From Gemmatimonadales bacterium (lineage in GTDB: Bacteria; Gemmatimonadota; Gemmatimonadetes; Gemmatimonadales; GWC2-71-9): a DNA stretch of 62,288 nucleotides. Shown here in pieces: positions 1 to 62,288 of this stretch. How positions within the stretch are numbered: position 1 is the first letter of the stretch; each line of letters begins with the position of its first letter. A model generated the notes under the pieces. That model was not told the DNA's origin. It worked only from the letters and a program-made list of their open reading frames with translations, and ran no database searches. The stretch lies in the NCBI GenBank assembly GCA_038205305.1, contig JBBRBZ010000005.1, forward strand, positions 1-62,288. Direction: 5' to 3'. Made by a program: the position numbers and the translations under genes.

Positions 1-95
1 CAGTGCGCGAGGTGCTCTCGCTCGGCAGGGCTCCACTCGGCTCCCCCATGGAGGAGCTGTGGCATCTGCTCCATCAACTGCTCGCACGTCGTCAT
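1..95 (-). CDS. Zinc-binding (ZAS/zf-HC2) anti-sigma factor, 5' part only (runs off window)
   Basis: ATG at 95 overlaps the sigma-factor stop (ATGA). Translates MTTCEQLMEQMPQLLHGGAEWSPAEREHLAH(C), the start of an HxxxCxxC motif. Not in the ORF track. Confidence 0.75.
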   Translation of the reverse strand, partial: MTTCEQLMEQMPQLLHGGAEWSPAEREHLAH

Positions 96-637
96 GCCAT
101 CCACTCCTTCAATCGCCTGACCGCATGGTGATAGTGTACCCGTGCCGCCCCGGGAGTTGTGCCGAGCGCGCCCGCAATGTCGGCATACTCCATCCCCTGC
201 TGGACACGGAGGAGGAACACCTCCCGTTGGAGGCGAGGGAGCTTTGCCAAACCGGCTCTCAGCTGCCCCTCGGCCTCATCCGCCGCCAGTTCCCCGGCGG
301 GATCAGAATGGTCCTGCAGGTCGTGGTCGTCCAGCTCGAGGTAGATTCGACCCTTGTTCTGCCGGAAGCGATCCATCAACAGGTTGCTGGCAATCCGGAA
401 CAACCAGCCGCGGAGCGCACCGTCGCCGCGCCAGCTATCCAGCCCGCGGAACGCCTTGAAGAAGGTCTCCTGCACCAAATCATCCACCTCGGCGCTGGCG
501 GCGCCGGCACTGGCGAGGTAGCGTCCCAGCGGAGTGGCATACCGGCGAACCAGCTGGGTAGCCGCAGACTCATCACCGCGGCGCCAAGCGGCAACGAGAT
601 CCGGATCACTCGGGAAGTCCGTTGCCGACTCCATCAT
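92..637 (-). CDS. ECF-family RNA polymerase sigma factor
   Basis: DLVQETF/WLFRIASN region 2 and LPRLQREVFLLR...YADIAGALG...ARVHYHHA region 4. Start taken at the internal ATG 637. Confidence 0.9.
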   Translation of the reverse strand: MMESATDFPSDPDLVAAWRRGDESAATQLVRRYATPLGRYLASAGAASAEVDDLVQETFFKAFRGLDSWRGDGALRGWLFRIASNLLMDRFRQNKGRIYLELDDHDLQDHSDPAGELAADEAEGQLRAGLAKLPRLQREVFLLRVQQGMEYADIAGALGTTPGAARVHYHHAVRRLKEWMA

Positions 638-835
638 CGGCTGGGTAGACGGTAGGGCGGCCGACCCGTTAAGTCGGGGCCTGTAGAGGCTGACAGGCGG
701 CGGCTCACCCGACACTCCTCAAGGGAGCTGACACAAGCATTGATCCGATGTTAACATATTCCACAAGTCGTTATGAACATTGTTGATAGAATGTTCCAAG
801 TCAGGTGATTTCCACTCTGTGAACATGGAATCCAG

Positions 836-1546
836 ATGAGTTTTCAACAGTTGGGGACGAATGAGCAGCCGTTCACGATCGGCCATCGCGGGGGAGCGGG
901 GCCGGCGCTGGAAAACTCGCTCACCGCCTTCCGGAACGCGGCAGGAGAGGGCCCCGGGCGATGCGATGGCGTCGAACTGGACATCCACGTCACCTCCGAT
1001 GGCGAATTCGTGGTGCATCACGACCCTGCGCTCCGTTCCGGCGCCCGCATCAGGGAGCTCACCTTCGCCCGAATCCGTGAGCAACCGCTCAGCGACGGGT
1101 CCGATGTTCCCACGCTGGGAGAAGTTCTCAGCATCATCGGCAACGTAGCCGCCTTTGTCGAGGTGAAGGAGCTGCCGCCTGAGGCCGACGGTCCCCTGCT
1201 CCGCCTGCTGGCGACAGCGGCGGACCCGACCCACATCCAGATCCATTCCTTCGACCACCGGATCGTGGCCCGGCTCAAGCAGCGTACGCCCAGTATCACC
1301 ACCGGAGTCCTCTCGTGCTCCTACCCGATCGACCCACTCGCCCAGGTCAGGGCAGCGAAGGCGGCCACCCTCTGGCAGAGTTCGGATCTCATCGACCTGG
1401 AGCTGGTGCAGGCGTGTGCCCGAGAAGGGATCGCCCTGGTGGCCTGGACAGTGAATTCGACTGATGACGCCCGACGGCTGCACCAGTTGGGAGTCACCGC
1501 CCTCTGCGGCGATTGGCCGGATCGTCTGCGTGGCGATGCCGGCTGA
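836..1546 (+). CDS. Glycerophosphodiester phosphodiesterase
   Basis: GHRG...ENS, ELDIHVTSDG..VVHHD, VEVK, AWTVN motifs. Confidence 0.9.
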   Translation: MSFQQLGTNEQPFTIGHRGGAGPALENSLTAFRNAAGEGPGRCDGVELDIHVTSDGEFVVHHDPALRSGARIRELTFARIREQPLSDGSDVPTLGEVLSIIGNVAAFVEVKELPPEADGPLLRLLATAADPTHIQIHSFDHRIVARLKQRTPSITTGVLSCSYPIDPLAQVRAAKAATLWQSSDLIDLELVQACAREGIALVAWTVNSTDDARRLHQLGVTALCGDWPDRLRGDAG

Positions 1547-1563
1547 GAGTCCCCCCAACGACG

Positions 1564-1591
1564 AAGGGCGACACCCGATGGTGTCGCCCTT
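1564..1591. terminator. Intrinsic terminator-like hairpin between convergent GDPD and rpmA
   Basis: Perfect 12-bp stem AAGGGCGACACC-cgat-GGTGTCGCCCTT; U-tail weak. Confidence 0.7.
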
Positions 1592-1616
1592 GGCGTGACG
1601 CAGTCAGTGGTCAGCT

Positions 1617-1886
1617 TCAGCCGGCGCTTGCAGCCACCGGGTAGACCGAGACCTTCTGACGGCTGCGATCCTTCCGCTCGAACTTGACGACGCCGTCAAT
1701 GTAGGAGTGGAGCGAATCGTCCTTGGCGCGGAAGACGTTGTTCCCGACATGGAACTTGGTCCCGCGCTGCTTGACCAGAATGCTCCCCGCCGTCACCAGT
1801 TCGCCGCCAAAGTGCTTGACGCCGAGGTACTGGGGGTTGGAATTGCGTCCGTTGCGGCTTGAGCCGACACCCTTCTTATGTGCCAT
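1617..1886 (-). CDS. rpmA: 50S ribosomal protein L27
   Basis: [16 protein letters not shown]...[13 protein letters not shown]. Confidence 0.98.
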
Positions 1887-1893
1887 GGTTGCC

Positions 1894-2211
1894 TCACCCC
1901 ACCACTACGTCAGTGATGCGAACTTCAGTGAACTTCTGGCGATGGCCGGTCTTCCGGCGATAGCCCTTGCGGCGCTTGAACTTGAAGACATAGATCTTCT
2001 TTTCCTTGCCGTGCCCGACGACCTCACCGGAGACCGTGGCCCCCTTGACGGTGGGCGTCCCGGCCTGGATGGTCTCGCCCACCGAAGTAAGCAGGACCTG
2101 ATCGAAGGTCAGCTTATCGCCGGCAGACTTCTCCACCATCAACGGCATGCGAATGGTCGCCCCAGTCTCGGCGCGCCACTGCTTCCCCAATGCCTCGAAA
2201 ATCGCGTACAT
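1894..2211 (-). CDS. rplU: 50S ribosomal protein L21
   Basis: [11 protein letters not shown]...[20 protein letters not shown]; adjacent to rpmA. Confidence 0.97.
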
Positions 2212-2290
2212 GGTCCCTCGTCCGGTCCTGGTCGCTTCCACTGGCTAGCCATCCAAAATAGTGCTCAGCTCCAACGGGGGCAACCCCAAG

Positions 2291-3919
2291 CTACGCCACG
2301 GCATAGATGGAGGTCACGTCCCGCCCGGCCGGCCGGGTCATCAGGCGGAACTCGTCCAGCCGGAGCATCGGGTCGTCACGGACCTCCAGCTCGATTCCGC
2401 CCTGTTTCCCGAGGGTGGCGACCAGCTTGGGTTCCTCCTCGAGGAGGTACAGGGCGACGTCGGGATGCAGCCGAACCGCCAGACGACGCTCCTTTTTCTC
2501 GATTCCCGCCCGAAGGATGGCCCGCTCCAGACGCCGGCTGACAATCTCTGGGGAGAAGATCCGCCCGGTGCCCTCGCAGGCGGGGCACTGCCTGGTCATC
2601 GAGGCCCACAGGGAAGAGCGGACCCGCTGCCGGGTCATCTCGATGAGGCCAAGTTCGGAGACGGCGAAGGCCCGCGTGCGGGCGCGGTCGCGACCGAGGT
2701 GGGTGCGCAGTTCCTGGAGCACCCGGTCCCGATTCCCCTTCGTTTCCATGTCGATGAAGTCGGCGACGATGATACCGCCCAAGTCGCGCAGCCGGATCTG
2801 CCGAGCGATCTCGCGAGCGGATTCAATATTGGTGCGGAGGATGGTCTTCTCGGGATCGCGCTTGCCCGTGTATCGGCCGGTGTTCACGTCGATCGAGATC
2901 AGCGCCTCGGTGGGCTGGATGATGACGTAGCCCCCCGTCGGCAGGTCGACCCGCGGCTTGAAGAGGTCGCGAATCTCCTCCTCGATCTTGAAACGATCGA
3001 AGAGAGGCGTCGGCTCGTCGTAGAAGTGCACCCGTTCGATCAGCTCGGGATCGATCTGCTCCAGGTACTGATGAATTTCGTGGTGCAGTTCCCGGGAATC
3101 GACCCAGAGCGCATCGACCTTGGCCGAGAAGACATCGCGGACCAAGCTACGGGTGAGCGATGCCTCACGATGCAGCAGCGCCGGCGCGCGGCGATTGTGC
3201 ATCTGCTTGCGCTTGATCTTCTTCCAGTTGCCAAGCAGCGACTGGATTTCCCTGCGGAAGTGGTCTTCGGTGACACCCTCAGCGACGGTGCGCACGATCA
3301 CGCCACCGGAATCCGGCGGGAGCAATCCTGACACCAGCTCGCGCAGCTTCACGCGCTGTTCGCGGTTCTCGATTTTGCGGGAGACACCGACCTTGGTGCC
3401 GTAAGGCGTGTAGACAAGGAAGCGTCCCGCCATGGAGATCTGGGCGGTGACCCGACAACCCTTGGTGGAGATGGGCTCCTTGGTGACTTGCACCGGGAGC
3501 GTCATGCCCTTTTTCAATCGTTCGGAGATGTCCGGGATGGCCTGCCTTGGCCCGCGTTCGCGCTTGCCGCCGTCGCCGCGACGGCGTCGGGAGACGGTCG
3601 GTTCGGCGGCATCCGCGCCCTCGGCCTCCCCTTCGGCCGCCGGCTCATCATCTTCTTCTTCGTCGGCCTCGTCGGGATCGTCGTCGGCATCGGGTTCCAG
3701 CAGGTCGGACGCGTGGAGAAAGGCGCTCTTCTCCATGCCGATGTCGACGAAGGCTGCCTGGATGCCCGGGAGGACGGCTTCTACTCGTCCGAGGTAGATG
3801 TCACCGACGGCACGCCGTTGATCGGGGCGATCGACCAGGAGTTCGACGAGTCGGTCGTCCTCGAGAATGGCCACGCGGGTCTCGCGCGGAGTGCCGGAGA
3901 TCAGGATCTCGCGTTTCAC
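2291..3919 (-). CDS. Ribonuclease E/G (Rne/Rng family)
   Basis: S1 domain ([21 protein letters not shown]), [30 protein letters not shown] Zn-link. GTG start at 3919 inferred. Confidence 0.93.
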
Positions 3920-4441
3920 AGGGGTCTCGCTCCGGGGCGCGGCATGCGCATGCCACACCATCCGGATGGTAGAGGATCTGCACGGAACGCCGCGACGCGA
4001 CGCCCGCTGACCGGTTGGACTGCGGCACCCTGTCCGATACTCTACGGACTCGCGGACCGGTCGCACGCGAGCGACCCGATCTCCGCGAACCGCGACGCGC
4101 ACCATGGGGCTTCCGAGAGCGGTTTGGCTCTCCGGCGTCCAACGTGCCTGACGTCACGGTTTCGGATCGGATCACGCGCCTCGTCATGAGGCGACCGGCA
4201 AGGGATGTGCAGGACAACCAGCGAAGAACACCGAGCAGTGCCGTCACGAACCACCCTCGTCCCGACAACAGCTGGCCATCAGCGCCAGTCACGGGCATTT
4301 CCTGAGTGGTTCGCATGTTGATAAATGTATGTATTCATGGAACTTAGAACAAGTCCGAGCGAACTGATCGGGAACGCCGGGGGGCTCCGATACCCGCGGG
4401 CTGCTACTTTTCTCCCACACCTTTCTCCCTCGCGGGCACCG

Positions 4442-6271
4442 ATGCGTCACCGACACCCTGCAGGCCGGCTCCGGACGGGGCGACTCGCTCTGCCCCTGCT
4501 GCTGATGCTGGTCGGCTGCCACGGCGGCGACCCCGCTCCCGGTCCCCCGCAACAGGTCCTCCCAGCCATCGGTGACCACCAGGAGGCCTCCGTCGGGACG
4601 GCCGTCCCGGTGCCGCCGACAATCAAAGTGCGTGACAGCCGCGGCACCGGGATCCCGGGGGTGGTGGTACGGTTCAGCGTCGGAAGCGGTGGCGGGCGCG
4701 TCACCGGCGACTCGGCCATGACCGACGCCGCGGGCACCGCCCAGGTGGGGTCGTGGATTCTCGGAACCGCCCCAGGGCCGAACACCCTCCTTGCCACGGT
4801 GGATTCCACCGCGATCACCGGGTTGGTGACGGCCACGGCCGTCCCTGGCCCGCCGGCAGCGATCAAGGTGGTGGGTTCCCAGTTGTACACCGCCCCAGTT
4901 GGTCAGCCGGTGCTCCCGGCGCCCAAGGTTCGTGTCACCGACAGCTACCTGAACCCTGTCTCAGGGGTGGTGGTCAGCTACTCGGTGCTGTCGGGCGGTG
5001 GCACCCTCGTCGGCGCGAATGCCACGACCAATTCGGTTGGCGAGGCTCAGGTCGGAAGTTGGACACTTGGCTCCACGCCGGGCGTCAATCAGCTGGTGGC
5101 CACCGTCGCGCCTGGCGTCAGCATCACCTTCTCGGCGACGGCGCTCGTCGGCAGTCCGCTGCTCACCACGTCCACTCCGCTGGAGCAGAGCGGTTATCTC
5201 TCCTTCCCGGTCGCCGCAGTTCCGCGGGTGCAACTCGCCGATGCGTTCGGCAATCCTCTGCCGAATGTGGTAGTGACCTTCACGAAGACGGAGGGCGATG
5301 GAACCCTCAGCAATGCCACTGTCTCCACGGGGGCAGATGGCCGCACCACGCTCGGTGATTGGCGGATGGGCCCCACTGGCGGGTCCAGCACTGTGGTCGC
5401 ATCGCTGCCCGATTACCCCGGTCCGACGCTGACCTTCCATGCGACGGGCGTCTTCACCCCCTTCGTCATCGACGTCCGCTTCCTGACGACGATGTCGGCC
5501 GATTCGCGCGATGCCTTTGTCGCGGCGGCACGGCGCTGGATGCAGATCATCGTGGGGGACGTTCCCGATCAGTTGCTCTCGTTGCAGGCGGGCGCGTGCG
5601 CGACGGGGCAGCCCGCGCTCAATGAGACGATTGACGATCTGGTGATTTTCGCTTCGGTGGTCCCGATCGACGGTCCGGGCAACGTTCTTGGCAGTGCCGG
5701 ACCGTGCGTCGTCCGCAGCACCGGCTCGAAGCAGACGCTGGTCGGCACGATGCGCTTCGACGAAGCCGACCTTGCCCTGTTGCAGAGCACCAATCGCATC
5801 GTTCCCACGATTGAACACGAGATGGGGCACGTGCTTGGTTTCGGAACCGAATTCGCCCAGGGAACCACACAGGACATCGGGCTCGCCGACCCGATCTACA
5901 TCGGCAATGGGGCGCTGAGCCTCTGGAGCAGTTTCAATGCAGTGCTGCAGTATGCCGGGCGGCCGATCCCGCTCGAAAATGTGGGAGGCGCCGGCACCCG
6001 GGATTCACACTGGCGAGAGAGCGTCTTTCACGCCGAGCTGATGACGGGAACCATCGAGTATCCCGGCGTCCCGATGCCGATCTCGAAACTCACCATCGGC
6101 GTGATGCAGGACCTGGGATATCAAGTGAATTTCGCTGCCTCGGATGCGTTTGCTGGCAACCTGATCGCGGCGCCATTCGCCACGTTGGGCTCTCCAGTCC
6201 CGCTGAACGACGCCGTACAACGGGCCCGGTTCGAAGTGATGCCGGGCGGTGGAGTTCGGCGTATTCCGTGA
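4442..6271 (+). CDS. Lipoprotein with three Ig-like (Big_1-type) repeats and a C-terminal leishmanolysin-like (M8) zinc metallopeptidase
   Basis: Lipobox LLMLVG-C; repeated P.V.V.D..GNP..GVVV.F....GGG units; HEMGHVLGF, SHW, ELMTG. Confidence 0.85.
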   Translation: MRHRHPAGRLRTGRLALPLLLMLVGCHGGDPAPGPPQQVLPAIGDHQEASVGTAVPVPPTIKVRDSRGTGIPGVVVRFSVGSGGGRVTGDSAMTDAAGTAQVGSWILGTAPGPNTLLATVDSTAITGLVTATAVPGPPAAIKVVGSQLYTAPVGQPVLPAPKVRVTDSYLNPVSGVVVSYSVLSGGGTLVGANATTNSVGEAQVGSWTLGSTPGVNQLVATVAPGVSITFSATALVGSPLLTTSTPLEQSGYLSFPVAAVPRVQLADAFGNPLPNVVVTFTKTEGDGTLSNATVSTGADGRTTLGDWRMGPTGGSSTVVASLPDYPGPTLTFHATGVFTPFVIDVRFLTTMSADSRDAFVAAARRWMQIIVGDVPDQLLSLQAGACATGQPALNETIDDLVIFASVVPIDGPGNVLGSAGPCVVRSTGSKQTLVGTMRFDEADLALLQSTNRIVPTIEHEMGHVLGFGTEFAQGTTQDIGLADPIYIGNGALSLWSSFNAVLQYAGRPIPLENVGGAGTRDSHWRESVFHAELMTGTIEYPGVPMPISKLTIGVMQDLGYQVNFAASDAFAGNLIAAPFATLGSPVPLNDAVQRARFEVMPGGGVRRIP

Positions 6272-6284
6272 ACTTGCCCCGAGT

Positions 6285-7637
6285 TCATCGCCTGGAACCG
6301 GATGCCGTGCAGCGATCGCAGCCGGCGCAGCGGGTGATCGTCTCACCGAACCAGGCGAGCAGCGTGCGGCTCCTGCAGGCACGCAGCCGCGCGTAAGCGG
6401 TGATCGCCTCGAGTCGGCGTTCCGCCTCACGTCGCCGTCGGCGCACGGCCGACCAATCGACCCTGCCCCGATCCGGTCGCAACTCCATCGCCAGCCGATC
6501 AGCCGCACTCACCACTCCCGCCGGATGTCGGGAACGAAGCGCGGGATCGCGCCAGAGTTCCTCGAGCAGCCGCTCAGGCGGAAAGGTTGCCTCGAGTTGT
6601 CGCCGGGGAAGTGCGCCGTCGGCGGGGTGGAAGAAGAGCACACACCGCGCGACCTGCCCATCCCTGCCCGCACGCCCTGCCTCCTGATAGTATGACTCCG
6701 GTGTGGACGGGAGTGTCCAATGCGCGACGAGCCGCACGCCTGACTTGTCGATGCCCATGCCGAAGGCGCAGGTCGCCACCACCACGCGCAGGCGATCGTC
6801 AAGAAAGCGCTCGAGCACATCGCGACGCTCGGTCTGCTGCATGCCCGCGTGGTAGGGAGCGGCCGCCACGCCTCCCTCTACGAGGACGCGCGCCAGGGCC
6901 TCCACCAGTCCGCGGGTTGGCGCATAGACGATGGCGGCTCCCCGGGACGTCCGCACCAGCACCATCATTTTTGCCAGCCGATCCTCGCGGCTGACGACAG
7001 GCACCACTTCGAAGCGGAGATTGGGTCGGTCGAACGAGCCGAGCACCTCAACCGCATCGCGTCGGAGGCCGAGCGCGTCGTGAATTTCACGCCGCACGGC
7101 GGGAGTGGCGCTGGCGGTGAGCGCCACGCAGGGTGGCCCACCCAGGGCCGCGCGGGCTCGGCGAAGCGAGCGATAGCTCGGGCGAAAGTCGTGGCCCCAC
7201 TCGACGATGCAGTGCGCCTCGTCAACCGCGAGGCGTCCAACCGTGACCCCACTGGTCAGCAGGTCGTCACAGAGACGGGGGAGTCGCTCCGGTGAGACAT
7301 AGAGGAGCCGCAACGTGCCGGCGGCGGCCTCGCGGGTCACTGCATGCTGTTCGGCCGCATCGAGGGTGCTGTTGAGTGCCGCGGCACGTACTCCCTTGGC
7401 CAGCAGCGCGCCGACCTGATCCTGCATCAGGGCGATGAGTGGTGAGATCACGATCGTCAGGCCGGCCGATGCCAGCGCGGGGACTTGGAAGCAGAGCGAT
7501 TTGCCGCCGCCGGTGGGCAGCACGGCGAGCACATCCCGTCCACTCAGGACGTGGTGAACGACCTGTGCCTGGAGCGGCCGGAAGTCGGGGTAGCCAAAGG
7601 TACGGCGAAGCACATCGCGGGCGAGGGTGAGTGACAT
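6285..7637 (-). CDS. recQ: RecQ-family ATP-dependent DNA helicase (short form, no HRDC)
   Basis: FGYPDFRPLQ, PTGGGKS, DEAHC..EWGHDFRP, QEAGRAGRDG, C-terminal C..CxxCDRC. Confidence 0.92.
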   Translation of the reverse strand: MSLTLARDVLRRTFGYPDFRPLQAQVVHHVLSGRDVLAVLPTGGGKSLCFQVPALASAGLTIVISPLIALMQDQVGALLAKGVRAAALNSTLDAAEQHAVTREAAAGTLRLLYVSPERLPRLCDDLLTSGVTVGRLAVDEAHCIVEWGHDFRPSYRSLRRARAALGGPPCVALTASATPAVRREIHDALGLRRDAVEVLGSFDRPNLRFEVVPVVSREDRLAKMMVLVRTSRGAAIVYAPTRGLVEALARVLVEGGVAAAPYHAGMQQTERRDVLERFLDDRLRVVVATCAFGMGIDKSGVRLVAHWTLPSTPESYYQEAGRAGRDGQVARCVLFFHPADGALPRRQLEATFPPERLLEELWRDPALRSRHPAGVVSAADRLAMELRPDRGRVDWSAVRRRRREAERRLEAITAYARLRACRSRTLLAWFGETITRCAGCDRCTASGSRR

Positions 7638-7693
7638 CCATCACGAAGCAATGTTCCTCCCTTCAGGCGGGGAGCCCGTCGATGCGGAATGGG

Positions 7694-7879
7694 TCAGGGC
7701 AACGCGTCGGGATCGTCTGCGTCGTGATCGCGCCGCTCTCTGGGGACCGCGAACCGGAGCGCCAGGGCGAGGCCCAGCACCGCGATGGCCGCCCAGGTCG
7801 CCCGCCGATCGTCGAGGCGGACCGCCACCAGGGCGAGGGCGACCCCGGCGACAATCACGACCAGTCGGAGACGCTTCAC
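7694..7879 (-). CDS. Small hypothetical membrane protein (2 TM)
   Basis: 61 aa, two hydrophobic stretches, GTGA overlap with the upstream hydratase stop. Confidence 0.6.
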   Translation of the reverse strand: MKRLRLVVIVAGVALALVAVRLDDRRATWAAIAVLGLALALRFAVPRERRDHDADDPDALP

Positions 7880-8634
7880 CGTTTGAGGAACTCCGCGATC
7901 GCCTGGCGGAAGTCGGGCGTGGTCCGGGCAAGTGCATTCACGCGCGCGCCGAGGAGAATTCCCTCCTCGAAGGAACGACCCTCGAGTTCCATGAAGAGCT
8001 GCTTGGTGAGGGCGAGGGCACTGCCGCTGCGGCTTGCCAACTGGGTGAGCAGTGCCGCGGTCTCCTCGTCTAGCATCTCGTCGGGAAAGACCCGTCCGAC
8101 GAGTCCGGCGGCAGCGGCCTCGGCGGCGGTCAACAGGCGCCCGGTCGCCACCAGATCGAAGGCGAGCTTCTCACCGGTCACTCGCCGCAGCATCGTCATC
8201 ACCATGGCCGGAACGAAGCCCCTGGCAATCTCGGGATAACCGATCCGACTCGACGCACCGGCGAAAACCAGATCGCATGCGGTCGCCAGCCCGGCGCCGC
8301 CCGCGAGCGCGCGGCCGTGGACAATCGCAACGGAGGGCTTGGGAAGGCGTCGCAGGGCCAGAAAGAGTTCCCCGAGTGCCAGGGCACTCCGCTCATTCTC
8401 CGCAACCGTGGCATCGGCGGAAGCAAGCAGTTCGTCGAGGTCCGCGCCGGCACAGAAGTCCTTCCCCGCGCCGCGAATCGCCACCACGCGAACGTCGGCA
8501 TCGAGTTCGGCCCGGGCGAATCCCTCGGCAAGTCCGTCGATCACGGAGGCATCGATCGCGTTGCGCTTCTCCGGCCGATTGAGGGTGAGGGTGAGGACGC
8601 CACCCGCGAGGGTCGTGAGGACGGTGTCGTTCAT
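7876..8634 (-). CDS. Enoyl-CoA hydratase/isomerase (methylglutaconyl-CoA hydratase LiuC-like)
   Basis: LNRPEKRNA, FCAGADL, ALAGGAGL, GYPEIARG. Confidence 0.88.
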   Translation of the reverse strand: MNDTVLTTLAGGVLTLTLNRPEKRNAIDASVIDGLAEGFARAELDADVRVVAIRGAGKDFCAGADLDELLASADATVAENERSALALGELFLALRRLPKPSVAIVHGRALAGGAGLATACDLVFAGASSRIGYPEIARGFVPAMVMTMLRRVTGEKLAFDLVATGRLLTAAEAAAAGLVGRVFPDEMLDEETAALLTQLASRSGSALALTKQLFMELEGRSFEEGILLGARVNALARTTPDFRQAIAEFLKR

Positions 8635-8987
8635 ACGCTCGCCTTCCTCGCGCGACTGGCCAGCGCACGGGGCACCTCGATTTCCATCCGCAGCAAGGCG
8701 GTCGAGAAGACTTTACCCTGCGCGTCGGTCTTGAGCGAGAGAGTCCCTCCGCCATCGAGCGCGCCGTGCAGAAGAAAGTTCAGCGCATGCAGGTTGGGCA
8801 ACTCGAACCGCTCCACCCCGCTGACCATGCCCCTGAAATGTCGGGCGACCCGGGCACGGGTCACCTGCTTGACGAGGACAGGATACCACTCGGGCTCGAG
8901 CGCGATCAGTCCCACGTTGGCGGAGTCGCCCTTGTCGCCGGACCGAGCGTGGGCGAGGTATCGAAGCTGGATCGGGACGCCGGCCAT
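8631..8987 (-). CDS. AtuA-related small protein (AtuA C-terminal-domain homolog)
   Basis: AHARSGDKGD.ANVG, RFELPNLHALNF, GGG..SL..D.QGK. Confidence 0.85.
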   Translation of the reverse strand: MAGVPIQLRYLAHARSGDKGDSANVGLIALEPEWYPVLVKQVTRARVARHFRGMVSGVERFELPNLHALNFLLHGALDGGGTLSLKTDAQGKVFSTALLRMEIEVPRALASRARKASV

Positions 8988-10360
8988 CAGACCATCTCCA
9001 CGCGGACAGAGGATTCAATCTTTTCGCGAGCAACGAGTGCCGGCCAGTACGCCACGATCTCCTCGACCTGTGGCCGTCCACCGGCGAAGCCGGTGACGCT
9101 TGGGGGGCCGGTGAGGACGAGCGGCGCGATCTCCCTGGTGAAGCGCTCCACCGATGCCCGCTCCCGTGCCCGCACTCCAACCCGGAGCATGACCTCGGCG
9201 AGATCGGGGTTGGGCGGCCCGCTAAGTCGGCCGTGGGTGGCATCCACACCGACGAACTCGGTGAGGATCTGCTCGAACTCGAGCCCCAGCGCACTGAGTC
9301 GCTTGCGCAGGATGCGATCGGCGGCACGCGCCTTGTCGTAGGCGTTGGGCCACGAGTACACCAGCGTCCCAACCGCCTTGTAGCCATAGAACCACGCGAT
9401 CGACGCCTTGAGCATGGCGGTGCGCGCACGGCCCGTGATGCCCGAGACCGCAACGCGATTCTTCCCGGCTTGCTTCACGCGGATGGAGGTGAAGTCCGCG
9501 ACGCAGTCGGGCGTGATGTAGTTGGTGGGATCACCCATCTCGTATACCAGTTGTTCCGAGACCGACGCCACGTTGACGATCCCACCGGTGCCGGGGTGCT
9601 TGGTCACCACGAAGGTGCCATCGGCCTTCACCTCGACCAGCGGAAAGCCGACATCCTCGAGGCGCGGCACCTGGCGCCAGTGCTTCAGCAGGTTTCCGCC
9701 CGAGCTCTGCGCGCCACACTCGATGATGTGCCCGGCGATCGTCCCCGCCGCCATCAGGTCCCAGTTGTCCGGCGACCAGCCGAATTCGTGGACGAGGGGC
9801 CCAAGCGTGAGACCGGTGTCGGTGACACGGCCGGTGATCACGATGTTGGCCCCGCGTTCGAGCGCCTCGACCACCGGCGCCATGCCGAGATAGGCGTTGG
9901 CGGCGCGCACATGGGCGCGGACATCGCTGAGCGGCCGCCCGCTGTCCATGCTCGCGAAGGGTTCCCCGGCAGCGGTCATGGTATCCAGGCGATCCATCAG
10001 GTCATCACCCAGCACCAGTCCGATGCGCACCCGGTCACCGAGCCCAAGGCGATCGGCTGCGGCTCGTACCGCCTCCGCGCATGCCCGAGGATTCACGCCC
10101 CCGGCGTTGGAGATCACCTTGACGCCCTTGTCAGCAATGTCCGGAAGAATTCGCTCGACTTGGGTCACAAAGTCCCTGGCGTACCCCATTGCCGGATCGC
10201 GGGAACGCTGTTTCTGCAGGATCGACATGGTGACTTCGGCGAGATAGTCGAGCATGAGATAGTCGATCGTGCCGCCCTTCACCTGCCGCACGGGCGCCTC
10301 GAGCCAATCGCCCCAGAAGCCCTGCCCCGCTGCGACCCGTACCACCCTATTGGTGCTCAC
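8987..10360 (-). CDS. Acyclic terpene utilization AtuA family protein (DUF1446)
   Basis: GQGFWGD, DYLAEVTM, NAGGVNP, GHIIECGAQSSGGN. GTG start overlaps the upstream stop. Confidence 0.88.
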   Translation of the reverse strand: MSTNRVVRVAAGQGFWGDWLEAPVRQVKGGTIDYLMLDYLAEVTMSILQKQRSRDPAMGYARDFVTQVERILPDIADKGVKVISNAGGVNPRACAEAVRAAADRLGLGDRVRIGLVLGDDLMDRLDTMTAAGEPFASMDSGRPLSDVRAHVRAANAYLGMAPVVEALERGANIVITGRVTDTGLTLGPLVHEFGWSPDNWDLMAAGTIAGHIIECGAQSSGGNLLKHWRQVPRLEDVGFPLVEVKADGTFVVTKHPGTGGIVNVASVSEQLVYEMGDPTNYITPDCVADFTSIRVKQAGKNRVAVSGITGRARTAMLKASIAWFYGYKAVGTLVYSWPNAYDKARAADRILRKRLSALGLEFEQILTEFVGVDATHGRLSGPPNPDLAEVMLRVGVRARERASVERFTREIAPLVLTGPPSVTGFAGGRPQVEEIVAYWPALVAREKIESSVRVEMV

Positions 10361-13164
10361 TGCGTTCCCCCAGCGTCGACGCGCAGGTGCACCTGTCGCG
10401 TCCAAATGTGATCTTCGCCTTCGAGGCCCACGAGAATCAGGAGCGGCTCGAATCCGCCGGGCATCACGATCGGCAGTCGGCCGAGCGGAAAGCGCTCATC
10501 GCGCGTGGCGCTCGGGGGCAACGGTCGCACCGAGCTCCCGCCCTCATCCAACGTGATGGGTTTGTCCACCAGGAATCGCACACTCAGCGCAAGCGACCAG
10601 GCATGCGACCCGCTCGCATCGGCAAACCCCGGCGCCAGCAGCACCACCAGTGAATCGCCATGCAGCGCGACGGGCAACTCCGCCCCGGTGCGGCCGAAGG
10701 CGTAGTTCAACGGGCCGGTCCCAAGCTGGACACCGTGCCGATCCTGCAGGGTGACCCCGAAGTCGGTGTAGCGCGACCAGACCTCTCGGGGCATCCGTGT
10801 ATCGACGAGCACCCGGCTCGCCCAGATGGGAACCGGAAACGCCACCCGAAGCGGGGTGTCGTCGGCTTCAGCGACTGTGGTGTCCCGTGCCGCCCCGATC
10901 AGCCCTGCCCGAAGGCGCAACGACACGGGCGCATTCACCAAGCTCGTCGCGAGGACATGCAGCGTATCGTGAACCACCCGGGCGCCAAGCCTGACTGGAG
11001 AACGGCGCACGGTGACGACGGCCCGCTCTCCTCGACCGGGAGTCGACGTCGCGTCGATTTCGTAGAGCCCGTGAACCACGTCTTCCGCCGAGAGCTCAAA
11101 GAGTGCGGCGCCGTCTCCGAATCCGGCTGGTGACCCGGCGCCATCGCGGAACGGCATGCCGCTCGGTTCGCTGAGCATGGCGAGAACCTGCGCGCCGGTC
11201 TTGGTCGTCGCCACTTCGATCTGGATGCCGCGCCCCGTGTCGGCGGGGATGAAGCGCCTCCCGGTGCCGCCGCCAAGCACGTCGAACGTGTCGGCATAGG
11301 TTCGAGCGAGCGCAGAGATCGGGACCACCACCGTGACCGGGATGGTTGCGAGCGCGCCAAGGCTCTCGTCGCCGGTCTCCACGCGAATGGTGCCAGCGAG
11401 GACCCCCGCCTTCCCCCAGAGCGCAGGATCGACCGTCACCTCGAAGCGGGCCGTGCCCGAGGCGAGTGTTACAGTGGCTGGCACCTGGATCCACTTCGCG
11501 CTGGGTTGCAGCCGGAGGGTGAGCGGTGCCACGCCGTCAAGGCGCCGGATGGTCACGGTGGCGACATTGCGAACCGTCGTGCCCGGCGGGGGCACCGGGT
11601 CGCCCGCGGGCGGCGTCACGACGAACACGGCCCCTCTGCCGCGCACCGCGCCGACGTCCACGGCGAGCGACGGGACGACATGCGGCGCGTCGAGCCACTT
11701 CCAGGCGGCGACCAGGTCAGGAGTCCCGGCACCAGACTCGACCGGCGTGGTGGCAATCACGGGGCGCGCCGAGATGCGGAGCGCCTGCTTGATGATGTAC
11801 GCCGGGATGGTCCGCTTCTGGTCGAGCGCGGCGGAGAGCAGTCGCGCCACCAATCCCGCCGCGTAGGGCGCGGCCATGCTGGTGCCGCTCTCCTGTTCTT
11901 GCCCCACGGCGAAATTCGGGACGCTCGAATAGGCGACCCCTGGCACGGCGAAGTCCGGCGCGGCGATCTCCGCGCCCCGACTCGAGAATGTCGCGAGTGG
12001 CGACGGCAGCGAATCGTCGGGCACGGCACCGTTGAAGACGCGGGGCTCGGTAGCTCCGATCGAGAAGACGCGGGAGGCGCTGCCCGGGAAGCCGATGGTG
12101 CTCAACCCCGGGCCATCGTTCGACGACGACACCGTCATGACGACATCGGGATGCACGGCGAGGATCGAATCAACGATCGCATCGATGCGAGCCGTGCCTT
12201 CGATCTCGTTGCCGACACCGAACGAGAGATTCACCACGAGTGGCATCTGGCGCGCAGTCGCAAACTCGATGGCGTAGGCCAGGGCCTTTGCGATGGACCC
12301 GGTCACGGTGATGCCGGACTCGGCGTCATTGGCAATCTTGAGCCCGATGAGCTTTGCGCCAGGAGCCACGCCGTCAAAGCCGGCGACGCCGTAGAGATTG
12401 TGCCCCGAGGCGATGCCACTGACGTGCGTGCCGTGACTGCTGGTGTCGAAGAAAAGATCGAGCAGCGGCACCCCTGCCGAGTCCGACAGATTCACGGCGA
12501 GCTGGACGGCCGTCGGGTGCCCTCCGGCGTTCCATCCGAACGACTCGTGCGCCACGCTGAAGTCGTACAGCGGGTGATCGTTCGCGAGAGTGCCGTCCTC
12601 CTGCGTGTCGGCGAAGAGCGCCCATCCCGAAGGTCCCCGCACCACGACCACGGAGAGCGAATCATCGGCCTTGCCGTTGCCGTCAAGATCGGAAGCCGGC
12701 GGCGCACCCAGTGGCAGCTCCGCCAGCGCCCCACCCCAGATCGTCCTGCTTCCCGACAGGGCCGCGACGGATGACGCGCCCAGCAGACGATGCCCACCGA
12801 TGAAGAGCGTGTCACCGTGCCGTTCGATCGGCCGGAGCAGCACGCGTCCCTCGTGGGAGAAGTCGCGGAGGTCGAGGATCTTCGGCGCCCCGTCGCTGGT
12901 GGTCTGCAGGCCGGCGATCGAGGGATCGACGCCACTGTCGAGGATCGCGATCAGGACACCCCGTCCATCCCATGCCGGGTGCGCGGCGGCGAAGCGATCC
13001 ACGCCGGCGTCCTTGAGCGCGATGAACCCCCGGTGATAGGCCTCAACGGGCGGGAGTGCTCGACGACTCGAGTCCACGGCCGTGGCGGGTGGTATGACGC
13101 CTTGAGCTCCGAGCGGGAGCGCGCCGAGCAGCAGCGCCAACGGTACCAGACGTCCCAACATCAC
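10357..13164 (-). CDS. Secreted S8 serine peptidase, tripeptidyl-peptidase II/pyrolysin-like
   Basis: Signal peptide; catalytic triad in ILDSG, HGTHVSG, GTSMAAP; long insert between Asp and His. Confidence 0.85.
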   Translation of the reverse strand: MMLGRLVPLALLLGALPLGAQGVIPPATAVDSSRRALPPVEAYHRGFIALKDAGVDRFAAAHPAWDGRGVLIAILDSGVDPSIAGLQTTSDGAPKILDLRDFSHEGRVLLRPIERHGDTLFIGGHRLLGASSVAALSGSRTIWGGALAELPLGAPPASDLDGNGKADDSLSVVVVRGPSGWALFADTQEDGTLANDHPLYDFSVAHESFGWNAGGHPTAVQLAVNLSDSAGVPLLDLFFDTSSHGTHVSGIASGHNLYGVAGFDGVAPGAKLIGLKIANDAESGITVTGSIAKALAYAIEFATARQMPLVVNLSFGVGNEIEGTARIDAIVDSILAVHPDVVMTVSSSNDGPGLSTIGFPGSASRVFSIGATEPRVFNGAVPDDSLPSPLATFSSRGAEIAAPDFAVPGVAYSSVPNFAVGQEQESGTSMAAPYAAGLVARLLSAALDQKRTIPAYIIKQALRISARPVIATTPVESGAGTPDLVAAWKWLDAPHVVPSLAVDVGAVRGRGAVFVVTPPAGDPVPPPGTTVRNVATVTIRRLDGVAPLTLRLQPSAKWIQVPATVTLASGTARFEVTVDPALWGKAGVLAGTIRVETGDESLGALATIPVTVVVPISALARTYADTFDVLGGGTGRRFIPADTGRGIQIEVATTKTGAQVLAMLSEPSGMPFRDGAGSPAGFGDGAALFELSAEDVVHGLYEIDATSTPGRGERAVVTVRRSPVRLGARVVHDTLHVLATSLVNAPVSLRLRAGLIGAARDTTVAEADDTPLRVAFPVPIWASRVLVDTRMPREVWSRYTDFGVTLQDRHGVQLGTGPLNYAFGRTGAELPVALHGDSLVVLLAPGFADASGSHAWSLALSVRFLVDKPITLDEGGSSVRPLPPSATRDERFPLGRLPIVMPGGFEPLLILVGLEGEDHIWTRQVHLRVDAGGTQ

Positions 13165-14813
13165 ACGCCGATCCCGAGGCCGGCGCGCGCATCGAGCACA
13201 AAGGGCCCGAGGTGCGGTCCGTCATTGTTGGCGGCGACGCGCAGGAGCAGGGCGAGCGTGTCGCGCGTCTCCTCCGGCGTGATGATGGCGTCGACGAACC
13301 CCCGCGCGGCGGCGAAGCGCGCGTCGAGCTGCTGGTCGTAGTCGGTGCGCATGCTGTCCATCGCCGCCGTGGTGGCCGGGTCGAGTGGCTGCTGGGCGGC
13401 CCGGGCCTTCTCAATCGCTCCGCTGTGCACGGCCATCACCGCGGCCTCGCCTTCCATCACTGCCATCCGGCCCGTGGGCCAGGAGAGAATGAAGTCGGGA
13501 TCGAACCCCTGCCCCGCCATGGCGTAGTAACCGGCGCCCGACGCATGGTTGACGGTGAGCACGATCTTGGGCACAAAGGTGGTGGCCATGGCCTCGACGA
13601 ACTGGGCGCCAGCACGAATGATCCCCTCGTGCTCCGCCTCCGGACCCACCATGAACCCGCTCACATCCTGGATGAAGAGAATCGGCACGCGCTCCCGATT
13701 CGCCGTCTCGATGAAATAGGCCACCTTCTCTGCGCTCTCCGCGTAGACGATGCCACCGAAGCGTGGGCGAGCCTGGCTTTCGGTCTTGATGATCCCGCGC
13801 TGATTGGCAATGACGGCCACCGGCCGCCCCTCGATGCGAGCGTGACCACACAGCATCTCGCCGGCGCGGTCCGGCTGGAACTCATCAAACGCGCCGTCGT
13901 CGAGGATGCAGTCCAGCACCTCGCGCATGTTGTAGGAAAGCCGGTGGTCGTGCGGAAGCAGATCGTACAGGGTGGTCGGGTCGATCTTGGGAGGGCGCGG
14001 AGCAGTGACTGCCTGCACCGTCACGGCGGGCCGCGGGAGGCGCGCGACGTATTCGCGCATCCGTTCGAGACACTCGATGTCGTTGGCTGCGCGGTAGTGC
14101 GCCACGCCGCTTCGCGCCGTATGGGTCTTTGCGCCGCCCAGCGATTCGGCGTCCACCACCTGCCCCGTCGCCCCCTTGACCAGATTGGGGCCACCAAGCC
14201 CCATGAAGGAGGTGCCCTCCACCATGAAGATCACGTCGGAGAGGGCGGGCAGGTACGCACCCCCCGCGACGCAACTGCCCATCACCGCGGCGATCTGCGG
14301 CACATGGAGGTAGCGCCGCATGATCGAGTTGTAGTAGAAGATGCGCGCCGCGCCGTACTGCCCTGGAAAGACGCCACCCTGGTAGGGAAGGTTCACGCCG
14401 GCGGAGTCGACGAGGTAGAGAATGGGGATCCGCTCGCGCATCGCGATCTCCTGCGCGCGGAGGATCTTGGTGATCGTTTCCGGCCACCACGAGCCGGCCT
14501 TGACGGTCGCGTCGTTCGCCACGACCACGACCTCCCGCCCCGACACGTCGCCCACGCCAGTGATCACCCCGGCCGACGGTGCCTCCCCATCGTACCGATC
14601 GTAGGCCACCAACAGGCCCACCTCAAGCCACGGCGCGCCGGGATCCAGCAACCGCTCCACCCGTTCCCGTGGCGACAGCTGCCCCTTGTCGTGCATCTTG
14701 GCGACGCGCTTTGCCCCGCCACCGCGCCGAAGGCGCTCGGCCAGCTCGAGGTATTCCTCGGTCAGTCCCCGGAGTCGTGACGTGCGCGGTGTCTCGATGG
14801 AATCGGCAGACAT
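13161..14813 (-). CDS. Acyl-CoA carboxylase carboxyltransferase subunit (3-methylcrotonyl-CoA carboxylase beta-like)
   Basis: ANDATVKAG, LVDSAG, GSCVAGGAY, GFMVG, GAGYYAMAG. Confidence 0.88.
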   Translation of the reverse strand: MSADSIETPRTSRLRGLTEEYLELAERLRRGGGAKRVAKMHDKGQLSPRERVERLLDPGAPWLEVGLLVAYDRYDGEAPSAGVITGVGDVSGREVVVVANDATVKAGSWWPETITKILRAQEIAMRERIPILYLVDSAGVNLPYQGGVFPGQYGAARIFYYNSIMRRYLHVPQIAAVMGSCVAGGAYLPALSDVIFMVEGTSFMGLGGPNLVKGATGQVVDAESLGGAKTHTARSGVAHYRAANDIECLERMREYVARLPRPAVTVQAVTAPRPPKIDPTTLYDLLPHDHRLSYNMREVLDCILDDGAFDEFQPDRAGEMLCGHARIEGRPVAVIANQRGIIKTESQARPRFGGIVYAESAEKVAYFIETANRERVPILFIQDVSGFMVGPEAEHEGIIRAGAQFVEAMATTFVPKIVLTVNHASGAGYYAMAGQGFDPDFILSWPTGRMAVMEGEAAVMAVHSGAIEKARAAQQPLDPATTAAMDSMRTDYDQQLDARFAAARGFVDAIITPEETRDTLALLLRVAANNDGPHLGPFVLDARAGLGIGV

Positions 14814-14820
14814 CAACGCC

Positions 14821-15255
14821 TCAGCTGCTCAGGTGCGTGCGCGCCCATTCCTGGACATACGTCACCAGCGCCGTCGTCGGCGTCCCCGGACCGAACAGCT
14901 GGCCCATTCCTTTTTCCTGCAAGGCCACGACGTCCTCCTGGGGAATGATGCCCCCGCCGGTGACGAGGATGTCGGGGCGGCCCATTTCGGTGAGCAGGTC
15001 GCGTACCCGCGGGAAGAGCGTCATGTGCGCCCCCGAGAGAATCGACAGGCCAACCACATCGACGTCTTCCTGCACGGCGGCCGTCGCGATCATCTCCGGG
15101 GTCTGATGCAACCCGGTGTAGATCACCTCCATGCCGGCGTCCCGCAACGCGGCGGCCACGACCTTGGCACCACGGTCATGTCCGTCGAGTCCCGGCTTGG
15201 CCACCAGCACGCGGATGGGTCGAGTGAGCGGTGGTGCATCTGCGACTGCCATCAT
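14821..15255 (-). CDS. Acyl-CoA mutase cobalamin-binding small subunit (IcmB-like)
   Basis: [13 protein letters not shown] (DxHxxG), SILSGAH, GGIIP. Confidence 0.92.
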
Positions 15256-15296
15256 GTGGACTTCCCTTCCAGACGGTGAAGGTCGACGAACCGGGC

Positions 15297-16451
15297 TCAC
15301 TTGAAGCGGAGCAACCCCGCCAAGCCATCGATCGCCTTGGCCGCCTCGGCGGACCACGTGACGTCGAGCGCGACATGCTGGCGCAGCGCCTCTTCGATGG
15401 CGTCATCGATCACATCGAGCGAGGGAACCACCTCGCCGTCTTCCCGGAGGTCGCGGGCAAGGGTCGAGAGTCGGCCAGTGTTCATGGAGCGGAAACCCGG
15501 GATCACAGCCTCACCCTGGACGAGCAACAGCCTCACCTGACCTTGCGAAAGCGACTTCAGCGTCTCGCGGATACCATTCACTGCCCAGGAACTGCCCAGT
15601 CCTTCGGCCAGTTCCTCGATGTGCCGGGTCTCGGAGGCGCGGAGGTGCTGCTCCCGGACTTCCATGGTGAGCTCATGCACGGCGGCGGCGGTCGCATCCT
15701 TCGGCGCAAGGCGCGCCAGACCGATGAGGCGATCGGCGATGTAGTTGTGCAGGAACGGTTCCAGTGCGGCAGCGTCGCTGCCACCACCCGTGATGACGAT
15801 CTGGTGCCCGGGGGACATCCGGTCGAGATCGAAGAGGGCGCGCGCCACGCGTTCCAAGTGCCGTCGACGCTCGTCACGAATCCGGTTGTGGAAGCTGTGT
15901 TCACCCGTGGCATCGGCCCGGGCTCCGCGACCGTGGTAGCGGCCGCCACGCGTCACCTCGGTCTCGACCTTCTCGACCACCTTGGCATCGAACGCAGTCA
16001 CTTCCCAGATGAGCGCACTCGCGCGGTCCATCGTCACGGTGAAGAGCCGCCCGAACTCCTCTTCGCTCGCCGCCAATTCGCGCACCAGCGGCGTGCGGTC
16101 GACGACGAGCCGGGAGCGATGGACGCGAGGCAGCGGCCGCACTTCGAAGAGCCCAAGGGACTTCGAGGCAAACAGCGCGACGCCCTGCGTACCGGGAAGG
16201 TGATTGGCATCGGCGAGGTACGTCACGATGCGTGCGATATCGGCGCGAATCTGTTCCTGTCGCGGCTTGTCCCAGCCGAGCGATGGGAGCGAATACTCCA
16301 GCGCCTTTACGCGGTTCTTGAGCTTGGTGAGGTAACGACCGCGCGCGCGGTCGCGCGATTCCAGCTTGAGGTAGCAGGTCACCACGGGATCGCTGCCGGG
16401 CTTCATCCGGAGCAGGTCGCGATCGCTGGTGGGCTTGCGGGCAGTGGCCAT
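15297..16451 (-). CDS. Bacterial eRF1/aRF1-superfamily (baeRF) protein lacking GGQ
   Basis: VVTCYL...GVALFAS N-domain; RNase-H-like middle domain ([11 protein letters not shown]); L7Ae-like C-domain (AVNGIRETL...GQVRLLLV...GLAGLLRF). Confidence 0.75.
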
Positions 16452-16464
16452 GGTGATCTCGGTT

Positions 16465-18162
16465 CTAGAAGAAGACAGGTTCGCGGTACGCGCCCCAGAC
16501 GGACTCGAGCTCGTGCCGGATTTCAAACAGCGTACAGTACACTCGCGCGCAGTCGAGCATGGCGGGAATTACGTTGCGCCCCTCCCGGGCCGCGTGCTGC
16601 AACAGCTGGAGTCGCTCCGCCACCAGCGCGTCGTCGCGTGTCGCGCGCATCTCCGCCATCCGTTGGCGCTGCAGCCGCTCGGCGGATTCGTCGATCTTGA
16701 GGATCTCGATCGGTGGCTCATCCTCCTCGACGAAGGCATTCAGCCCCACCACGGTCCGGCGACCGGCTTCCACTTCTGCCTGGAAGCGGGAGGCCGACTG
16801 GGCGATTGCCCGCTGGAACCAGCCTGCCTCGATGGCCGCCACGGTTCCGCCCATGTCGGCGACCTCGGCAAAGACCGCTTCGGCCTCGGCTTCCATGCGG
16901 TCGGTCAGCGCCTCGACGAAATAGGACCCGCCGAGCGGATCGGCCACGTTGGGCACCCCTGTTTCGTACGCGAGGATTTGTTGCGTACGAAGGGCGACGC
17001 GCACGGCATGCTCGGTGGGGAGTGCCAGCGTCTCATCGAGCGCGTTGGTGTGGAGCGACTGCGCGCCCCCCAGCACCGCGGCGAGTGCCTGGTAGGCCAC
17101 GCGCACGATGTTGTTCATCGGCTGCTGCGCCGTCAGCGACACTCCGGCCGTTTGGCAGTGGAAGCGCATCTTGAGCGAACGATCATCGCGCGCGCCGTAG
17201 CGTTCCCGGAGATGCCGTGCCCAGATGCGCCGAGCCGCCCGCAACTTCGCGAGTTCCTCGAAAAAGTCGTTGTGCACGTCCCAGAAGAACGACAGCCGAG
17301 GGGCGAACTGGTCGACGTCGAGTCCGCGCGCGATGCCGCGCTCAACGTAGGTGAAACCATTCGCCAGGGTGAACGCCAACTCCTGCGCCGCAGTCGCCCC
17401 GGCCTCGCGAATGTGATAGCCGGAAATGGAGATCGAGTTCCAGGATGGCGTATGCTGGCTGGTCCACTCGAACAGGTCCACGATGAGGTTGAGCGATGGC
17501 TCCACCGGAAAGACCCAGGCGTGCTGAGCGACGAACTCCTTGAGGATGTCGTTCTGCAAGGTGCCCTGCAGCTTCCGGATGTCCACGCCCTGCTTCTCGG
17601 CCGCGGCGACGAAGAAGCAGAAGAGGATCGCCGCCGGTCCGTTGATGGTCATGGAGACGGAGACCTGATCGAGCGGAATCCCCTCGAAGAGGGTCTCCAT
17701 GTCGGCCAGGGAGGAGATCGCCACGCCACACTTGCCGACCTCCCCTTCGGACCGCGCGTGGTCGGAGTCGTAGCCCATCAGCGTCGGGAAGTCGAATGCG
17801 ACGGAGAGTCCGGTCTGGCCACGCTCGAGCAGGAACTTGTAGCGCCGGTTGGTGTCCTCCGCCGTGCCGAAGCCGGCAAACTGCCGCATGGTCCAGAGAC
17901 GACCGCGATACATGGTGGGATGGATGCCGCGAGTGAACGGATACTCCCCGGGCATCGGCTCCGGCGTGGCGAGATCGAGCGCGGAGTAGGCGGGCTCGAG
18001 TTCCCGTCCAGAGATGGTGGTGAAGTCGCTGTCCTGTCGCACTGGCAGCCCGGCGACCTTCGCCTTCCATGTCTCGAGCTCGTCACGGAGCCTTGCCACC
18101 TCAGCCTCGCGCAAGGCAAGGCGCTCCACCAGCAAGGCGTCATGTGAAGCAGTCATGGTCAT
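16465..18162 (-). CDS. B12-dependent acyl-CoA mutase large subunit, isobutyryl-CoA mutase (IcmA)-type
   Basis: PGEYPFTRG, WTMRQFAGFG, QNDILKEFVAQ, SISGYHIREAG, QSLHTNALDE. Confidence 0.88.
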   Translation of the reverse strand: MTMTASHDALLVERLALREAEVARLRDELETWKAKVAGLPVRQDSDFTTISGRELEPAYSALDLATPEPMPGEYPFTRGIHPTMYRGRLWTMRQFAGFGTAEDTNRRYKFLLERGQTGLSVAFDFPTLMGYDSDHARSEGEVGKCGVAISSLADMETLFEGIPLDQVSVSMTINGPAAILFCFFVAAAEKQGVDIRKLQGTLQNDILKEFVAQHAWVFPVEPSLNLIVDLFEWTSQHTPSWNSISISGYHIREAGATAAQELAFTLANGFTYVERGIARGLDVDQFAPRLSFFWDVHNDFFEELAKLRAARRIWARHLRERYGARDDRSLKMRFHCQTAGVSLTAQQPMNNIVRVAYQALAAVLGGAQSLHTNALDETLALPTEHAVRVALRTQQILAYETGVPNVADPLGGSYFVEALTDRMEAEAEAVFAEVADMGGTVAAIEAGWFQRAIAQSASRFQAEVEAGRRTVVGLNAFVEEDEPPIEILKIDESAERLQRQRMAEMRATRDDALVAERLQLLQHAAREGRNVIPAMLDCARVYCTLFEIRHELESVWGAYREPVFF

Positions 18163-19196
18163 ACCCTGGCTCCTTCCTTCAGCGTGGCGACAACCTCCGC
18201 CGCCACCTCATAGGGGCTGCTCGTGCCGGCAGTGATCTCGTCCAGACGGCCGGCGATCAACTCCTCGGCGTTCGATTCCTTCCACACCCATCGGTGCACC
18301 GCGCGCTCGACAATCTCCCGCGTGTGGAGTCTCGAGCGTTCGCGGCGACGCTCCTCAAGCACCCCGGCGCCTGTCATCCATTCCCAATGACGATCCAGGG
18401 CGTCGAGGAGTTCCGCGATGCCTTCGCCCTTCACTGCTGTCGTGAGCAAAACGGGTGGTCGCCATGCCGCATCCTGCTCCGGCTCCCGCGCCTGAGCCGG
18501 AGGCCCCGACCGCAGTGCGCCGTGGTGCGCCGGCAGGTTCCCCGCCACCTTCCCGAGCCGCAGGTCGAGTGCCAGCTCGAGCTCGCGACGAACCTTCTCC
18601 GCCCCCGGGCGATCTGCCTTGTTGACGACCAGCAGATCGACCGCCTCGATGACGCCCGACTTGAGGGCCTGAATGCCATCGCCCGACTCGGGCACGAGGG
18701 CGAGCACCGTGGTGTCGGCCAGATGCGTCACATCCAGTTCGGACTGTCCCACCCCCACGGTCTCGATGATGATGCGATCGAAACCAGCCCCGTCGAGCAC
18801 GTCACACACCTCGCGGGTGGAGGTGGCGAGCCCGCCCAGGGAGCCACGCGTGGCCATCGAGCGGATGTAGACGCCAGGATCGAGGGCGATGCTTTCCATT
18901 CGGATGCGATCGCCGAGCAGCGCCCCGCCGCTGAACGGAGAGGTGGGGTCGACGGCGACCACGGCGACCCGTTGGCCCTGCTGACGGAGGGCGCTGACGA
19001 GACGTTCGGTGAGGGTGGATTTGCCGGCTCCAGGCGGCCCGGTCAGGCCGATCCGTCGGGCCCGGCCAAGACGGGAATGCAACCGGGAGAGGAGCGCTTC
19101 AAAACCGGCCCGGCCATTTTCGACGATCGAGACAGCCCGCGCGATGGCTGCGGTCTTTCCCCCGATCAGGTCGGCAAACAGTGGCGCCTCTGTCAT
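18159..19196 (-). CDS. meaB: Acyl-CoA mutase-associated GTPase chaperone MeaB
   Basis: GLTGPPGAGKST, AVDPTSPFSGGALLGDRIRM, ETVGVGQSE, NKAD. Confidence 0.93.
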   Translation of the reverse strand: MTEAPLFADLIGGKTAAIARAVSIVENGRAGFEALLSRLHSRLGRARRIGLTGPPGAGKSTLTERLVSALRQQGQRVAVVAVDPTSPFSGGALLGDRIRMESIALDPGVYIRSMATRGSLGGLATSTREVCDVLDGAGFDRIIIETVGVGQSELDVTHLADTTVLALVPESGDGIQALKSGVIEAVDLLVVNKADRPGAEKVRRELELALDLRLGKVAGNLPAHHGALRSGPPAQAREPEQDAAWRPPVLLTTAVKGEGIAELLDALDRHWEWMTGAGVLEERRRERSRLHTREIVERAVHRWVWKESNAEELIAGRLDEITAGTSSPYEVAAEVVATLKEGARV

Positions 19197-19247
19197 GAGG
19201 GAAATTACCACCATTGCACGACTTAGGGCAAAGCGGTCCGCCGTCCG

Positions 19248-20585
19248 TCAGAGCAGCATGGCGGTGGCAAGGCCGAGGAGCAGCAGGAAGCCACAGACGT
19301 CGGTGAAGGTGGTCACAAAGATGGACGAGGCCACGGCGGGGTCGATGCCCAGGCGCTCGAGGATGACGGGGATGGAGGCCCCGGCCAGGCCGGCGACCAG
19401 GAGGTTTCCGGTGACGGCGAGGAACACAACGAGCCCGAGTCGCCAGGGTTGTCCCACCAGGAGTGAAACGCCGGTGACGACCACACCGATCGCCAGACCG
19501 TTGATCAGGCCGACCAGCGCCTCCTTGAAGATGATCGATCGCGCCCGGTCGACGGAAATCTGCCCGAGCGACAGTCGGCGCACGGAGACAGCCAGCGCCT
19601 GTGTCCCGGCATTTCCGCCCATTCCCGCAACGACAGGCATCCACACCGCCAGACTCCCGATCTGATCAATGGCACGCTGGAAGTACACCACGACGGCGGC
19701 GGCCAGAAAGGCAGTGAGCAGGTTGATGTACAGCCACGGCAGGCGACTCCGCACCGCGGCACGCCAACGTCCTCCGAGTTCCTCATCGGGCGAGACACCG
19801 CCGAAGCGAAGCAGGTCCTCGGTCGCCTCCTCCTGGGCGACATCGATGACGTCATCGTAGGTCACCTGCCCGAGCAGGCGACCGCTGGCATCGACGACGG
19901 GGAGCGCGGAGAGGTCGTAACGAGCCATCAGTCGCGCGACGGCCTCCTGGTCGGTCTCCGGCGGCATGCTGAATGGTGCCGGTTCCATCACATCGCGCAC
20001 CAGCCGCCATGTGGCCGTCACCACCAGGTGCTTGAAGGCGAGTCGGCCAACCAGGCGGCGCTCACTATCGACGACGAACACCTCGCCGACGTCATCCAGC
20101 TCCTCCGCCTGACGACGGACCGCCTCGAGCGCCAACCCGACATGGTCGAGCTGCATGACCGTCACGACATGCGCGGTCATCAGGCCACCGGCGGTCTCCT
20201 GGCCGTACCGGAGCAGCCGATCCAGGGCATCGTGTTCCGGCACCCCAGCCAGGATGCGTGCGCGTTCTGCCGGCGGCAGCTCACCGAGCAGGTCAACCGC
20301 GTCGTCGTCCTCCAACTCTTCGACGATTTCGGCTGCCTGCAGGGCATCGAGTGCGGCAACGATTGCCTCGGGATGTTTGTCCGGCGACAGTTCGATCAGC
20401 GCCTGCGAGGACAGTTCGGCGGGAAGTGCGCGCACGAGCGTCAGGCGCTCGTCATCATCCAGCGATGCGAGCACGTCAGCGAGATCCGGAGCCTCCAGCT
20501 CGTAAGCGCGTTCGATGAATGCTTCGAGTCGCCCTTCGCGAACGAGCGCCACCAGTTCGTTGAGACTGCTCCCCGGCGCCGTCAT
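19248..20585 (-). CDS. mgtE: Magnesium transporter MgtE
   Basis: N-domain plus CBS pair, RLPWL, GMGGNAGTQ, DPAVAS..VTT.TD. Confidence 0.93.
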   Translation of the reverse strand: MTAPGSSLNELVALVREGRLEAFIERAYELEAPDLADVLASLDDDERLTLVRALPAELSSQALIELSPDKHPEAIVAALDALQAAEIVEELEDDDAVDLLGELPPAERARILAGVPEHDALDRLLRYGQETAGGLMTAHVVTVMQLDHVGLALEAVRRQAEELDDVGEVFVVDSERRLVGRLAFKHLVVTATWRLVRDVMEPAPFSMPPETDQEAVARLMARYDLSALPVVDASGRLLGQVTYDDVIDVAQEEATEDLLRFGGVSPDEELGGRWRAAVRSRLPWLYINLLTAFLAAAVVVYFQRAIDQIGSLAVWMPVVAGMGGNAGTQALAVSVRRLSLGQISVDRARSIIFKEALVGLINGLAIGVVVTGVSLLVGQPWRLGLVVFLAVTGNLLVAGLAGASIPVILERLGIDPAVASSIFVTTFTDVCGFLLLLGLATAMLL

Positions 20586-21769
20586 GGCGTGATGCGCTCC
20601 AACGGCTTGACCGGTTGCCCGGCTCGGCGCACCAGCAACCGCTCCACGCGAGTGGGCGAGGCCTGCAGCACCTCGATCTCCAGGGCGCCGAGCGAGAAGC
20701 GCTCGCCGGCAATCGGAATGCGCCCTGCGAGCTCCGCCAGCAGCCCCCCGAAGGAAGCCGCGTCGCTCGACGGAAGCACGGCGTCGAAGTGATCGGTGAC
20801 CACACTTGGTGCCTCGGTGCCATCCAGTTCGAGCAGTTCGGCGGATACTGGAGAGATCACCGGCGGGGCCTCGTCCTCATCGGCGATCTCCCCGACCAGT
20901 GCCTCGAGCAGATCCTCGAGCGTGATGATGCCGGCGGTCCCGCCGAATTCGTCGAGCACCACGGCGAGGTGCCGCCGCTCCCGCTGCATGTCGATGAGCA
21001 GGTCTCCGGCCGCACGCGATTCCGGCGCGAACGACACCGGACGCACCGGCAGGGCATCGTCGGACCGCAACTGGAAGAGGTCGAAGGCATGGATCATCCC
21101 CACGATCTCATCGAGGGTGTTCCGGTAGACGGGCACCCGAGTGTAGGCGCTCTCTGCGAAGACCTCCATCACCATCTGGTAGGACGCGTCGTGCGGCACG
21201 GCCACCACGGCCGTGCGTGGGGTCATCACCGCCCGCACCGGTCGCTCGGCGAAGGACATCACCCCGCCGACCATCACCAGTTCGTCTCCCTCGAGACCGC
21301 TCACCCGACCTTCCCGCGCGAGCGCCCGGACATCGTCGGCGGCATCATCGGCCCGCGACGGCAGCACGACGCCGAGCAAGGCGCCCCAGCCGCGCAGAAT
21401 CGGGCGCAACAACTCGACCACCTGGGCCGCCCGCGCATGGGTCAGCGTGCGCGGCAGCAGATGAGCACCGACCAGGGTAAGCGGCACCACGAGGAGCACC
21501 ACAAGCGCCCCGAGCATCGGCAGCGTGGCGGTGCTGAACAGCCCGGGAATGGCCGACCCCACCAAGGCGACGCCGAACGACGTCGCGGCGATCGCCGCGG
21601 CGACTTCACGCTCGGTCTGGGGCACCCAGGCGAGTGAATCATCGCCACCCCGAAGCCGGCGCGAGATGATCTCCGCCAGTGCCTGCCGTGCGGTGGCCAC
21701 CAGTGAGGCCGCGCCGGCGGAGCCCACGCAGGCGATGATGAACCCGGCGCCGATGATGAGCCAACTCAT
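20582..21769 (-). CDS. CNNM/CorC (hemolysin-family) CBS-domain membrane protein
   Basis: TM N-terminus, VMTPR, YTRVPVY, VLDEFGGTAGIITLEDLLE, CorC C-domain. Confidence 0.88.
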   Translation of the reverse strand: MSWLIIGAGFIIACVGSAGAASLVATARQALAEIISRRLRGGDDSLAWVPQTEREVAAAIAATSFGVALVGSAIPGLFSTATLPMLGALVVLLVVPLTLVGAHLLPRTLTHARAAQVVELLRPILRGWGALLGVVLPSRADDAADDVRALAREGRVSGLEGDELVMVGGVMSFAERPVRAVMTPRTAVVAVPHDASYQMVMEVFAESAYTRVPVYRNTLDEIVGMIHAFDLFQLRSDDALPVRPVSFAPESRAAGDLLIDMQRERRHLAVVLDEFGGTAGIITLEDLLEALVGEIADEDEAPPVISPVSAELLELDGTEAPSVVTDHFDAVLPSSDAASFGGLLAELAGRIPIAGERFSLGALEIEVLQASPTRVERLLVRRAGQPVKPLERITP

Positions 21770-22962
21770 TCCCGTTCCTCGAGCACGACGTCTCGATCAC
21801 CCACGGCGCGGGGAGGCCAGACCGAGACCCGACGGATGCGGCGGCGAATGATCAACTCGACCACGAAACGCCAGCCGTCAATTTCGAACGCCTCGCCGAT
21901 GCGTGGCACCCGCCCGAACTCCGCAAGCATCAGCCCGCCGACCGTCGAAACGTCCTCCCGCCCGAAGTCGTGATCGACCTCCGCTTCGAGGTCGGCGAGG
22001 GGAAGTCCACCCTGCACCGAGAAATGCCCGTCCTCATGCCCGACCATCGGTGGCGACTCCTCGCCGTCATACTCGTCCTGGATCTCGCCGACAATCTGTT
22101 CGAGGATGTCTTCAAGGGTGACGATGCCGGCAGTCCCGCCGAACTCGTCGACCACCACGGCCATATGCCCCGGGCCACGCTGGAAATCCCGGAGTTGCCT
22201 ATCGAGGCGCTTCGCCTCGGGAACAAACGAGGCGGGGCGCACCAGTCCCTGCCACGCTTCCCGCGGTTCGCTGACCTGGCGAAGGCGCGGGAGGATGTCC
22301 TTCGCGTAGAGAATCCCGACCACCGAATCGGGATGGGCATCGACCACCAGGAGGCGGGCGTGTTCGCTGCTGCGCAGCGTGGCGATCACGGTTTCCTCTG
22401 CCTCTTTGAGGTCAACCGTCACGATGTCGATGCGCGGCGTCATGACTTCGGAGACGGTCATCTCGTGGAGCGAGAAAACGCCCAGCGCCATCTCATGTGG
22501 CGAGGGACGATCGGATGCCCGGCCACTGCCCTGCGGATGTTCGCGGCCCTGCCGATCGATCCGCGAGGTGAGCCAGAGCAGCGGCCGGAAGGCTGGAGCG
22601 ACCGCCATTGCGGCGCGGTGCGCCAGCGGAACCAGCTCGGGGGCGAGCACGGCCAGCAGGCGCGGTGCCAGGTCACCGACCGCCCAGACCAGCCCGGTGA
22701 CCAGCACGACACGCAGCAGCGCGCTGCCAGGGAGATACGCCCACCACCCCACGGCTGTCGCGGCCAGTGCCGCGGCGACCACCAACAACGAGAGATGCAT
22801 CACGCGCAGCGTCCGGGCAGGCGAGAGCGCCTCGTCGTTGGGGTCGCGCGCCAGGGCCCGCGCGCCGAGTTCGGCCTCACCCTCGCCAGCCAGCGCGACG
22901 ATCGCGGCACAGAGCATCACCAATCCGGCCACGGCAGGCAGCGCGCGAAAGAGCTCGCTCAT
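21766..22962 (-). CDS. CNNM/CorC (hemolysin-family) CBS-domain membrane protein
   Basis: TM N-terminus, EVMTPR, VVDEFGGTAGIVTLEDILEQIVGEIQDEYD. Confidence 0.88.
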   Translation of the reverse strand: MSELFRALPAVAGLVMLCAAIVALAGEGEAELGARALARDPNDEALSPARTLRVMHLSLLVVAAALAATAVGWWAYLPGSALLRVVLVTGLVWAVGDLAPRLLAVLAPELVPLAHRAAMAVAPAFRPLLWLTSRIDRQGREHPQGSGRASDRPSPHEMALGVFSLHEMTVSEVMTPRIDIVTVDLKEAEETVIATLRSSEHARLLVVDAHPDSVVGILYAKDILPRLRQVSEPREAWQGLVRPASFVPEAKRLDRQLRDFQRGPGHMAVVVDEFGGTAGIVTLEDILEQIVGEIQDEYDGEESPPMVGHEDGHFSVQGGLPLADLEAEVDHDFGREDVSTVGGLMLAEFGRVPRIGEAFEIDGWRFVVELIIRRRIRRVSVWPPRAVGDRDVVLEERE

Positions 22963-23390
22963 CGGAGCACCTGCTTCAGGTACTGCTCCTGACGAGCCCA
23001 CATGGGAGAATGCATCCGCGACGCATCGGCCGGGTGATCCCAGCCGAGCACATGCAGCGTCCCATGCACGAGCAATCGAAGGGTCTCCTCGCGGACCGGA
23101 ACCCCCAGTTGCCGCGCCTGCCGAGCCGCGACGTAGGGGCAGACATACACATCACCCGCCACCGAGCCATCCGGTTGGGGGAGCCCGAACGAAATCACAT
23201 CCGTGACACAATCGTGGTGGAGATACTCGGCGTTGAGCGCCTGCATCCGGCGCGGGCCGAGAAAGATGACCGCCACCGAGGCGCGCTGCTGCTCTCCCGC
23301 AAGCACCTGCTCCACGGCCCGCACCGCCGTGCGCGCCGGCAAAGCGCTCGCGCCGGTGACCGTCACCTGACACGGTGGTCCCGCCGCCAT
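22959..23390 (-). CDS. ybeY: rRNA maturation endoribonuclease YbeY
   Basis: TDVISF, HGTLHVLGWDH. Confidence 0.93.
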   Translation of the reverse strand: MAAGPPCQVTVTGASALPARTAVRAVEQVLAGEQQRASVAVIFLGPRRMQALNAEYLHHDCVTDVISFGLPQPDGSVAGDVYVCPYVAARQARQLGVPVREETLRLLVHGTLHVLGWDHPADASRMHSPMWARQEQYLKQVLR

Positions 23391-24339
23391 CAGCCGGCCT
23401 GATCGGCGGCGTAGGCGCGGATGATTTCCTTCACGAGCCGGTGCCGCACGACATCGACTTCGGTGAGGTAGTAGAAGGCCAATCCCGGGATGCCCGGGAG
23501 AATCCGCTCGATCTGCACCAATCCGGACTCTTCGCGGCGCGGCAAATCGATCTGCGTCTTGTCGCCCGTCACCACCACCTTGCTGTTCACGCCGAGTCGG
23601 GTGAGGAACATCTTCATCTGTGGGCCGGTCGCGTTCTGCGCCTCATCCAGGATGATGAACGCGTCATTGAGCGTGCGCCCACGCATGTACGCCAGCGGCG
23701 CGACCTCGATCACTCGCGTCTCGATCAGTTTCTGGATCCGGTCGGGAGGCATCATGTCTTCCAGCGCGTCATAGAGCGGCCGGAGATACGGATCCACCTT
23801 CTGCTGGAGATCACCGGGGAGGAACCCCAGCGACTCCCCTGCTTCGACGGCCGGTCGCGCCAGGATGATGCGCTTCACCTGCTTCCGCGCCAGAGCCTCG
23901 ACCGCTTTCGCCACCGCTAGATACGTCTTGCCCGTCCCGGCAGGTCCGATGCCGACCACCACATCGTTTTCGTGGATCAGCTTGATGTATTCGCGCTGCC
24001 CCGCGGTCTTTGGCACGATCGACTTGCGCAGGCCCGGAAGCACGATCCGTCCGGCCTCCGCCACGGGCGGCGCGGGCAACTCGCCATTGCGGGCGAGGCG
24101 AAAGACGTCCTCCGCCTCGAACGACTGGCCGATCCGGGCCATGTCGATCAGGGTCTGCACCACCGGCGCCGCGCGCTCCACCTGCTCGCTGGTCCCCAGT
24201 AGAGTGATCGCGTCGCCACGCTGGGAGACCCGCACGCCGAGGGCTCGCTGCAGCTCGGTGAAGTTCACGTCATTCACACCGGCCAGGAGGAGTGAATCCG
24301 CCCCTTCAGCATTCAGGTTCTGCCGTGACTCATCACCGG

Positions 24340-24343
<4 letters not shown>
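23390..24343 (-). CDS. phoH: PhoH-family ATPase (YbeZ)
   Basis: GPAGTGKTYLA, RPAVEAGE.LGFLPG, MRGRT, DEAQN, GDKTQIDLP. Confidence 0.93.
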
Positions 24344-26115
<1,772 letters not shown>

Positions 26116-26283
26116 CAGAGGATCGACTCGGTTCCGGGTAGGTGGAAACCAGTAAAGTTAACTGTCGATCTGGGGGAGCGGCAACAAAAGCCGGAGTCGA
26201 GAAGTGCTCAAGCGGTACCCAAGGCAAATCAGGGTAAGCCCAAGGAATTCGGGCAGATAGGCGCCCCCGTCTATCTTCTACCC

Positions 26284-27357
26284 ATGAAGGAAGCCGCCAC
26301 CACCCTGCTGGACCTCGCCCCGACCGAAGCCGCCAGCCGGCTCACTGCCTGGGTCGCCTCCGAGAAGCTGCCCAAGTACCGGGCCGAACAACTGTTGCGT
26401 CGGCTCTGGATGGCCCCGGTCCGCACGTGGCAGGAGGCGACGGAACTTCCCAAGTCGCTGCGTGATCGGCTGGATCGGGACTTTCCCTTGCCGCGCCTCA
26501 CGCTGGACACGATGCAGACCTCCACCGACGGCACCCGGAAATTCCTTTGGACGCTCGACGATGGCGAGAAGGTCGAGTCGGTCCTGATTCCGAGCGCCAC
26601 TCGCCGTACCCTGTGCATCTCGTCCCAGGCGGGCTGTGCCCTCGGTTGCGTCTTCTGTGCGACGGGACGGATGGGGTTCCGCCGCAACCTCCGCGCGAGC
26701 GAAATCGCCGGTCAGGCACGCGAGATCGTGCTGATGCATCCCGACGAGAAGCCCACCAACATCGTCTACATGGGAATGGGTGAGCCACTCCTGAACTGGC
26801 CGGCCGTGGACGCCACACTGAGCATCTTCAACCACCCGCAAGGCCTCGGCATCGGGGCGCGCCACATCACCGTCTCGACGGTGGGCATCATCCCCGGCAT
26901 GAAGGCCCTCGCGGCACGGCCGGAGCAGTTCCGCCTCGCCATCTCGCTGCACTCGCCGCACCAGGCAGAACGGCTCACGCTGATGCCAATCGAGCAGAAG
27001 TACCCCCTCCGCGACGTGATCGAAGCCGCGAAGGCGTTCCATACCAGGATCACCTTCGAGTACGTGCTGATCGCCGGTCGCAATGATCGCGACAAGGATG
27101 CCATGGCACTCGCCTCGCTGGCGCGGAAGCTGGAAGCACACGTGAACCTGCTACCTCTGCACCCGGGGGGAAGCGACGGCCTGGTCCCGACCGAATCGGG
27201 GCGGATCCGCGAATTCCGTGAATTTCTCACGATTCGGGGCATCGAGGCGGTGGTTCGGCGCAGCCGGGGCCTCGACATCGACGCCGCCTGCGGCCAGCTT
27301 CGAGTGCAGATGGAGAAGCGGCGATCGGCCGCCGTGTCCAGCAGCTCGCCCGCCTGA
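26284..27357 (+). CDS. rlmN: Dual-specificity RNA methyltransferase RlmN (radical SAM)
   Basis: CISSQAGCALGCVFC, MGMGEP, RGLDIDAACGQL. Start at ATG 26284. Confidence 0.95.
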   Translation: MKEAATTLLDLAPTEAASRLTAWVASEKLPKYRAEQLLRRLWMAPVRTWQEATELPKSLRDRLDRDFPLPRLTLDTMQTSTDGTRKFLWTLDDGEKVESVLIPSATRRTLCISSQAGCALGCVFCATGRMGFRRNLRASEIAGQAREIVLMHPDEKPTNIVYMGMGEPLLNWPAVDATLSIFNHPQGLGIGARHITVSTVGIIPGMKALAARPEQFRLAISLHSPHQAERLTLMPIEQKYPLRDVIEAAKAFHTRITFEYVLIAGRNDRDKDAMALASLARKLEAHVNLLPLHPGGSDGLVPTESGRIREFREFLTIRGIEAVVRRSRGLDIDAACGQLRVQMEKRRSAAVSSSSPA

Positions 27358-27368
27358 CGAGGTCGCCC

Positions 27369-27788
27369 GTGTCCCAGTCACCCTCGACTACCACGCTTGT
27401 TGTTGCCGTCGCCGCGGGCAGTGCGTTGGGCGGAGTGGCCCGATTCCTTCTCGCGCAGGCCGTCCAGGGACGCTGGGGCTCCAGCTTCCCCGCCGGCACA
27501 CTGGTCGTCAACGTGCTCGGCTGCCTCGCACTCGGATTCATCGTGCAGCTGGCGTCCGGGACTGCAGAATTTTCACCGACCAGCAAGACGTTCCTCACCA
27601 TCGGCCTGTGCGGCGGCTTCACCACCTTCTCGACCTTCGCGAGCGAGACGATGCTTGCGGCCGAGGAGGGTGCCCTTCGCCGGGCCACGTTGAATGTCGG
27701 CCTCAGCGTCGCCGCGGGGCTGGTCGGGATCTGGCTGGGCGCCATGGCCGCGCGGCTGCTGCTCGGAATGCTCCGGAGAGGTGGATGA
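27369..27788 (+). CDS. crcB: Fluoride channel CrcB/Fluc
   Basis: GGVARF, FPAGTLVVN, GLCGGFTTFSTF. Confidence 0.93.
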   Translation: MSQSPSTTTLVVAVAAGSALGGVARFLLAQAVQGRWGSSFPAGTLVVNVLGCLALGFIVQLASGTAEFSPTSKTFLTIGLCGGFTTFSTFASETMLAAEEGALRRATLNVGLSVAAGLVGIWLGAMAARLLLGMLRRGG

Positions 27789-28135
27789 TGACGGAAGAGA
27801 ACCAGCTCGGCGAGCGGATGCTCATGCGCATTCACCTGGGAGAACGCGACCAGTGGCACGGACGACCGCTCTACCAGGCAATCGTGGAGCTCCTCCGCGA
27901 ACGCCACTTCGCTGGGGCGACCGTCTTCCGCGGGATCATGGGCTTCGGCGCGAGCGCCCGCATGCGCACCGATCGACTCGAAGTTCTCTCCCTCGACTTG
28001 CCCATCGTGGTGGAGTGCGTCGACACGGAAGAGAAGATCGAAGCCATCCTCCCCGAACTCGACCCGATGATTGGCGGCGGACTGCTCACGCTGGAACAGG
28101 TGAAGGTTCGGATCTACCGCCCCGCCAAGGGGTAG
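27785..28135 (+). CDS. DUF190 (PII-like) protein
   Basis: GATVFRGIMGFG...LSLDLPIVVECVD; typical crcB neighbour. Confidence 0.88.
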   Translation: MMTEENQLGERMLMRIHLGERDQWHGRPLYQAIVELLRERHFAGATVFRGIMGFGASARMRTDRLEVLSLDLPIVVECVDTEEKIEAILPELDPMIGGGLLTLEQVKVRIYRPAKG

Positions 28136-28152
28136 CTCCGGCGCGACGGAGG

Positions 28153-29730
28153 CTACCGCTTTCTGCCCAACCGATCCACCAGCCAATCGGCCAACGTCCC
28201 GAGGACCGCCGGCGCCACTCGTCCATCCTTGAGTGCGGCGTACCCCGAGGGCTGTCCGATCGAATCCGGCACGAAGAGATGGTTCAGTCCAGGGAAACGA
28301 TGCACCGTCACATCGAGATTGCCACCCTGCTTCAACGCCCCGGCCAGTTGTTCGGCCTGTTCAGGCGTGACCTGGTGATCTGTCGCGCCCTGAAGAATCA
28401 GCGTCGGCACCTTCACCTGCCGTGCCACCGCGAGGGGATCGTGCTGCAGGAAGAATCCCAGCCAGGGATTGGTTCGCCCCAGTGAGTCGAGCGTGGTCGC
28501 CGCAAGCCGCAGCACAGAATCGCGGGCCGACGGCGGCACCGAGGAATCGTTCGCCACGGCATTCCGCTGCTGGAAGTGAATGATGTCGAGCCCGCGCTCG
28601 GCTGGTCCGGCCATCAGGACAATCCCACGGAGTCGCGAGTCGGTGGCTGCCACCATGGGCGCAATCATTCCACCTTCGCTGTGCCCGATGAGGCCGAGCC
28701 GATTGCCGTCGATCTCCGGGCGCGTCCGAAGGTAGGCCAACGCCGCCCTGACGTCCTCGGCGTAGTCGGCACTGGTGCCGATGGCTCCGCCGGATTCCCC
28801 GACCATCCGATCGTCCAGCCGCAGGACGGCGATGCCACGGCGTCCGAGCGTGTCGGCAATCTGTCGGAACGGGCGATAGCCGCTCACCAGCGGGATGTAC
28901 TCGTCACGGTCTTGCTGGCCGCTTCCCGTGATGGTCACAACGGCAGGTACCGGCCCGGTGACGCCAGTTGGCAACGTGAGCGTGCCGCCGAGGTGAATGC
29001 CCCCCTGCCCCGTGATGGTCACGTCCGTTGCCGTGTAGGGTGCACCTGCTGGCGGCGAGTAGTCGGCCTTCCCCAGCGCGAGCGTCGCCGCCACCGACGG
29101 ATCGACCCGATGGATGCTGACATGCTGCGCGGGAATGATTCCACCCAGGATCCTGCCCACCGCGTCGACGCGAAGGCGTTCCTCTGTTCCGCCGATCACC
29201 AGCGTCATCGAGTCCGCCCCCACCGGGTGCAGTGTCACCGTCAGGATGATCCCACCGCTCACGGCCCAAGCCGGGATAGTGACCGACCCACCGACGCCAC
29301 GTGCTCGTCGCGTGAATTGTTCAGCAAGGGCCATGGAGTTGTTGAGCAGCACGACGGCGCCCGCCGCATGACCGAATCGCTGTACCGCGCCGTTGATGGC
29401 AGCGAAGATGCTGTCACCCTCGACCGACACCACCACACGCTGCACCGGAGCGGCGTCCGCCGCCGTGCCACGGAAGACCGCGAGGGACAGGCCCGTGATG
29501 GTGAAGTCATCGCCCAGGGTGGCGACGTAGTCCTGACGCGGTTGTCCCTTGATGGTGATGCTGCCCTGCACCGTGTCGGGCGCGCGCGCGAACCGTTCCA
29601 GCACGATCGTGTCGTTGCCTATGGTCATGAGGAAGGCGCCGCGATCCATGGTGGTCTGCGCATGTCCGCGGCTGGCCACGGTCATGGTGAGCAGCAGAGA
29701 GCCGAGGGTGACGATGAGTCGGGGATGCAT
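28153..29730 (-). CDS. Secreted alpha/beta hydrolase (S9/S15-like)
   Basis: Signal peptide, GSGQQDRD, GHSEGG nucleophile elbow, D..V and NHLF. Confidence 0.85.
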   Translation of the reverse strand: MHPRLIVTLGSLLLTMTVASRGHAQTTMDRGAFLMTIGNDTIVLERFARAPDTVQGSITIKGQPRQDYVATLGDDFTITGLSLAVFRGTAADAAPVQRVVVSVEGDSIFAAINGAVQRFGHAAGAVVLLNNSMALAEQFTRRARGVGGSVTIPAWAVSGGIILTVTLHPVGADSMTLVIGGTEERLRVDAVGRILGGIIPAQHVSIHRVDPSVAATLALGKADYSPPAGAPYTATDVTITGQGGIHLGGTLTLPTGVTGPVPAVVTITGSGQQDRDEYIPLVSGYRPFRQIADTLGRRGIAVLRLDDRMVGESGGAIGTSADYAEDVRAALAYLRTRPEIDGNRLGLIGHSEGGMIAPMVAATDSRLRGIVLMAGPAERGLDIIHFQQRNAVANDSSVPPSARDSVLRLAATTLDSLGRTNPWLGFFLQHDPLAVARQVKVPTLILQGATDHQVTPEQAEQLAGALKQGGNLDVTVHRFPGLNHLFVPDSIGQPSGYAALKDGRVAPAVLGTLADWLVDRLGRKR

Positions 29731-30383
29731 CACTGCTCCTTCTGGTGGGCATCGGGATCGCGCTTCCACGCGAAATAGCTCCAGGTCACGGCCAGGAGGG
29801 TCACGGCAAGGAGTCCGCCGAGCAACGCGTAGATGGACCAGGCGGGGTGAATCATCGAGAGGAGCAGCACGACCACACCGACGGCCACGAAGCCGTAGCC
29901 GCCGATCCGGTGTGTTTCGCGCCAGGCCAGATCGCTCGACAACGTCCAGGGGGTGCGGATCCCGAACACCCAGTTTGGTCGCACCCGAGTGAGGACATTG
30001 CCCATCACGACGAAGAGGAGCCCGAGGCCGGGCATCATCACATGCTGAATGTGGATCGGCCAACCGAGGTTGTAGCCGAGCACCAGGACATGCACGACGG
30101 CGAGAAAGACCAGCACCAGATTGGTGACGAGCCAGTACGATCCGGCATGGAGCGGAAAGTTCCGCCCCTTGGGATCGAGCCGAGGCGCAATCGAAAGCAC
30201 GGCCGCCATCGTGAGGGCGAGGACCGGCACCAAGAGCACCAGAAAGAGGCGACTGGTGGTGCCGTTCACCTCGCCATGAAGGTCCCAATGGGAGGCGACC
30301 CGCTCGGGCAGACGCGAATACTCGAGGAAGCCGAAGACCGCGGCGGCCGCGGAGGCCAGCAGTCCGGGCCACAGTTTACGCAT
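29730..30383 (-). CDS. SdpI-family immunity/membrane protein (DUF1648 + SdpI)
   Basis: LPERVASHW, NWVFGIRTPWTLS...W.ETHR, six TM segments. Confidence 0.88.
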   Translation of the reverse strand: MRKLWPGLLASAAAAVFGFLEYSRLPERVASHWDLHGEVNGTTSRLFLVLLVPVLALTMAAVLSIAPRLDPKGRNFPLHAGSYWLVTNLVLVFLAVVHVLVLGYNLGWPIHIQHVMMPGLGLLFVVMGNVLTRVRPNWVFGIRTPWTLSSDLAWRETHRIGGYGFVAVGVVVLLLSMIHPAWSIYALLGGLLAVTLLAVTWSYFAWKRDPDAHQKEQ

Positions 30384-30672
30384 CGCGACGCGCTCCCTTC
30401 CGTCGGCGCCCGGCGCCGGTGCCAATCTCCATCAGGTGCTGCAGGGCATCCTGGAAGACCGTGGTGTTGAGCGAATAGATGATGAACTGCCCGTCCCGGC
30501 GGCTGAGCACCAGATCGGCGTCCCGCAACACCTGCAGGTGATGGGAAACGGACGCGAAGGCCATCGGAAACTCGCTCGCTAGTTCGCCTGCCGCGCGGTC
30601 CCCGTCGCGCAGCAGGGCCAGGATACGGCGGCGAGTGGGATCGGCGAGGGCACGAAAGGTCCGGTCAAGCAT
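30376..30672 (-). CDS. ArsR-family autorepressor, SdpR-like
   Basis: FRALADPTRRRIL, SVSHHL, GQFIIYSLNTTVFQ. Confidence 0.88.
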   Translation of the reverse strand: MLDRTFRALADPTRRRILALLRDGDRAAGELASEFPMAFASVSHHLQVLRDADLVLSRRDGQFIIYSLNTTVFQDALQHLMEIGTGAGRRRKGARRDA

Positions 30673-30695
30673 AAGATGCTAAGGTAATCATCTAA
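30672..30695 (-). promoter_or_regulatory. Putative SdpR-like operator abutting the start codon
   Basis: Inverted repeat TAAGATG-N10-CATCTAA (AGATG/CATCT core perfect) in an AT-rich patch. Confidence 0.5.
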
Positions 30696-30733
30696 ATACT
30701 GCTCCGCCACACCGCGGCCCACCATCCCCGCCG

Positions 30734-31129
30734 CTAGGGCCGCCCCGCGGTCAGGTGGACCCGGTAGTCGGACTGAGCCACGGCGACGTTCTGGTGTCGA
30801 ATAGGTTCGATGCTGGTCACGGTGAGTCGAACGCCTGCGACAGTCTCGGGCACCGTGCTGTCGAGCAGCAGCACCACGGGCGTCGGATGCGCTGGAGAAG
30901 CCCATGTGAACTTCAGGACAACCGATCCCGCCTGAATGCAGATGACATCGACCGGACAGCGACTGTCATTGACCACGCTGTCGAGCCGAAAGCTGATGCC
31001 ATCCGGGGCGACTACGAACTCGTTGCCCACCGCGACGGTGAATGGCACCGGCTCCCTCGAGGCGCCGGTGGACGACACACAGCCGCTGAGGAGCACGAAT
31101 CCCCCCAGCCACCACGCTGGCCAGGTCAT
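30734..31129 (-). CDS. Hypothetical lipoprotein (DSRCPxxxxC motif)
   Basis: LLSG-C lipobox; DSRCPVDVICIQAG; ATGA overlap with the upstream gene. Confidence 0.7.
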   Translation of the reverse strand: MTWPAWWLGGFVLLSGCVSSTGASREPVPFTVAVGNEFVVAPDGISFRLDSVVNDSRCPVDVICIQAGSVVLKFTWASPAHPTPVVLLLDSTVPETVAGVRLTVTSIEPIRHQNVAVAQSDYRVHLTAGRP

Positions 31130-32100
31130 CCGACCCGATCCGGGACGGGACGCCCTTCGAAGCAGGCTGCCAGATTTTCGATCGCGCGGAATCCCATTGC
31201 CTCGCGGGTTTCCACGGTGGCCGATCCCAGATGCGGCAGGAGCACGACGTTCTCCATGCCAAGGTAGCGGGAATCGAGGTGAGGTTCACCACGGAAGACA
31301 TCGAGGCCAGCACCGGCGAGGTGCCCCGACAGCAGCGCGGCAATCAAGGCGTCATCGTCCACGATATCGCCGCGCGCCGTATTGATGAGGTAGGCGCCCG
31401 GCTTCATCTGGGCGATCCGCAGCCGGTTCATCATGCTCCGGGTCTCGGGCGTGCTGGGGCAATGCAGCGAGACGATGTCCGACTCGGCCAGCAACGCCTC
31501 GAGAGTCGCGCGGGGCTCTGCGCCCACCGACGCGAGTTCTACCGGTGACGGAGGCGAGGGATCGTAGCAGAGAATGCGCATCCCGAAGCCGAGATGCGCC
31601 CTGTGGGCGACGGCGCGGGCGATGCGGCCCATGCCCACCAGTCCCAGGGTCCTGCCGGTCACGCGGTGCCCCATCATGTGGGTCGGGCGCCACCCGGTCC
31701 AGCGGCCACCTCGCAATTCCCGTTGCCCTTCCCCAGCCCGTCGCATCGTCATCAGGATGAGTGTCATGGTGAGATCGGCGGTGCAATCCGTGAGCACGTC
31801 GGGCGTGTTGGTCACCACCAGATCATGCGCCTCCGCGGCGCGCAGGTCGATGTTGTCGTACCCCACCCCGAAGTTGGCGATGATTTTGGCACGCAGCGGA
31901 TACGCCGCCAACACTTCGGCAGTAAGCCGATCGGTCACCGTAGTGAGCACGCCATCGGCCTCCGAGAGGGCGCGCTGCAGTGCGCCAGGACTCATCTGTC
32001 GGTCATCGGGCGAGAGCACCGCGTTGAAGCGTTCCTGCGCGGCGAGCTCGACGGCCTTGGGCAACCGGCGCGTGACGATGACGATCGGCTTGGCGCTCAT
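31126..32100 (-). CDS. D-glycerate dehydrogenase / hydroxypyruvate-glyoxylate reductase
   Basis: GVGYDNID, NTPDVL, GMGRIA, INTARG, GLDVF..EP, PHLGSAT. Confidence 0.9.
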   Translation of the reverse strand: MSAKPIVIVTRRLPKAVELAAQERFNAVLSPDDRQMSPGALQRALSEADGVLTTVTDRLTAEVLAAYPLRAKIIANFGVGYDNIDLRAAEAHDLVVTNTPDVLTDCTADLTMTLILMTMRRAGEGQRELRGGRWTGWRPTHMMGHRVTGRTLGLVGMGRIARAVAHRAHLGFGMRILCYDPSPPSPVELASVGAEPRATLEALLAESDIVSLHCPSTPETRSMMNRLRIAQMKPGAYLINTARGDIVDDDALIAALLSGHLAGAGLDVFRGEPHLDSRYLGMENVVLLPHLGSATVETREAMGFRAIENLAACFEGRPVPDRVG

Positions 32101-33269
32101 CCCGGAACCTCCAGCCAGCGCCGCTCTGCGGCGGCGACGCCACTCCCCGCGGTCAACGGCATTCCCTCCTCGATCAGGCACATCTCCACCAGCGCCAGCG
32201 CTCCGAGCAGCATCCCTTCGTTCAGGTCGCCCAGGTGCCCGATGCGGAAGGCCCGCCCGGCGAGTGGTCCAAGTCCGCCACCGAGCGCCAGATCGTAGCG
32301 GGTGAACGCCCGGGCGATCACCCTTCGCGCGTCCAGGGACCCGGGAACGAGAATCGTCGTCACCGTATCCGAGGTCGCATGGTCATCCAGACAGCATCGG
32401 GAGAGCCCCCATCCCTGGACCGCCGAGCGCACGCCGTCGGCGAGCCGCCGGTGGCGTTGACTCACCGCATCCAGCCCCTCGGCGAGCAGCATGTCGAGCG
32501 ACTCGCGGAGTCCGTAGAGCATTGGGATGGACGGCGTGTAGGGAAAGTATCCGGCACGATTGGCTGTCAGCATGGCCGCGAGATCGAAATAGGCGCGGGG
32601 CGAGCCCCCCGCTGATGCGCGTGCGAGCGCCTTCTGGGAGAGGGCCAGCAGCGCGAGGCCTGCGGGCAGCATCAATCCCTTCTGTGACCCCGTGATGGCG
32701 ACGTCCACACCCCAATCATCGTGGCGGTATTCGAGCGAGCCGATCGAGGACACGCCATCGATCATCAGCAACGCCGGATGGCCGGTGCGGTTCATCGCCG
32801 CGCGCACGCGGGCAAGGTCGGCCGTCACGCCGGTGCTGGTCTCGTTGTGCACCACGAGCACCGCCGCGATGACATGCGCGGAATCCTCGGCAAGTCGCCC
32901 CGCGATCCGATCCACCGGCGGGGCCTCACCCCAGGCGAGGTCATCGAAGGTCTCCACCTGGTATCCGAGCTTGCGGGCACTCTCCCCCCAGAGCACGGCA
33001 AACTGACCGGCGCAGGGCAGCAGGAGTTGGGCGCCCGGTGCGAGGGTGTTGGTGAGCGCGATCTCCCAGCCTCCCGTCCCGCTGGCATGGAAGAGCGCGA
33101 CCTCGCCTCGTTCCGTCCGGAACAGTCGTGCCAGATCCGTGAGGAGGGGCTTGACGAATTCCGGAAAGGCGGACGACCGGTGGTCCTCCGACGCGCGGTG
33201 CATCGCGCGGAGGATGCGATCGGGTAGCGTGGTCGGCCCCGGAACGAATAGGTGGCTGTGCCCTGGCAT
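32097..33269 (-). CDS. Serine--glyoxylate/pyruvate aminotransferase (class V PLP)
   Basis: FVPGPT, SGTGGWE, HNETSTGV, GSQKGLMLPAG, FRIGHLG. Confidence 0.9.
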   Translation of the reverse strand: MPGHSHLFVPGPTTLPDRILRAMHRASEDHRSSAFPEFVKPLLTDLARLFRTERGEVALFHASGTGGWEIALTNTLAPGAQLLLPCAGQFAVLWGESARKLGYQVETFDDLAWGEAPPVDRIAGRLAEDSAHVIAAVLVVHNETSTGVTADLARVRAAMNRTGHPALLMIDGVSSIGSLEYRHDDWGVDVAITGSQKGLMLPAGLALLALSQKALARASAGGSPRAYFDLAAMLTANRAGYFPYTPSIPMLYGLRESLDMLLAEGLDAVSQRHRRLADGVRSAVQGWGLSRCCLDDHATSDTVTTILVPGSLDARRVIARAFTRYDLALGGGLGPLAGRAFRIGHLGDLNEGMLLGALALVEMCLIEEGMPLTAGSGVAAAERRWLEVPG

Positions 33270-33341
33270 GTCCCCGAAATGGTGGGAGGAAGATGTAATA
33301 TTGGCGGGTTCCCCTCTGGAGTCACCGTGGGCCAGCCTCCA

Positions 33342-34649
33342 ATGTCAGGTCAGACCATTCTCCGGCACTGCTTCGCCGCCGCGCTGAACGCCGTGGAACC
33401 GGAACTGGCGGTCATGCGGGCGCTGGCAGACGCTCGGGCGCCCTCACGTCCAGTGGCCCTGATCTGCGCGGGGAAGGCCGCCGCCGGGATGGCCCGTGGC
33501 CTGGTCGGCTGGCTTGCCGATCACCGGGTGCAGGCGGTCTCGGGGCTGATCGTCGCCCCGGAGCATGCCGCGAGTCCCCACCCCGGTGTCCGTTCCCTGG
33601 TGGGCGATCATCCCCTGCCGGGCGCGAATTCGCTCGCCGCCGGCACTGCCCTCGCTGCCTGGGTCAGCGCACTCCCCGGCGATGTCGAGGTCCACGTGGC
33701 CATCTCCGGAGGGGCGAGCGCGCTGCTCGCGGCACCGCTACCGGGACTCGCGATGCCCGATGTCATTCGGACCTTCGAGTTGCTGCTTGAGTCGGGACTG
33801 GACATCGCGCAGAGCAACGCCATTCGCAAGCGGGTGGTGCGGTGGAGTGCCGGCAGGCTGGCCATGGCACTCCATCCGCGATCGGTGATCGCTTGGCTGC
33901 TCTCCGACGTCCCGGGAGATGATCCGGAGGTGATCGGATCGGGCCCATGCCACGGCGACCACTGGTCTTCGCGCGACGTGGTGGCACTCTGTCGGTCCGC
34001 CGGACTGATGGCTTCGCTGCCATCGGCCGTGATCGCGGCGCTCGAGTTCGAGACACCCAAGCCATCGCATGCTGCGGCCAACGCGGAGCGGACCACGATT
34101 GTGGCGAGCAATCGGGTGGCGATGGAGGCGGCCCGGTCCTGCGCAATCGCGCTGGGGTGTCACGCGAAGCTGATGTCGAAACCGTTGCGGGGTGAGGCCC
34201 GTCAGGCCGGGACAGCGATCGCCAGATCGTTGCTGAAAGTGCACGGCAACCGATTCGGCGTCGAAGATACCTTGGGGGAGTCCGTCCGACCGCGAGTCTT
34301 CGTGTATGGGGGCGAGACGACGGTGGCGCTCGGTCACGAGCATGGCGAGGGGGGCCGCAACATGGAGCTCGCCCTCGCCGCGGCGGCGCAACTCGCCGGA
34401 CGACCCGAAGGTGTCACGCTGCTCGCCGCTGGCACTGATGGGCGCGACGGTCCGACCGATGCCGCCGGCGCGGTGGTGGATCCGTCGACCTGGCACGCCA
34501 TCACCGAACAGGACATCAATCCGTCCGAGGCGCTGGCCCAGCACGACAGCTACCGGGCGCTCGATGCGGCGGGAGCCCTGCTCCGCACGGGAGCGAGCGG
34601 CACCAATGTGATGGACCTTGTGCTCGGGTGGTACCAGCCCAGCCGTTAG
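33342..34649 (+). CDS. Glycerate 2-kinase (GckA/TtuD, MOFRL family)
   Basis: AGKAA, SGGASAL, SDVPGDD..IGSGP, GGETTV, GGRNME, GTDGRDG, TNVMD. Confidence 0.9.
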   Translation: MSGQTILRHCFAAALNAVEPELAVMRALADARAPSRPVALICAGKAAAGMARGLVGWLADHRVQAVSGLIVAPEHAASPHPGVRSLVGDHPLPGANSLAAGTALAAWVSALPGDVEVHVAISGGASALLAAPLPGLAMPDVIRTFELLLESGLDIAQSNAIRKRVVRWSAGRLAMALHPRSVIAWLLSDVPGDDPEVIGSGPCHGDHWSSRDVVALCRSAGLMASLPSAVIAALEFETPKPSHAAANAERTTIVASNRVAMEAARSCAIALGCHAKLMSKPLRGEARQAGTAIARSLLKVHGNRFGVEDTLGESVRPRVFVYGGETTVALGHEHGEGGRNMELALAAAAQLAGRPEGVTLLAAGTDGRDGPTDAAGAVVDPSTWHAITEQDINPSEALAQHDSYRALDAAGALLRTGASGTNVMDLVLGWYQPSR

Positions 34650-35065
34650 CGCGAACCGGGACCGGGCGATTGCGCCGCGGCGAGGGCCTTCGCGGCCACG
34701 GCGTGCGCGACGGCGACGTCCGGTGAGCGCTGCAGGAACTCGAAATAGCGCTGCTGGAAATCGTTGCCCGATTCATCGGGGTGCAGCAGTGTGGCGAGGG
34801 TCTCCATGAGCACGGGCGCCTGGGCTTCAGTGTCGACGGTGCGATCCATCATGGCATCATCGAGGGCCACCAGCGCCGAGGTGAGTGGACGCAGCCAGGC
34901 GAACCACGGATCATGAATCGTGAGCTGCAACATTTCGGCGTTGGTGACCACCCTCCCGTTCAGCTGCTGCCACGCGCGCCGTTCCGCTTCCAGCATCGCG
35001 CGGTGAAGATCCAGTACGGCATGCCGGACCGGCTGCAATCGGGTGGTCGTGTCGGGGTGCATCAT
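34646..35065 (-). CDS. Hypothetical protein
   Basis: Helical protein-like ORF (LHRAMLEAER...DPWFAWLRPL); fills the gap in the operon. Confidence 0.65.
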   Translation of the reverse strand: MMHPDTTTRLQPVRHAVLDLHRAMLEAERRAWQQLNGRVVTNAEMLQLTIHDPWFAWLRPLTSALVALDDAMMDRTVDTEAQAPVLMETLATLLHPDESGNDFQQRYFEFLQRSPDVAVAHAVAAKALAAAQSPGPGSR

Positions 35066-35149
35066 GGTGAGTGTCCTGGCAGGAGCTGACAAGGGTATGC
35101 ATCCTCAAACTGACGGCAGCACGGCAGAGTTCCCGGCGCGCGTCCCTGC

Positions 35150-35563
35150 TCAGTGCGGGATCGCCGTCCCGATGGTGGCGACCGGAATCACACTGAGGTC
35201 GACGAAACGTGCTGGATCGGCGAGCTCGACCACATCGGCATCGCCAATCGCCTTGATCACCGCCCCTACGCCGGTGGTGTCGCCACGGCGAACGTAGATC
35301 AAGTTGCGCTTCCGATTCGCGAGGGCCGAATCGCGCTTGTTGCCGAAGAACACGACGTCGAGGATCGGCTGCTGCCGCAGCAGCAGTGTCGCGCTTCTCG
35401 CCAGTCCCACGGCATCCCCGGGATTGATGACCTCGACCACCACCCGGCGGGACTCCGGTACCCCTGAGGCAGCATCGCTGGCCTCGGGCTTGGGCGCTGA
35501 CGAGTGACACGCAGCCAGGGCGGCAATGACCGAGAGCCAGCGCATGCGTGATCGCGTGGTCAT
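35150..35563 (-). CDS. Lipoprotein with a LytR C-terminal domain
   Basis: LAA-C lipobox; VEVINPG..GLAR.AT..LR...DVVFFGN pattern; ATGA overlap with the HD gene. Confidence 0.7.
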   Translation of the reverse strand: MTTRSRMRWLSVIAALAACHSSAPKPEASDAASGVPESRRVVVEVINPGDAVGLARSATLLLRQQPILDVVFFGNKRDSALANRKRNLIYVRRGDTTGVGAVIKAIGDADVVELADPARFVDLSVIPVATIGTAIPH

Positions 35564-36129
35564 GCGCCAACCATCCGGCGAAACTCCAGACTTTCCGGCG
35601 GGAGTTCCCACCCCTGCCGTTCCGCATAGGCGAGGCGTCGCGTGACGACCTCGCGGAGTACCTTGGCGGGCGCGTCAGAAAACTGCTCGGCCAGCAGGTG
35701 ACGTTCGGCACGATCGAAGTCTCGTCCCGGCTCGAGGAAGTCCGCGCAGTAGAGCGCCCTGCCGGTCGGGCCCCACCCCACCCAGCCCACCGAGTGCCAG
35801 CGAACGGCACTAAGTACGTCGGCATCCTGCTCGCCCTCGAGCTCCGCCCGTGCCGCCGCGGCCGGGCCATGCCGGAGCTCGACCGGTCCCTCAATGTGTG
35901 GAGCCCACCGACGCATCTCGGCCTCCGGCGCATCGCGCAATGCATCGTGGAGGTAGCAGGCGCGCAACCACCGGTCCCGCTCGGCGCGATCGAGGTCGAG
36001 GGCCGTGGCCCAGCCGCGCAGTACCAGCGCGACCCGCTCGACATGCGCTCGACGCGCCGGAGTGACAATGGCCCAGGGCGGGAGTCCGTCCTGGGCCACC
36101 GGAACTGGTGCACTTCGGTCGGGAGTCAT
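35560..36129 (-). CDS. HD-domain hydrolase, YqeK-like
   Basis: H.ERV, LHDA, HGPAAA, AVRWHSVG, YCADFLEPGR. Confidence 0.8.
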   Translation of the reverse strand: MTPDRSAPVPVAQDGLPPWAIVTPARRAHVERVALVLRGWATALDLDRAERDRWLRACYLHDALRDAPEAEMRRWAPHIEGPVELRHGPAAAARAELEGEQDADVLSAVRWHSVGWVGWGPTGRALYCADFLEPGRDFDRAERHLLAEQFSDAPAKVLREVVTRRLAYAERQGWELPPESLEFRRMVGA

Positions 36130-36137
36130 TCGGCCAC

Positions 36138-36491
36138 TCAGGGAGCGACGATCCGGTTGCTGCCATCGACGTGCACGACTGTCGGCGCAAAACTCGGCAG
36201 CTCCGGCCCATCCAAGTCGGCGAAGGTCATGAGGATCAACAGGTCGCCGGGCATGCCCAGCCGTGCGGCCGCACCATTCAACTGCACCACTCCGCTGCCT
36301 GGCGCCCCCGTGATCAGGTAGGTGGTGAGGCGCAGTCCATTGTTCACGTTGACGACATGGACCTGCTCGTACTCGAGCATATCCGCCGCGGCCATCAGCT
36401 CCGCATCGAGTGTGAGCGAACCCTCGTAGTTCAGATCGGCGGAGGTCAGGGTCGCGCGATGAATCTTGGACTTCAGCATGCGACGGCGCAT
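36138..36491 (-). CDS. panD: Aspartate 1-decarboxylase
   Basis: [20 protein letters not shown]. Confidence 0.96.
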
Positions 36492-36492
36492 C

Positions 36493-37353
36493 TCACAGAC
36501 CTTTCTGGCCAAAGATGATGTTGTCGATCAATCGCGTGGATCCCACCCGAGCCGCGACCGCCATGATCGAGCCGGCGACCACCGCATCGGCCGGCAGCAT
36601 GCGGGCGCCATCCACCACCGCAATATAGTCCGTGACGATGCCGGGGGCCCCGGCGAGCACGGCCTCCGCGAATGCATGCAACACGGCTGCGTCGCGCTCG
36701 CCGCGGGACCAGCCCTGCGCTGCCGCCCGCAACGCTGCGGAGAGCGCCCGAGCCGTGACACGCTCCGAGGCGCTCAGGTAGACGTTGCGCGAACTGAGCG
36801 CGAGTCCATCCGCCTCTCGCACCGTCGGCACCATTGACAATTCCACCGGAATGTTCAGCTGCTCGATCAGCTGCCGCACCAGCGTCACCTGCTGGATGTC
36901 CTTCTGGCCGAACGATGCCAGCTGCGGTTGGATGATGTTGAAGAGCTTGGCGACCACCGTCAGCACGCCGTCAAAGTGGCCCGGTCGAATCGCCCCTTCC
37001 CACAGATTCGCCGTCGCGCCGCCGACAATCCGCAGCTCGCGACCGGCGCCGTACATCTCCTCCACCGTAGGAGCGAAGAGCAGGTCCACTCCGCGTGCGG
37101 CCGCGAGGGCGACATCGCGCGCAAGGTCTCGAGGATAGCGATCGAGATCCTCCCCGGCCGCGAATTGCAAAGGGTTGACGAAGAGGCTCAGGACCACCAG
37201 GTCGGCACGGCGCCTCGCGTCGTCGACCAGCGCAAGATGCCCGTCGTGCAGCGCCCCCATCGTGGGGACGAGCCCAATCCGGCGGCCGTCGCGCCGGGCA
37301 GGGGCGAGGAAGGCACGGACGCTATCGACCGTCGAGAGCTGCCGCATCGTCAT
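36493..37353 (-). CDS. panC: Pantoate--beta-alanine ligase
   Basis: [37 protein letters not shown]. Confidence 0.96.
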
Positions 37354-38160
37354 TCAGTCGAAACTGTGCGCGTCGTCGGGAAATTGCCCGGAGCGCACGT
37401 CGGCCGCATATGCGCTGACGGCGGATCGCACCGTGCCCGCGAGTTCAGCGTATCGCTTGAGAAACTTCGGCGCAAAGGCGTCGTTGAGTCCGAGCATGTC
37501 ATGCAACACCAGCACCTGACCGTCACAACCGTTGCCGGCACCGATGCCGACAGTGGGAATGCGCACCGTTGCGCTGATTTTCGCCGCCAGGGAACGGGGG
37601 ACGAGCTCGAGCACCAACGCGCTCGCACCGGCCTCCTCCAGCGCCAGTGCATCAGCGAGCAGACGCTCAGCGGCTGCGGCATCCCTGCCCTGCACCCGGT
37701 AGCCGCCGATGGTGTTCACCGACTGAGGCGTCAGTCCGAGGTGACCGACCACGGGAATGCCCCGATCCACCAGCGTGCGAACCGTCGGCGCCATCACCAC
37801 ACCGCCTTCGAGCTTCACGCCGTCGCAGTCGGTTTCCGCCATCACGCGGCCGGCGTTACGGATCGCCTCGGCTTCGCTCACCTGGTAACTGAGAAACGGA
37901 AGATCAACCACCACGAGCGCACGAGTGGTTCCCCGACGCACACTCGCCGCGTGATAGATCATCTGGTCCAGCGTGGCGCTGAGGGTCGACCTCCGCCCCG
38001 CGAGCACTTGATTCAACGAGTCGCCCACCAGCAGCACTTCCACCTCGCCACTGTCGAGCAAATGGGCGAAGAGCGCATCGTAGCATGTCAACATGACCAG
38101 CTTCTCGCCGGCGGCCTTGCGAACGGCCAATTCGGGCATGCTCAGTGGACGGTCAGCCAT
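37354..38160 (-). CDS. panB: 3-methyl-2-oxobutanoate hydroxymethyltransferase
   Basis: LTCYD, LVGDS, VKLEGG, HLGLTPQ, GIGAG..CDGQVLV. Confidence 0.96.
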   Translation of the reverse strand: MADRPLSMPELAVRKAAGEKLVMLTCYDALFAHLLDSGEVEVLLVGDSLNQVLAGRRSTLSATLDQMIYHAASVRRGTTRALVVVDLPFLSYQVSEAEAIRNAGRVMAETDCDGVKLEGGVVMAPTVRTLVDRGIPVVGHLGLTPQSVNTIGGYRVQGRDAAAAERLLADALALEEAGASALVLELVPRSLAAKISATVRIPTVGIGAGNGCDGQVLVLHDMLGLNDAFAPKFLKRYAELAGTVRSAVSAYAADVRSGQFPDDAHSFD

Positions 38161-38569
38161 GGGACTCCATTCGGGCAATCTCGGACGCCCAGAACGGGCG
38201 GTCGCGAAGCCCCGGGTGCGGGAGTACAAGGTCGGGTAGGTCGCACATCAGGGTGCCGAAACGCACCAAGTCCAAGTCGAGCGTACGCGAGGACCACTTG
38301 GTAGAACGCCGCCGCCCGGCGAGCCGTTCCACATCATGGCAGAGGGAGAGCAGCCTCCGCGCCGGTAGGGTGGTCCGGACCAGCACCATCTGATTGAGAT
38401 ACGCAGGCTGATCCAGCCCGCCAAGGGGCGACGTCTCCTCGACCTCGGAGGCGGCGAGGAGCTCGACCTCAACCGCCGCGGCCAGCTCGGTTCGAGCGAA
38501 GGCCAGCAACCCGGCGCGATCCCCGAGATTGCTGCCGAGCGCGATATAGGCCGTGACCGAGAGTTTCAT
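38153..38569 (-). CDS. folK: 2-amino-4-hydroxy-6-hydroxymethyldihydropteridine diphosphokinase
   Basis: YIALGSNLG, YLN, RTLDLD, LPHP. Confidence 0.93.
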   Translation of the reverse strand: MKLSVTAYIALGSNLGDRAGLLAFARTELAAAVEVELLAASEVEETSPLGGLDQPAYLNQMVLVRTTLPARRLLSLCHDVERLAGRRRSTKWSSRTLDLDLVRFGTLMCDLPDLVLPHPGLRDRPFWASEIARMESHG

Positions 38570-39357
38570 GCCGTGTCGAGGGCCGATCGCAATTCGCCGA
38601 GGAACCGAGCGGCGCCGGCCACGCCATGGCTGCCGAGCGCCTCAACCAGGGCACTCCCCACCACGACGCCGTCGGCGAGTCGCGCGACCGTTGCGGCCTG
38701 GGCCGGTGTCGAGATGCCGAACCCCACGGCAACCGGCAGGCTGGTCGCCGCCCGCACGCGCTGCACCGATTCGCCGAGGTCCCCTGCCAGTGCCGCCGAG
38801 GCACCGGTGACGCCCAAGCGCGCGACCAGATACACGAACCCCTGGGCCCCGGCGACGGCCTGGCGAATGCGGCCGGCCTGCGACGTCGGGGCAACGAGTC
38901 GAATCAGGTCGAGCGGCGATTCGCGGACCGTCTCCTCGATGGCGAGATCTGCCCCGGCTGGCAGGTCGGTCAGCAGGAGGCCAGCCACACCGAGCCCCGC
39001 AGCATCCTGCAGCAACCGCTCGACGCCGTACTGCAGCACCGGGTTGAGATAGGAGAAGAGCACGACCGGGCGACCGAGGTCCGCGCGGTCGATGAGATCG
39101 AGCGTGCCCGTGAGCGTCATCCCGTTGGCCAGCGCCCGGAAGGTCGAGCGCTGGATGGTGGGGCCGTCGGCGAGAGGATCGCTGAAGGGCACGCCGACTT
39201 CGATGACATCACTGTGCTCCGCCGCCATCCGCAACGCGGCGAGTGAGTCCGGAATCGTGGGAAATCCGGCCGTGAGATACGGCACCAATCCGCAGCGCCT
39301 GGCGTCGCGAAGGGTGGCCCAGGTGCGGTCGAGCCGCGATTCAGATGAAGTAGTCAC
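38566..39357 (-). CDS. trpA: Tryptophan synthase alpha subunit
   Basis: YLTAGFP, EVGVPFSDPLADGPTIQ, GFGIS, DGVVVGSA. GTG start at 39357 inferred. Confidence 0.93.
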   Translation of the reverse strand: MTTSSESRLDRTWATLRDARRCGLVPYLTAGFPTIPDSLAALRMAAEHSDVIEVGVPFSDPLADGPTIQRSTFRALANGMTLTGTLDLIDRADLGRPVVLFSYLNPVLQYGVERLLQDAAGLGVAGLLLTDLPAGADLAIEETVRESPLDLIRLVAPTSQAGRIRQAVAGAQGFVYLVARLGVTGASAALAGDLGESVQRVRAATSLPVAVGFGISTPAQAATVARLADGVVVGSALVEALGSHGVAGAARFLGELRSALDTA

Positions 39358-40792
39358 CGACGACGAGACCGTACCGGTCGGGTGAGGTGACCTTGACGAT
39401 GCTTCGGGGATAGGAACCGTCCGGTGACGGAATGGAGAGATCAACCAGCTGTCCCGGCGCGGGAATACGCCCGCCGGTTGCATCAATCGCCATGCGGACG
39501 ACCGGACGATTCAGTTGTTCCGGGTCGGGGCTGGGGCCGGCGACGATAGCCACTTCGAAGGTATCGAGGATGACGCACGTCCCCACTGGATAAATCCCGA
39601 GCATGTTGATGAGCGCCTTGACGAGCACCGGGTCGTAGCCCCGGCCGCGTTTGAGCCACATCTCGCGGAGCACCTCTTCCGCCTCCCACGGCTCCGTCTG
39701 GTAGACGCGCCGCGTCGTCGCGGCATCGTAGCCGTCGGCAAGCGCGACCAGTCTGGTGAACAATCCCAGGCGGCGAGGCCGGATTGGGCGGGGATAGCCG
39801 CTGAGGTCGATTTTCATATGGTGCTCATGCGCGACCAGGATGGCGCGATAGGGCAGTTCCTCGCCCTCGCGCATCTTGAAAAGCGTCAGCGTCCCGAGCC
39901 AGGTGTGCGACTGCAACGCGCGCCATTCCTCGTCCAACAGCGCGCCCTCCTTGTTGAGGAGCGCGGTGTCGAGTCGCGCCTTGCCGATGTCATGCAGCAG
40001 GGCCGCAAGTCCGAGATCGTAGAGCTGGAGCCGATCGAAGTTGAGCCGTTTCCCGAGCGCCACGGCGAAGATGCAGACGTTCACCGAGTGCGTAAAGGTG
40101 TATTCGTCGTAGTCCCGCAGGGTGGTGAGGCCGGTGATCGAGAGTTCGTTCTCCATCACCTGGTCGACGATGAGCTGGATGGCCCGCTTCAGCCGACGCG
40201 CGTTGGGAGAGCGGCCCATCCGAACCCCTTGCACCACATCGCGCGCAGCATTGACACCGTGCGCATAGGTGCGCTTGGCGCGCTCGAGCGCCTCGTCCCC
40301 ATCGCCGCCCTCGCTGGCCCCGCTGGTTTCCCCCACGGTTTGCACCGCGAGACGCACGATATCCGCCTTCTGCATCCGCTCCCGGAGGAAGTCGATCCGT
40401 TCCTCCGGCTCGAGATCCGCCGGCACGTCCCCGAGCGCCGAGAGAAACGCCTGCCATTCGCGCCGCATCACCCCGTCCTCGATCCGGAGCATCCCGATCC
40501 CGGCACCCTTCATCAGGGAAACGAATCCGCTGAAGGCCGCGAAATTGTCGAGGCCGAGGCGCAGTCGGGTCTTGTTGATGAAGATGAAGTCGCCCGACAG
40601 GCTGATCTCAACGACGCCCTCGAGACTGCAGAGCGCGACCGCGTGCCCGAGCAGGTCATCGAGCGCACGCTGCACCGTCGTGTTCTCGACCGGATACAGC
40701 TTCAGCGAGCGCTGGGTGCTGTGAATGGCGATCAACAGCGACCGGCCGGCCTGCCGGAGCAATTGGTCGTCGGCGGTGGTGGGGGTCGTCAA
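39341..40792 (-). CDS. HD-GYP domain protein (putative cyclic-dinucleotide phosphodiesterase) with an unnamed N-terminal domain
   Basis: DEYTFTHSVNV, LLHDIGK, EHHMKIDLSGYP, ADGYDA.TTRR.Y. TTG start overlaps the HEAT gene stop. Confidence 0.85.
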   Translation of the reverse strand: MTTPTTADDQLLRQAGRSLLIAIHSTQRSLKLYPVENTTVQRALDDLLGHAVALCSLEGVVEISLSGDFIFINKTRLRLGLDNFAAFSGFVSLMKGAGIGMLRIEDGVMRREWQAFLSALGDVPADLEPEERIDFLRERMQKADIVRLAVQTVGETSGASEGGDGDEALERAKRTYAHGVNAARDVVQGVRMGRSPNARRLKRAIQLIVDQVMENELSITGLTTLRDYDEYTFTHSVNVCIFAVALGKRLNFDRLQLYDLGLAALLHDIGKARLDTALLNKEGALLDEEWRALQSHTWLGTLTLFKMREGEELPYRAILVAHEHHMKIDLSGYPRPIRPRRLGLFTRLVALADGYDAATTRRVYQTEPWEAEEVLREMWLKRGRGYDPVLVKALINMLGIYPVGTCVILDTFEVAIVAGPSPDPEQLNRPVVRMAIDATGGRIPAPGQLVDLSIPSPDGSYPRSIVKVTSPDRYGLVVGDYFI

Positions 40793-42501
40793 GGCGCCCA
40801 ATCCCTGAGCACGGAGTTGGCCGCGCTGCGGACGACCGGCTCCTTGTCGGCAGTGAACTTGTCGGCGAGGAGTCGCGCCTCGAAGGTGCGGATCTTCCCG
40901 AGCGCGAAGAGTGCACAGGCCCGCACTTCCGGAGACTCCTTCCGGCGGAACAGCCCCCGGGGCTCGAGCAGGTCCGCCAGTCGGGTGACACCGCCCGATC
41001 CGGCGAACTCGCCATATGCTTCGAAGAGTGTTCGGCGCTCGCTGCGTTCCCAGCCGTGATCCTTGCCGTCGAAGATCAGTCCTTCCAGCCGCTGGACCAG
41101 GCCGCCACCGCCACCCCGCTCCATCAGCACGGTGAGTGCGGCCTGGCGTACGCCACGATCGGGGTCGTCGAGCACCCGCTCGATGGCGCCGATCGACGTC
41201 GGGGTACCAAAGGCACCGAGGGCGCGGACCCCCGCGAGTTTGACCGCCGGCGAGCCATCGGCGAGGTGCACGATGACGGCGGGAACGAGCGACTGCAGGC
41301 CGAGGCGCACGGCCATCGCGATGGCCGGCTCGATCGTCTCCGGAGGGCCGTTCGCCAACAGGTCACCGAGGGTCTGGGGCTGCGCCCGCACCAGGGACTC
41401 CACACTCGGCTCCAGGGCTCGTCGGACCGCCGGGTCCATGGTGCGGCCGAGGTGACCGAGGACCAGCGGCAGCGCGACAGGCTTCAGCTCGCGAAGCACC
41501 TCGCCGATGTCCTCCTCCGGCGGCCTGGTGGTCGGATCTTCCAGCACCCGGAACAGTTGCTCGAGAATGTCGGGCTGGGAGAGCCGATGCTCGAAGGAAA
41601 GCACGCCCGTGCGCAACTCCTCGTCCAGCTGGTCGGCGCGACCGGCGATCACCCGCAACTCGCGCAGCACCTTCGCCACGGCACGGAAGCCGCCGGTCGC
41701 CAGTTCGGCGGGGAGGATCAGCTCGAAGAGCTCGAGCACCTCGCGGCGCACGGCGGGATCGCGCTCGCGCTCGAGCGTGTCGAGCAGGGCGTCAAGTGCG
41801 GAATCACGAATGTCGCGCGAGTACTCCTCGACCAGATCGCTCTGGATGAGGCGCACTTCCGATTCCTCGAGGAAATACGGCGTGGCGTCATAGTCGTTCA
41901 TGTCGACGATGCCCGACGGAGCGCCGCCATCATACGACTGATTCGGCGGAGCCGCCTTCGCTGTTTCCACCTCGACGCGCGCCGACCCCTTCAGCGGTCC
42001 CGTGCTCCGAACCGGTGACTCCTGCAGGAACTCGATCCCCTCCCCCATCACTTCGATGAATGTGTAGGCGATCAGCACGAACTCCTCTTCCCAGAGGAGC
42101 GTGAGCAGATCATCCGTCGCATCAGCCGGGAGCATGCGGACCCGATTGAGGGCGTCGAGAAATCGGGCGATCTCCTCCGTCTCCACACCGGGGAGGAGCG
42201 TCAATCGCCGCAAACCGTCCTTGTAGAGTTGCCACGCCAGGCCATCCGTCTGCGCCGCCTGCTGGAGGACCGTCACCCCCTCCCAGAGGATGGTCGACTC
42301 TTGGATGTCGAGGACCAAGCGGCCCGTGATACCCCAGACGGGGTGGAACGCGTCCGTGACGGAGTCCAGCCCGCGGCGATACATCGGGTTGTTCGGCAGG
42401 TACATCTGCAGGGCCCGCTGCCCCTTGCCGAGCGCGCGCAGCAGGTCCTCCACGACTCGGACGTCGAGTTCCGTCGCCGCCGGACGGGTCGGTGCGGTCA
42501 C
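40789..42501 (-). CDS. HEAT-repeat protein with an unnamed N-terminal domain
   Basis: C-terminal HEAT/PBS-like repeats ([46 protein letters not shown]). GTG start overlaps the trpB stop. Confidence 0.82.
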
Positions 42502-43700
42502 GCCATCGCTCCGAGGGTGGCGGCAACGTGAGCAACGTCCTTGTCGCCTCGACCGCTGACGCAGAGCAGCACCACATCGCCGGCGGTCCACCGTCCGCGC
42601 GAGCAGAGGATCCACGCGATCGCGTGCGAGGTCTCAAGGGCTGGGATGATCCCCTCCAGTTGCGAGAAGCGCTGAAAAGCATCGAGCGCCTCGCCATCGT
42701 CCACCGCGTGGTACTCGACGCGCCCGGTGTCACGCAGCCAGCTGTGCTCGGGGCCCACGCCGGGGTAGTCGAGTCCGGCCGACACGGAATGCGCGGGCGC
42801 CACCTGCCCATCGGCATCCTGCAGCAGGTAGGAGAGCGAGCCGTGCAGCACCCCGGGGCGCCCGGCCGACAGCGTCGCGCTGTGGCGCGAGGTCGCCACC
42901 CCTTCCCCGGCCGCTTCGACGCCGACGAGTTCCACCGACGGATCGCCCACGAAGCCCGCGAAGATGCCCATCGCGTTGGAGCCACCGCCCACGCACGCCA
43001 CGACCGTCTTCGGCAGGTCGCCCACCCGCTCGATCACCTGGGCCCGCGCCTCGACACCGATCACGGACTGGAAGTCCCGCACCATGCGGGGATATGGGTC
43101 GGGGCCGACCACCGATCCGATGATGTAGTGCGTGGTGGGCACGTTCGTCACCCAGTCCCGCAGCGCCTCATTGGTGGCATCCTTGAGCGTGCGGGTCCCC
43201 GACTCCACCGGCACGACCGTCGCGCCCAGCAGTTTCATCCGGTAGACATTCAGCGCCTGCCGCTCCACATCCTCGGAGCCCATGTAGACCACGCACTCGA
43301 GCCCGAAGCGCGCACAGATCGTCGCCGTCGCCACGCCATGCTGTCCGGCGCCCGTTTCGGCGATGATCCGATGCTTTCCCATCCGGCGCGCCAACAGCGC
43401 CTGGCCAATGGTGTTGTTGATCTTGTGCGCGCCGGTATGGTTGAGATCCTCGCGCTTGAGGAGGACGCGCGCGCCGACGATTTCGCTGACACGCGGCGCC
43501 TCGCTGAGCGGCGAAGGGCGGCCGACAAAATCCCCGAGCAGTGCGTGGAACTCGCCCCAGAACTCCGCATCGTCGCGCACTCCGTCGTACAGCGCGGTCA
43601 GGTCATCGAGTGCAGCGACCAGCGTCTCCGGCACGTACCTGCCACCATAGGGGCCAAATCGCCCGGCAACGGCAGTCTCAGGTGGGAGGGAGTGCGTCAC
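42498..43700 (-). CDS. trpB: Tryptophan synthase beta subunit
   Basis: [50 protein letters not shown]. Confidence 0.97.
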
Positions 43701-44325
43701 GAACCTGCTCCATGAAACGGGCCAATTTGACCGGGTCCTTGATCCCCGGTGCGCACTCTACGCCGGAACTTACATCGACAGCATCCGGCCCGACGACCTC
43801 GATTGCCCGAGTCACCGACTCCGGCGCCAATCCCCCCGCCAACGCCATGCGGGCCCCCAACCACTCGACCCGCAGCCTCCGCGCCGCCGCGAGGTCGAGG
43901 CCCGACCGCACTCCGCCGGCCCGGTCAGGGTGCGCCGGCTCCACCAGCTGAACATCGGCGGTGCCGGGCCCACCCTGAAGGTGACGCGCCGTCGCGCCAC
44001 CCGGTTCGAGGGCATGCACCTGCCACACCTCCAATCCGGCTCCGTGCAGCCGTGCGACGTCTCCAGCCGCCGCAGGCCGGTGCAACTGCACACCGCGAAG
44101 CCCCGCCTCGGCACTCATCTCGAGAATGGTGGCGACGCTCTGGGACTGATAGACGCCTATCACCGGAACGCTCCCGGCGGCATGCACGATGGCTTGCGCC
44201 TGCCTGACGCTGATCACCCGGGGGCCGCCCGCGAAGACCACTCCCAACCGCCACGCACCAAGCGATACGGCCAGGGCAGCATCCTCGGGTCGGGTCAGCC
44301 CGCAGATCTTGACGTCAACGGGCAT
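43678..44325 (-). CDS. trpF: Phosphoribosylanthranilate isomerase
   Basis: VKICGLT, VQLH, LAGGL, DVSSGVE..PGIKD. Confidence 0.92.
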
Positions 44326-45100
44326 GGCGCGGCACCGAGCTCCATTCCCGCACCCGAGCTGTCGGATCGCCAGCCGAAGCGAGCGCCGTCCCGATGAGCA
44401 CGGCATCGGCACCGGCCTGCGCAGCCGTGGCCACGTCGGTGACACTCGTCATCCCGCTCTCGGCCACGGCGATGGTCGTCGCGGGAATCCGTGCGAGCAG
44501 CTCCCAAGCCGCCGGGGTATCCATGGCGAAGGTGTCGAGATTGCGGGCGTTCACCCCGACCACCCGGGCCTCGGTCGCCAGCGCCCGATCCAGCTCCTCG
44601 CTGGTGTGGGCTTCGACCAAGGCGACCAAGCCCAGCTCATCCGCAAAGTGAAGGAGTCGCCGTAACGTGGCGTCGTTGAGCGCGCGCACGATGAGCAGGG
44701 CGGCCGAGGCACCGCTGGCACGCGCCTCGAGCACCTGCAGTTCGTCGAGGATGAAATCCTTGCGGAGGACCGGGCACCCAACCACCGCGACCACGGCCTC
44801 CAGATCGCCGATCGCGCCCCCGAAATGAGGGCCCTCGGTGAGCACGGAGATCGCCGCCGCTCCGCCGAGTTCGTAGGCACGTGCCAGCACAGGCGGATCC
44901 AGCGCCTCGTTGATGGCGCCCGCCGAGGGGGAGCGCCGCTTCACCTCGGCGATGACCCGCACGGTCTGGCCGCGCAGCGCCCGGGCAAAGTCGAGCGGCA
45001 CCGGCCTCGCCAAGGCGGCGGCCTCGAGGGCCCTGCTGCGGGCCCGCAGGGCTGGCAGGGTGGCCCGGGCGGCACGGAGAATCTCTTCGAGCTGGGGCAT
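44315..45100 (-). CDS. trpC: Indole-3-glycerol phosphate synthase
   Basis: IAEVKRRSPS, SVLTE, LRKDFI, GVNARNL, AESG. Confidence 0.95.
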   Translation of the reverse strand: MPQLEEILRAARATLPALRARSRALEAAALARPVPLDFARALRGQTVRVIAEVKRRSPSAGAINEALDPPVLARAYELGGAAAISVLTEGPHFGGAIGDLEAVVAVVGCPVLRKDFILDELQVLEARASGASAALLIVRALNDATLRRLLHFADELGLVALVEAHTSEELDRALATEARVVGVNARNLDTFAMDTPAAWELLARIPATTIAVAESGMTSVTDVATAAQAGADAVLIGTALASAGDPTARVREWSSVPRHAR

Positions 45101-45101
45101 C

Positions 45102-45149
45102 TTGCTCTTCGGTTTCCCTTCGGGTAGCTTCAGTTCGGTGTCTCTTCGC
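45102..45149 (+). promoter_or_regulatory. Predicted lexA sigma70 promoter with two candidate LexA operators
   Basis: TTGCTC(45102-07)-N17-TAGCTT(45125-30); TTCGG-N6-TTCGG at 45108-45123 and TTCGG-N6-TTCGC at 45134-45149. Confidence 0.6.
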
Positions 45150-45169
45150 CATCAATCCGGGAGCCGGGC

Positions 45170-45778
45170 GTGACGCTCACTCGCAAGCAACACGAAATCC
45201 TCGACTATCTCACCGCAGCCATCGGTCGCAACGGCTACGCCCCGAGTTTCGAGGAAATTGCCGAACAGTTCGGGTACCAGTCTCTCGCCACGGTCCATGA
45301 GCATCTCAGCAACCTGGAGCGGAAGGGATACATCCGCCGAGGCTACAATGAGAGCCGGGCCATCGAGGTGCTGCCGCCGCGCGGTCACACCGGCGCGAGT
45401 GAAGTCCCTCTGCTCGGTACGGTGGCGGCCGGCATGCCCATCGAGTCGATGATGAGCGGCGAAGTCGTCTCCGTCCCCGACAATATGCTGCCTCGACGCG
45501 GTCCGAACTATGCGCTGCGGGTTCGGGGCGAATCGATGATCGACGAACAGATCCGCGATGGCGACCTGGTCGTGGTCAACGGGCGCGACAGCGCGGACAA
45601 CGGCGAGATGGTGATCGCACTCGTCAGTGGGTCGGAAGCGACCGTCAAACGTTTCTATCGCGAACCGGGCGGATGGATCCGACTGCAACCGGCCAACCCG
45701 ACCATGCGGCCGCTGCGGTATCAGGAGAGTGACGTGCTGATTCAAGGAATCGTCGTGGGCGTCATCCGGCGCTACTAG
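45170..45778 (+). CDS. lexA: SOS repressor LexA
   Basis: LTRKQ..IL...GYAPSFEEI, VAAG.P cleavage site, GESM (Ser), ATVKRF (Lys). Confidence 0.96.
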   Translation: MTLTRKQHEILDYLTAAIGRNGYAPSFEEIAEQFGYQSLATVHEHLSNLERKGYIRRGYNESRAIEVLPPRGHTGASEVPLLGTVAAGMPIESMMSGEVVSVPDNMLPRRGPNYALRVRGESMIDEQIRDGDLVVVNGRDSADNGEMVIALVSGSEATVKRFYREPGGWIRLQPANPTMRPLRYQESDVLIQGIVVGVIRRY

Positions 45779-46817
45779 CCCGTACCAGCGCCTCCAAACG
45801 CGCGAGGGCGGCACCCCGATCCAATGCCTCGCGCGCCAGCTCCACCGCCTGTTCGAGGGACGAAACCTCCCCACTGACATACACCGCCGCCGCCGCATTC
45901 AGCAGCACGGCCGCCCGCAGCGCTGGCGCGGCCCGCAACGGGTGCGCCAACAACTCCAAGATGCGAGTTGCGTTCTCTGCTGGCTCCCCACCTTCCAGTC
46001 CGTCAAGCGAGGAGGCGGCCAGCCCGAAGCGCGCCGGCTCGATCCGCCATTCGTGCAGCGCCCCATCACGAACTTCCCAGACACGGGTCGCACCGACTGG
46101 CGCAATCTCATCAATGCCGATTTCGCCATGCACGACCATCGCGTGCGTCGTCCCGAGCCGGGACAATGCTTCCGCCATGACCGGGGCGCGGGTGAGGTCG
46201 GCAATCCCGACCACCTGTCGGCCGGCACGTGCAGGGTTGGCCAGCGGTCCGACGAGGTTCATGATCGTCGGCACGCCGAGTTCGCGGCGGACGGCGGCGA
46301 CGTGGCGCATCGCTGGGTGGTAGATCGGCGCGAAAAGAAAGACGAGCCCGACGCTTCCCAAGATCGCGCTCGCGCGATCGGCGTCGAGGTCGATGTTGAC
46401 GCCGAGCGATTCCAGCACATCCGCAGAGCCGGAGCGCGAAGTGAAGCTCCGGTTTCCGTGCTTCGCCACCGGCACACCCGCCCCGGCGGCCACGAATGCT
46501 GCGGCGGTCGAGACGTTCAGCGTGCGGATAACACCGCCGCCGGTGCCACAGGTGTCCACCAGCGACGTGGGACTGCCATGTGCAACGACCTGCATTGCGC
46601 CGCGAAGTGCCGCCACCGCGCCAGCAAGTTCCGAGGCGGACTCTCCCCGGGCACGCAGGGCCAGCAGTAGGCCGGCGATGGATGCGGCCGGCGCGCGCCC
46701 CGCCATGATGACCTCAAAGGCAGCACCAGCTTGCGCCTCGGAGAGCACGCCGCCGTCGGCAAGATGGCTGAGGGCTTCGCGGAGCGAGTCCGGCACGGCG
46801 TCGGCGGAAGGCTGCAT
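45762..46817 (-). CDS. trpD: Anthranilate phosphoribosyltransferase
   Basis: DTCGTGG, NVST, KHGNRS.TSRSGSADVLE, GPLANPA. Confidence 0.95.
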   Translation of the reverse strand: MQPSADAVPDSLREALSHLADGGVLSEAQAGAAFEVIMAGRAPAASIAGLLLALRARGESASELAGAVAALRGAMQVVAHGSPTSLVDTCGTGGGVIRTLNVSTAAAFVAAGAGVPVAKHGNRSFTSRSGSADVLESLGVNIDLDADRASAILGSVGLVFLFAPIYHPAMRHVAAVRRELGVPTIMNLVGPLANPARAGRQVVGIADLTRAPVMAEALSRLGTTHAMVVHGEIGIDEIAPVGATRVWEVRDGALHEWRIEPARFGLAASSLDGLEGGEPAENATRILELLAHPLRAAPALRAAVLLNAAAAVYVSGEVSSLEQAVELAREALDRGAALARLEALVRASSAG

Positions 46818-46828
46818 ATCTGATGGCA

Positions 46829-46858
46829 AGCGTAGGACATCGGCGGGCCTCCTGTCAA
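46829..46858 (-). promoter_or_regulatory. Predicted sigma70 promoter for trpD
   Basis: TTGACA(46858-53)-N18-TACGCT(46834-29), ending 11 nt before ATG 46817. Confidence 0.55.
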
Positions 46859-46912
46859 TCCAAGTGGCTGGGCGGGTAGATTTCCAGTGTCCTCAACTTG
46901 GGAAACCGACCG

Positions 46913-47527
46913 ATGCGCTCTGCCGTTGCCTCCCTTACGCTGCTTGCCCTCGTCGCCACCCAGTCCGCGGCCCAGACCGCCGGCGGCATGTCCTCCATGG
47001 GTGGCATGGATCACATGGGTGGCATGCAACACGGGGGCGCGTCGATGTCGATGCCCGCCCCCGCCGGACAGGCCGCGTTCGCGGCGATCTCCGATATCGT
47101 GAAGCAGCTTCAGGCCGACAGCACCACCGATTGGTCGAAGGTGAATCTCGAAGCACTTCGCCAGCATCTCATCGACATGGATAACGTCACCATGCGATCC
47201 ATGGTGAAGCAGTCGCGGACGGCGGGCGGACTCGTGATGACCATCACGGGCACACCGACGGTCGCCGCCTCCATTCAGCGCATGGTGGGCATGCACGCCA
47301 TGATGATGGCCGAGGGCGAGCCGGGCAGCGAGGCCGACGCGATGAACGCCAAGGCCGAGAAGGTACCGGGCGGCATGCGGCTGACGGTCACGGCACGCGA
47401 CAGTTCGGATACCAAGCTGGTCAGCCGGATTCGCGGACTTGGCTTCATCGGCCTGTTGACCGTGGGGGAACATCATGCCATGCACCACATGATGGTCGCG
47501 CGCGGCGGCATGATGATGGGGCACTAG
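46913..47527 (+). CDS. Exported Met/His-rich hypothetical protein (putative copper-binding)
   Basis: Signal peptide; GGMSSMGGMDHMGGMQH and HHAMHHMMVARGGMMMGH; 4 nt upstream of the multicopper oxidase. Confidence 0.75.
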   Translation: MRSAVASLTLLALVATQSAAQTAGGMSSMGGMDHMGGMQHGGASMSMPAPAGQAAFAAISDIVKQLQADSTTDWSKVNLEALRQHLIDMDNVTMRSMVKQSRTAGGLVMTITGTPTVAASIQRMVGMHAMMMAEGEPGSEADAMNAKAEKVPGGMRLTVTARDSSDTKLVSRIRGLGFIGLLTVGEHHAMHHMMVARGGMMMGH

Positions 47528-47531
47528 TCCG

Positions 47532-49091
47532 TTGCGTCGCCGGGAGGTGGTGCAGTGGCTCGGCCTTGGTGCCGCCAGCAGCGTGATCTCCCGGCTGCCC
47601 GCCGCCGGCATACCATCGCTGCTGATGGGCGAGTCGTCGCATCGAGCCACGACCGCATTCGACCCCGATGTCGAGCTCTCCCTGACCGCCGCCCCCGGTG
47701 AGGTAGCAGTACTCCCGGGGCAACCGACCCGCGTGTGGCAGTTCACCGGCTCGGTGCTCAAGGGACCGACTGAATCGCTGCGGGCCATGCCAGGCTCCTG
47801 GCTCGGCCCGACCATCCGAGTGCAGCGCGGCCAGCGGGTACGGATCACGTTTTCCAATCGACTCCCTGAAGCGAGCATCGTGCACTGGCACGGACTCGAC
47901 GTGCCCTTCCTGATGGACGGACACCCCAGCTTGGTGATCCCATCCGGGGCGGATTACGTCTACGAATTCGAGGTCCGCAACCGCGCCGGCACCTACTGGT
48001 ATCACCCGCATCCGCACATGCGCACCGGCCACCAGGTGTATCACGGACTGGCAGGCATGTTCGTCGTCACCGACGACGAAGAGCGGGCGCTGGGATTGCC
48101 GAGTGGTGAGGAGGAGCTGCAGCTTGTGCTGCAGGACCGTCGCTTCGACGCGCAGAATCAGCTGGTCTATCTTGCCGGCGGGATGATGGATCAGATGATG
48201 GGATTCCTGGGCGACCGCCTGCTCGTCAACGGGACACTGCAGCCGGTGCTTCCCGTTGCCACTCGCGCCTACCGACTCCGCGTGCTCAACGGCTCGAACG
48301 CGCGGATCTACAAGCTCAAGTGGAGCGATGGAACGCCCCTCACTGTCATTGGTGGCGACGGCGGATTGCTGGAGGCGCCGGCGACTCGGCGTTTCCTCAC
48401 CTTGGCACCGGCGCAGCGGGCTGACATCATTGTCGACTTGAGTCAACACGCCGTCGGCACCACCATCTCGCTTGACACGGCAGCCTATCCAGCAGAAGAG
48501 GTCAGCATGACCGACGCCACCGCGCCGGGAATGCTGCAGGCGAGCGCGGTTCCCAATGGTGTCGCGCGGTCCCTCGTCGCGCTGAAGGTGGTTCGTCGGG
48601 AGCGAGTGCCCTGGATCCTGCCTTCCCGCCTCTCCACCTTCGCGCCGGAGTGGAATGGCGTCGCGACCGTTGCAGCACGCCGGGTCACCATCGACTTCCG
48701 CCGCATGCAGTGGTTCCTGTCGGGGCGGGTTTTCGAGATGACCAGCACCGCACCTGAGGAGCAGGTTGCCGCCGGGGGCACGCAGGTGTGGGAGCTCTCC
48801 AATCTCGGTGGCATGATGGGGCAGCCGATGGCCCACCCGATCCACATTCACGGCCCCCAGTTCCGGATTCTCGAGCGGCGCACCGCAGCCACGGGCGCAA
48901 CAACGATTAAAGCTGGGTCCATCCGTGAGGGGCTGTTCGATGGCGGGTGGCGCGACACCATCCTGATCCTTCCGGGTGAAACGGTGCGCCTCCAGCTCCA
49001 CTACACCGATTTCCCAGGCCTCTACCTCTACCACTGCCACATCCTCGAGCATGAAGACGGTGGGATGATGCGCAACTTCAAGGTTTCCTAG
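47532..49091 (+). CDS. Multicopper oxidase (CueO-like), Tat-exported
   Basis: RRREVV Tat-like signal; HWHG, WYHPH, HPIHIHG, HCHILEHEDGGMM. Confidence 0.92.
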   Translation: MRRREVVQWLGLGAASSVISRLPAAGIPSLLMGESSHRATTAFDPDVELSLTAAPGEVAVLPGQPTRVWQFTGSVLKGPTESLRAMPGSWLGPTIRVQRGQRVRITFSNRLPEASIVHWHGLDVPFLMDGHPSLVIPSGADYVYEFEVRNRAGTYWYHPHPHMRTGHQVYHGLAGMFVVTDDEERALGLPSGEEELQLVLQDRRFDAQNQLVYLAGGMMDQMMGFLGDRLLVNGTLQPVLPVATRAYRLRVLNGSNARIYKLKWSDGTPLTVIGGDGGLLEAPATRRFLTLAPAQRADIIVDLSQHAVGTTISLDTAAYPAEEVSMTDATAPGMLQASAVPNGVARSLVALKVVRRERVPWILPSRLSTFAPEWNGVATVAARRVTIDFRRMQWFLSGRVFEMTSTAPEEQVAAGGTQVWELSNLGGMMGQPMAHPIHIHGPQFRILERRTAATGATTIKAGSIREGLFDGGWRDTILILPGETVRLQLHYTDFPGLYLYHCHILEHEDGGMMRNFKVS

Positions 49092-49184
49092 CCGCGTCGC
49101 TGCCGAAACCCCGGAAAGTGCCCCAATAGCAACGATTTACGCAGGTTGCCGCGCCCCCCGGCCGCGGCTAGATTTCGGGGCTTG

Positions 49185-49964
49185 ATGGAGCGCCATTTTC
49201 TGCTCATTGTCGAGTTTGACGGCACGGACTTCTGCGGCTGGCAGCGGCAGTCCGAGGGGCGGTCGGTCCAGCTGGTGGTCGAGGAGGCGCTGGCCCGTTT
49301 GGCCGGCTCTCCGCGCCGGGCGACTGCGGCAGGGCGAACCGATGCCGGGGTGCATGCGCTCGGCCTCCCGGTGAGCACCGCCATGCCGCCCAGGTGGACC
49401 GCGGCAGCACTGCTCCGGGCCGCGAACGCCGTGCTGCCGCGCGATGTCGCGGTCCGGGCGGTCCGCGCGGTGACTCCCGAGATGGACGCCAGACGGTCGG
49501 CACTCTCGCGGGAGTACCGGTACGACATCGGACTCGATGGGTCCAGTCGGTCACCGTTTCGAGGCCGAGTGGAATGGAGTTTGGGCCGTTCCCTTGACTT
49601 GGCCGCGATGCAATCAGCCGCAGACCAGTTGCCTGGGGAACACGACTTCCGGGCGTTCATGGTCACGGGCGAGCCGAAACCGCACTACCGCTGCCGCATT
49701 GCCGCGGCCCACTGGATCCCGCTGACCGGGAGCAGGGTGCGTTTCACCGTCTCGGCCGACCGCTTCCTGCATCACATGGTGCGGATGTTGGTCGGGACCT
49801 TGGTGGACATCGGCCTCGACCGCCGAGCGGAGAGCGACATGGCACATTTGCTGACCCTGCCCCACAACGACGAAACAAGTCCACCGGCGCCTGCGGCCGG
49901 CCTGAGCTTTGTTGCCGCCAACTATCCCGATCATCTGTTCCTCACGGAGCACGCAGCATGGTGA
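49185..49964 (+). CDS. truA: tRNA pseudouridine(38-40) synthase
   Basis: FDGTDFCGWQRQ, AGRTDAGVHA, GEHDF, FLHHMVR. Confidence 0.95.
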   Translation: MERHFLLIVEFDGTDFCGWQRQSEGRSVQLVVEEALARLAGSPRRATAAGRTDAGVHALGLPVSTAMPPRWTAAALLRAANAVLPRDVAVRAVRAVTPEMDARRSALSREYRYDIGLDGSSRSPFRGRVEWSLGRSLDLAAMQSAADQLPGEHDFRAFMVTGEPKPHYRCRIAAAHWIPLTGSRVRFTVSADRFLHHMVRMLVGTLVDIGLDRRAESDMAHLLTLPHNDETSPPAPAAGLSFVAANYPDHLFLTEHAAW

Positions 49965-51334
49965 AGCGTGGTTTCTCGCGCATTGTCGTGAGCCTCATCC
50001 TCAGCGCCTGCGGTGCTGGCGCAGACGCCAGCGCGCAGCGTCCGACGACTCCCGCACACCCGTCAGCCACGCGCGCTGTCGATGTCCAGCGTCGCACGGC
50101 ACTGGTCGACGCCAATGAAAGCGTGGCACCGGCGGTGGTCTCGGTCCGGGTGACCCTGCCTCGGCCTCAGCCGACAATGTTCGATCGGTTCTATGGCCAG
50201 AGTTCCGATGCACCCCAGAGTTTCGGCACAGGCTTTTTGCTCCGTCAGGACGGCATCGTCATCACCAATCAACATGTCGTTGCAGACGCGCAGCAGATCA
50301 CTGTCACCCTCGCCGACGGGACGGATCTCTCTGGCAAGCTCCTCGGCGACGACCCACTCACCGACATCGCCGTGATCAAGGTGGCACGCACCGGCCTGCC
50401 AGTCGTGAAAGTTGGTCGCTCGAGCGACTTGATGATCGGCGAGTGGGCCATCGCAATTGGCAATCCCTACACCTACATGCTCGGCAACTCCGAACCGTCG
50501 GTGACTGCGGGCGTCATCAGTGCGACCCACCGCAACATCCTCCCGTCGGGGGAACTGAACGGTGAGTACCTCGATATGATCCAGACCGACGCGGCCATCA
50601 ATCCCGGCAACTCCGGCGGACCACTCGTCAACGCGCTTGGCGAGGTCATTGGCGTCAATTCTTCGATCTTCTCCAACACGGGCGAATCTGTGGGACTGGG
50701 GTTTGCCATCCCGATCGAGCGGGCCGTGCGCGTGGCGGATGAGATCGTGAAGAACGGCAGTGTGCGCCGCGCCTGGGTGGGCCTCGACGTGGCGGGCCCC
50801 AGTACCATGGGCGACTGGAAGCGCACTGGGGGCGTGACCGTGCAGCAGGTTTCACCCAATGGCCCGGCCGCCACGGCCGGCATCCATGCCGGGGACGTCA
50901 TGTTGGAAGCCAACGGCAAGACGCTCCGCAATTATCTCGACTGGCAGGCGGTCGCACTGGATCTCCATGTCGGGGATTCCGTGGTGGTGACCACCCGTGC
51001 TGGCAACGCCACGCAGCTTCACCGTATTCGCACCGGCGAACTTCCTTCGACCAAGGTGAGCGTCGGTGGCATAGAGGTCGTGACGCTGACACCAGCGGTG
51101 CGGGCGCAACTCCACGCCCAGAGTGTGGATGGTGCCGCAATTGCCAAGATTCCTGACGCCCTCTCCCAACAGATCGGCTTGCGGCCGGGCGACGTGGTCG
51201 TCGCGATTGCCGGTGTTCGCATCACGAGCGCGGAAGATTTCCGATCCGTACTTGACGGTCTCCGCAGTGGAGTCGCCTTCCGGTTGGTGGCCGAACGCCA
51301 GGGGTCACGCTTCTCCGTCGACCTGCAGAAATGA
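49958..51334 (+). CDS. HtrA/DegP-family serine protease with PDZ domains
   Basis: TNQHVV, TDIAV, QTDAAINPGNSGGPL, two PDZ-like domains. Confidence 0.92.
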   Translation: MVKRGFSRIVVSLILSACGAGADASAQRPTTPAHPSATRAVDVQRRTALVDANESVAPAVVSVRVTLPRPQPTMFDRFYGQSSDAPQSFGTGFLLRQDGIVITNQHVVADAQQITVTLADGTDLSGKLLGDDPLTDIAVIKVARTGLPVVKVGRSSDLMIGEWAIAIGNPYTYMLGNSEPSVTAGVISATHRNILPSGELNGEYLDMIQTDAAINPGNSGGPLVNALGEVIGVNSSIFSNTGESVGLGFAIPIERAVRVADEIVKNGSVRRAWVGLDVAGPSTMGDWKRTGGVTVQQVSPNGPAATAGIHAGDVMLEANGKTLRNYLDWQAVALDLHVGDSVVVTTRAGNATQLHRIRTGELPSTKVSVGGIEVVTLTPAVRAQLHAQSVDGAAIAKIPDALSQQIGLRPGDVVVAIAGVRITSAEDFRSVLDGLRSGVAFRLVAERQGSRFSVDLQK

Positions 51335-52773
51335 CCATCGACCCCCGGTGGCAATCGCCACTGACCACGCGCTACGCCTCCCCCGCAATGCAACGGATGT
51401 GGGGAGAACCGCATCGCATTGGGCGCTGGCGCCGTGTCTGGCTCGCCCTGGCCGAATCGGAGCGTGAACTGGGCCTCGACATTCCCGACGCGGCGCTCGA
51501 CGCGATGCGCGCCCACCTCGACGATGCCGATCTCGACGCGGCCGCCGCATTCGAACGCCGCTTTCGCCACGACGTCATGGCACACGTGCATACCTTCGGC
51601 GAACAGGCACCTGCGGCACGCGCGCACCTGCACCTCGGCGCGACCAGCGCTTTCGTGACCGACAACGCGGACGTGATGATCCTCCGCGAGTCGCTGGGCC
51701 TGGTACTTGGACGGCTTCTCGCGGTCCTCGACGCACTGCGCGTGGTCGCGACCACACACGCGGCCGTTCCGTGCCTCGCCTACACGCATTTCCAGCCGGC
51801 GCAATTGACCACAGTGGGCAAGCGCGCCACGCTCTGGATGCAGGATCTCGCGCTCGACGTGGAAGCGGTGCTCCATCGGCTGGAGAGTCTCCGCCTGCGC
51901 GGCTGCAAGGGGACCACCGGGACGCAGGCCTCCTTCCTCGAATTGTTCAGCGGCGATCATGCCAAGGTCCGCGAGTTGGAGACGCACATCGCGGAGAAGC
52001 TGGGATTCTCACGCGTCTTCGCCGTCACCGGCCAGACCTATTCCCGCAAGGCAGACGCCCAGCTGCTCGATGTCCTCAGCGGCATCGCCCAATCCGCCGC
52101 CAAGTTCGGCCTCGACATGCGCCTGCTGCAGCACGAGGGTGAACTGCTCGAGCCGTTCGAAGCGGAGCAGATCGGATCGAGCGCGATGGCGTACAAGCGC
52201 AATCCGATGCGCGCCGAACGGATGGGGGCGCTCGCCCGGCACGTGATCTCCTTGCAAGCCAACGGGGCGCATACCGCCGCAGCCCAATGGCTCGAGCGCA
52301 CCCTCGATGACTCGGCCAACCGTCGGCTGACCCTGCCCGAGGCGTTTCTCGCCACCGACGCCATCCTGCTGCTTTGGGCCAACATCGCTTCCGGCATGGA
52401 AGTTCGTCCGATCGCGATAGCCCGGCACGTGGCGGAACAGATGCCCTTCATGGCCACCGAACGCTGGCTGATGCTCGGCGTGCGCGCGGGCGGCGATCGT
52501 CAGGCGCTCCATGAAGTCATCCGGCGCCACTCGCTGGCGACTGCCGACGCGGTGGCTGGTGGCGCACCGAACGACCTGCTGGATCGCCTCAGCGCGGATG
52601 CGGCCTTCGCCCGCACCGACCGCGTGGCCCTCAACGCTGAGCTCGACCCCATGCGCTATACCGGCCGGTCGCGCGAACAGGTCACCGAGTTCCTCGCGGA
52701 GTATCTCGACCCGCTGGTGGAAGCCGCCCGACCGGTTGCCGCACTTGCAGAAGCCGCGGAGCTGGCGGTATGA
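51331..52773 (+). CDS. purB: Adenylosuccinate lyase
   Basis: [35 protein letters not shown]. Confidence 0.95.
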
Positions 52774-53693
52774 ACGGACCCCTGGTGGCCAGCGCGCTGC
52801 CGCTCCCGTTGCTCCGCAGCGGCAAGGTGCGCGAAGTCTACGCCGTGGAAGCGGACCGACTGCTCATCGTCGCCAGCGATCGCGTCAGTGCCTTCGATGT
52901 GGTGATGGCCGAGGCCGTGCCCGACAAGGGACGCGTGCTCACGCAACTTTCTGCCTTCTGGTTTCGGACGCTCGCCGGAGTGACTCCCTCGCATTTCATC
53001 ACGGCCGAGACCGACGAGATCCTTCGCGCAATTCCCAGCCTCGCACCCTACCGCGAACAATTCGCCGGACGCGCCATGCTGGTGCGGCGGGCGGAGCCGG
53101 TGCTCTTCGAATGCGTGGTACGCGGGTACCTCGCCGGATCGGCGTGGGGGGAATACCGCCGGGCGGGAACCCTGGCAGGAGAGTCGCTGCCGGCGGGGCT
53201 GGTCGAGTCGGCGCGACTCGACCCGCCGATCTTCTCTCCGGCGACCAAGGCCGAGAGTGGTCACGATGAGAACGTCCCGTACGATCGGATGCGGGTGACA
53301 CTCGGCGCGGCGCTGGCCGCCCGCCTGCGCGATACGTCGATGGCGCTCTATCAGGCCGGACGACAGTACGCCGCGGAGCGCGGGCTCATCATTGCCGATA
53401 CCAAGTTCGAGTTCGGCATCGCGCCCGATGGCTCGCCACTGTTGATCGATGAAGTGCTCACACCGGACTCATCGCGCTTCTGGCCAGCCGACAGCTATCA
53501 GGCCGGCAAGAGTCAACCAAGTTTCGACAAGCAGCCGTTGCGAGACTGGCTCGCCGTGGAGCGCGAGGCCGGTCGCTGGAACGGTGACGCACCGCCCCCG
53601 ACGCTGCCGGAGGCCGTTGTGGAGGCCGCCAGCGCTCGATATCGCGAAGCCTACCGCCGCTTGGTCGGCGCCGACCTGCCTGAGGAGGAGTAA
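52770..53693 (+). CDS. purC: SAICAR synthetase
   Basis: [43 protein letters not shown]. Confidence 0.96.
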
Positions 53694-54319
53694 TGCGCAT
53701 CGCGAAGGAAGGCTGGCCCTTCATCGCCATAGGATGGGTGATCCAACTGCTGCTGTTCATGTTCGTGCCCTGGTATTTCGCGGTGATCTGGCTGCCGGTC
53801 GCCATCTGGGTGGTGGCCTTCTTCCGTGATCCCGTGCGCGAGGGCCCCCGCGGTGACCAACTGATCATTGCGCCGGCCGACGGGGAGGTGGTGAGCATCA
53901 TCCCGATGCACGAACCGCGCGTGGTGAATGGACAGGCGATGCGGATTTCGATCTTCATGAATGTCTTCAGCGTGCACGTGAACCGCTACCCCACCAGCGG
54001 CACCGTGACGCTGTCCCAGCACGAGAGCGGCAAGTTCTTCCATGCTGCCGACGAGAAGGCCGCCACCCAGAACGAGCATGCCGATGTCGGGGTGGTGTCG
54101 TCGGCTGGCACCCTGCTCATCCGACAGATCGCCGGCAGCATCGCCCGACGGATCGTGACCGACCACACCAAGGGTGCCGTGGTGGTCCAGGGGGAGCGGA
54201 TGGGATTGATTCGCTTCGGCTCCCGCGTGGACGTCTTCGTCCCGACGGGCACCCGGATTCTGGCCAAGGAAGGAGACGTGACGCGCGCCGGCGTCACGGT
54301 CATCGCCGAATGGACTTGA
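53693..54319 (+). CDS. psd: Phosphatidylserine decarboxylase proenzyme
   Basis: FFRDP, APADG, HVNR, RFGSRVD cleavage motif. Confidence 0.92.
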   Translation: MRIAKEGWPFIAIGWVIQLLLFMFVPWYFAVIWLPVAIWVVAFFRDPVREGPRGDQLIIAPADGEVVSIIPMHEPRVVNGQAMRISIFMNVFSVHVNRYPTSGTVTLSQHESGKFFHAADEKAATQNEHADVGVVSSAGTLLIRQIAGSIARRIVTDHTKGAVVVQGERMGLIRFGSRVDVFVPTGTRILAKEGDVTRAGVTVIAEWT

Positions 54320-55188
54320 CCCCCGTGCCGATGAATCCGCGCAAAGGCATGCGCCGTGTTGTCGTGGTGATTCCCAGCGCGTTTACCCTGGGCAATCTCT
54401 TCTTCGGATTCTGGGCGATCGTCTCCGCCTACCGTGGGAACTACATGTGGGCGGCCTGGTTCATCATGTTCGCCGGCGTCCTCGACGGGCTCGATGGTCG
54501 CGTGGCCCGTGCCTCCAACACGGGGTCCCGCTTCGGTGCGGAGTTGGACTCGCTGGTTGACGTCAGCTCCTTCGGCATGGCTCCCGCGCTGATCGTCTAC
54601 TTTCTCGAACTGGCCAGCGTCGGGCGCTTTGCGTGGGTCATCTGCTTTGTCTACGTGATGGCCGCGGCCGTGCGACTGGCCCGCTTCAATGTCGTCGCCG
54701 CCCAGGGCGGCCGTCACAGCAACTGGTTCACCGGCCTGCCATCACCCGCCGCGGGGATGACCCTCGCCGTCTATTTCCCGTTTTCGCAGACGGCCTGGTT
54801 TCACAACACACTCGCGCCGCTGAACATCGAGCACCAGGGGCTGGTCTTCCTGATCGTGCTGCTGTCGGTGCTGATGGTGAGCAACGTGAAGTATCCGCGC
54901 TTCCCTGCCGCCGGCTTCCGCAATGCCTCACAGCTGGTTGGGCTCGTCCTGTACCTGACGATCCTCGCTGGCGGGATCTTCATTCCGCAGTACTTCCTCT
55001 TCCCGGTTGGGTTGACCTACATCGCCTACGGCCTGATGCGCGCGGTGATCCTCAACCTCACCGATCGCACGGACGACCATGACGACCATGATGACCGTAC
55101 TGACGACGGAGACTCCGCGCCCATGACGCTCGTGCCCCAGCCCTACCGAGGTCGCCGCAGCGATCGCCGCAGCGGGAGCCCCGAATGA
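54310..55188 (+). CDS. pssA: CDP-diacylglycerol--serine O-phosphatidyltransferase
   Basis: DGLDGRVAR...G.ELDSLVD, RLARFN, GLPSPAA. Confidence 0.92.
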   Translation: MDLTPVPMNPRKGMRRVVVVIPSAFTLGNLFFGFWAIVSAYRGNYMWAAWFIMFAGVLDGLDGRVARASNTGSRFGAELDSLVDVSSFGMAPALIVYFLELASVGRFAWVICFVYVMAAAVRLARFNVVAAQGGRHSNWFTGLPSPAAGMTLAVYFPFSQTAWFHNTLAPLNIEHQGLVFLIVLLSVLMVSNVKYPRFPAAGFRNASQLVGLVLYLTILAGGIFIPQYFLFPVGLTYIAYGLMRAVILNLTDRTDDHDDHDDRTDDGDSAPMTLVPQPYRGRRSDRRSGSPE

Positions 55189-55433
55189 CCCATCGCGTGC
55201 ACGTGCGCATCATTCCCCGTCCCGGGCTGCTCGACCCCCAGGGTCAGGCCGTCGAACATGCCCTCGGGTCCCTCGGGTTCGTCGGAGTCGGTTCCGTTCG
55301 CGTCGGCAAGGCGATCGAGCTTCAGGTGGGCGCGGCATCCGCTGAGGCTGCCGAGGCTGCGGTGCGTCAGATGTGCGAGAAGCTGTTGGCGAATCCGGTC
55401 ACCGAAGACTTCGAGATCGAGGTCGAGGCCTGA
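55185..55433 (+). CDS. purS: FGAM synthase subunit PurS
   Basis: LDPQGQAV, VRVGK, MCEKLLANPV. Confidence 0.94.
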   Translation: MTHRVHVRIIPRPGLLDPQGQAVEHALGSLGFVGVGSVRVGKAIELQVGAASAEAAEAAVRQMCEKLLANPVTEDFEIEVEA

Positions 55434-56134
55434 TGGCGCACGTTGCAGTCGTCCGCTTCCCCGGCAGCAATTGTGAGACGGAGACGCTCGCTGCCGTGGT
55501 TCGCGCTGGCGGGACCGCCGAACTGGTGGACTATCGCGCGACCTCGCTCGGGACAGCCGAGGTGGTCATCCTCCCAGGCGGCTTCTCCTACGGCGACTAC
55601 CTCCGCTCCGGGGCGATCGCACGCTTTGCGCCGGTCATGGCGGCGGTGCAGGCGCACGCTGCTGGCGGCGGCCACGTTATCGGCATCTGCAACGGCTTCC
55701 AGATCCTCTGCGAGGCACAGCTGCTGCCGGGCGCGCTGCTGCAGAATGCCCAACGGCACTTCACCTCACGCCCCGTCGACGTTCGCATTGAGCGGAACAC
55801 CACCTGTTGCACGGCGGACTATGCGCGGAACGAGGTGATCCGGATTCCGATTGCGCACGGCGAGGGACGCTACGTCGCCGACGCACCGACGCTGGCCCTG
55901 CTCGAGGGTGAGGGACGCGTCGTCCTTCGCTACGTGACCGTGCCCGGCACCGACATGCCCGCGAATCCCAACGGATCGCTGAACGACATCGCCGGCATCT
56001 GCAACGCCACCGGAACCGTCGTGGGCTTCATGCCACACCCCGAGCGCCTGGCCGACACCACCCTCGGCTCCGACGCGGGGCATCGCTTCTTCACATCGAT
56101 CGTTTCATCGCTCGCCAGCGGGGTTGGCACGTGA
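55433..56134 (+). CDS. purQ: FGAM synthase glutaminase subunit PurQ
   Basis: [29 protein letters not shown]. Confidence 0.95.
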
Positions 56135-58419
56135 CGACTTCCACGATGGCCGAGCCGTTTCCCGGCGAGCGTCCGGTGACCGAGGCCGTGGTCCGGGAAC
56201 ACAAGATTAACGCGGGCGAGTACGTTGCCATTCTCGAGCTCCTCGGCCGCGAGCCGACCCTGACCGAGCTCGGCATCTTCTCCGCCCTCTGGTCGGAGCA
56301 CTGCTCCTACAAGCACACGAAGCACATCCTGCGCAAGTTCCCCGTTGACGGGCCGCAGGTCGTGCAGGGCCCCGGCGAGAATGCCGGCGTGCTGCGACTC
56401 CCCGACGGCTGGGCCGTGGCATTCAAGATCGAATCGCACAACCACCCCACGGCGGTCGAACCGTATCAGGGCGCCTCGACGGGCGTGGGCGGCATCCTCC
56501 GCGATGTCTTCACCATGGGCGCCCGCCCGGTAGCCGTTCTGAACTCGCTCCGATTTGGTCCTCTGGACGAGCCGCGCAATCGCTTCCTCTTTGCCGGGGC
56601 GGTCAAGGGTGTCGGTGACTATGGCAACTGCATCGGTGTGCCGACGCTGGGCGGCGAGGTTTCCTTCGCCCCGTGCTACAGCGGCAACCCGCTCGTCAAC
56701 GCGATGGCGGTAGGGATCCTCCGCGAAGCAGACCTGATTGGTGCCAGTGCCGAGGGTGTCGGCAACATTCTGCTGACGGTCGGCGCCAAGACGGGCCGCG
56801 ATGGAATTCACGGTGCTTCCTTCGCGTCGGAAGACCTGACGGCCGAGAGCGAGAAGCGTCGCCCTCAGGTGCAGGTGGGCGATCCGTTCACCGAGAAGTT
56901 GCTGCTCGAAGCCTCCCTCGAGCTCATCACTGGCCACTATATCGTGGCGATCCAGGACATGGGCGCGGCGGGTCTGACGTCCTCGTCGGCCGAGATGGCG
57001 GCGCGTGGCGGCGTGGGCGTCGAACTCGACACCAGCAAGGTGCCGACCCGGGAACCGGGCATGACGCCGTACGAGATCATGCTGTCGGAATCGCAGGAGC
57101 GGATGCTGGTGGTGGCCGAGCCCCATCGACTGGAGGAGATTCGCCGCGTCTGCCAGAAGTGGGACCTCGACGCGACACCGGTCGGCAGAGTCACCGACGA
57201 TGGCCTCTTCCGCATCATCCATGACGGACGTACTGTGGCCGCAATTCCCGGACAGGAGCTGGTGGATGGTTGCCCCAGGTACGCCCCACCAGCCGCGGAG
57301 GGCGTCGAGGTGAGGGCGCGCCGCGCAGCCCGGCCGCAAGTGGACGATCTCGACCCGGTCATCGCGCTCGAACGCCTGCTCGACACGCCCACGATCGCCA
57401 GCAAGCGGTGGGTCTTCGAACAGTATGACGGCACCGTGCGCGCAGGCAGCGTCGCCCCTCCGGGCGGTGAAGCCGGCATCCTCCGCGTGGCAGAGTGCCG
57501 TTTCGGCATCGCGATGACGGTGGACTGCAACTCGCGCCACGTGCTGCTGGATCCGTACGAGGGAGGCAAGGGCGTGGTCGCCGAAGCGGCGCGCAACATT
57601 GCCTGCACCGGCGCACGCCCGCTGGGCATCACCGACTGCCTCAACTTCGGCAGCCCCGAGACACCTGCCATCTACTTCCAGTTCGAGGAGGCCTGCCGCG
57701 GCATTTCCGATGCCTGTCGGGCCTTCGGCACCCCGGTGACCGGCGGCAACGTCTCGCTCTACAACCAGAGCCCGATGGGCGCGATCGACCCCACTCCCAC
57801 GGTCGGGATGATCGGCCTGATCGACGACGTGACCAAGGCCGTGCCCAGCCATTTCCAAAACAGTGGTGACGCGATCCTCATGCTGGGGCACCGTACCGGG
57901 CATCTCGGCGGCAGCGCCTACTGGGCCGAGGTGCTCGACACGGTGGCGGGGGCACCACCTGCGGTCGACTTGGCGGCGGAGAAGGCGCTTCAGGACTTCC
58001 TCGTAATGGTTGCCGAGCGGCAACTGCTCCACTCCGCCCATGATCTCTCGGATGGTGGGTTGGCTGTGGCACTGGCCGAATGCTGTATCGGCGGCCCCTG
58101 GGCGACGACAGTCTTCGGCGCCACCGTCGATCTCGCCCGACACGCCGATGGCGTCAGCGACATCGGCTGGCTGTTCGGCGAGGAGGGTGCGTCGGTGATC
58201 GCGTCCTGTGCGCCGGTTCACGTGGCCGAGCTCCAGCGCCTGGGCGCCACGCTGGGGGTGCGTTGCCACTACCTCGGGCTGGTGGGGGAGCAGGAGGGTA
58301 CGGTGGAGGTGCTGCGTGACGAACGGAGTTGGCGCTGGAGCGCCCGGAAGCTGCGCGAGATCTACATGAACGCCATTCCCCGACGGATGTCAGGCGATGT
58401 CACCGAAGGAGTGAATTGA
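56131..58419 (+). CDS. purL: FGAM synthase subunit PurL
   Basis: [36 protein letters not shown]. Confidence 0.96.
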
Positions 58420-58422
58420 ACC

Positions 58423-59817
58423 ATGTGCGGAGTCATCGGTGTTTCGAAGGTCCGGGATGCAGCCCGAATTACCTACCTCGGACTCTACGCGCTTCAGCAC
58501 CGAGGCCAGGAGAGCGCGGGCATTGTCGCCGTCGACGCTGCCGGCCACCCGACCATCCACCGCAGCATGGGACTGGTCGCCGATTCCTTCGGCGAGGAGA
58601 TCCTCCGCACGCTGCCCGGTGACACCGCCGTGGGGCACACGCGCTACGCCACCTCGGGGAGCAGCGTGCTCGCCAACGCCGGGCCGTATCTCGTGAATTA
58701 CCATGCAGGGCCATTGTCGGTGGCACACAACGGCAACCTGGTGAATGCTGAAGAGTTGCGGAAAGAATTGGTGGCTCAGGGAGCCATCTTCACGTCCACC
58801 ACTGACACCGAAGTGCTGGTCCATCTCATCGCCCGTTCCCATGCGCCGACCGTCGAGGGGCAGATTCGGGATGCTCTCGAGCGCGCCGATGGCGCCTATT
58901 CCCTGGTCCTGAGCGTGGGCCGGACCATCTACGCGGTCATCGACTCTCGCGGCTTCCGCCCGCTCTTCATGGGGCGGTTGGATGATGGCGTGGTGGTGGC
59001 CTCGGAGACGTGTGCGCTCGACCTCGTGGGAGCCATCAAGGTGCGGGAATTCCAGCCAGGCGAGTTCGTCCGGATCCGGGAGGGCCTGGTCGAGGACCTG
59101 CCACGGCTCACTCCGCGCCGGGTGAGTCGCTGCATCTTCGAGCTGGTCTACTTCTCGCGCCCCGATTCCACGATCTTCGGCGTTCCGGTGGACAAGGTGC
59201 GGCGGGAACTCGGGCGGCAGCTCGCGCGCTTCCATCCGGCGCAGGGAGCCGATGTCGTCTTCTCCGTCCCGGACAGCGCCAACGTCATGGCCCTCGGCTA
59301 CAGCGAGGTGTCAGGGGTGAAGCTCGAAAACGGCTTGATCCGCAACCATTACGTTGGGCGCACCTTCATCAATCCGACCCAAGCGCTACGACACGCCAAG
59401 GTGCGCATCAAGTTCAACCCCGTGCGCAACGTGATCGAGGGCAAATCGGTGGTGGTGGTGGACGACTCGCTCGTGCGCGGCACGACCAGCAAGGGACTCG
59501 TCCAGATGATTCGTTCGGCCGGGGCGCGCGAGGTGCACCTCCGCCTCGGTTCACCGCCGATCACGGGGCCCTGCCTCTACGGCATCGACACGCCAACCCG
59601 GGATGAGCTGATCGCCGCCACCCATTCGATCGAAGAAATCCGCGACTACCTCGGCGTGGACTCGCTTGCCTACTTGACACTCGACGAGATGACCGAGGCG
59701 GCCGGGCATCATGTCCCGTGGTGTGACGCCTGTTTCTCCGGCGACTATCCGACACCGGTGCAACTGACCCTTGGTCAGTGGCGACAATCGAACCAGCCTG
59801 TAGGAGCGTCCTCATGA
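58423..59817 (+). CDS. purF: Amidophosphoribosyltransferase
   Basis: MCGVIG, LQHRGQESAG, GHTRY, VVDDSLVRGTT. Confidence 0.96.
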   Translation: MCGVIGVSKVRDAARITYLGLYALQHRGQESAGIVAVDAAGHPTIHRSMGLVADSFGEEILRTLPGDTAVGHTRYATSGSSVLANAGPYLVNYHAGPLSVAHNGNLVNAEELRKELVAQGAIFTSTTDTEVLVHLIARSHAPTVEGQIRDALERADGAYSLVLSVGRTIYAVIDSRGFRPLFMGRLDDGVVVASETCALDLVGAIKVREFQPGEFVRIREGLVEDLPRLTPRRVSRCIFELVYFSRPDSTIFGVPVDKVRRELGRQLARFHPAQGADVVFSVPDSANVMALGYSEVSGVKLENGLIRNHYVGRTFINPTQALRHAKVRIKFNPVRNVIEGKSVVVVDDSLVRGTTSKGLVQMIRSAGAREVHLRLGSPPITGPCLYGIDTPTRDELIAATHSIEEIRDYLGVDSLAYLTLDEMTEAAGHHVPWCDACFSGDYPTPVQLTLGQWRQSNQPVGASS

Positions 59818-62288
59818 GCGACCCCTTCGCGCAGCAACCGCTGGTCTACTTCTTCGGCCAGGGTCGGGCCGACGGCACCTCGGCCATGAAGGACATCCTC
59901 GGTGGCAAGGGAGCCGGGCTGGCCGAGATGACCAACCTCGGCATCTCCGTCCCACCCGGCTTCACCATCTCGTCCCCGGTCTGCCACACCTATCTCGAGA
60001 CGCAATCGTTCCCGCCGGGCCTCCGCGCCCAGGTGGAACGAGCGCTCCAGCGGCTGGAAGCGGCCACGGGCAAGGAGTTCGGCGGTGAAACCACTCCGCT
60101 CTTGGTGTCGGTGCGTAGCGGCGCGGCGGTCTCGATGCCCGGCATGATGGAGACGATTCTGAACCTGGGGTTGAATGATCAGACTGTGGAAGGTCTCACC
60201 GGGCTGAGCAACAATCCCGCCTTCGCCTGGGATTGCTATCGCCGTTTCGTGCAGATGTACGCTTCCGTGGTCTTCGGCGTCCCCAAGTCATCATTTGAAG
60301 TGCTGCTCGACGAGGCAAAGGACGCGCACGGCGCGGCGCGGGAAATCGACCTGCCCATTGCCGCCCTCAAGACGCTGGTCACCCGGTTCAAGACGCTCGT
60401 TGCCGATCACGCGGGAGACCCCTTCCCCGAGGATCCGATGGAACAGCTCTGGGGTGCCATCGCGGCGGTCTTCAAGAGCTGGAACACGCGGCGGGCGATC
60501 GACTACCGCCGGCTGCACGACATTCCCGACACCATGGGCACGGCAGTGAGTATCGTCACCATGGTGTTCGGCAATCTGGGGGAGCAGTCCGGCACGGGTG
60601 TCGTCTTCTCCCGCAACCCGTCGACTGGCGAACGCCAGCTCTATGGCGAGTTCCTGTCGAACGCGCAGGGCGAGGACGTCGTCTCCGGCGCACGAAACCC
60701 CGAGCCGATCAGCGCGCTCGAGGCGCACCTGCAGGGGCCGTACCTCGAGCTGGAACGGATGGCCCGCACACTGGAGCGTCACTTCCGGGACGTGCAGGAC
60801 ATGGAGTTCACCATCGAGAATGGCCACCTCTACATGCTGCAGACCCGCCGGGCGCAGCGCAGCGGTCAAGCGGCGTTCCGGGTGGCGTGCGAGATGGTGG
60901 ATGAGGGTGCCATCAGCGAGGAGGAAGCGGTGGCACGGATCCCGCCCCAGGCGCTCGAGCAGCTGCTGCATCCGATGATTGACCCCAGCGCCTCGCTCGA
61001 CCAGCTGACCACCGGCCTTCCGGCCTCGCCGGGGGCCGCCTCGGGAACGGTGGTCTTCACCGCCGATCTCGCGGCCGGGTTGGCGGCCAAGGGCGAGGCG
61101 GTCATTCTCGTGCGCCGCGAGACCTCGCCGGAGGACTTCCACGGCATGGTCGCCTCCCGCGCGATCCTCACCGCGCGGGGGGGCATGACCTCGCACGCGG
61201 CCGTCGTCGCGCGCGGCATGGGAAAGCCGTGCGTCGCGGGCGCGCAAGATCTCGACGTTGACGAGGGCCTGGAAGTGATCCGTGTCAAAGGTCAGGAGAT
61301 CAAGGCCGGCGATTGGATCACCCTCGATGGCTCGACCGGTGCCGTCTACCTCGGCCAGGCCAAACTGGTCGTGCCCAAGATGGACGGCAACTATGATCGC
61401 CTGATGGCATGGGCTGATCGGATCCGGCCGATGAAGATCCGAGTCAATGCCGACACGCCGGCCGATGCGCATCGCGGTCGCGACTTCGGCGCGGAGGGCA
61501 TCGGGTTGTGCCGTACCGAACACATGTTCTTCGAGGGCGACCGACTCACCACCATGCGCGAGATGATCGTCGCTGAGAGCAAGGAGGAACGCGATCGCGC
61601 GCTGGCCAAGTTGCTCCCCATGCAGCGTGGCGACTTCGAAGCCATCTTCCGTGCCATGGAAGGGTACCCGGTCACCATCCGGCTGCTCGATCCCCCGCTG
61701 CATGAGTTCCTCCCCAAGGATGAAGGCGAACTGGCGCTCCTTGCCGAGCAACTGAAGAAGCCGCTCGATCACCTGCGCTTCGTGGTGCAATCGCTGCACG
61801 AAGAGAATCCCATGCTCGGCCTCCGTGGCTGTCGCCTGGGAATCATCTACCCCGAAATCACCGCCATGCAGGCACGAGCGATCTTCGAGGCGGCCTGCAC
61901 CGTGGCAGCCCGCAAGGGGCGTGTGATGCCCGAGGTCATGATCCCACTGGTCGCATCGGTCGTCGAGTTCCGGCGACAGGCGCTACTGGTGCGCCAGATC
62001 GCCGAGGAAGTCTTTCGCGAGCGGCAGCTGACAGTTCCCTTCCTCCTCGGCACCATGATCGAACTACCGCGCGCGGCGCTCACGGCCGATGAGATTGCCC
62101 GTGAAGCGCAGTTCTTCTCCTTCGGCACCAACGATCTCACCCAGACCACCTGGGGACTCTCGCGCGACGACGCCGGGCGATTCCTGCCTCGGTATATCGA
62201 ATCCGGAATCATCGATGCCGATCCCTTCCAGACGCTCGACCAGCAGGGCGTCGGCAAGTTGATCCAGATGGCCTGCGAGCTTGGCCGC
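59814..62288 (+). CDS. ppdK: Pyruvate, phosphate dikinase (runs off window)
   Basis: Read by hand from ATG 59814: LGGKGAGLAEM, SVRSGA.SMPGMM, GGMTSHAAVVARG, GLCRTEHMF, SFGTNDLTQ. Absent from the ORF track because it has no stop in the window. Confidence 0.95.
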   Translation, partial: MSDPFAQQPLVYFFGQGRADGTSAMKDILGGKGAGLAEMTNLGISVPPGFTISSPVCHTYLETQSFPPGLRAQVERALQRLEAATGKEFGGETTPLLVSVRSGAAVSMPGMMETILNLGLNDQTVEGLTGLSNNPAFAWDCYRRFVQMYASVVFGVPKSSFEVLLDEAKDAHGAAREIDLPIAALKTLVTRFKTLVADHAGDPFPEDPMEQLWGAIAAVFKSWNTRRAIDYRRLHDIPDTMGTAVSIVTMVFGNLGEQSGTGVVFSRNPSTGERQLYGEFLSNAQGEDVVSGARNPEPISALEAHLQGPYLELERMARTLERHFRDVQDMEFTIENGHLYMLQTRRAQRSGQAAFRVACEMVDEGAISEEEAVARIPPQALEQLLHPMIDPSASLDQLTTGLPASPGAASGTVVFTADLAAGLAAKGEAVILVRRETSPEDFHGMVASRAILTARGGMTSHAAVVARGMGKPCVAGAQDLDVDEGLEVIRVKGQEIKAGDWITLDGSTGAVYLGQAKLVVPKMDGNYDRLMAWADRIRPMKIRVNADTPADAHRGRDFGAEGIGLCRTEHMFFEGDRLTTMREMIVAESKEERDRALAKLLPMQRGDFEAIFRAMEGYPVTIRLLDPPLHEFLPKDEGELALLAEQLKKPLDHLRFVVQSLHEENPMLGLRGCRLGIIYPEITAMQARAIFEAACTVAARKGRVMPEVMIPLVASVVEFRRQALLVRQIAEEVFRERQLTVPFLLGTMIELPRAALTADEIAREAQFFSFGTNDLTQTTWGLSRDDAGRFLPRYIESGIIDADPFQTLDQQGVGKLIQMACELGR

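Follow-up and report, generated by a model that had tools for sequence, protein, structure and literature searches.

The first ~150 residues of a HEAT-repeat protein (HEAT1) and of the adjacent HD-GYP protein (HD1) of a Gemmatimonadales bacterium are true paralogs, and the two partners are co-inherited, with mirrored trees of the shared region (the N-domain). This shared domain and the joint travel of the pair in three phyla point to an undescribed two-protein signaling unit. Both genes lie on the minus strand of the window, i.e., the whole stretch of 62,288 nucleotides that was analyzed. A preliminary description of the locus had called the pair uncharacterized and the shared domain unnamed. 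Both statements held, as a full-text literature search found no description of an HD-GYP plus HEAT pair, and no entry in Pfam, NCBIfam or the PDB matched the N-domain.

The N-HEAT gene (HEAT1, 570 aa; 40789..42501, minus strand) and the N-HD-GYP gene (HD1; 39341..40792, minus strand) were delimited by their open reading frames and translations, and the peptide stretches quoted earlier for both proteins are present in these translations. HEAT1 matched the Pfam models HEAT_2 (61 bits vs. a cut-off of 27.7) and HEAT (34.6 bits vs. 23.5), and HD1 matched HD_5 (58.5 bits vs. 27.2, residues 229-392) and HD (39.8 bits vs. 22). At the TTGA junction (40789..40792, minus strand), the TTG start codon of HD1 (40792-40790) lies over the TGA stop codon of HEAT1 (40791-40789), which is the overlap by which the two genes had been proposed to be coupled. 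Counted from this TTG, HD1 has 483 aa; the longer open reading frame, from a TTG at 40801, gives 486 aa. We consider the start at 40792 more likely, since 36 of 45 homologous pairs have a 4-nt overlap and the database entry for the protein likewise has 483 aa. Directly upstream of the pair lies trpB (42498..43700, minus strand), whose stop codon overlaps the GTG start codon of HEAT1 (GTGA), and directly downstream lies trpA (38566..39357, minus strand), with a probable GTG start at 39357 that overlaps the 3' end of HD1 by 17 nt. In two sets of related loci trpB was found upstream of the pair in 12/20 and 14/25 cases, and trpA was found downstream in 12/20. This placement suggests that amino-acid supply is linked to second-messenger turnover in Gemmatimonadales.

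The N-termini of the two proteins had originally been aligned by eye, an alignment that the two sequences by themselves could not prove: pairwise BLASTP of HEAT1 vs. HD1 fell short of significance (E 0.18, with 24% identity across 212 residues), and hhalign of shallow close-ortholog profiles returned a probability of 40% (E 3e-4). The latter result, like that of a first own-genome HMM search (E 0.29 and 1.2), was suggestive only, and both were superseded by the use of diverse single-class profiles. With 50 HEAT-type vs. 28 HD-type N-domains in these profiles, hhalign gave a probability of 98.5% and an E-value of 1.4e-15 over 151 columns. The controls stayed at E-values of at least 0.07 (unrelated profiles 0.16-0.5, best of 20 column shuffles 0.072, reversed profile 0.59). 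Reciprocal HMM searches covered all 21,984 open reading frames (at least 80 aa) of the source genome. Here, the HEAT-only profile retrieved HEAT1 (E 6e-72), HEAT2 (2e-19), HD1 (5e-6) and HD2 (1e-3), with the next match at 7.8, and the HD-only profile retrieved HD1 (1.5e-74), HD2 (5.5e-25), HEAT1 (2.9e-6) and HEAT2 (1.2e-3), with the next match at 0.12. Each class profile thus found only the four expected reading frames, of which HEAT2 and HD2 form a second N-HEAT/N-HD-GYP pair in the same genome. The paralogy of the N-termini claimed in the preliminary description was in this way borne out by both the profile comparison and the genome search.

The N-domain of HEAT1 (residues ~10-161; 42019..42474, minus strand), delimited by its AF2 model and by the hhalign match to the HD-type profile, was modeled with a pLDDT of 89.4. 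That of HD1 (residues 9-154 when numbered from 40801; 40340..40777, minus strand), delimited by its AF2 model and profile comparisons, reached 85.9. The predicted elements are H11-33, H39-56, E62-66, E70-73, E76-80, H88-94, E97-102, H110-123, H132-139, E144-152 and E155-161 in HEAT1, and H9-35, H41-61, E64-69, E72-75, E78-80, H84-100, E104-107, H113-124, H132-145 and E151-154 in HD1. Common to both models is the order helix, helix, three strands, helix, strand, helix, helix, strand, a likeness that is not fully independent evidence because both input alignments held rows of the other class. Across the 90 paired domains a single residue is strictly invariant, a tyrosine (Tyr34 in HEAT1, Tyr36 in HD1), and Arg29, Asn38 and Glu110 (HEAT1 numbering) are frequent. 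To judge from sequence conservation, the invariant Tyr together with the frequent Arg and Glu would be equally in keeping with a ligand pocket and with an interface. The family comprises 5009 cluster representatives at E <= 1e-3. A profile of 10 N-domains searched against PDB sequences gave a best E-value of 0.045, to a designed protein, and the ESM Atlas returned no usable match. With Foldseek, neither N-domain model matched any PDB chain at E <= 1e-3, and GAF chains appeared at E 0.2-0.8 with a TM of about 0.15-0.2. VIA-align with the whole N-domain gave best Z values of 6.6 (wide search) and 6.7 (second look), and in both lists the helical hairpin of residues 1-61 accounted for the matches. 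These fold searches used the whole modeled domain, and we do not claim a new fold.

In the remainder of HEAT1, the best-scoring HEAT repeats (Pfam HEAT_2 and HEAT) span residues 378-459 (41125..41370, minus strand), and sequence searches of the PDB matched alphaRep and HEAT chains. Conservation over the whole of region 230-570 extends to orthologs and to the C-terminal part of a class of GGDEF-AAA_16-N-N-HEAT proteins; HEAT1 has 267 relatives, and all of those with a source name are labeled Gemmatimonadales/Gemmatimonadota. The HD-GYP catalytic domain of HD1 (residues 229-392; 39626..40117, minus strand) was assigned from Pfam and from alignment to 4mcw and 5z7c. It carries H238, H270-D271, K274, H299, H327-H328, D332, G335-Y336-P337, D356 and D359, and alignment to PmGH (4mcw) and V-cGAP3 (5z7c) shows no loss among the metal-binding residues or in the GYP motif. 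A long helix is predicted to lead from the N-domain to the catalytic domain (HD1 residues 168-194; 40220..40300, minus strand; AF2, with a pLDDT of only 54-69). HD1 had been described as an HD-GYP protein that lacks a REC or GAF input, and indeed no REC, GAF or PAS model of Pfam or NCBIfam matched HEAT1 or HD1 at E <= 1; neither protein had a Pfam match to AAA_16 or GGDEF. A crude Kyte-Doolittle scan saw no N-terminal membrane anchor in either protein, the maxima being 1.87 for HEAT1, within a HEAT repeat (from residue 393), and 1.68 for HD1 (from residue 394). The source genome contains 10 GGDEF matches, which indicates that c-di-GMP is made there.

The conservation of the cassette was assessed in 45 pairs (20 + 20 fetched, 2 from the source genome itself, 2 from an Acidobacteria-labeled MAG, and 1 from Corallococcus interemptor). 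The order N-HEAT then N-HD-GYP was found in all 45 and, besides the frequent 4-nt start/stop overlap, spacing was between -4 and +4 in 40/45. HD-GYP catalytic residues were intact in 43/45 partner proteins and degenerate in the HD partners of the second own-genome pair and of Corallococcus, so that hydrolysis is not always the output. In 35 fully listed genomes of the class, N-domain matches numbered 76, of which 66 fell into 33 same-strand pairs, 1.5-2.2 kb apart, and the remainder consisted of 1 tandem and 8 singles. Two of these singles turned out to be pairs under a wider profile, and two (G004 and G007) are orphan N-HEAT genes with no HD-GYP gene within about 2 kb, from which it follows that the HEAT partner can stand alone. 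Homologs are thus regularly adjacent, and the coupling that had been noted for one genome extends to a pair that is conserved and translationally coupled well beyond it. Carriers of the N-domain accounted for 225/301 genomes of Gemmatimonadota, 66/101 of Myxococcota and 31/101 of the phylum of the Acidobacteria-labeled genome. In a tree of 106 N-domains (quick search), all 45 HD-type domains fell on one side of a branch with moderate support (SH-aLRT 83). For pair 1 (33 rows per partner; support 98 and 99), and likewise for pair 2 (10 rows per partner; support 99 and 97), the subclades of one partner are a mirror image of those of the other.

N-domains also occur in tandem within one chain. 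Among the matches listed, 25 GGDEF-AAA_16 proteins had tandem N-N, as did eight HEAT-only proteins of 696-1150 aa, and full-length tandem forms were found in 3/151 Gemmatimonadota genomes. The N-domains of the GGDEF-AAA_16-N-N-HEAT proteins matched both pair classes (hhalign 98.6-99.1%), and a profile of the HEAT1 C-terminus (heatC) matched the tandem-domain proteins at E 1e-6 to 8e-16. Since in the tree the two tandem domains group together and alongside those of the HEAT type, the cis tandem does not represent a HEAT and an HD partner joined in one chain; it therefore offers an analogy, not a Rosetta-stone fusion. The source genome has no GGDEF-AAA_16-N-N-HEAT protein, and none of the 80 generic GGDEF loci that a search on GGDEF motifs returned from a wide range of phyla had an N-domain. 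A protein of 1079 aa with two N-domains, P0337, was considered as a HEAT+HD-GYP fusion and rejected; its Pfam HD match (residues 242-354) lies between the N-domains. The second pair in the source genome, the diguanylate cyclase link and the trp-operon position of the pair were absent from the preliminary description.

The explanation to which we give somewhat better than even chances is that HEAT1 and HD1 form one signaling unit, in which the N-domains associate and the HEAT solenoid sets the activity or location of the phosphodiesterase. HD1 would be a cytoplasmic HD-GYP cyclic-dinucleotide phosphodiesterase, with c-di-GMP as the default predicted substrate or, alternatively, 3'3'-cGAMP. Its N-domain, a predicted alpha/beta domain of ~150 residues, stands in the place that a REC, GAF or DUF3391 input takes in other HD-GYP enzymes and would be joined to the catalytic domain by the long helix. 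HEAT1 carries the same domain fused to a HEAT solenoid and would be made together with HD1 by virtue of the 4-nt start/stop overlap. Association of the two N-domains would then rebuild in trans the cis N-N-HEAT arrangement of the related proteins, and the solenoid would act as a sensor or scaffold for a ligand or protein, through which phosphodiesterase activity or location is set. What we infer within this scheme is that the N-domains touch physically, which partner controls the other, which substrate is cleaved and what signal is sensed; pairing through the N-domains and control by the HEAT protein are suggested, indirectly, by the fixed gene order, the 4-nt overlap, the mirrored trees and the cis tandem N-N proteins. 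A complex prediction with the two N-domains (residues 1-165), run without controls, gave ipSAE values of 0.00 and 0.01 and speaks neither for nor against binding.

A different and in our view unlikely possibility is that the N-domain binds a small molecule, possibly a nucleotide, and that each protein senses the same ligand alone, without N:N contact, the genes being linked by the common signal. The single invariant Tyr and the frequent Arg and Glu in an otherwise divergent domain would fit such parallel sensing, as would a mixed alpha/beta fold like that of many sensor modules, the presence of the domain on both c-di-GMP-making and c-di-GMP-breaking enzymes, and the occurrence of orphan N-HEAT genes. 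However, it leaves unaccounted for the regular occurrence of the domain in twos (33 pairs and 1 tandem vs. 8 singles among 76 matches), as well as the fixed order, the overlaps and the mirrored trees, and no known ligand-binding fold was matched, GAF chains having appeared only at the Foldseek values given above. We would give similarly low odds to the idea that the N-domain is a homodimerisation domain of the HD-GYP enzyme, and that the copy in the HEAT protein competes for it (inhibition) or tethers the enzyme to a target, without a sensory signal. This idea is favored by the dimeric state of HD-GYP enzymes such as PmGH and by the usual role of HEAT solenoids as scaffolds for protein-protein contacts, and the degenerate HD-GYP partners (own pair 2 and Corallococcus) would fit dispensable catalysis with binding as the part that matters. 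The cis tandem N-N-HEAT proteins, the sole feature that separates it from association within one signaling unit, suggest instead a stable N:N unit beside the solenoid, not competitive exchange. Finally, a chance or low-complexity similarity, with adjacency as an accident of the source genome, is extremely improbable, as the pairwise BLASTP value that would allow it is overruled by the profile-profile E-value with its clean controls and by the own-genome HMM search, and the pair was kept in every one of the 45 cases examined across three phyla.

Several known systems resemble the proposed unit in part. RpfG-type proteins of Xanthomonas have the architecture REC-HD-GYP. In them, as in HD1, a regulatory domain at the N-terminus precedes the HD-GYP catalytic domain, and protein-protein contacts are part of their signaling. 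RpfG-type HD-GYP phosphodiesterases are named in PMC4877007. HD1 differs from them in that its input domain is not REC (no Pfam match in residues 1-228) and in that the input would come from a co-translated partner with a paralogous domain, not from phosphorylation. PmGH (4mcw), V-cGAP3 (5z7c) and Bd1817 (3tm8) are solved HD-GYP proteins with non-REC N-terminal regions, and the HD1 catalytic domain aligned with 5z7c at E 1.5e-23 and with 4mcw at E 4.8e-19, all metal ligands and the GYP motif being conserved. However, only HD1 residues ~232-401 align to these three proteins, and the N-domain profile and models match no PDB chain. The DUF3391-HD-GYP family (PF11871) likewise pairs a cytoplasmic HD-GYP with an uncharacterized N-terminal domain. 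DUF3391 weakly matched the HD1 linker (residues 142-202) over profile positions 100-134 of 136 at 14.3 bits vs. a cut-off of 27.8 (E 0.063), and matched 0/10 diverse N-domains at E <= 10; we know of no HEAT partner for this family. The STAND-like GGDEF-AAA_16-N-N-HEAT proteins of ~1400 aa share with the pair the N-domain, a HEAT region homologous to that of HEAT1 and action on c-di-GMP, but are a single chain with tandem N-domains, in which a diguanylate cyclase together with a P-loop NTPase replaces the HD-GYP as output.

Of the two classes of c-di-GMP phosphodiesterases, HD-GYP enzymes are the one less well understood, and to our knowledge the regulation of most of them has not been explained. 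The present data define a large HD-GYP family, carried by two thirds of the Gemmatimonadota and Myxococcota genomes sampled. The proposed input of its members is a previously undescribed domain, which their obligate HEAT-repeat neighbor shares and which is also found inside STAND-type diguanylate cyclases. This makes the N-domain an addition for family databases and a concrete, testable candidate for a regulatory module of both arms of c-di-GMP metabolism. A wider and more tentative reading, which we regard as possible rather than probable, is that the N-domain is a new widespread signaling domain, occurring in at least three phyla, that works as a pair (trans N-HEAT/N-HD-GYP or cis N-N) and couples HEAT-solenoid sensors to c-di-GMP synthesis (GGDEF) and breakdown (HD-GYP). 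In that case the Tyr, Arg and Glu may form a shared interface site that binds a nucleotide or other ligand, and the trp-operon unit in Gemmatimonadales would tie c-di-GMP turnover to tryptophan supply. Myxococcus xanthus, a candidate carrier of the module, is a genetic model, and the module is present in the cultured species Corallococcus interemptor.

The adjacent genes for the HEAT-repeat protein (HEAT1) and the HD-GYP protein (HD1) lie on the minus strand of the window, in a trp operon with the gene order trpD, trpC, trpF, trpB, HEAT1, HD1, trpA (38566-46829). HEAT1 (42501-40789, 570 aa) begins at a GTG that overlaps the trpB stop codon as GTGA, HD1 (40792-39341) begins at a TTG at 40792 that overlaps the HEAT1 stop codon as TTGA (an alternative TTG is found at 40801), and the probable GTG start of trpA (39357) falls within the last 17 nt of HD1. 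The trpB-pair-trpA arrangement was present in 12 of 20 fetched loci (two families) and absent from the other 8, and trpB was found upstream of the pair in 14 of 25 further loci; the pairs from an Acidobacteria-labelled genome and from Corallococcus have neighbours other than trp genes. Location in the trp operon could bring phosphodiesterase expression under the influence of tryptophan supply.

In the Pfam scan, HEAT1 matched HEAT_2/HEAT at residues 378-459 and HD1 matched HD_5/HD at residues 229-392, and PDB sequence matches were confined to the HEAT repeats of HEAT1 and the catalytic domain of HD1. Over the N-terminal ~215 residues neither protein gave a Pfam match above cut-off, NCBIfam added nothing for these N-termini, and the sole Pfam hint outside the named domains was a sub-threshold match to DUF3391 in the HD1 linker. 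No REC, GAF or PAS input was found in the HD-GYP protein by sequence (Pfam, NCBIfam); the preliminary description had already stated the lack of REC and GAF. The catalytic half of HD1 is that of an ordinary HD-GYP family member, whereas its input half is not REC, unlike that of RpfG, not GAF or PAS by sequence, unlike that of GAF/PAS-regulated HD-GYP proteins, and not DUF3391, unlike that of DUF3391-type HD-GYP proteins.

That the two proteins share a paralogous N-terminus had been proposed from an alignment by eye. BLASTP of HEAT1 against HD1 gave an E of only 0.18, with the co-linear N-terminal alignment as the best one, and hhalign of profiles from 120 close orthologs each gave E 3e-4, so that the two sequences alone left the question open. 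Decisive at the sequence level were more distant copies of this N-domain. A profile (A2) of the four N-domains of the genome (HEAT1, HD1, and HEAT2 and HD2 of a second pair) matched 5009 of 1.84 billion cluster representatives at E <= 1e-3 and 622 at E <= 1e-10. From 149 fetched A2 matches we built single-class profiles (50 HEAT-type, 28 HD-type sequences), together with tandem profiles from the first and second N-domain copies of 22 long proteins. Among all 21,984 genomic ORFs of >=80 aa, the HEAT-only profile matched HEAT1 (6e-72), HEAT2 (2.3e-19), HD1 (5.2e-6) and HD2 (1.2e-3), with the next match at 7.8, and the HD-only profile matched HD1 (1.5e-74), HD2 (5.5e-25), HEAT1 (2.9e-6) and HEAT2 (1.2e-3), with the next at 0.12; beyond their own classes, the HEAT-only profile therefore matched just HD1 and HD2, and the HD-only profile just HEAT1 and HEAT2. 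Compared directly by hhalign, these diverse HEAT-type and HD-type profiles aligned significantly over 151 columns (probability 98.5%, E 1.4e-15), and the tandem copies matched both at 98.6-99.1%, whereas controls were clean (unrelated profiles E 0.16-0.5; best of 20 column shuffles 0.072; reversed 0.59). The N-termini of the adjacent proteins are thus paralogous.

Confident AlphaFold2 models of the two N-domains (HEAT1, pLDDT 89.4, pTM 0.83; HD1, pLDDT 85.9, pTM 0.73) both predict a long helical hairpin, a three-stranded sheet, a helix, a strand, two helices and one or more strands, an agreement that is partly built in because the input alignments contained both classes. Across 90 paired N-domains the only invariant residue is Tyr34 of HEAT1 (Tyr36 of HD1) in the hairpin turn, with Arg29/31 (69%), Glu110/115 (80%) and two glycines also common. 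Ten diverse N-domains matched no Pfam family, even at E <= 10, in keeping with the earlier view that the domain is unnamed. The N-domain profile retrieved no PDB sequence (best E 0.045, a designed protein), Foldseek with both models found no PDB structure at E <= 1e-3, and VIA-align reached Z 6.7 at most, for the helical hairpin only. By these searches the N-domain therefore has no name in Pfam-A or NCBIfam and no match in the PDB; we do not claim a new fold.

By the source names recorded for close relatives, the genome belongs to Gemmatimonadales. Profile A2 found the N-domain in 225 of 301 sampled Gemmatimonadota genomes, a tally that takes in four unpublished ones (own family 125/125, next family 64/69, some families 0/19). 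Thirty-five genomes of the class, a sample that could be listed in full and that included unpublished G097 (one pair), G302 (one pair) and G303 (two singles), gave 76 matches in 25 genomes. Same-strand pairs 1.5-2.2 kb apart, 33 in all, accounted for 66 of these matches and a tandem within one ORF for 2, and 8 were single. With a wider profile, two of the singles turned out to be pairs; two others were orphan N-HEAT genes with no N-HD-GYP gene within ~2 kb (L168 1877-3538 in G004, 554 aa; L169 1866-3476 in G007, 537 aa), and the remaining four were on two genomes, two of them starting <1.4 kb from a contig end. In this sample homologues were usually adjacent (33 pairs and 1 tandem versus 8 singles). 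Forty pairs were fetched from other genomes in two sets. The first 20 (13 own-family pairs for which both matches were listed, and 7 next-family pairs chosen with a HEAT match as the only criterion) all had N-HEAT followed by N-HD-GYP. In the second 20, from seven families, the downstream gene encoded an N-domain plus HD domain in every case, and the upstream gene was of pair-1 type in 11 and of the longer pair-2 type in 9. HD1 also followed HEAT1 in all 27 loci that were long enough among 29 of a related set, which has six genomes in common with the first 20. Outside the phylum, a convenience sample of five genomes was examined: the Acidobacteria-labelled MAG (L166 1937-10786) has two pairs in tandem, HEAT-HD-HEAT-HD, all with the N-domain, and Corallococcus interemptor AB047A has one pair, both proteins carrying it. 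Profile A6 (10 sequences) found the domain in 66 of the 101 genomes from the Corallococcus phylum and in 31 of the 101 from the phylum of the MAG, in same-strand pairs ~1.5-2.3 kb apart among the matches listed for both. These data support the two-protein system as a conserved genetic unit. In L166, a PF01663 type I phosphodiesterase/nucleotide pyrophosphatase gene (E 1.8e-42) follows the four pair genes.

The TTGA overlap of the preliminary description is present at 40792. An overlap of exactly 4 nt between the stop codon of the upstream gene and an in-frame start (ATG, GTG or TTG) of the HD gene recurs in 36 of 45 pairs; the HD start lies within -4 to +4 of that stop in 40 of 45, and one pair has no candidate start. 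Paralogous N-termini on coupled HEAT and HD-GYP genes, as originally described, were borne out. The catalytic set (H, HD, K, H, HH, GYP, D..D) is complete in 43 of 45 HD partners, one of them HD1, where the residues were assigned by alignment to 4mcw and 5z7c, and degenerate in the Corallococcus protein and HD2. HD1 has everything needed for an active HD-GYP phosphodiesterase, and 10 GGDEF matches indicate that the genome makes c-di-GMP. It also has 10 HD_5 matches in eight ORFs, only two of which carry the N-domain.

The second pair (contig C12, locus L005 6549-9610, minus strand) encodes HEAT2 (646 aa, Pfam HEAT_2) and HD2 (374 aa, Pfam HD_5), both with the N-terminal pattern of HEAT1 and HD1, and the HD2 ATG overlaps the HEAT2 stop as ATGA. 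HD2 has lost the catalytic lysine (K274, K to M), one histidine of HH (HQ) and both Asp equivalents, and is probably inactive as an enzyme; the pair-2 HD partners in 9 other genomes examined have intact catalytic residues. A quick maximum-likelihood analysis of 106 N-domains gave a tree in which a branch (SH-aLRT 83) has all 45 HD-type copies on one side. Each side contains a pair-1 clade of 33 rows (support 98 and 99) and a pair-2 clade of 10 rows (support 99 and 97). This topology implies that the N-domain duplicated once, early, since when both genes have been passed on and duplicated as one unit.

The N-domain also occurs outside pairs. We scanned 89 of the 149 fetched matches against Pfam, namely every match of >=700 aa (37) and 52 of 112 shorter ones (the other 60 being mostly short fragments). 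The shorter ones matched HEAT_2 (26), HD domains (3) or nothing (23) at E <= 1e-5. The long ones comprised 25 with GGDEF and AAA_16, 10 with HEAT only and 2 without a family, and of the 25, 22 matched HEAT_2 and 3 (1007-1113 aa) did not. Local domain calls placed two tandem N-domains near residues 650-950 in 25/25, so that at least 25 cluster representatives are of the GGDEF-AAA_16-N-N type. Full-length genes for GGDEF, an AAA_16 NTPase, two tandem N-domains and HEAT repeats homologous to HEAT1 (~1430-1480 aa) were found in 3 of 151 sampled Gemmatimonadota genomes (L136, L137 and L138 in G063, G142 and G049), none with an HD-GYP gene within 1.5 kb; the own genome has no such full-length gene. 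The tandem copies group together on the HEAT side of the tree (support 97) and therefore arose by internal duplication rather than by fusion of a HEAT/HD pair. The tandem nonetheless shows that two adjacent N-domains beside a HEAT solenoid are a recurring unit on c-di-GMP enzymes. One metagenomic protein (P0337, 1079 aa) has, in a single chain, two N-domains with an HD domain between them and another HD-like match after the second, and represents two N-HD units in tandem or else two gene calls merged into one.

For the mechanism of the two-protein system, we infer that co-translated HEAT1 would bind HD1 via the paralogous N-domains, a contact that would form in trans the N-N-HEAT unit found elsewhere in cis. 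A ligand or protein would then be sensed by the solenoid, or else the solenoid would anchor the enzyme, and the catalytic domain would receive the signal via a long helix predicted, with low confidence, at residues 168-194. We lean modestly towards this scheme. It is unlikely that the N-domains instead sense ligands in parallel, each alone and with no contact, and a role of the HEAT partner as adaptor or decoy seems similarly improbable. The system thus combines an HD-GYP signalling enzyme, whose input domain is widespread and undescribed, with an obligate HEAT partner. Full-text searches of open-access papers and bioRxiv found no description of an HD-GYP/HEAT pair or of the N-domain. Passages retrieved from PMC4877007 report five HD-GYP proteins in M. 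xanthus, with single mutants of all but pmxA without phenotype, and in those from PMC7159879 GGDEF and HEAT appear in other contexts only.

The surroundings of both pairs were read by eye from translations. In the window, a LexA-like repressor gene (45170-45778, plus strand) is divergent from trpC/trpD and a panD-panC-panB-folK-like run (36138-38569, minus strand) lies downstream of trpA, which resembles normal housekeeping surroundings. About 2.3 kb downstream of pair 2, a 421-aa ORF (L005 2982-4247, minus strand) appears EAL-type and then HDOD-like and, if so read, would be another c-di-GMP-related gene close to that pair.
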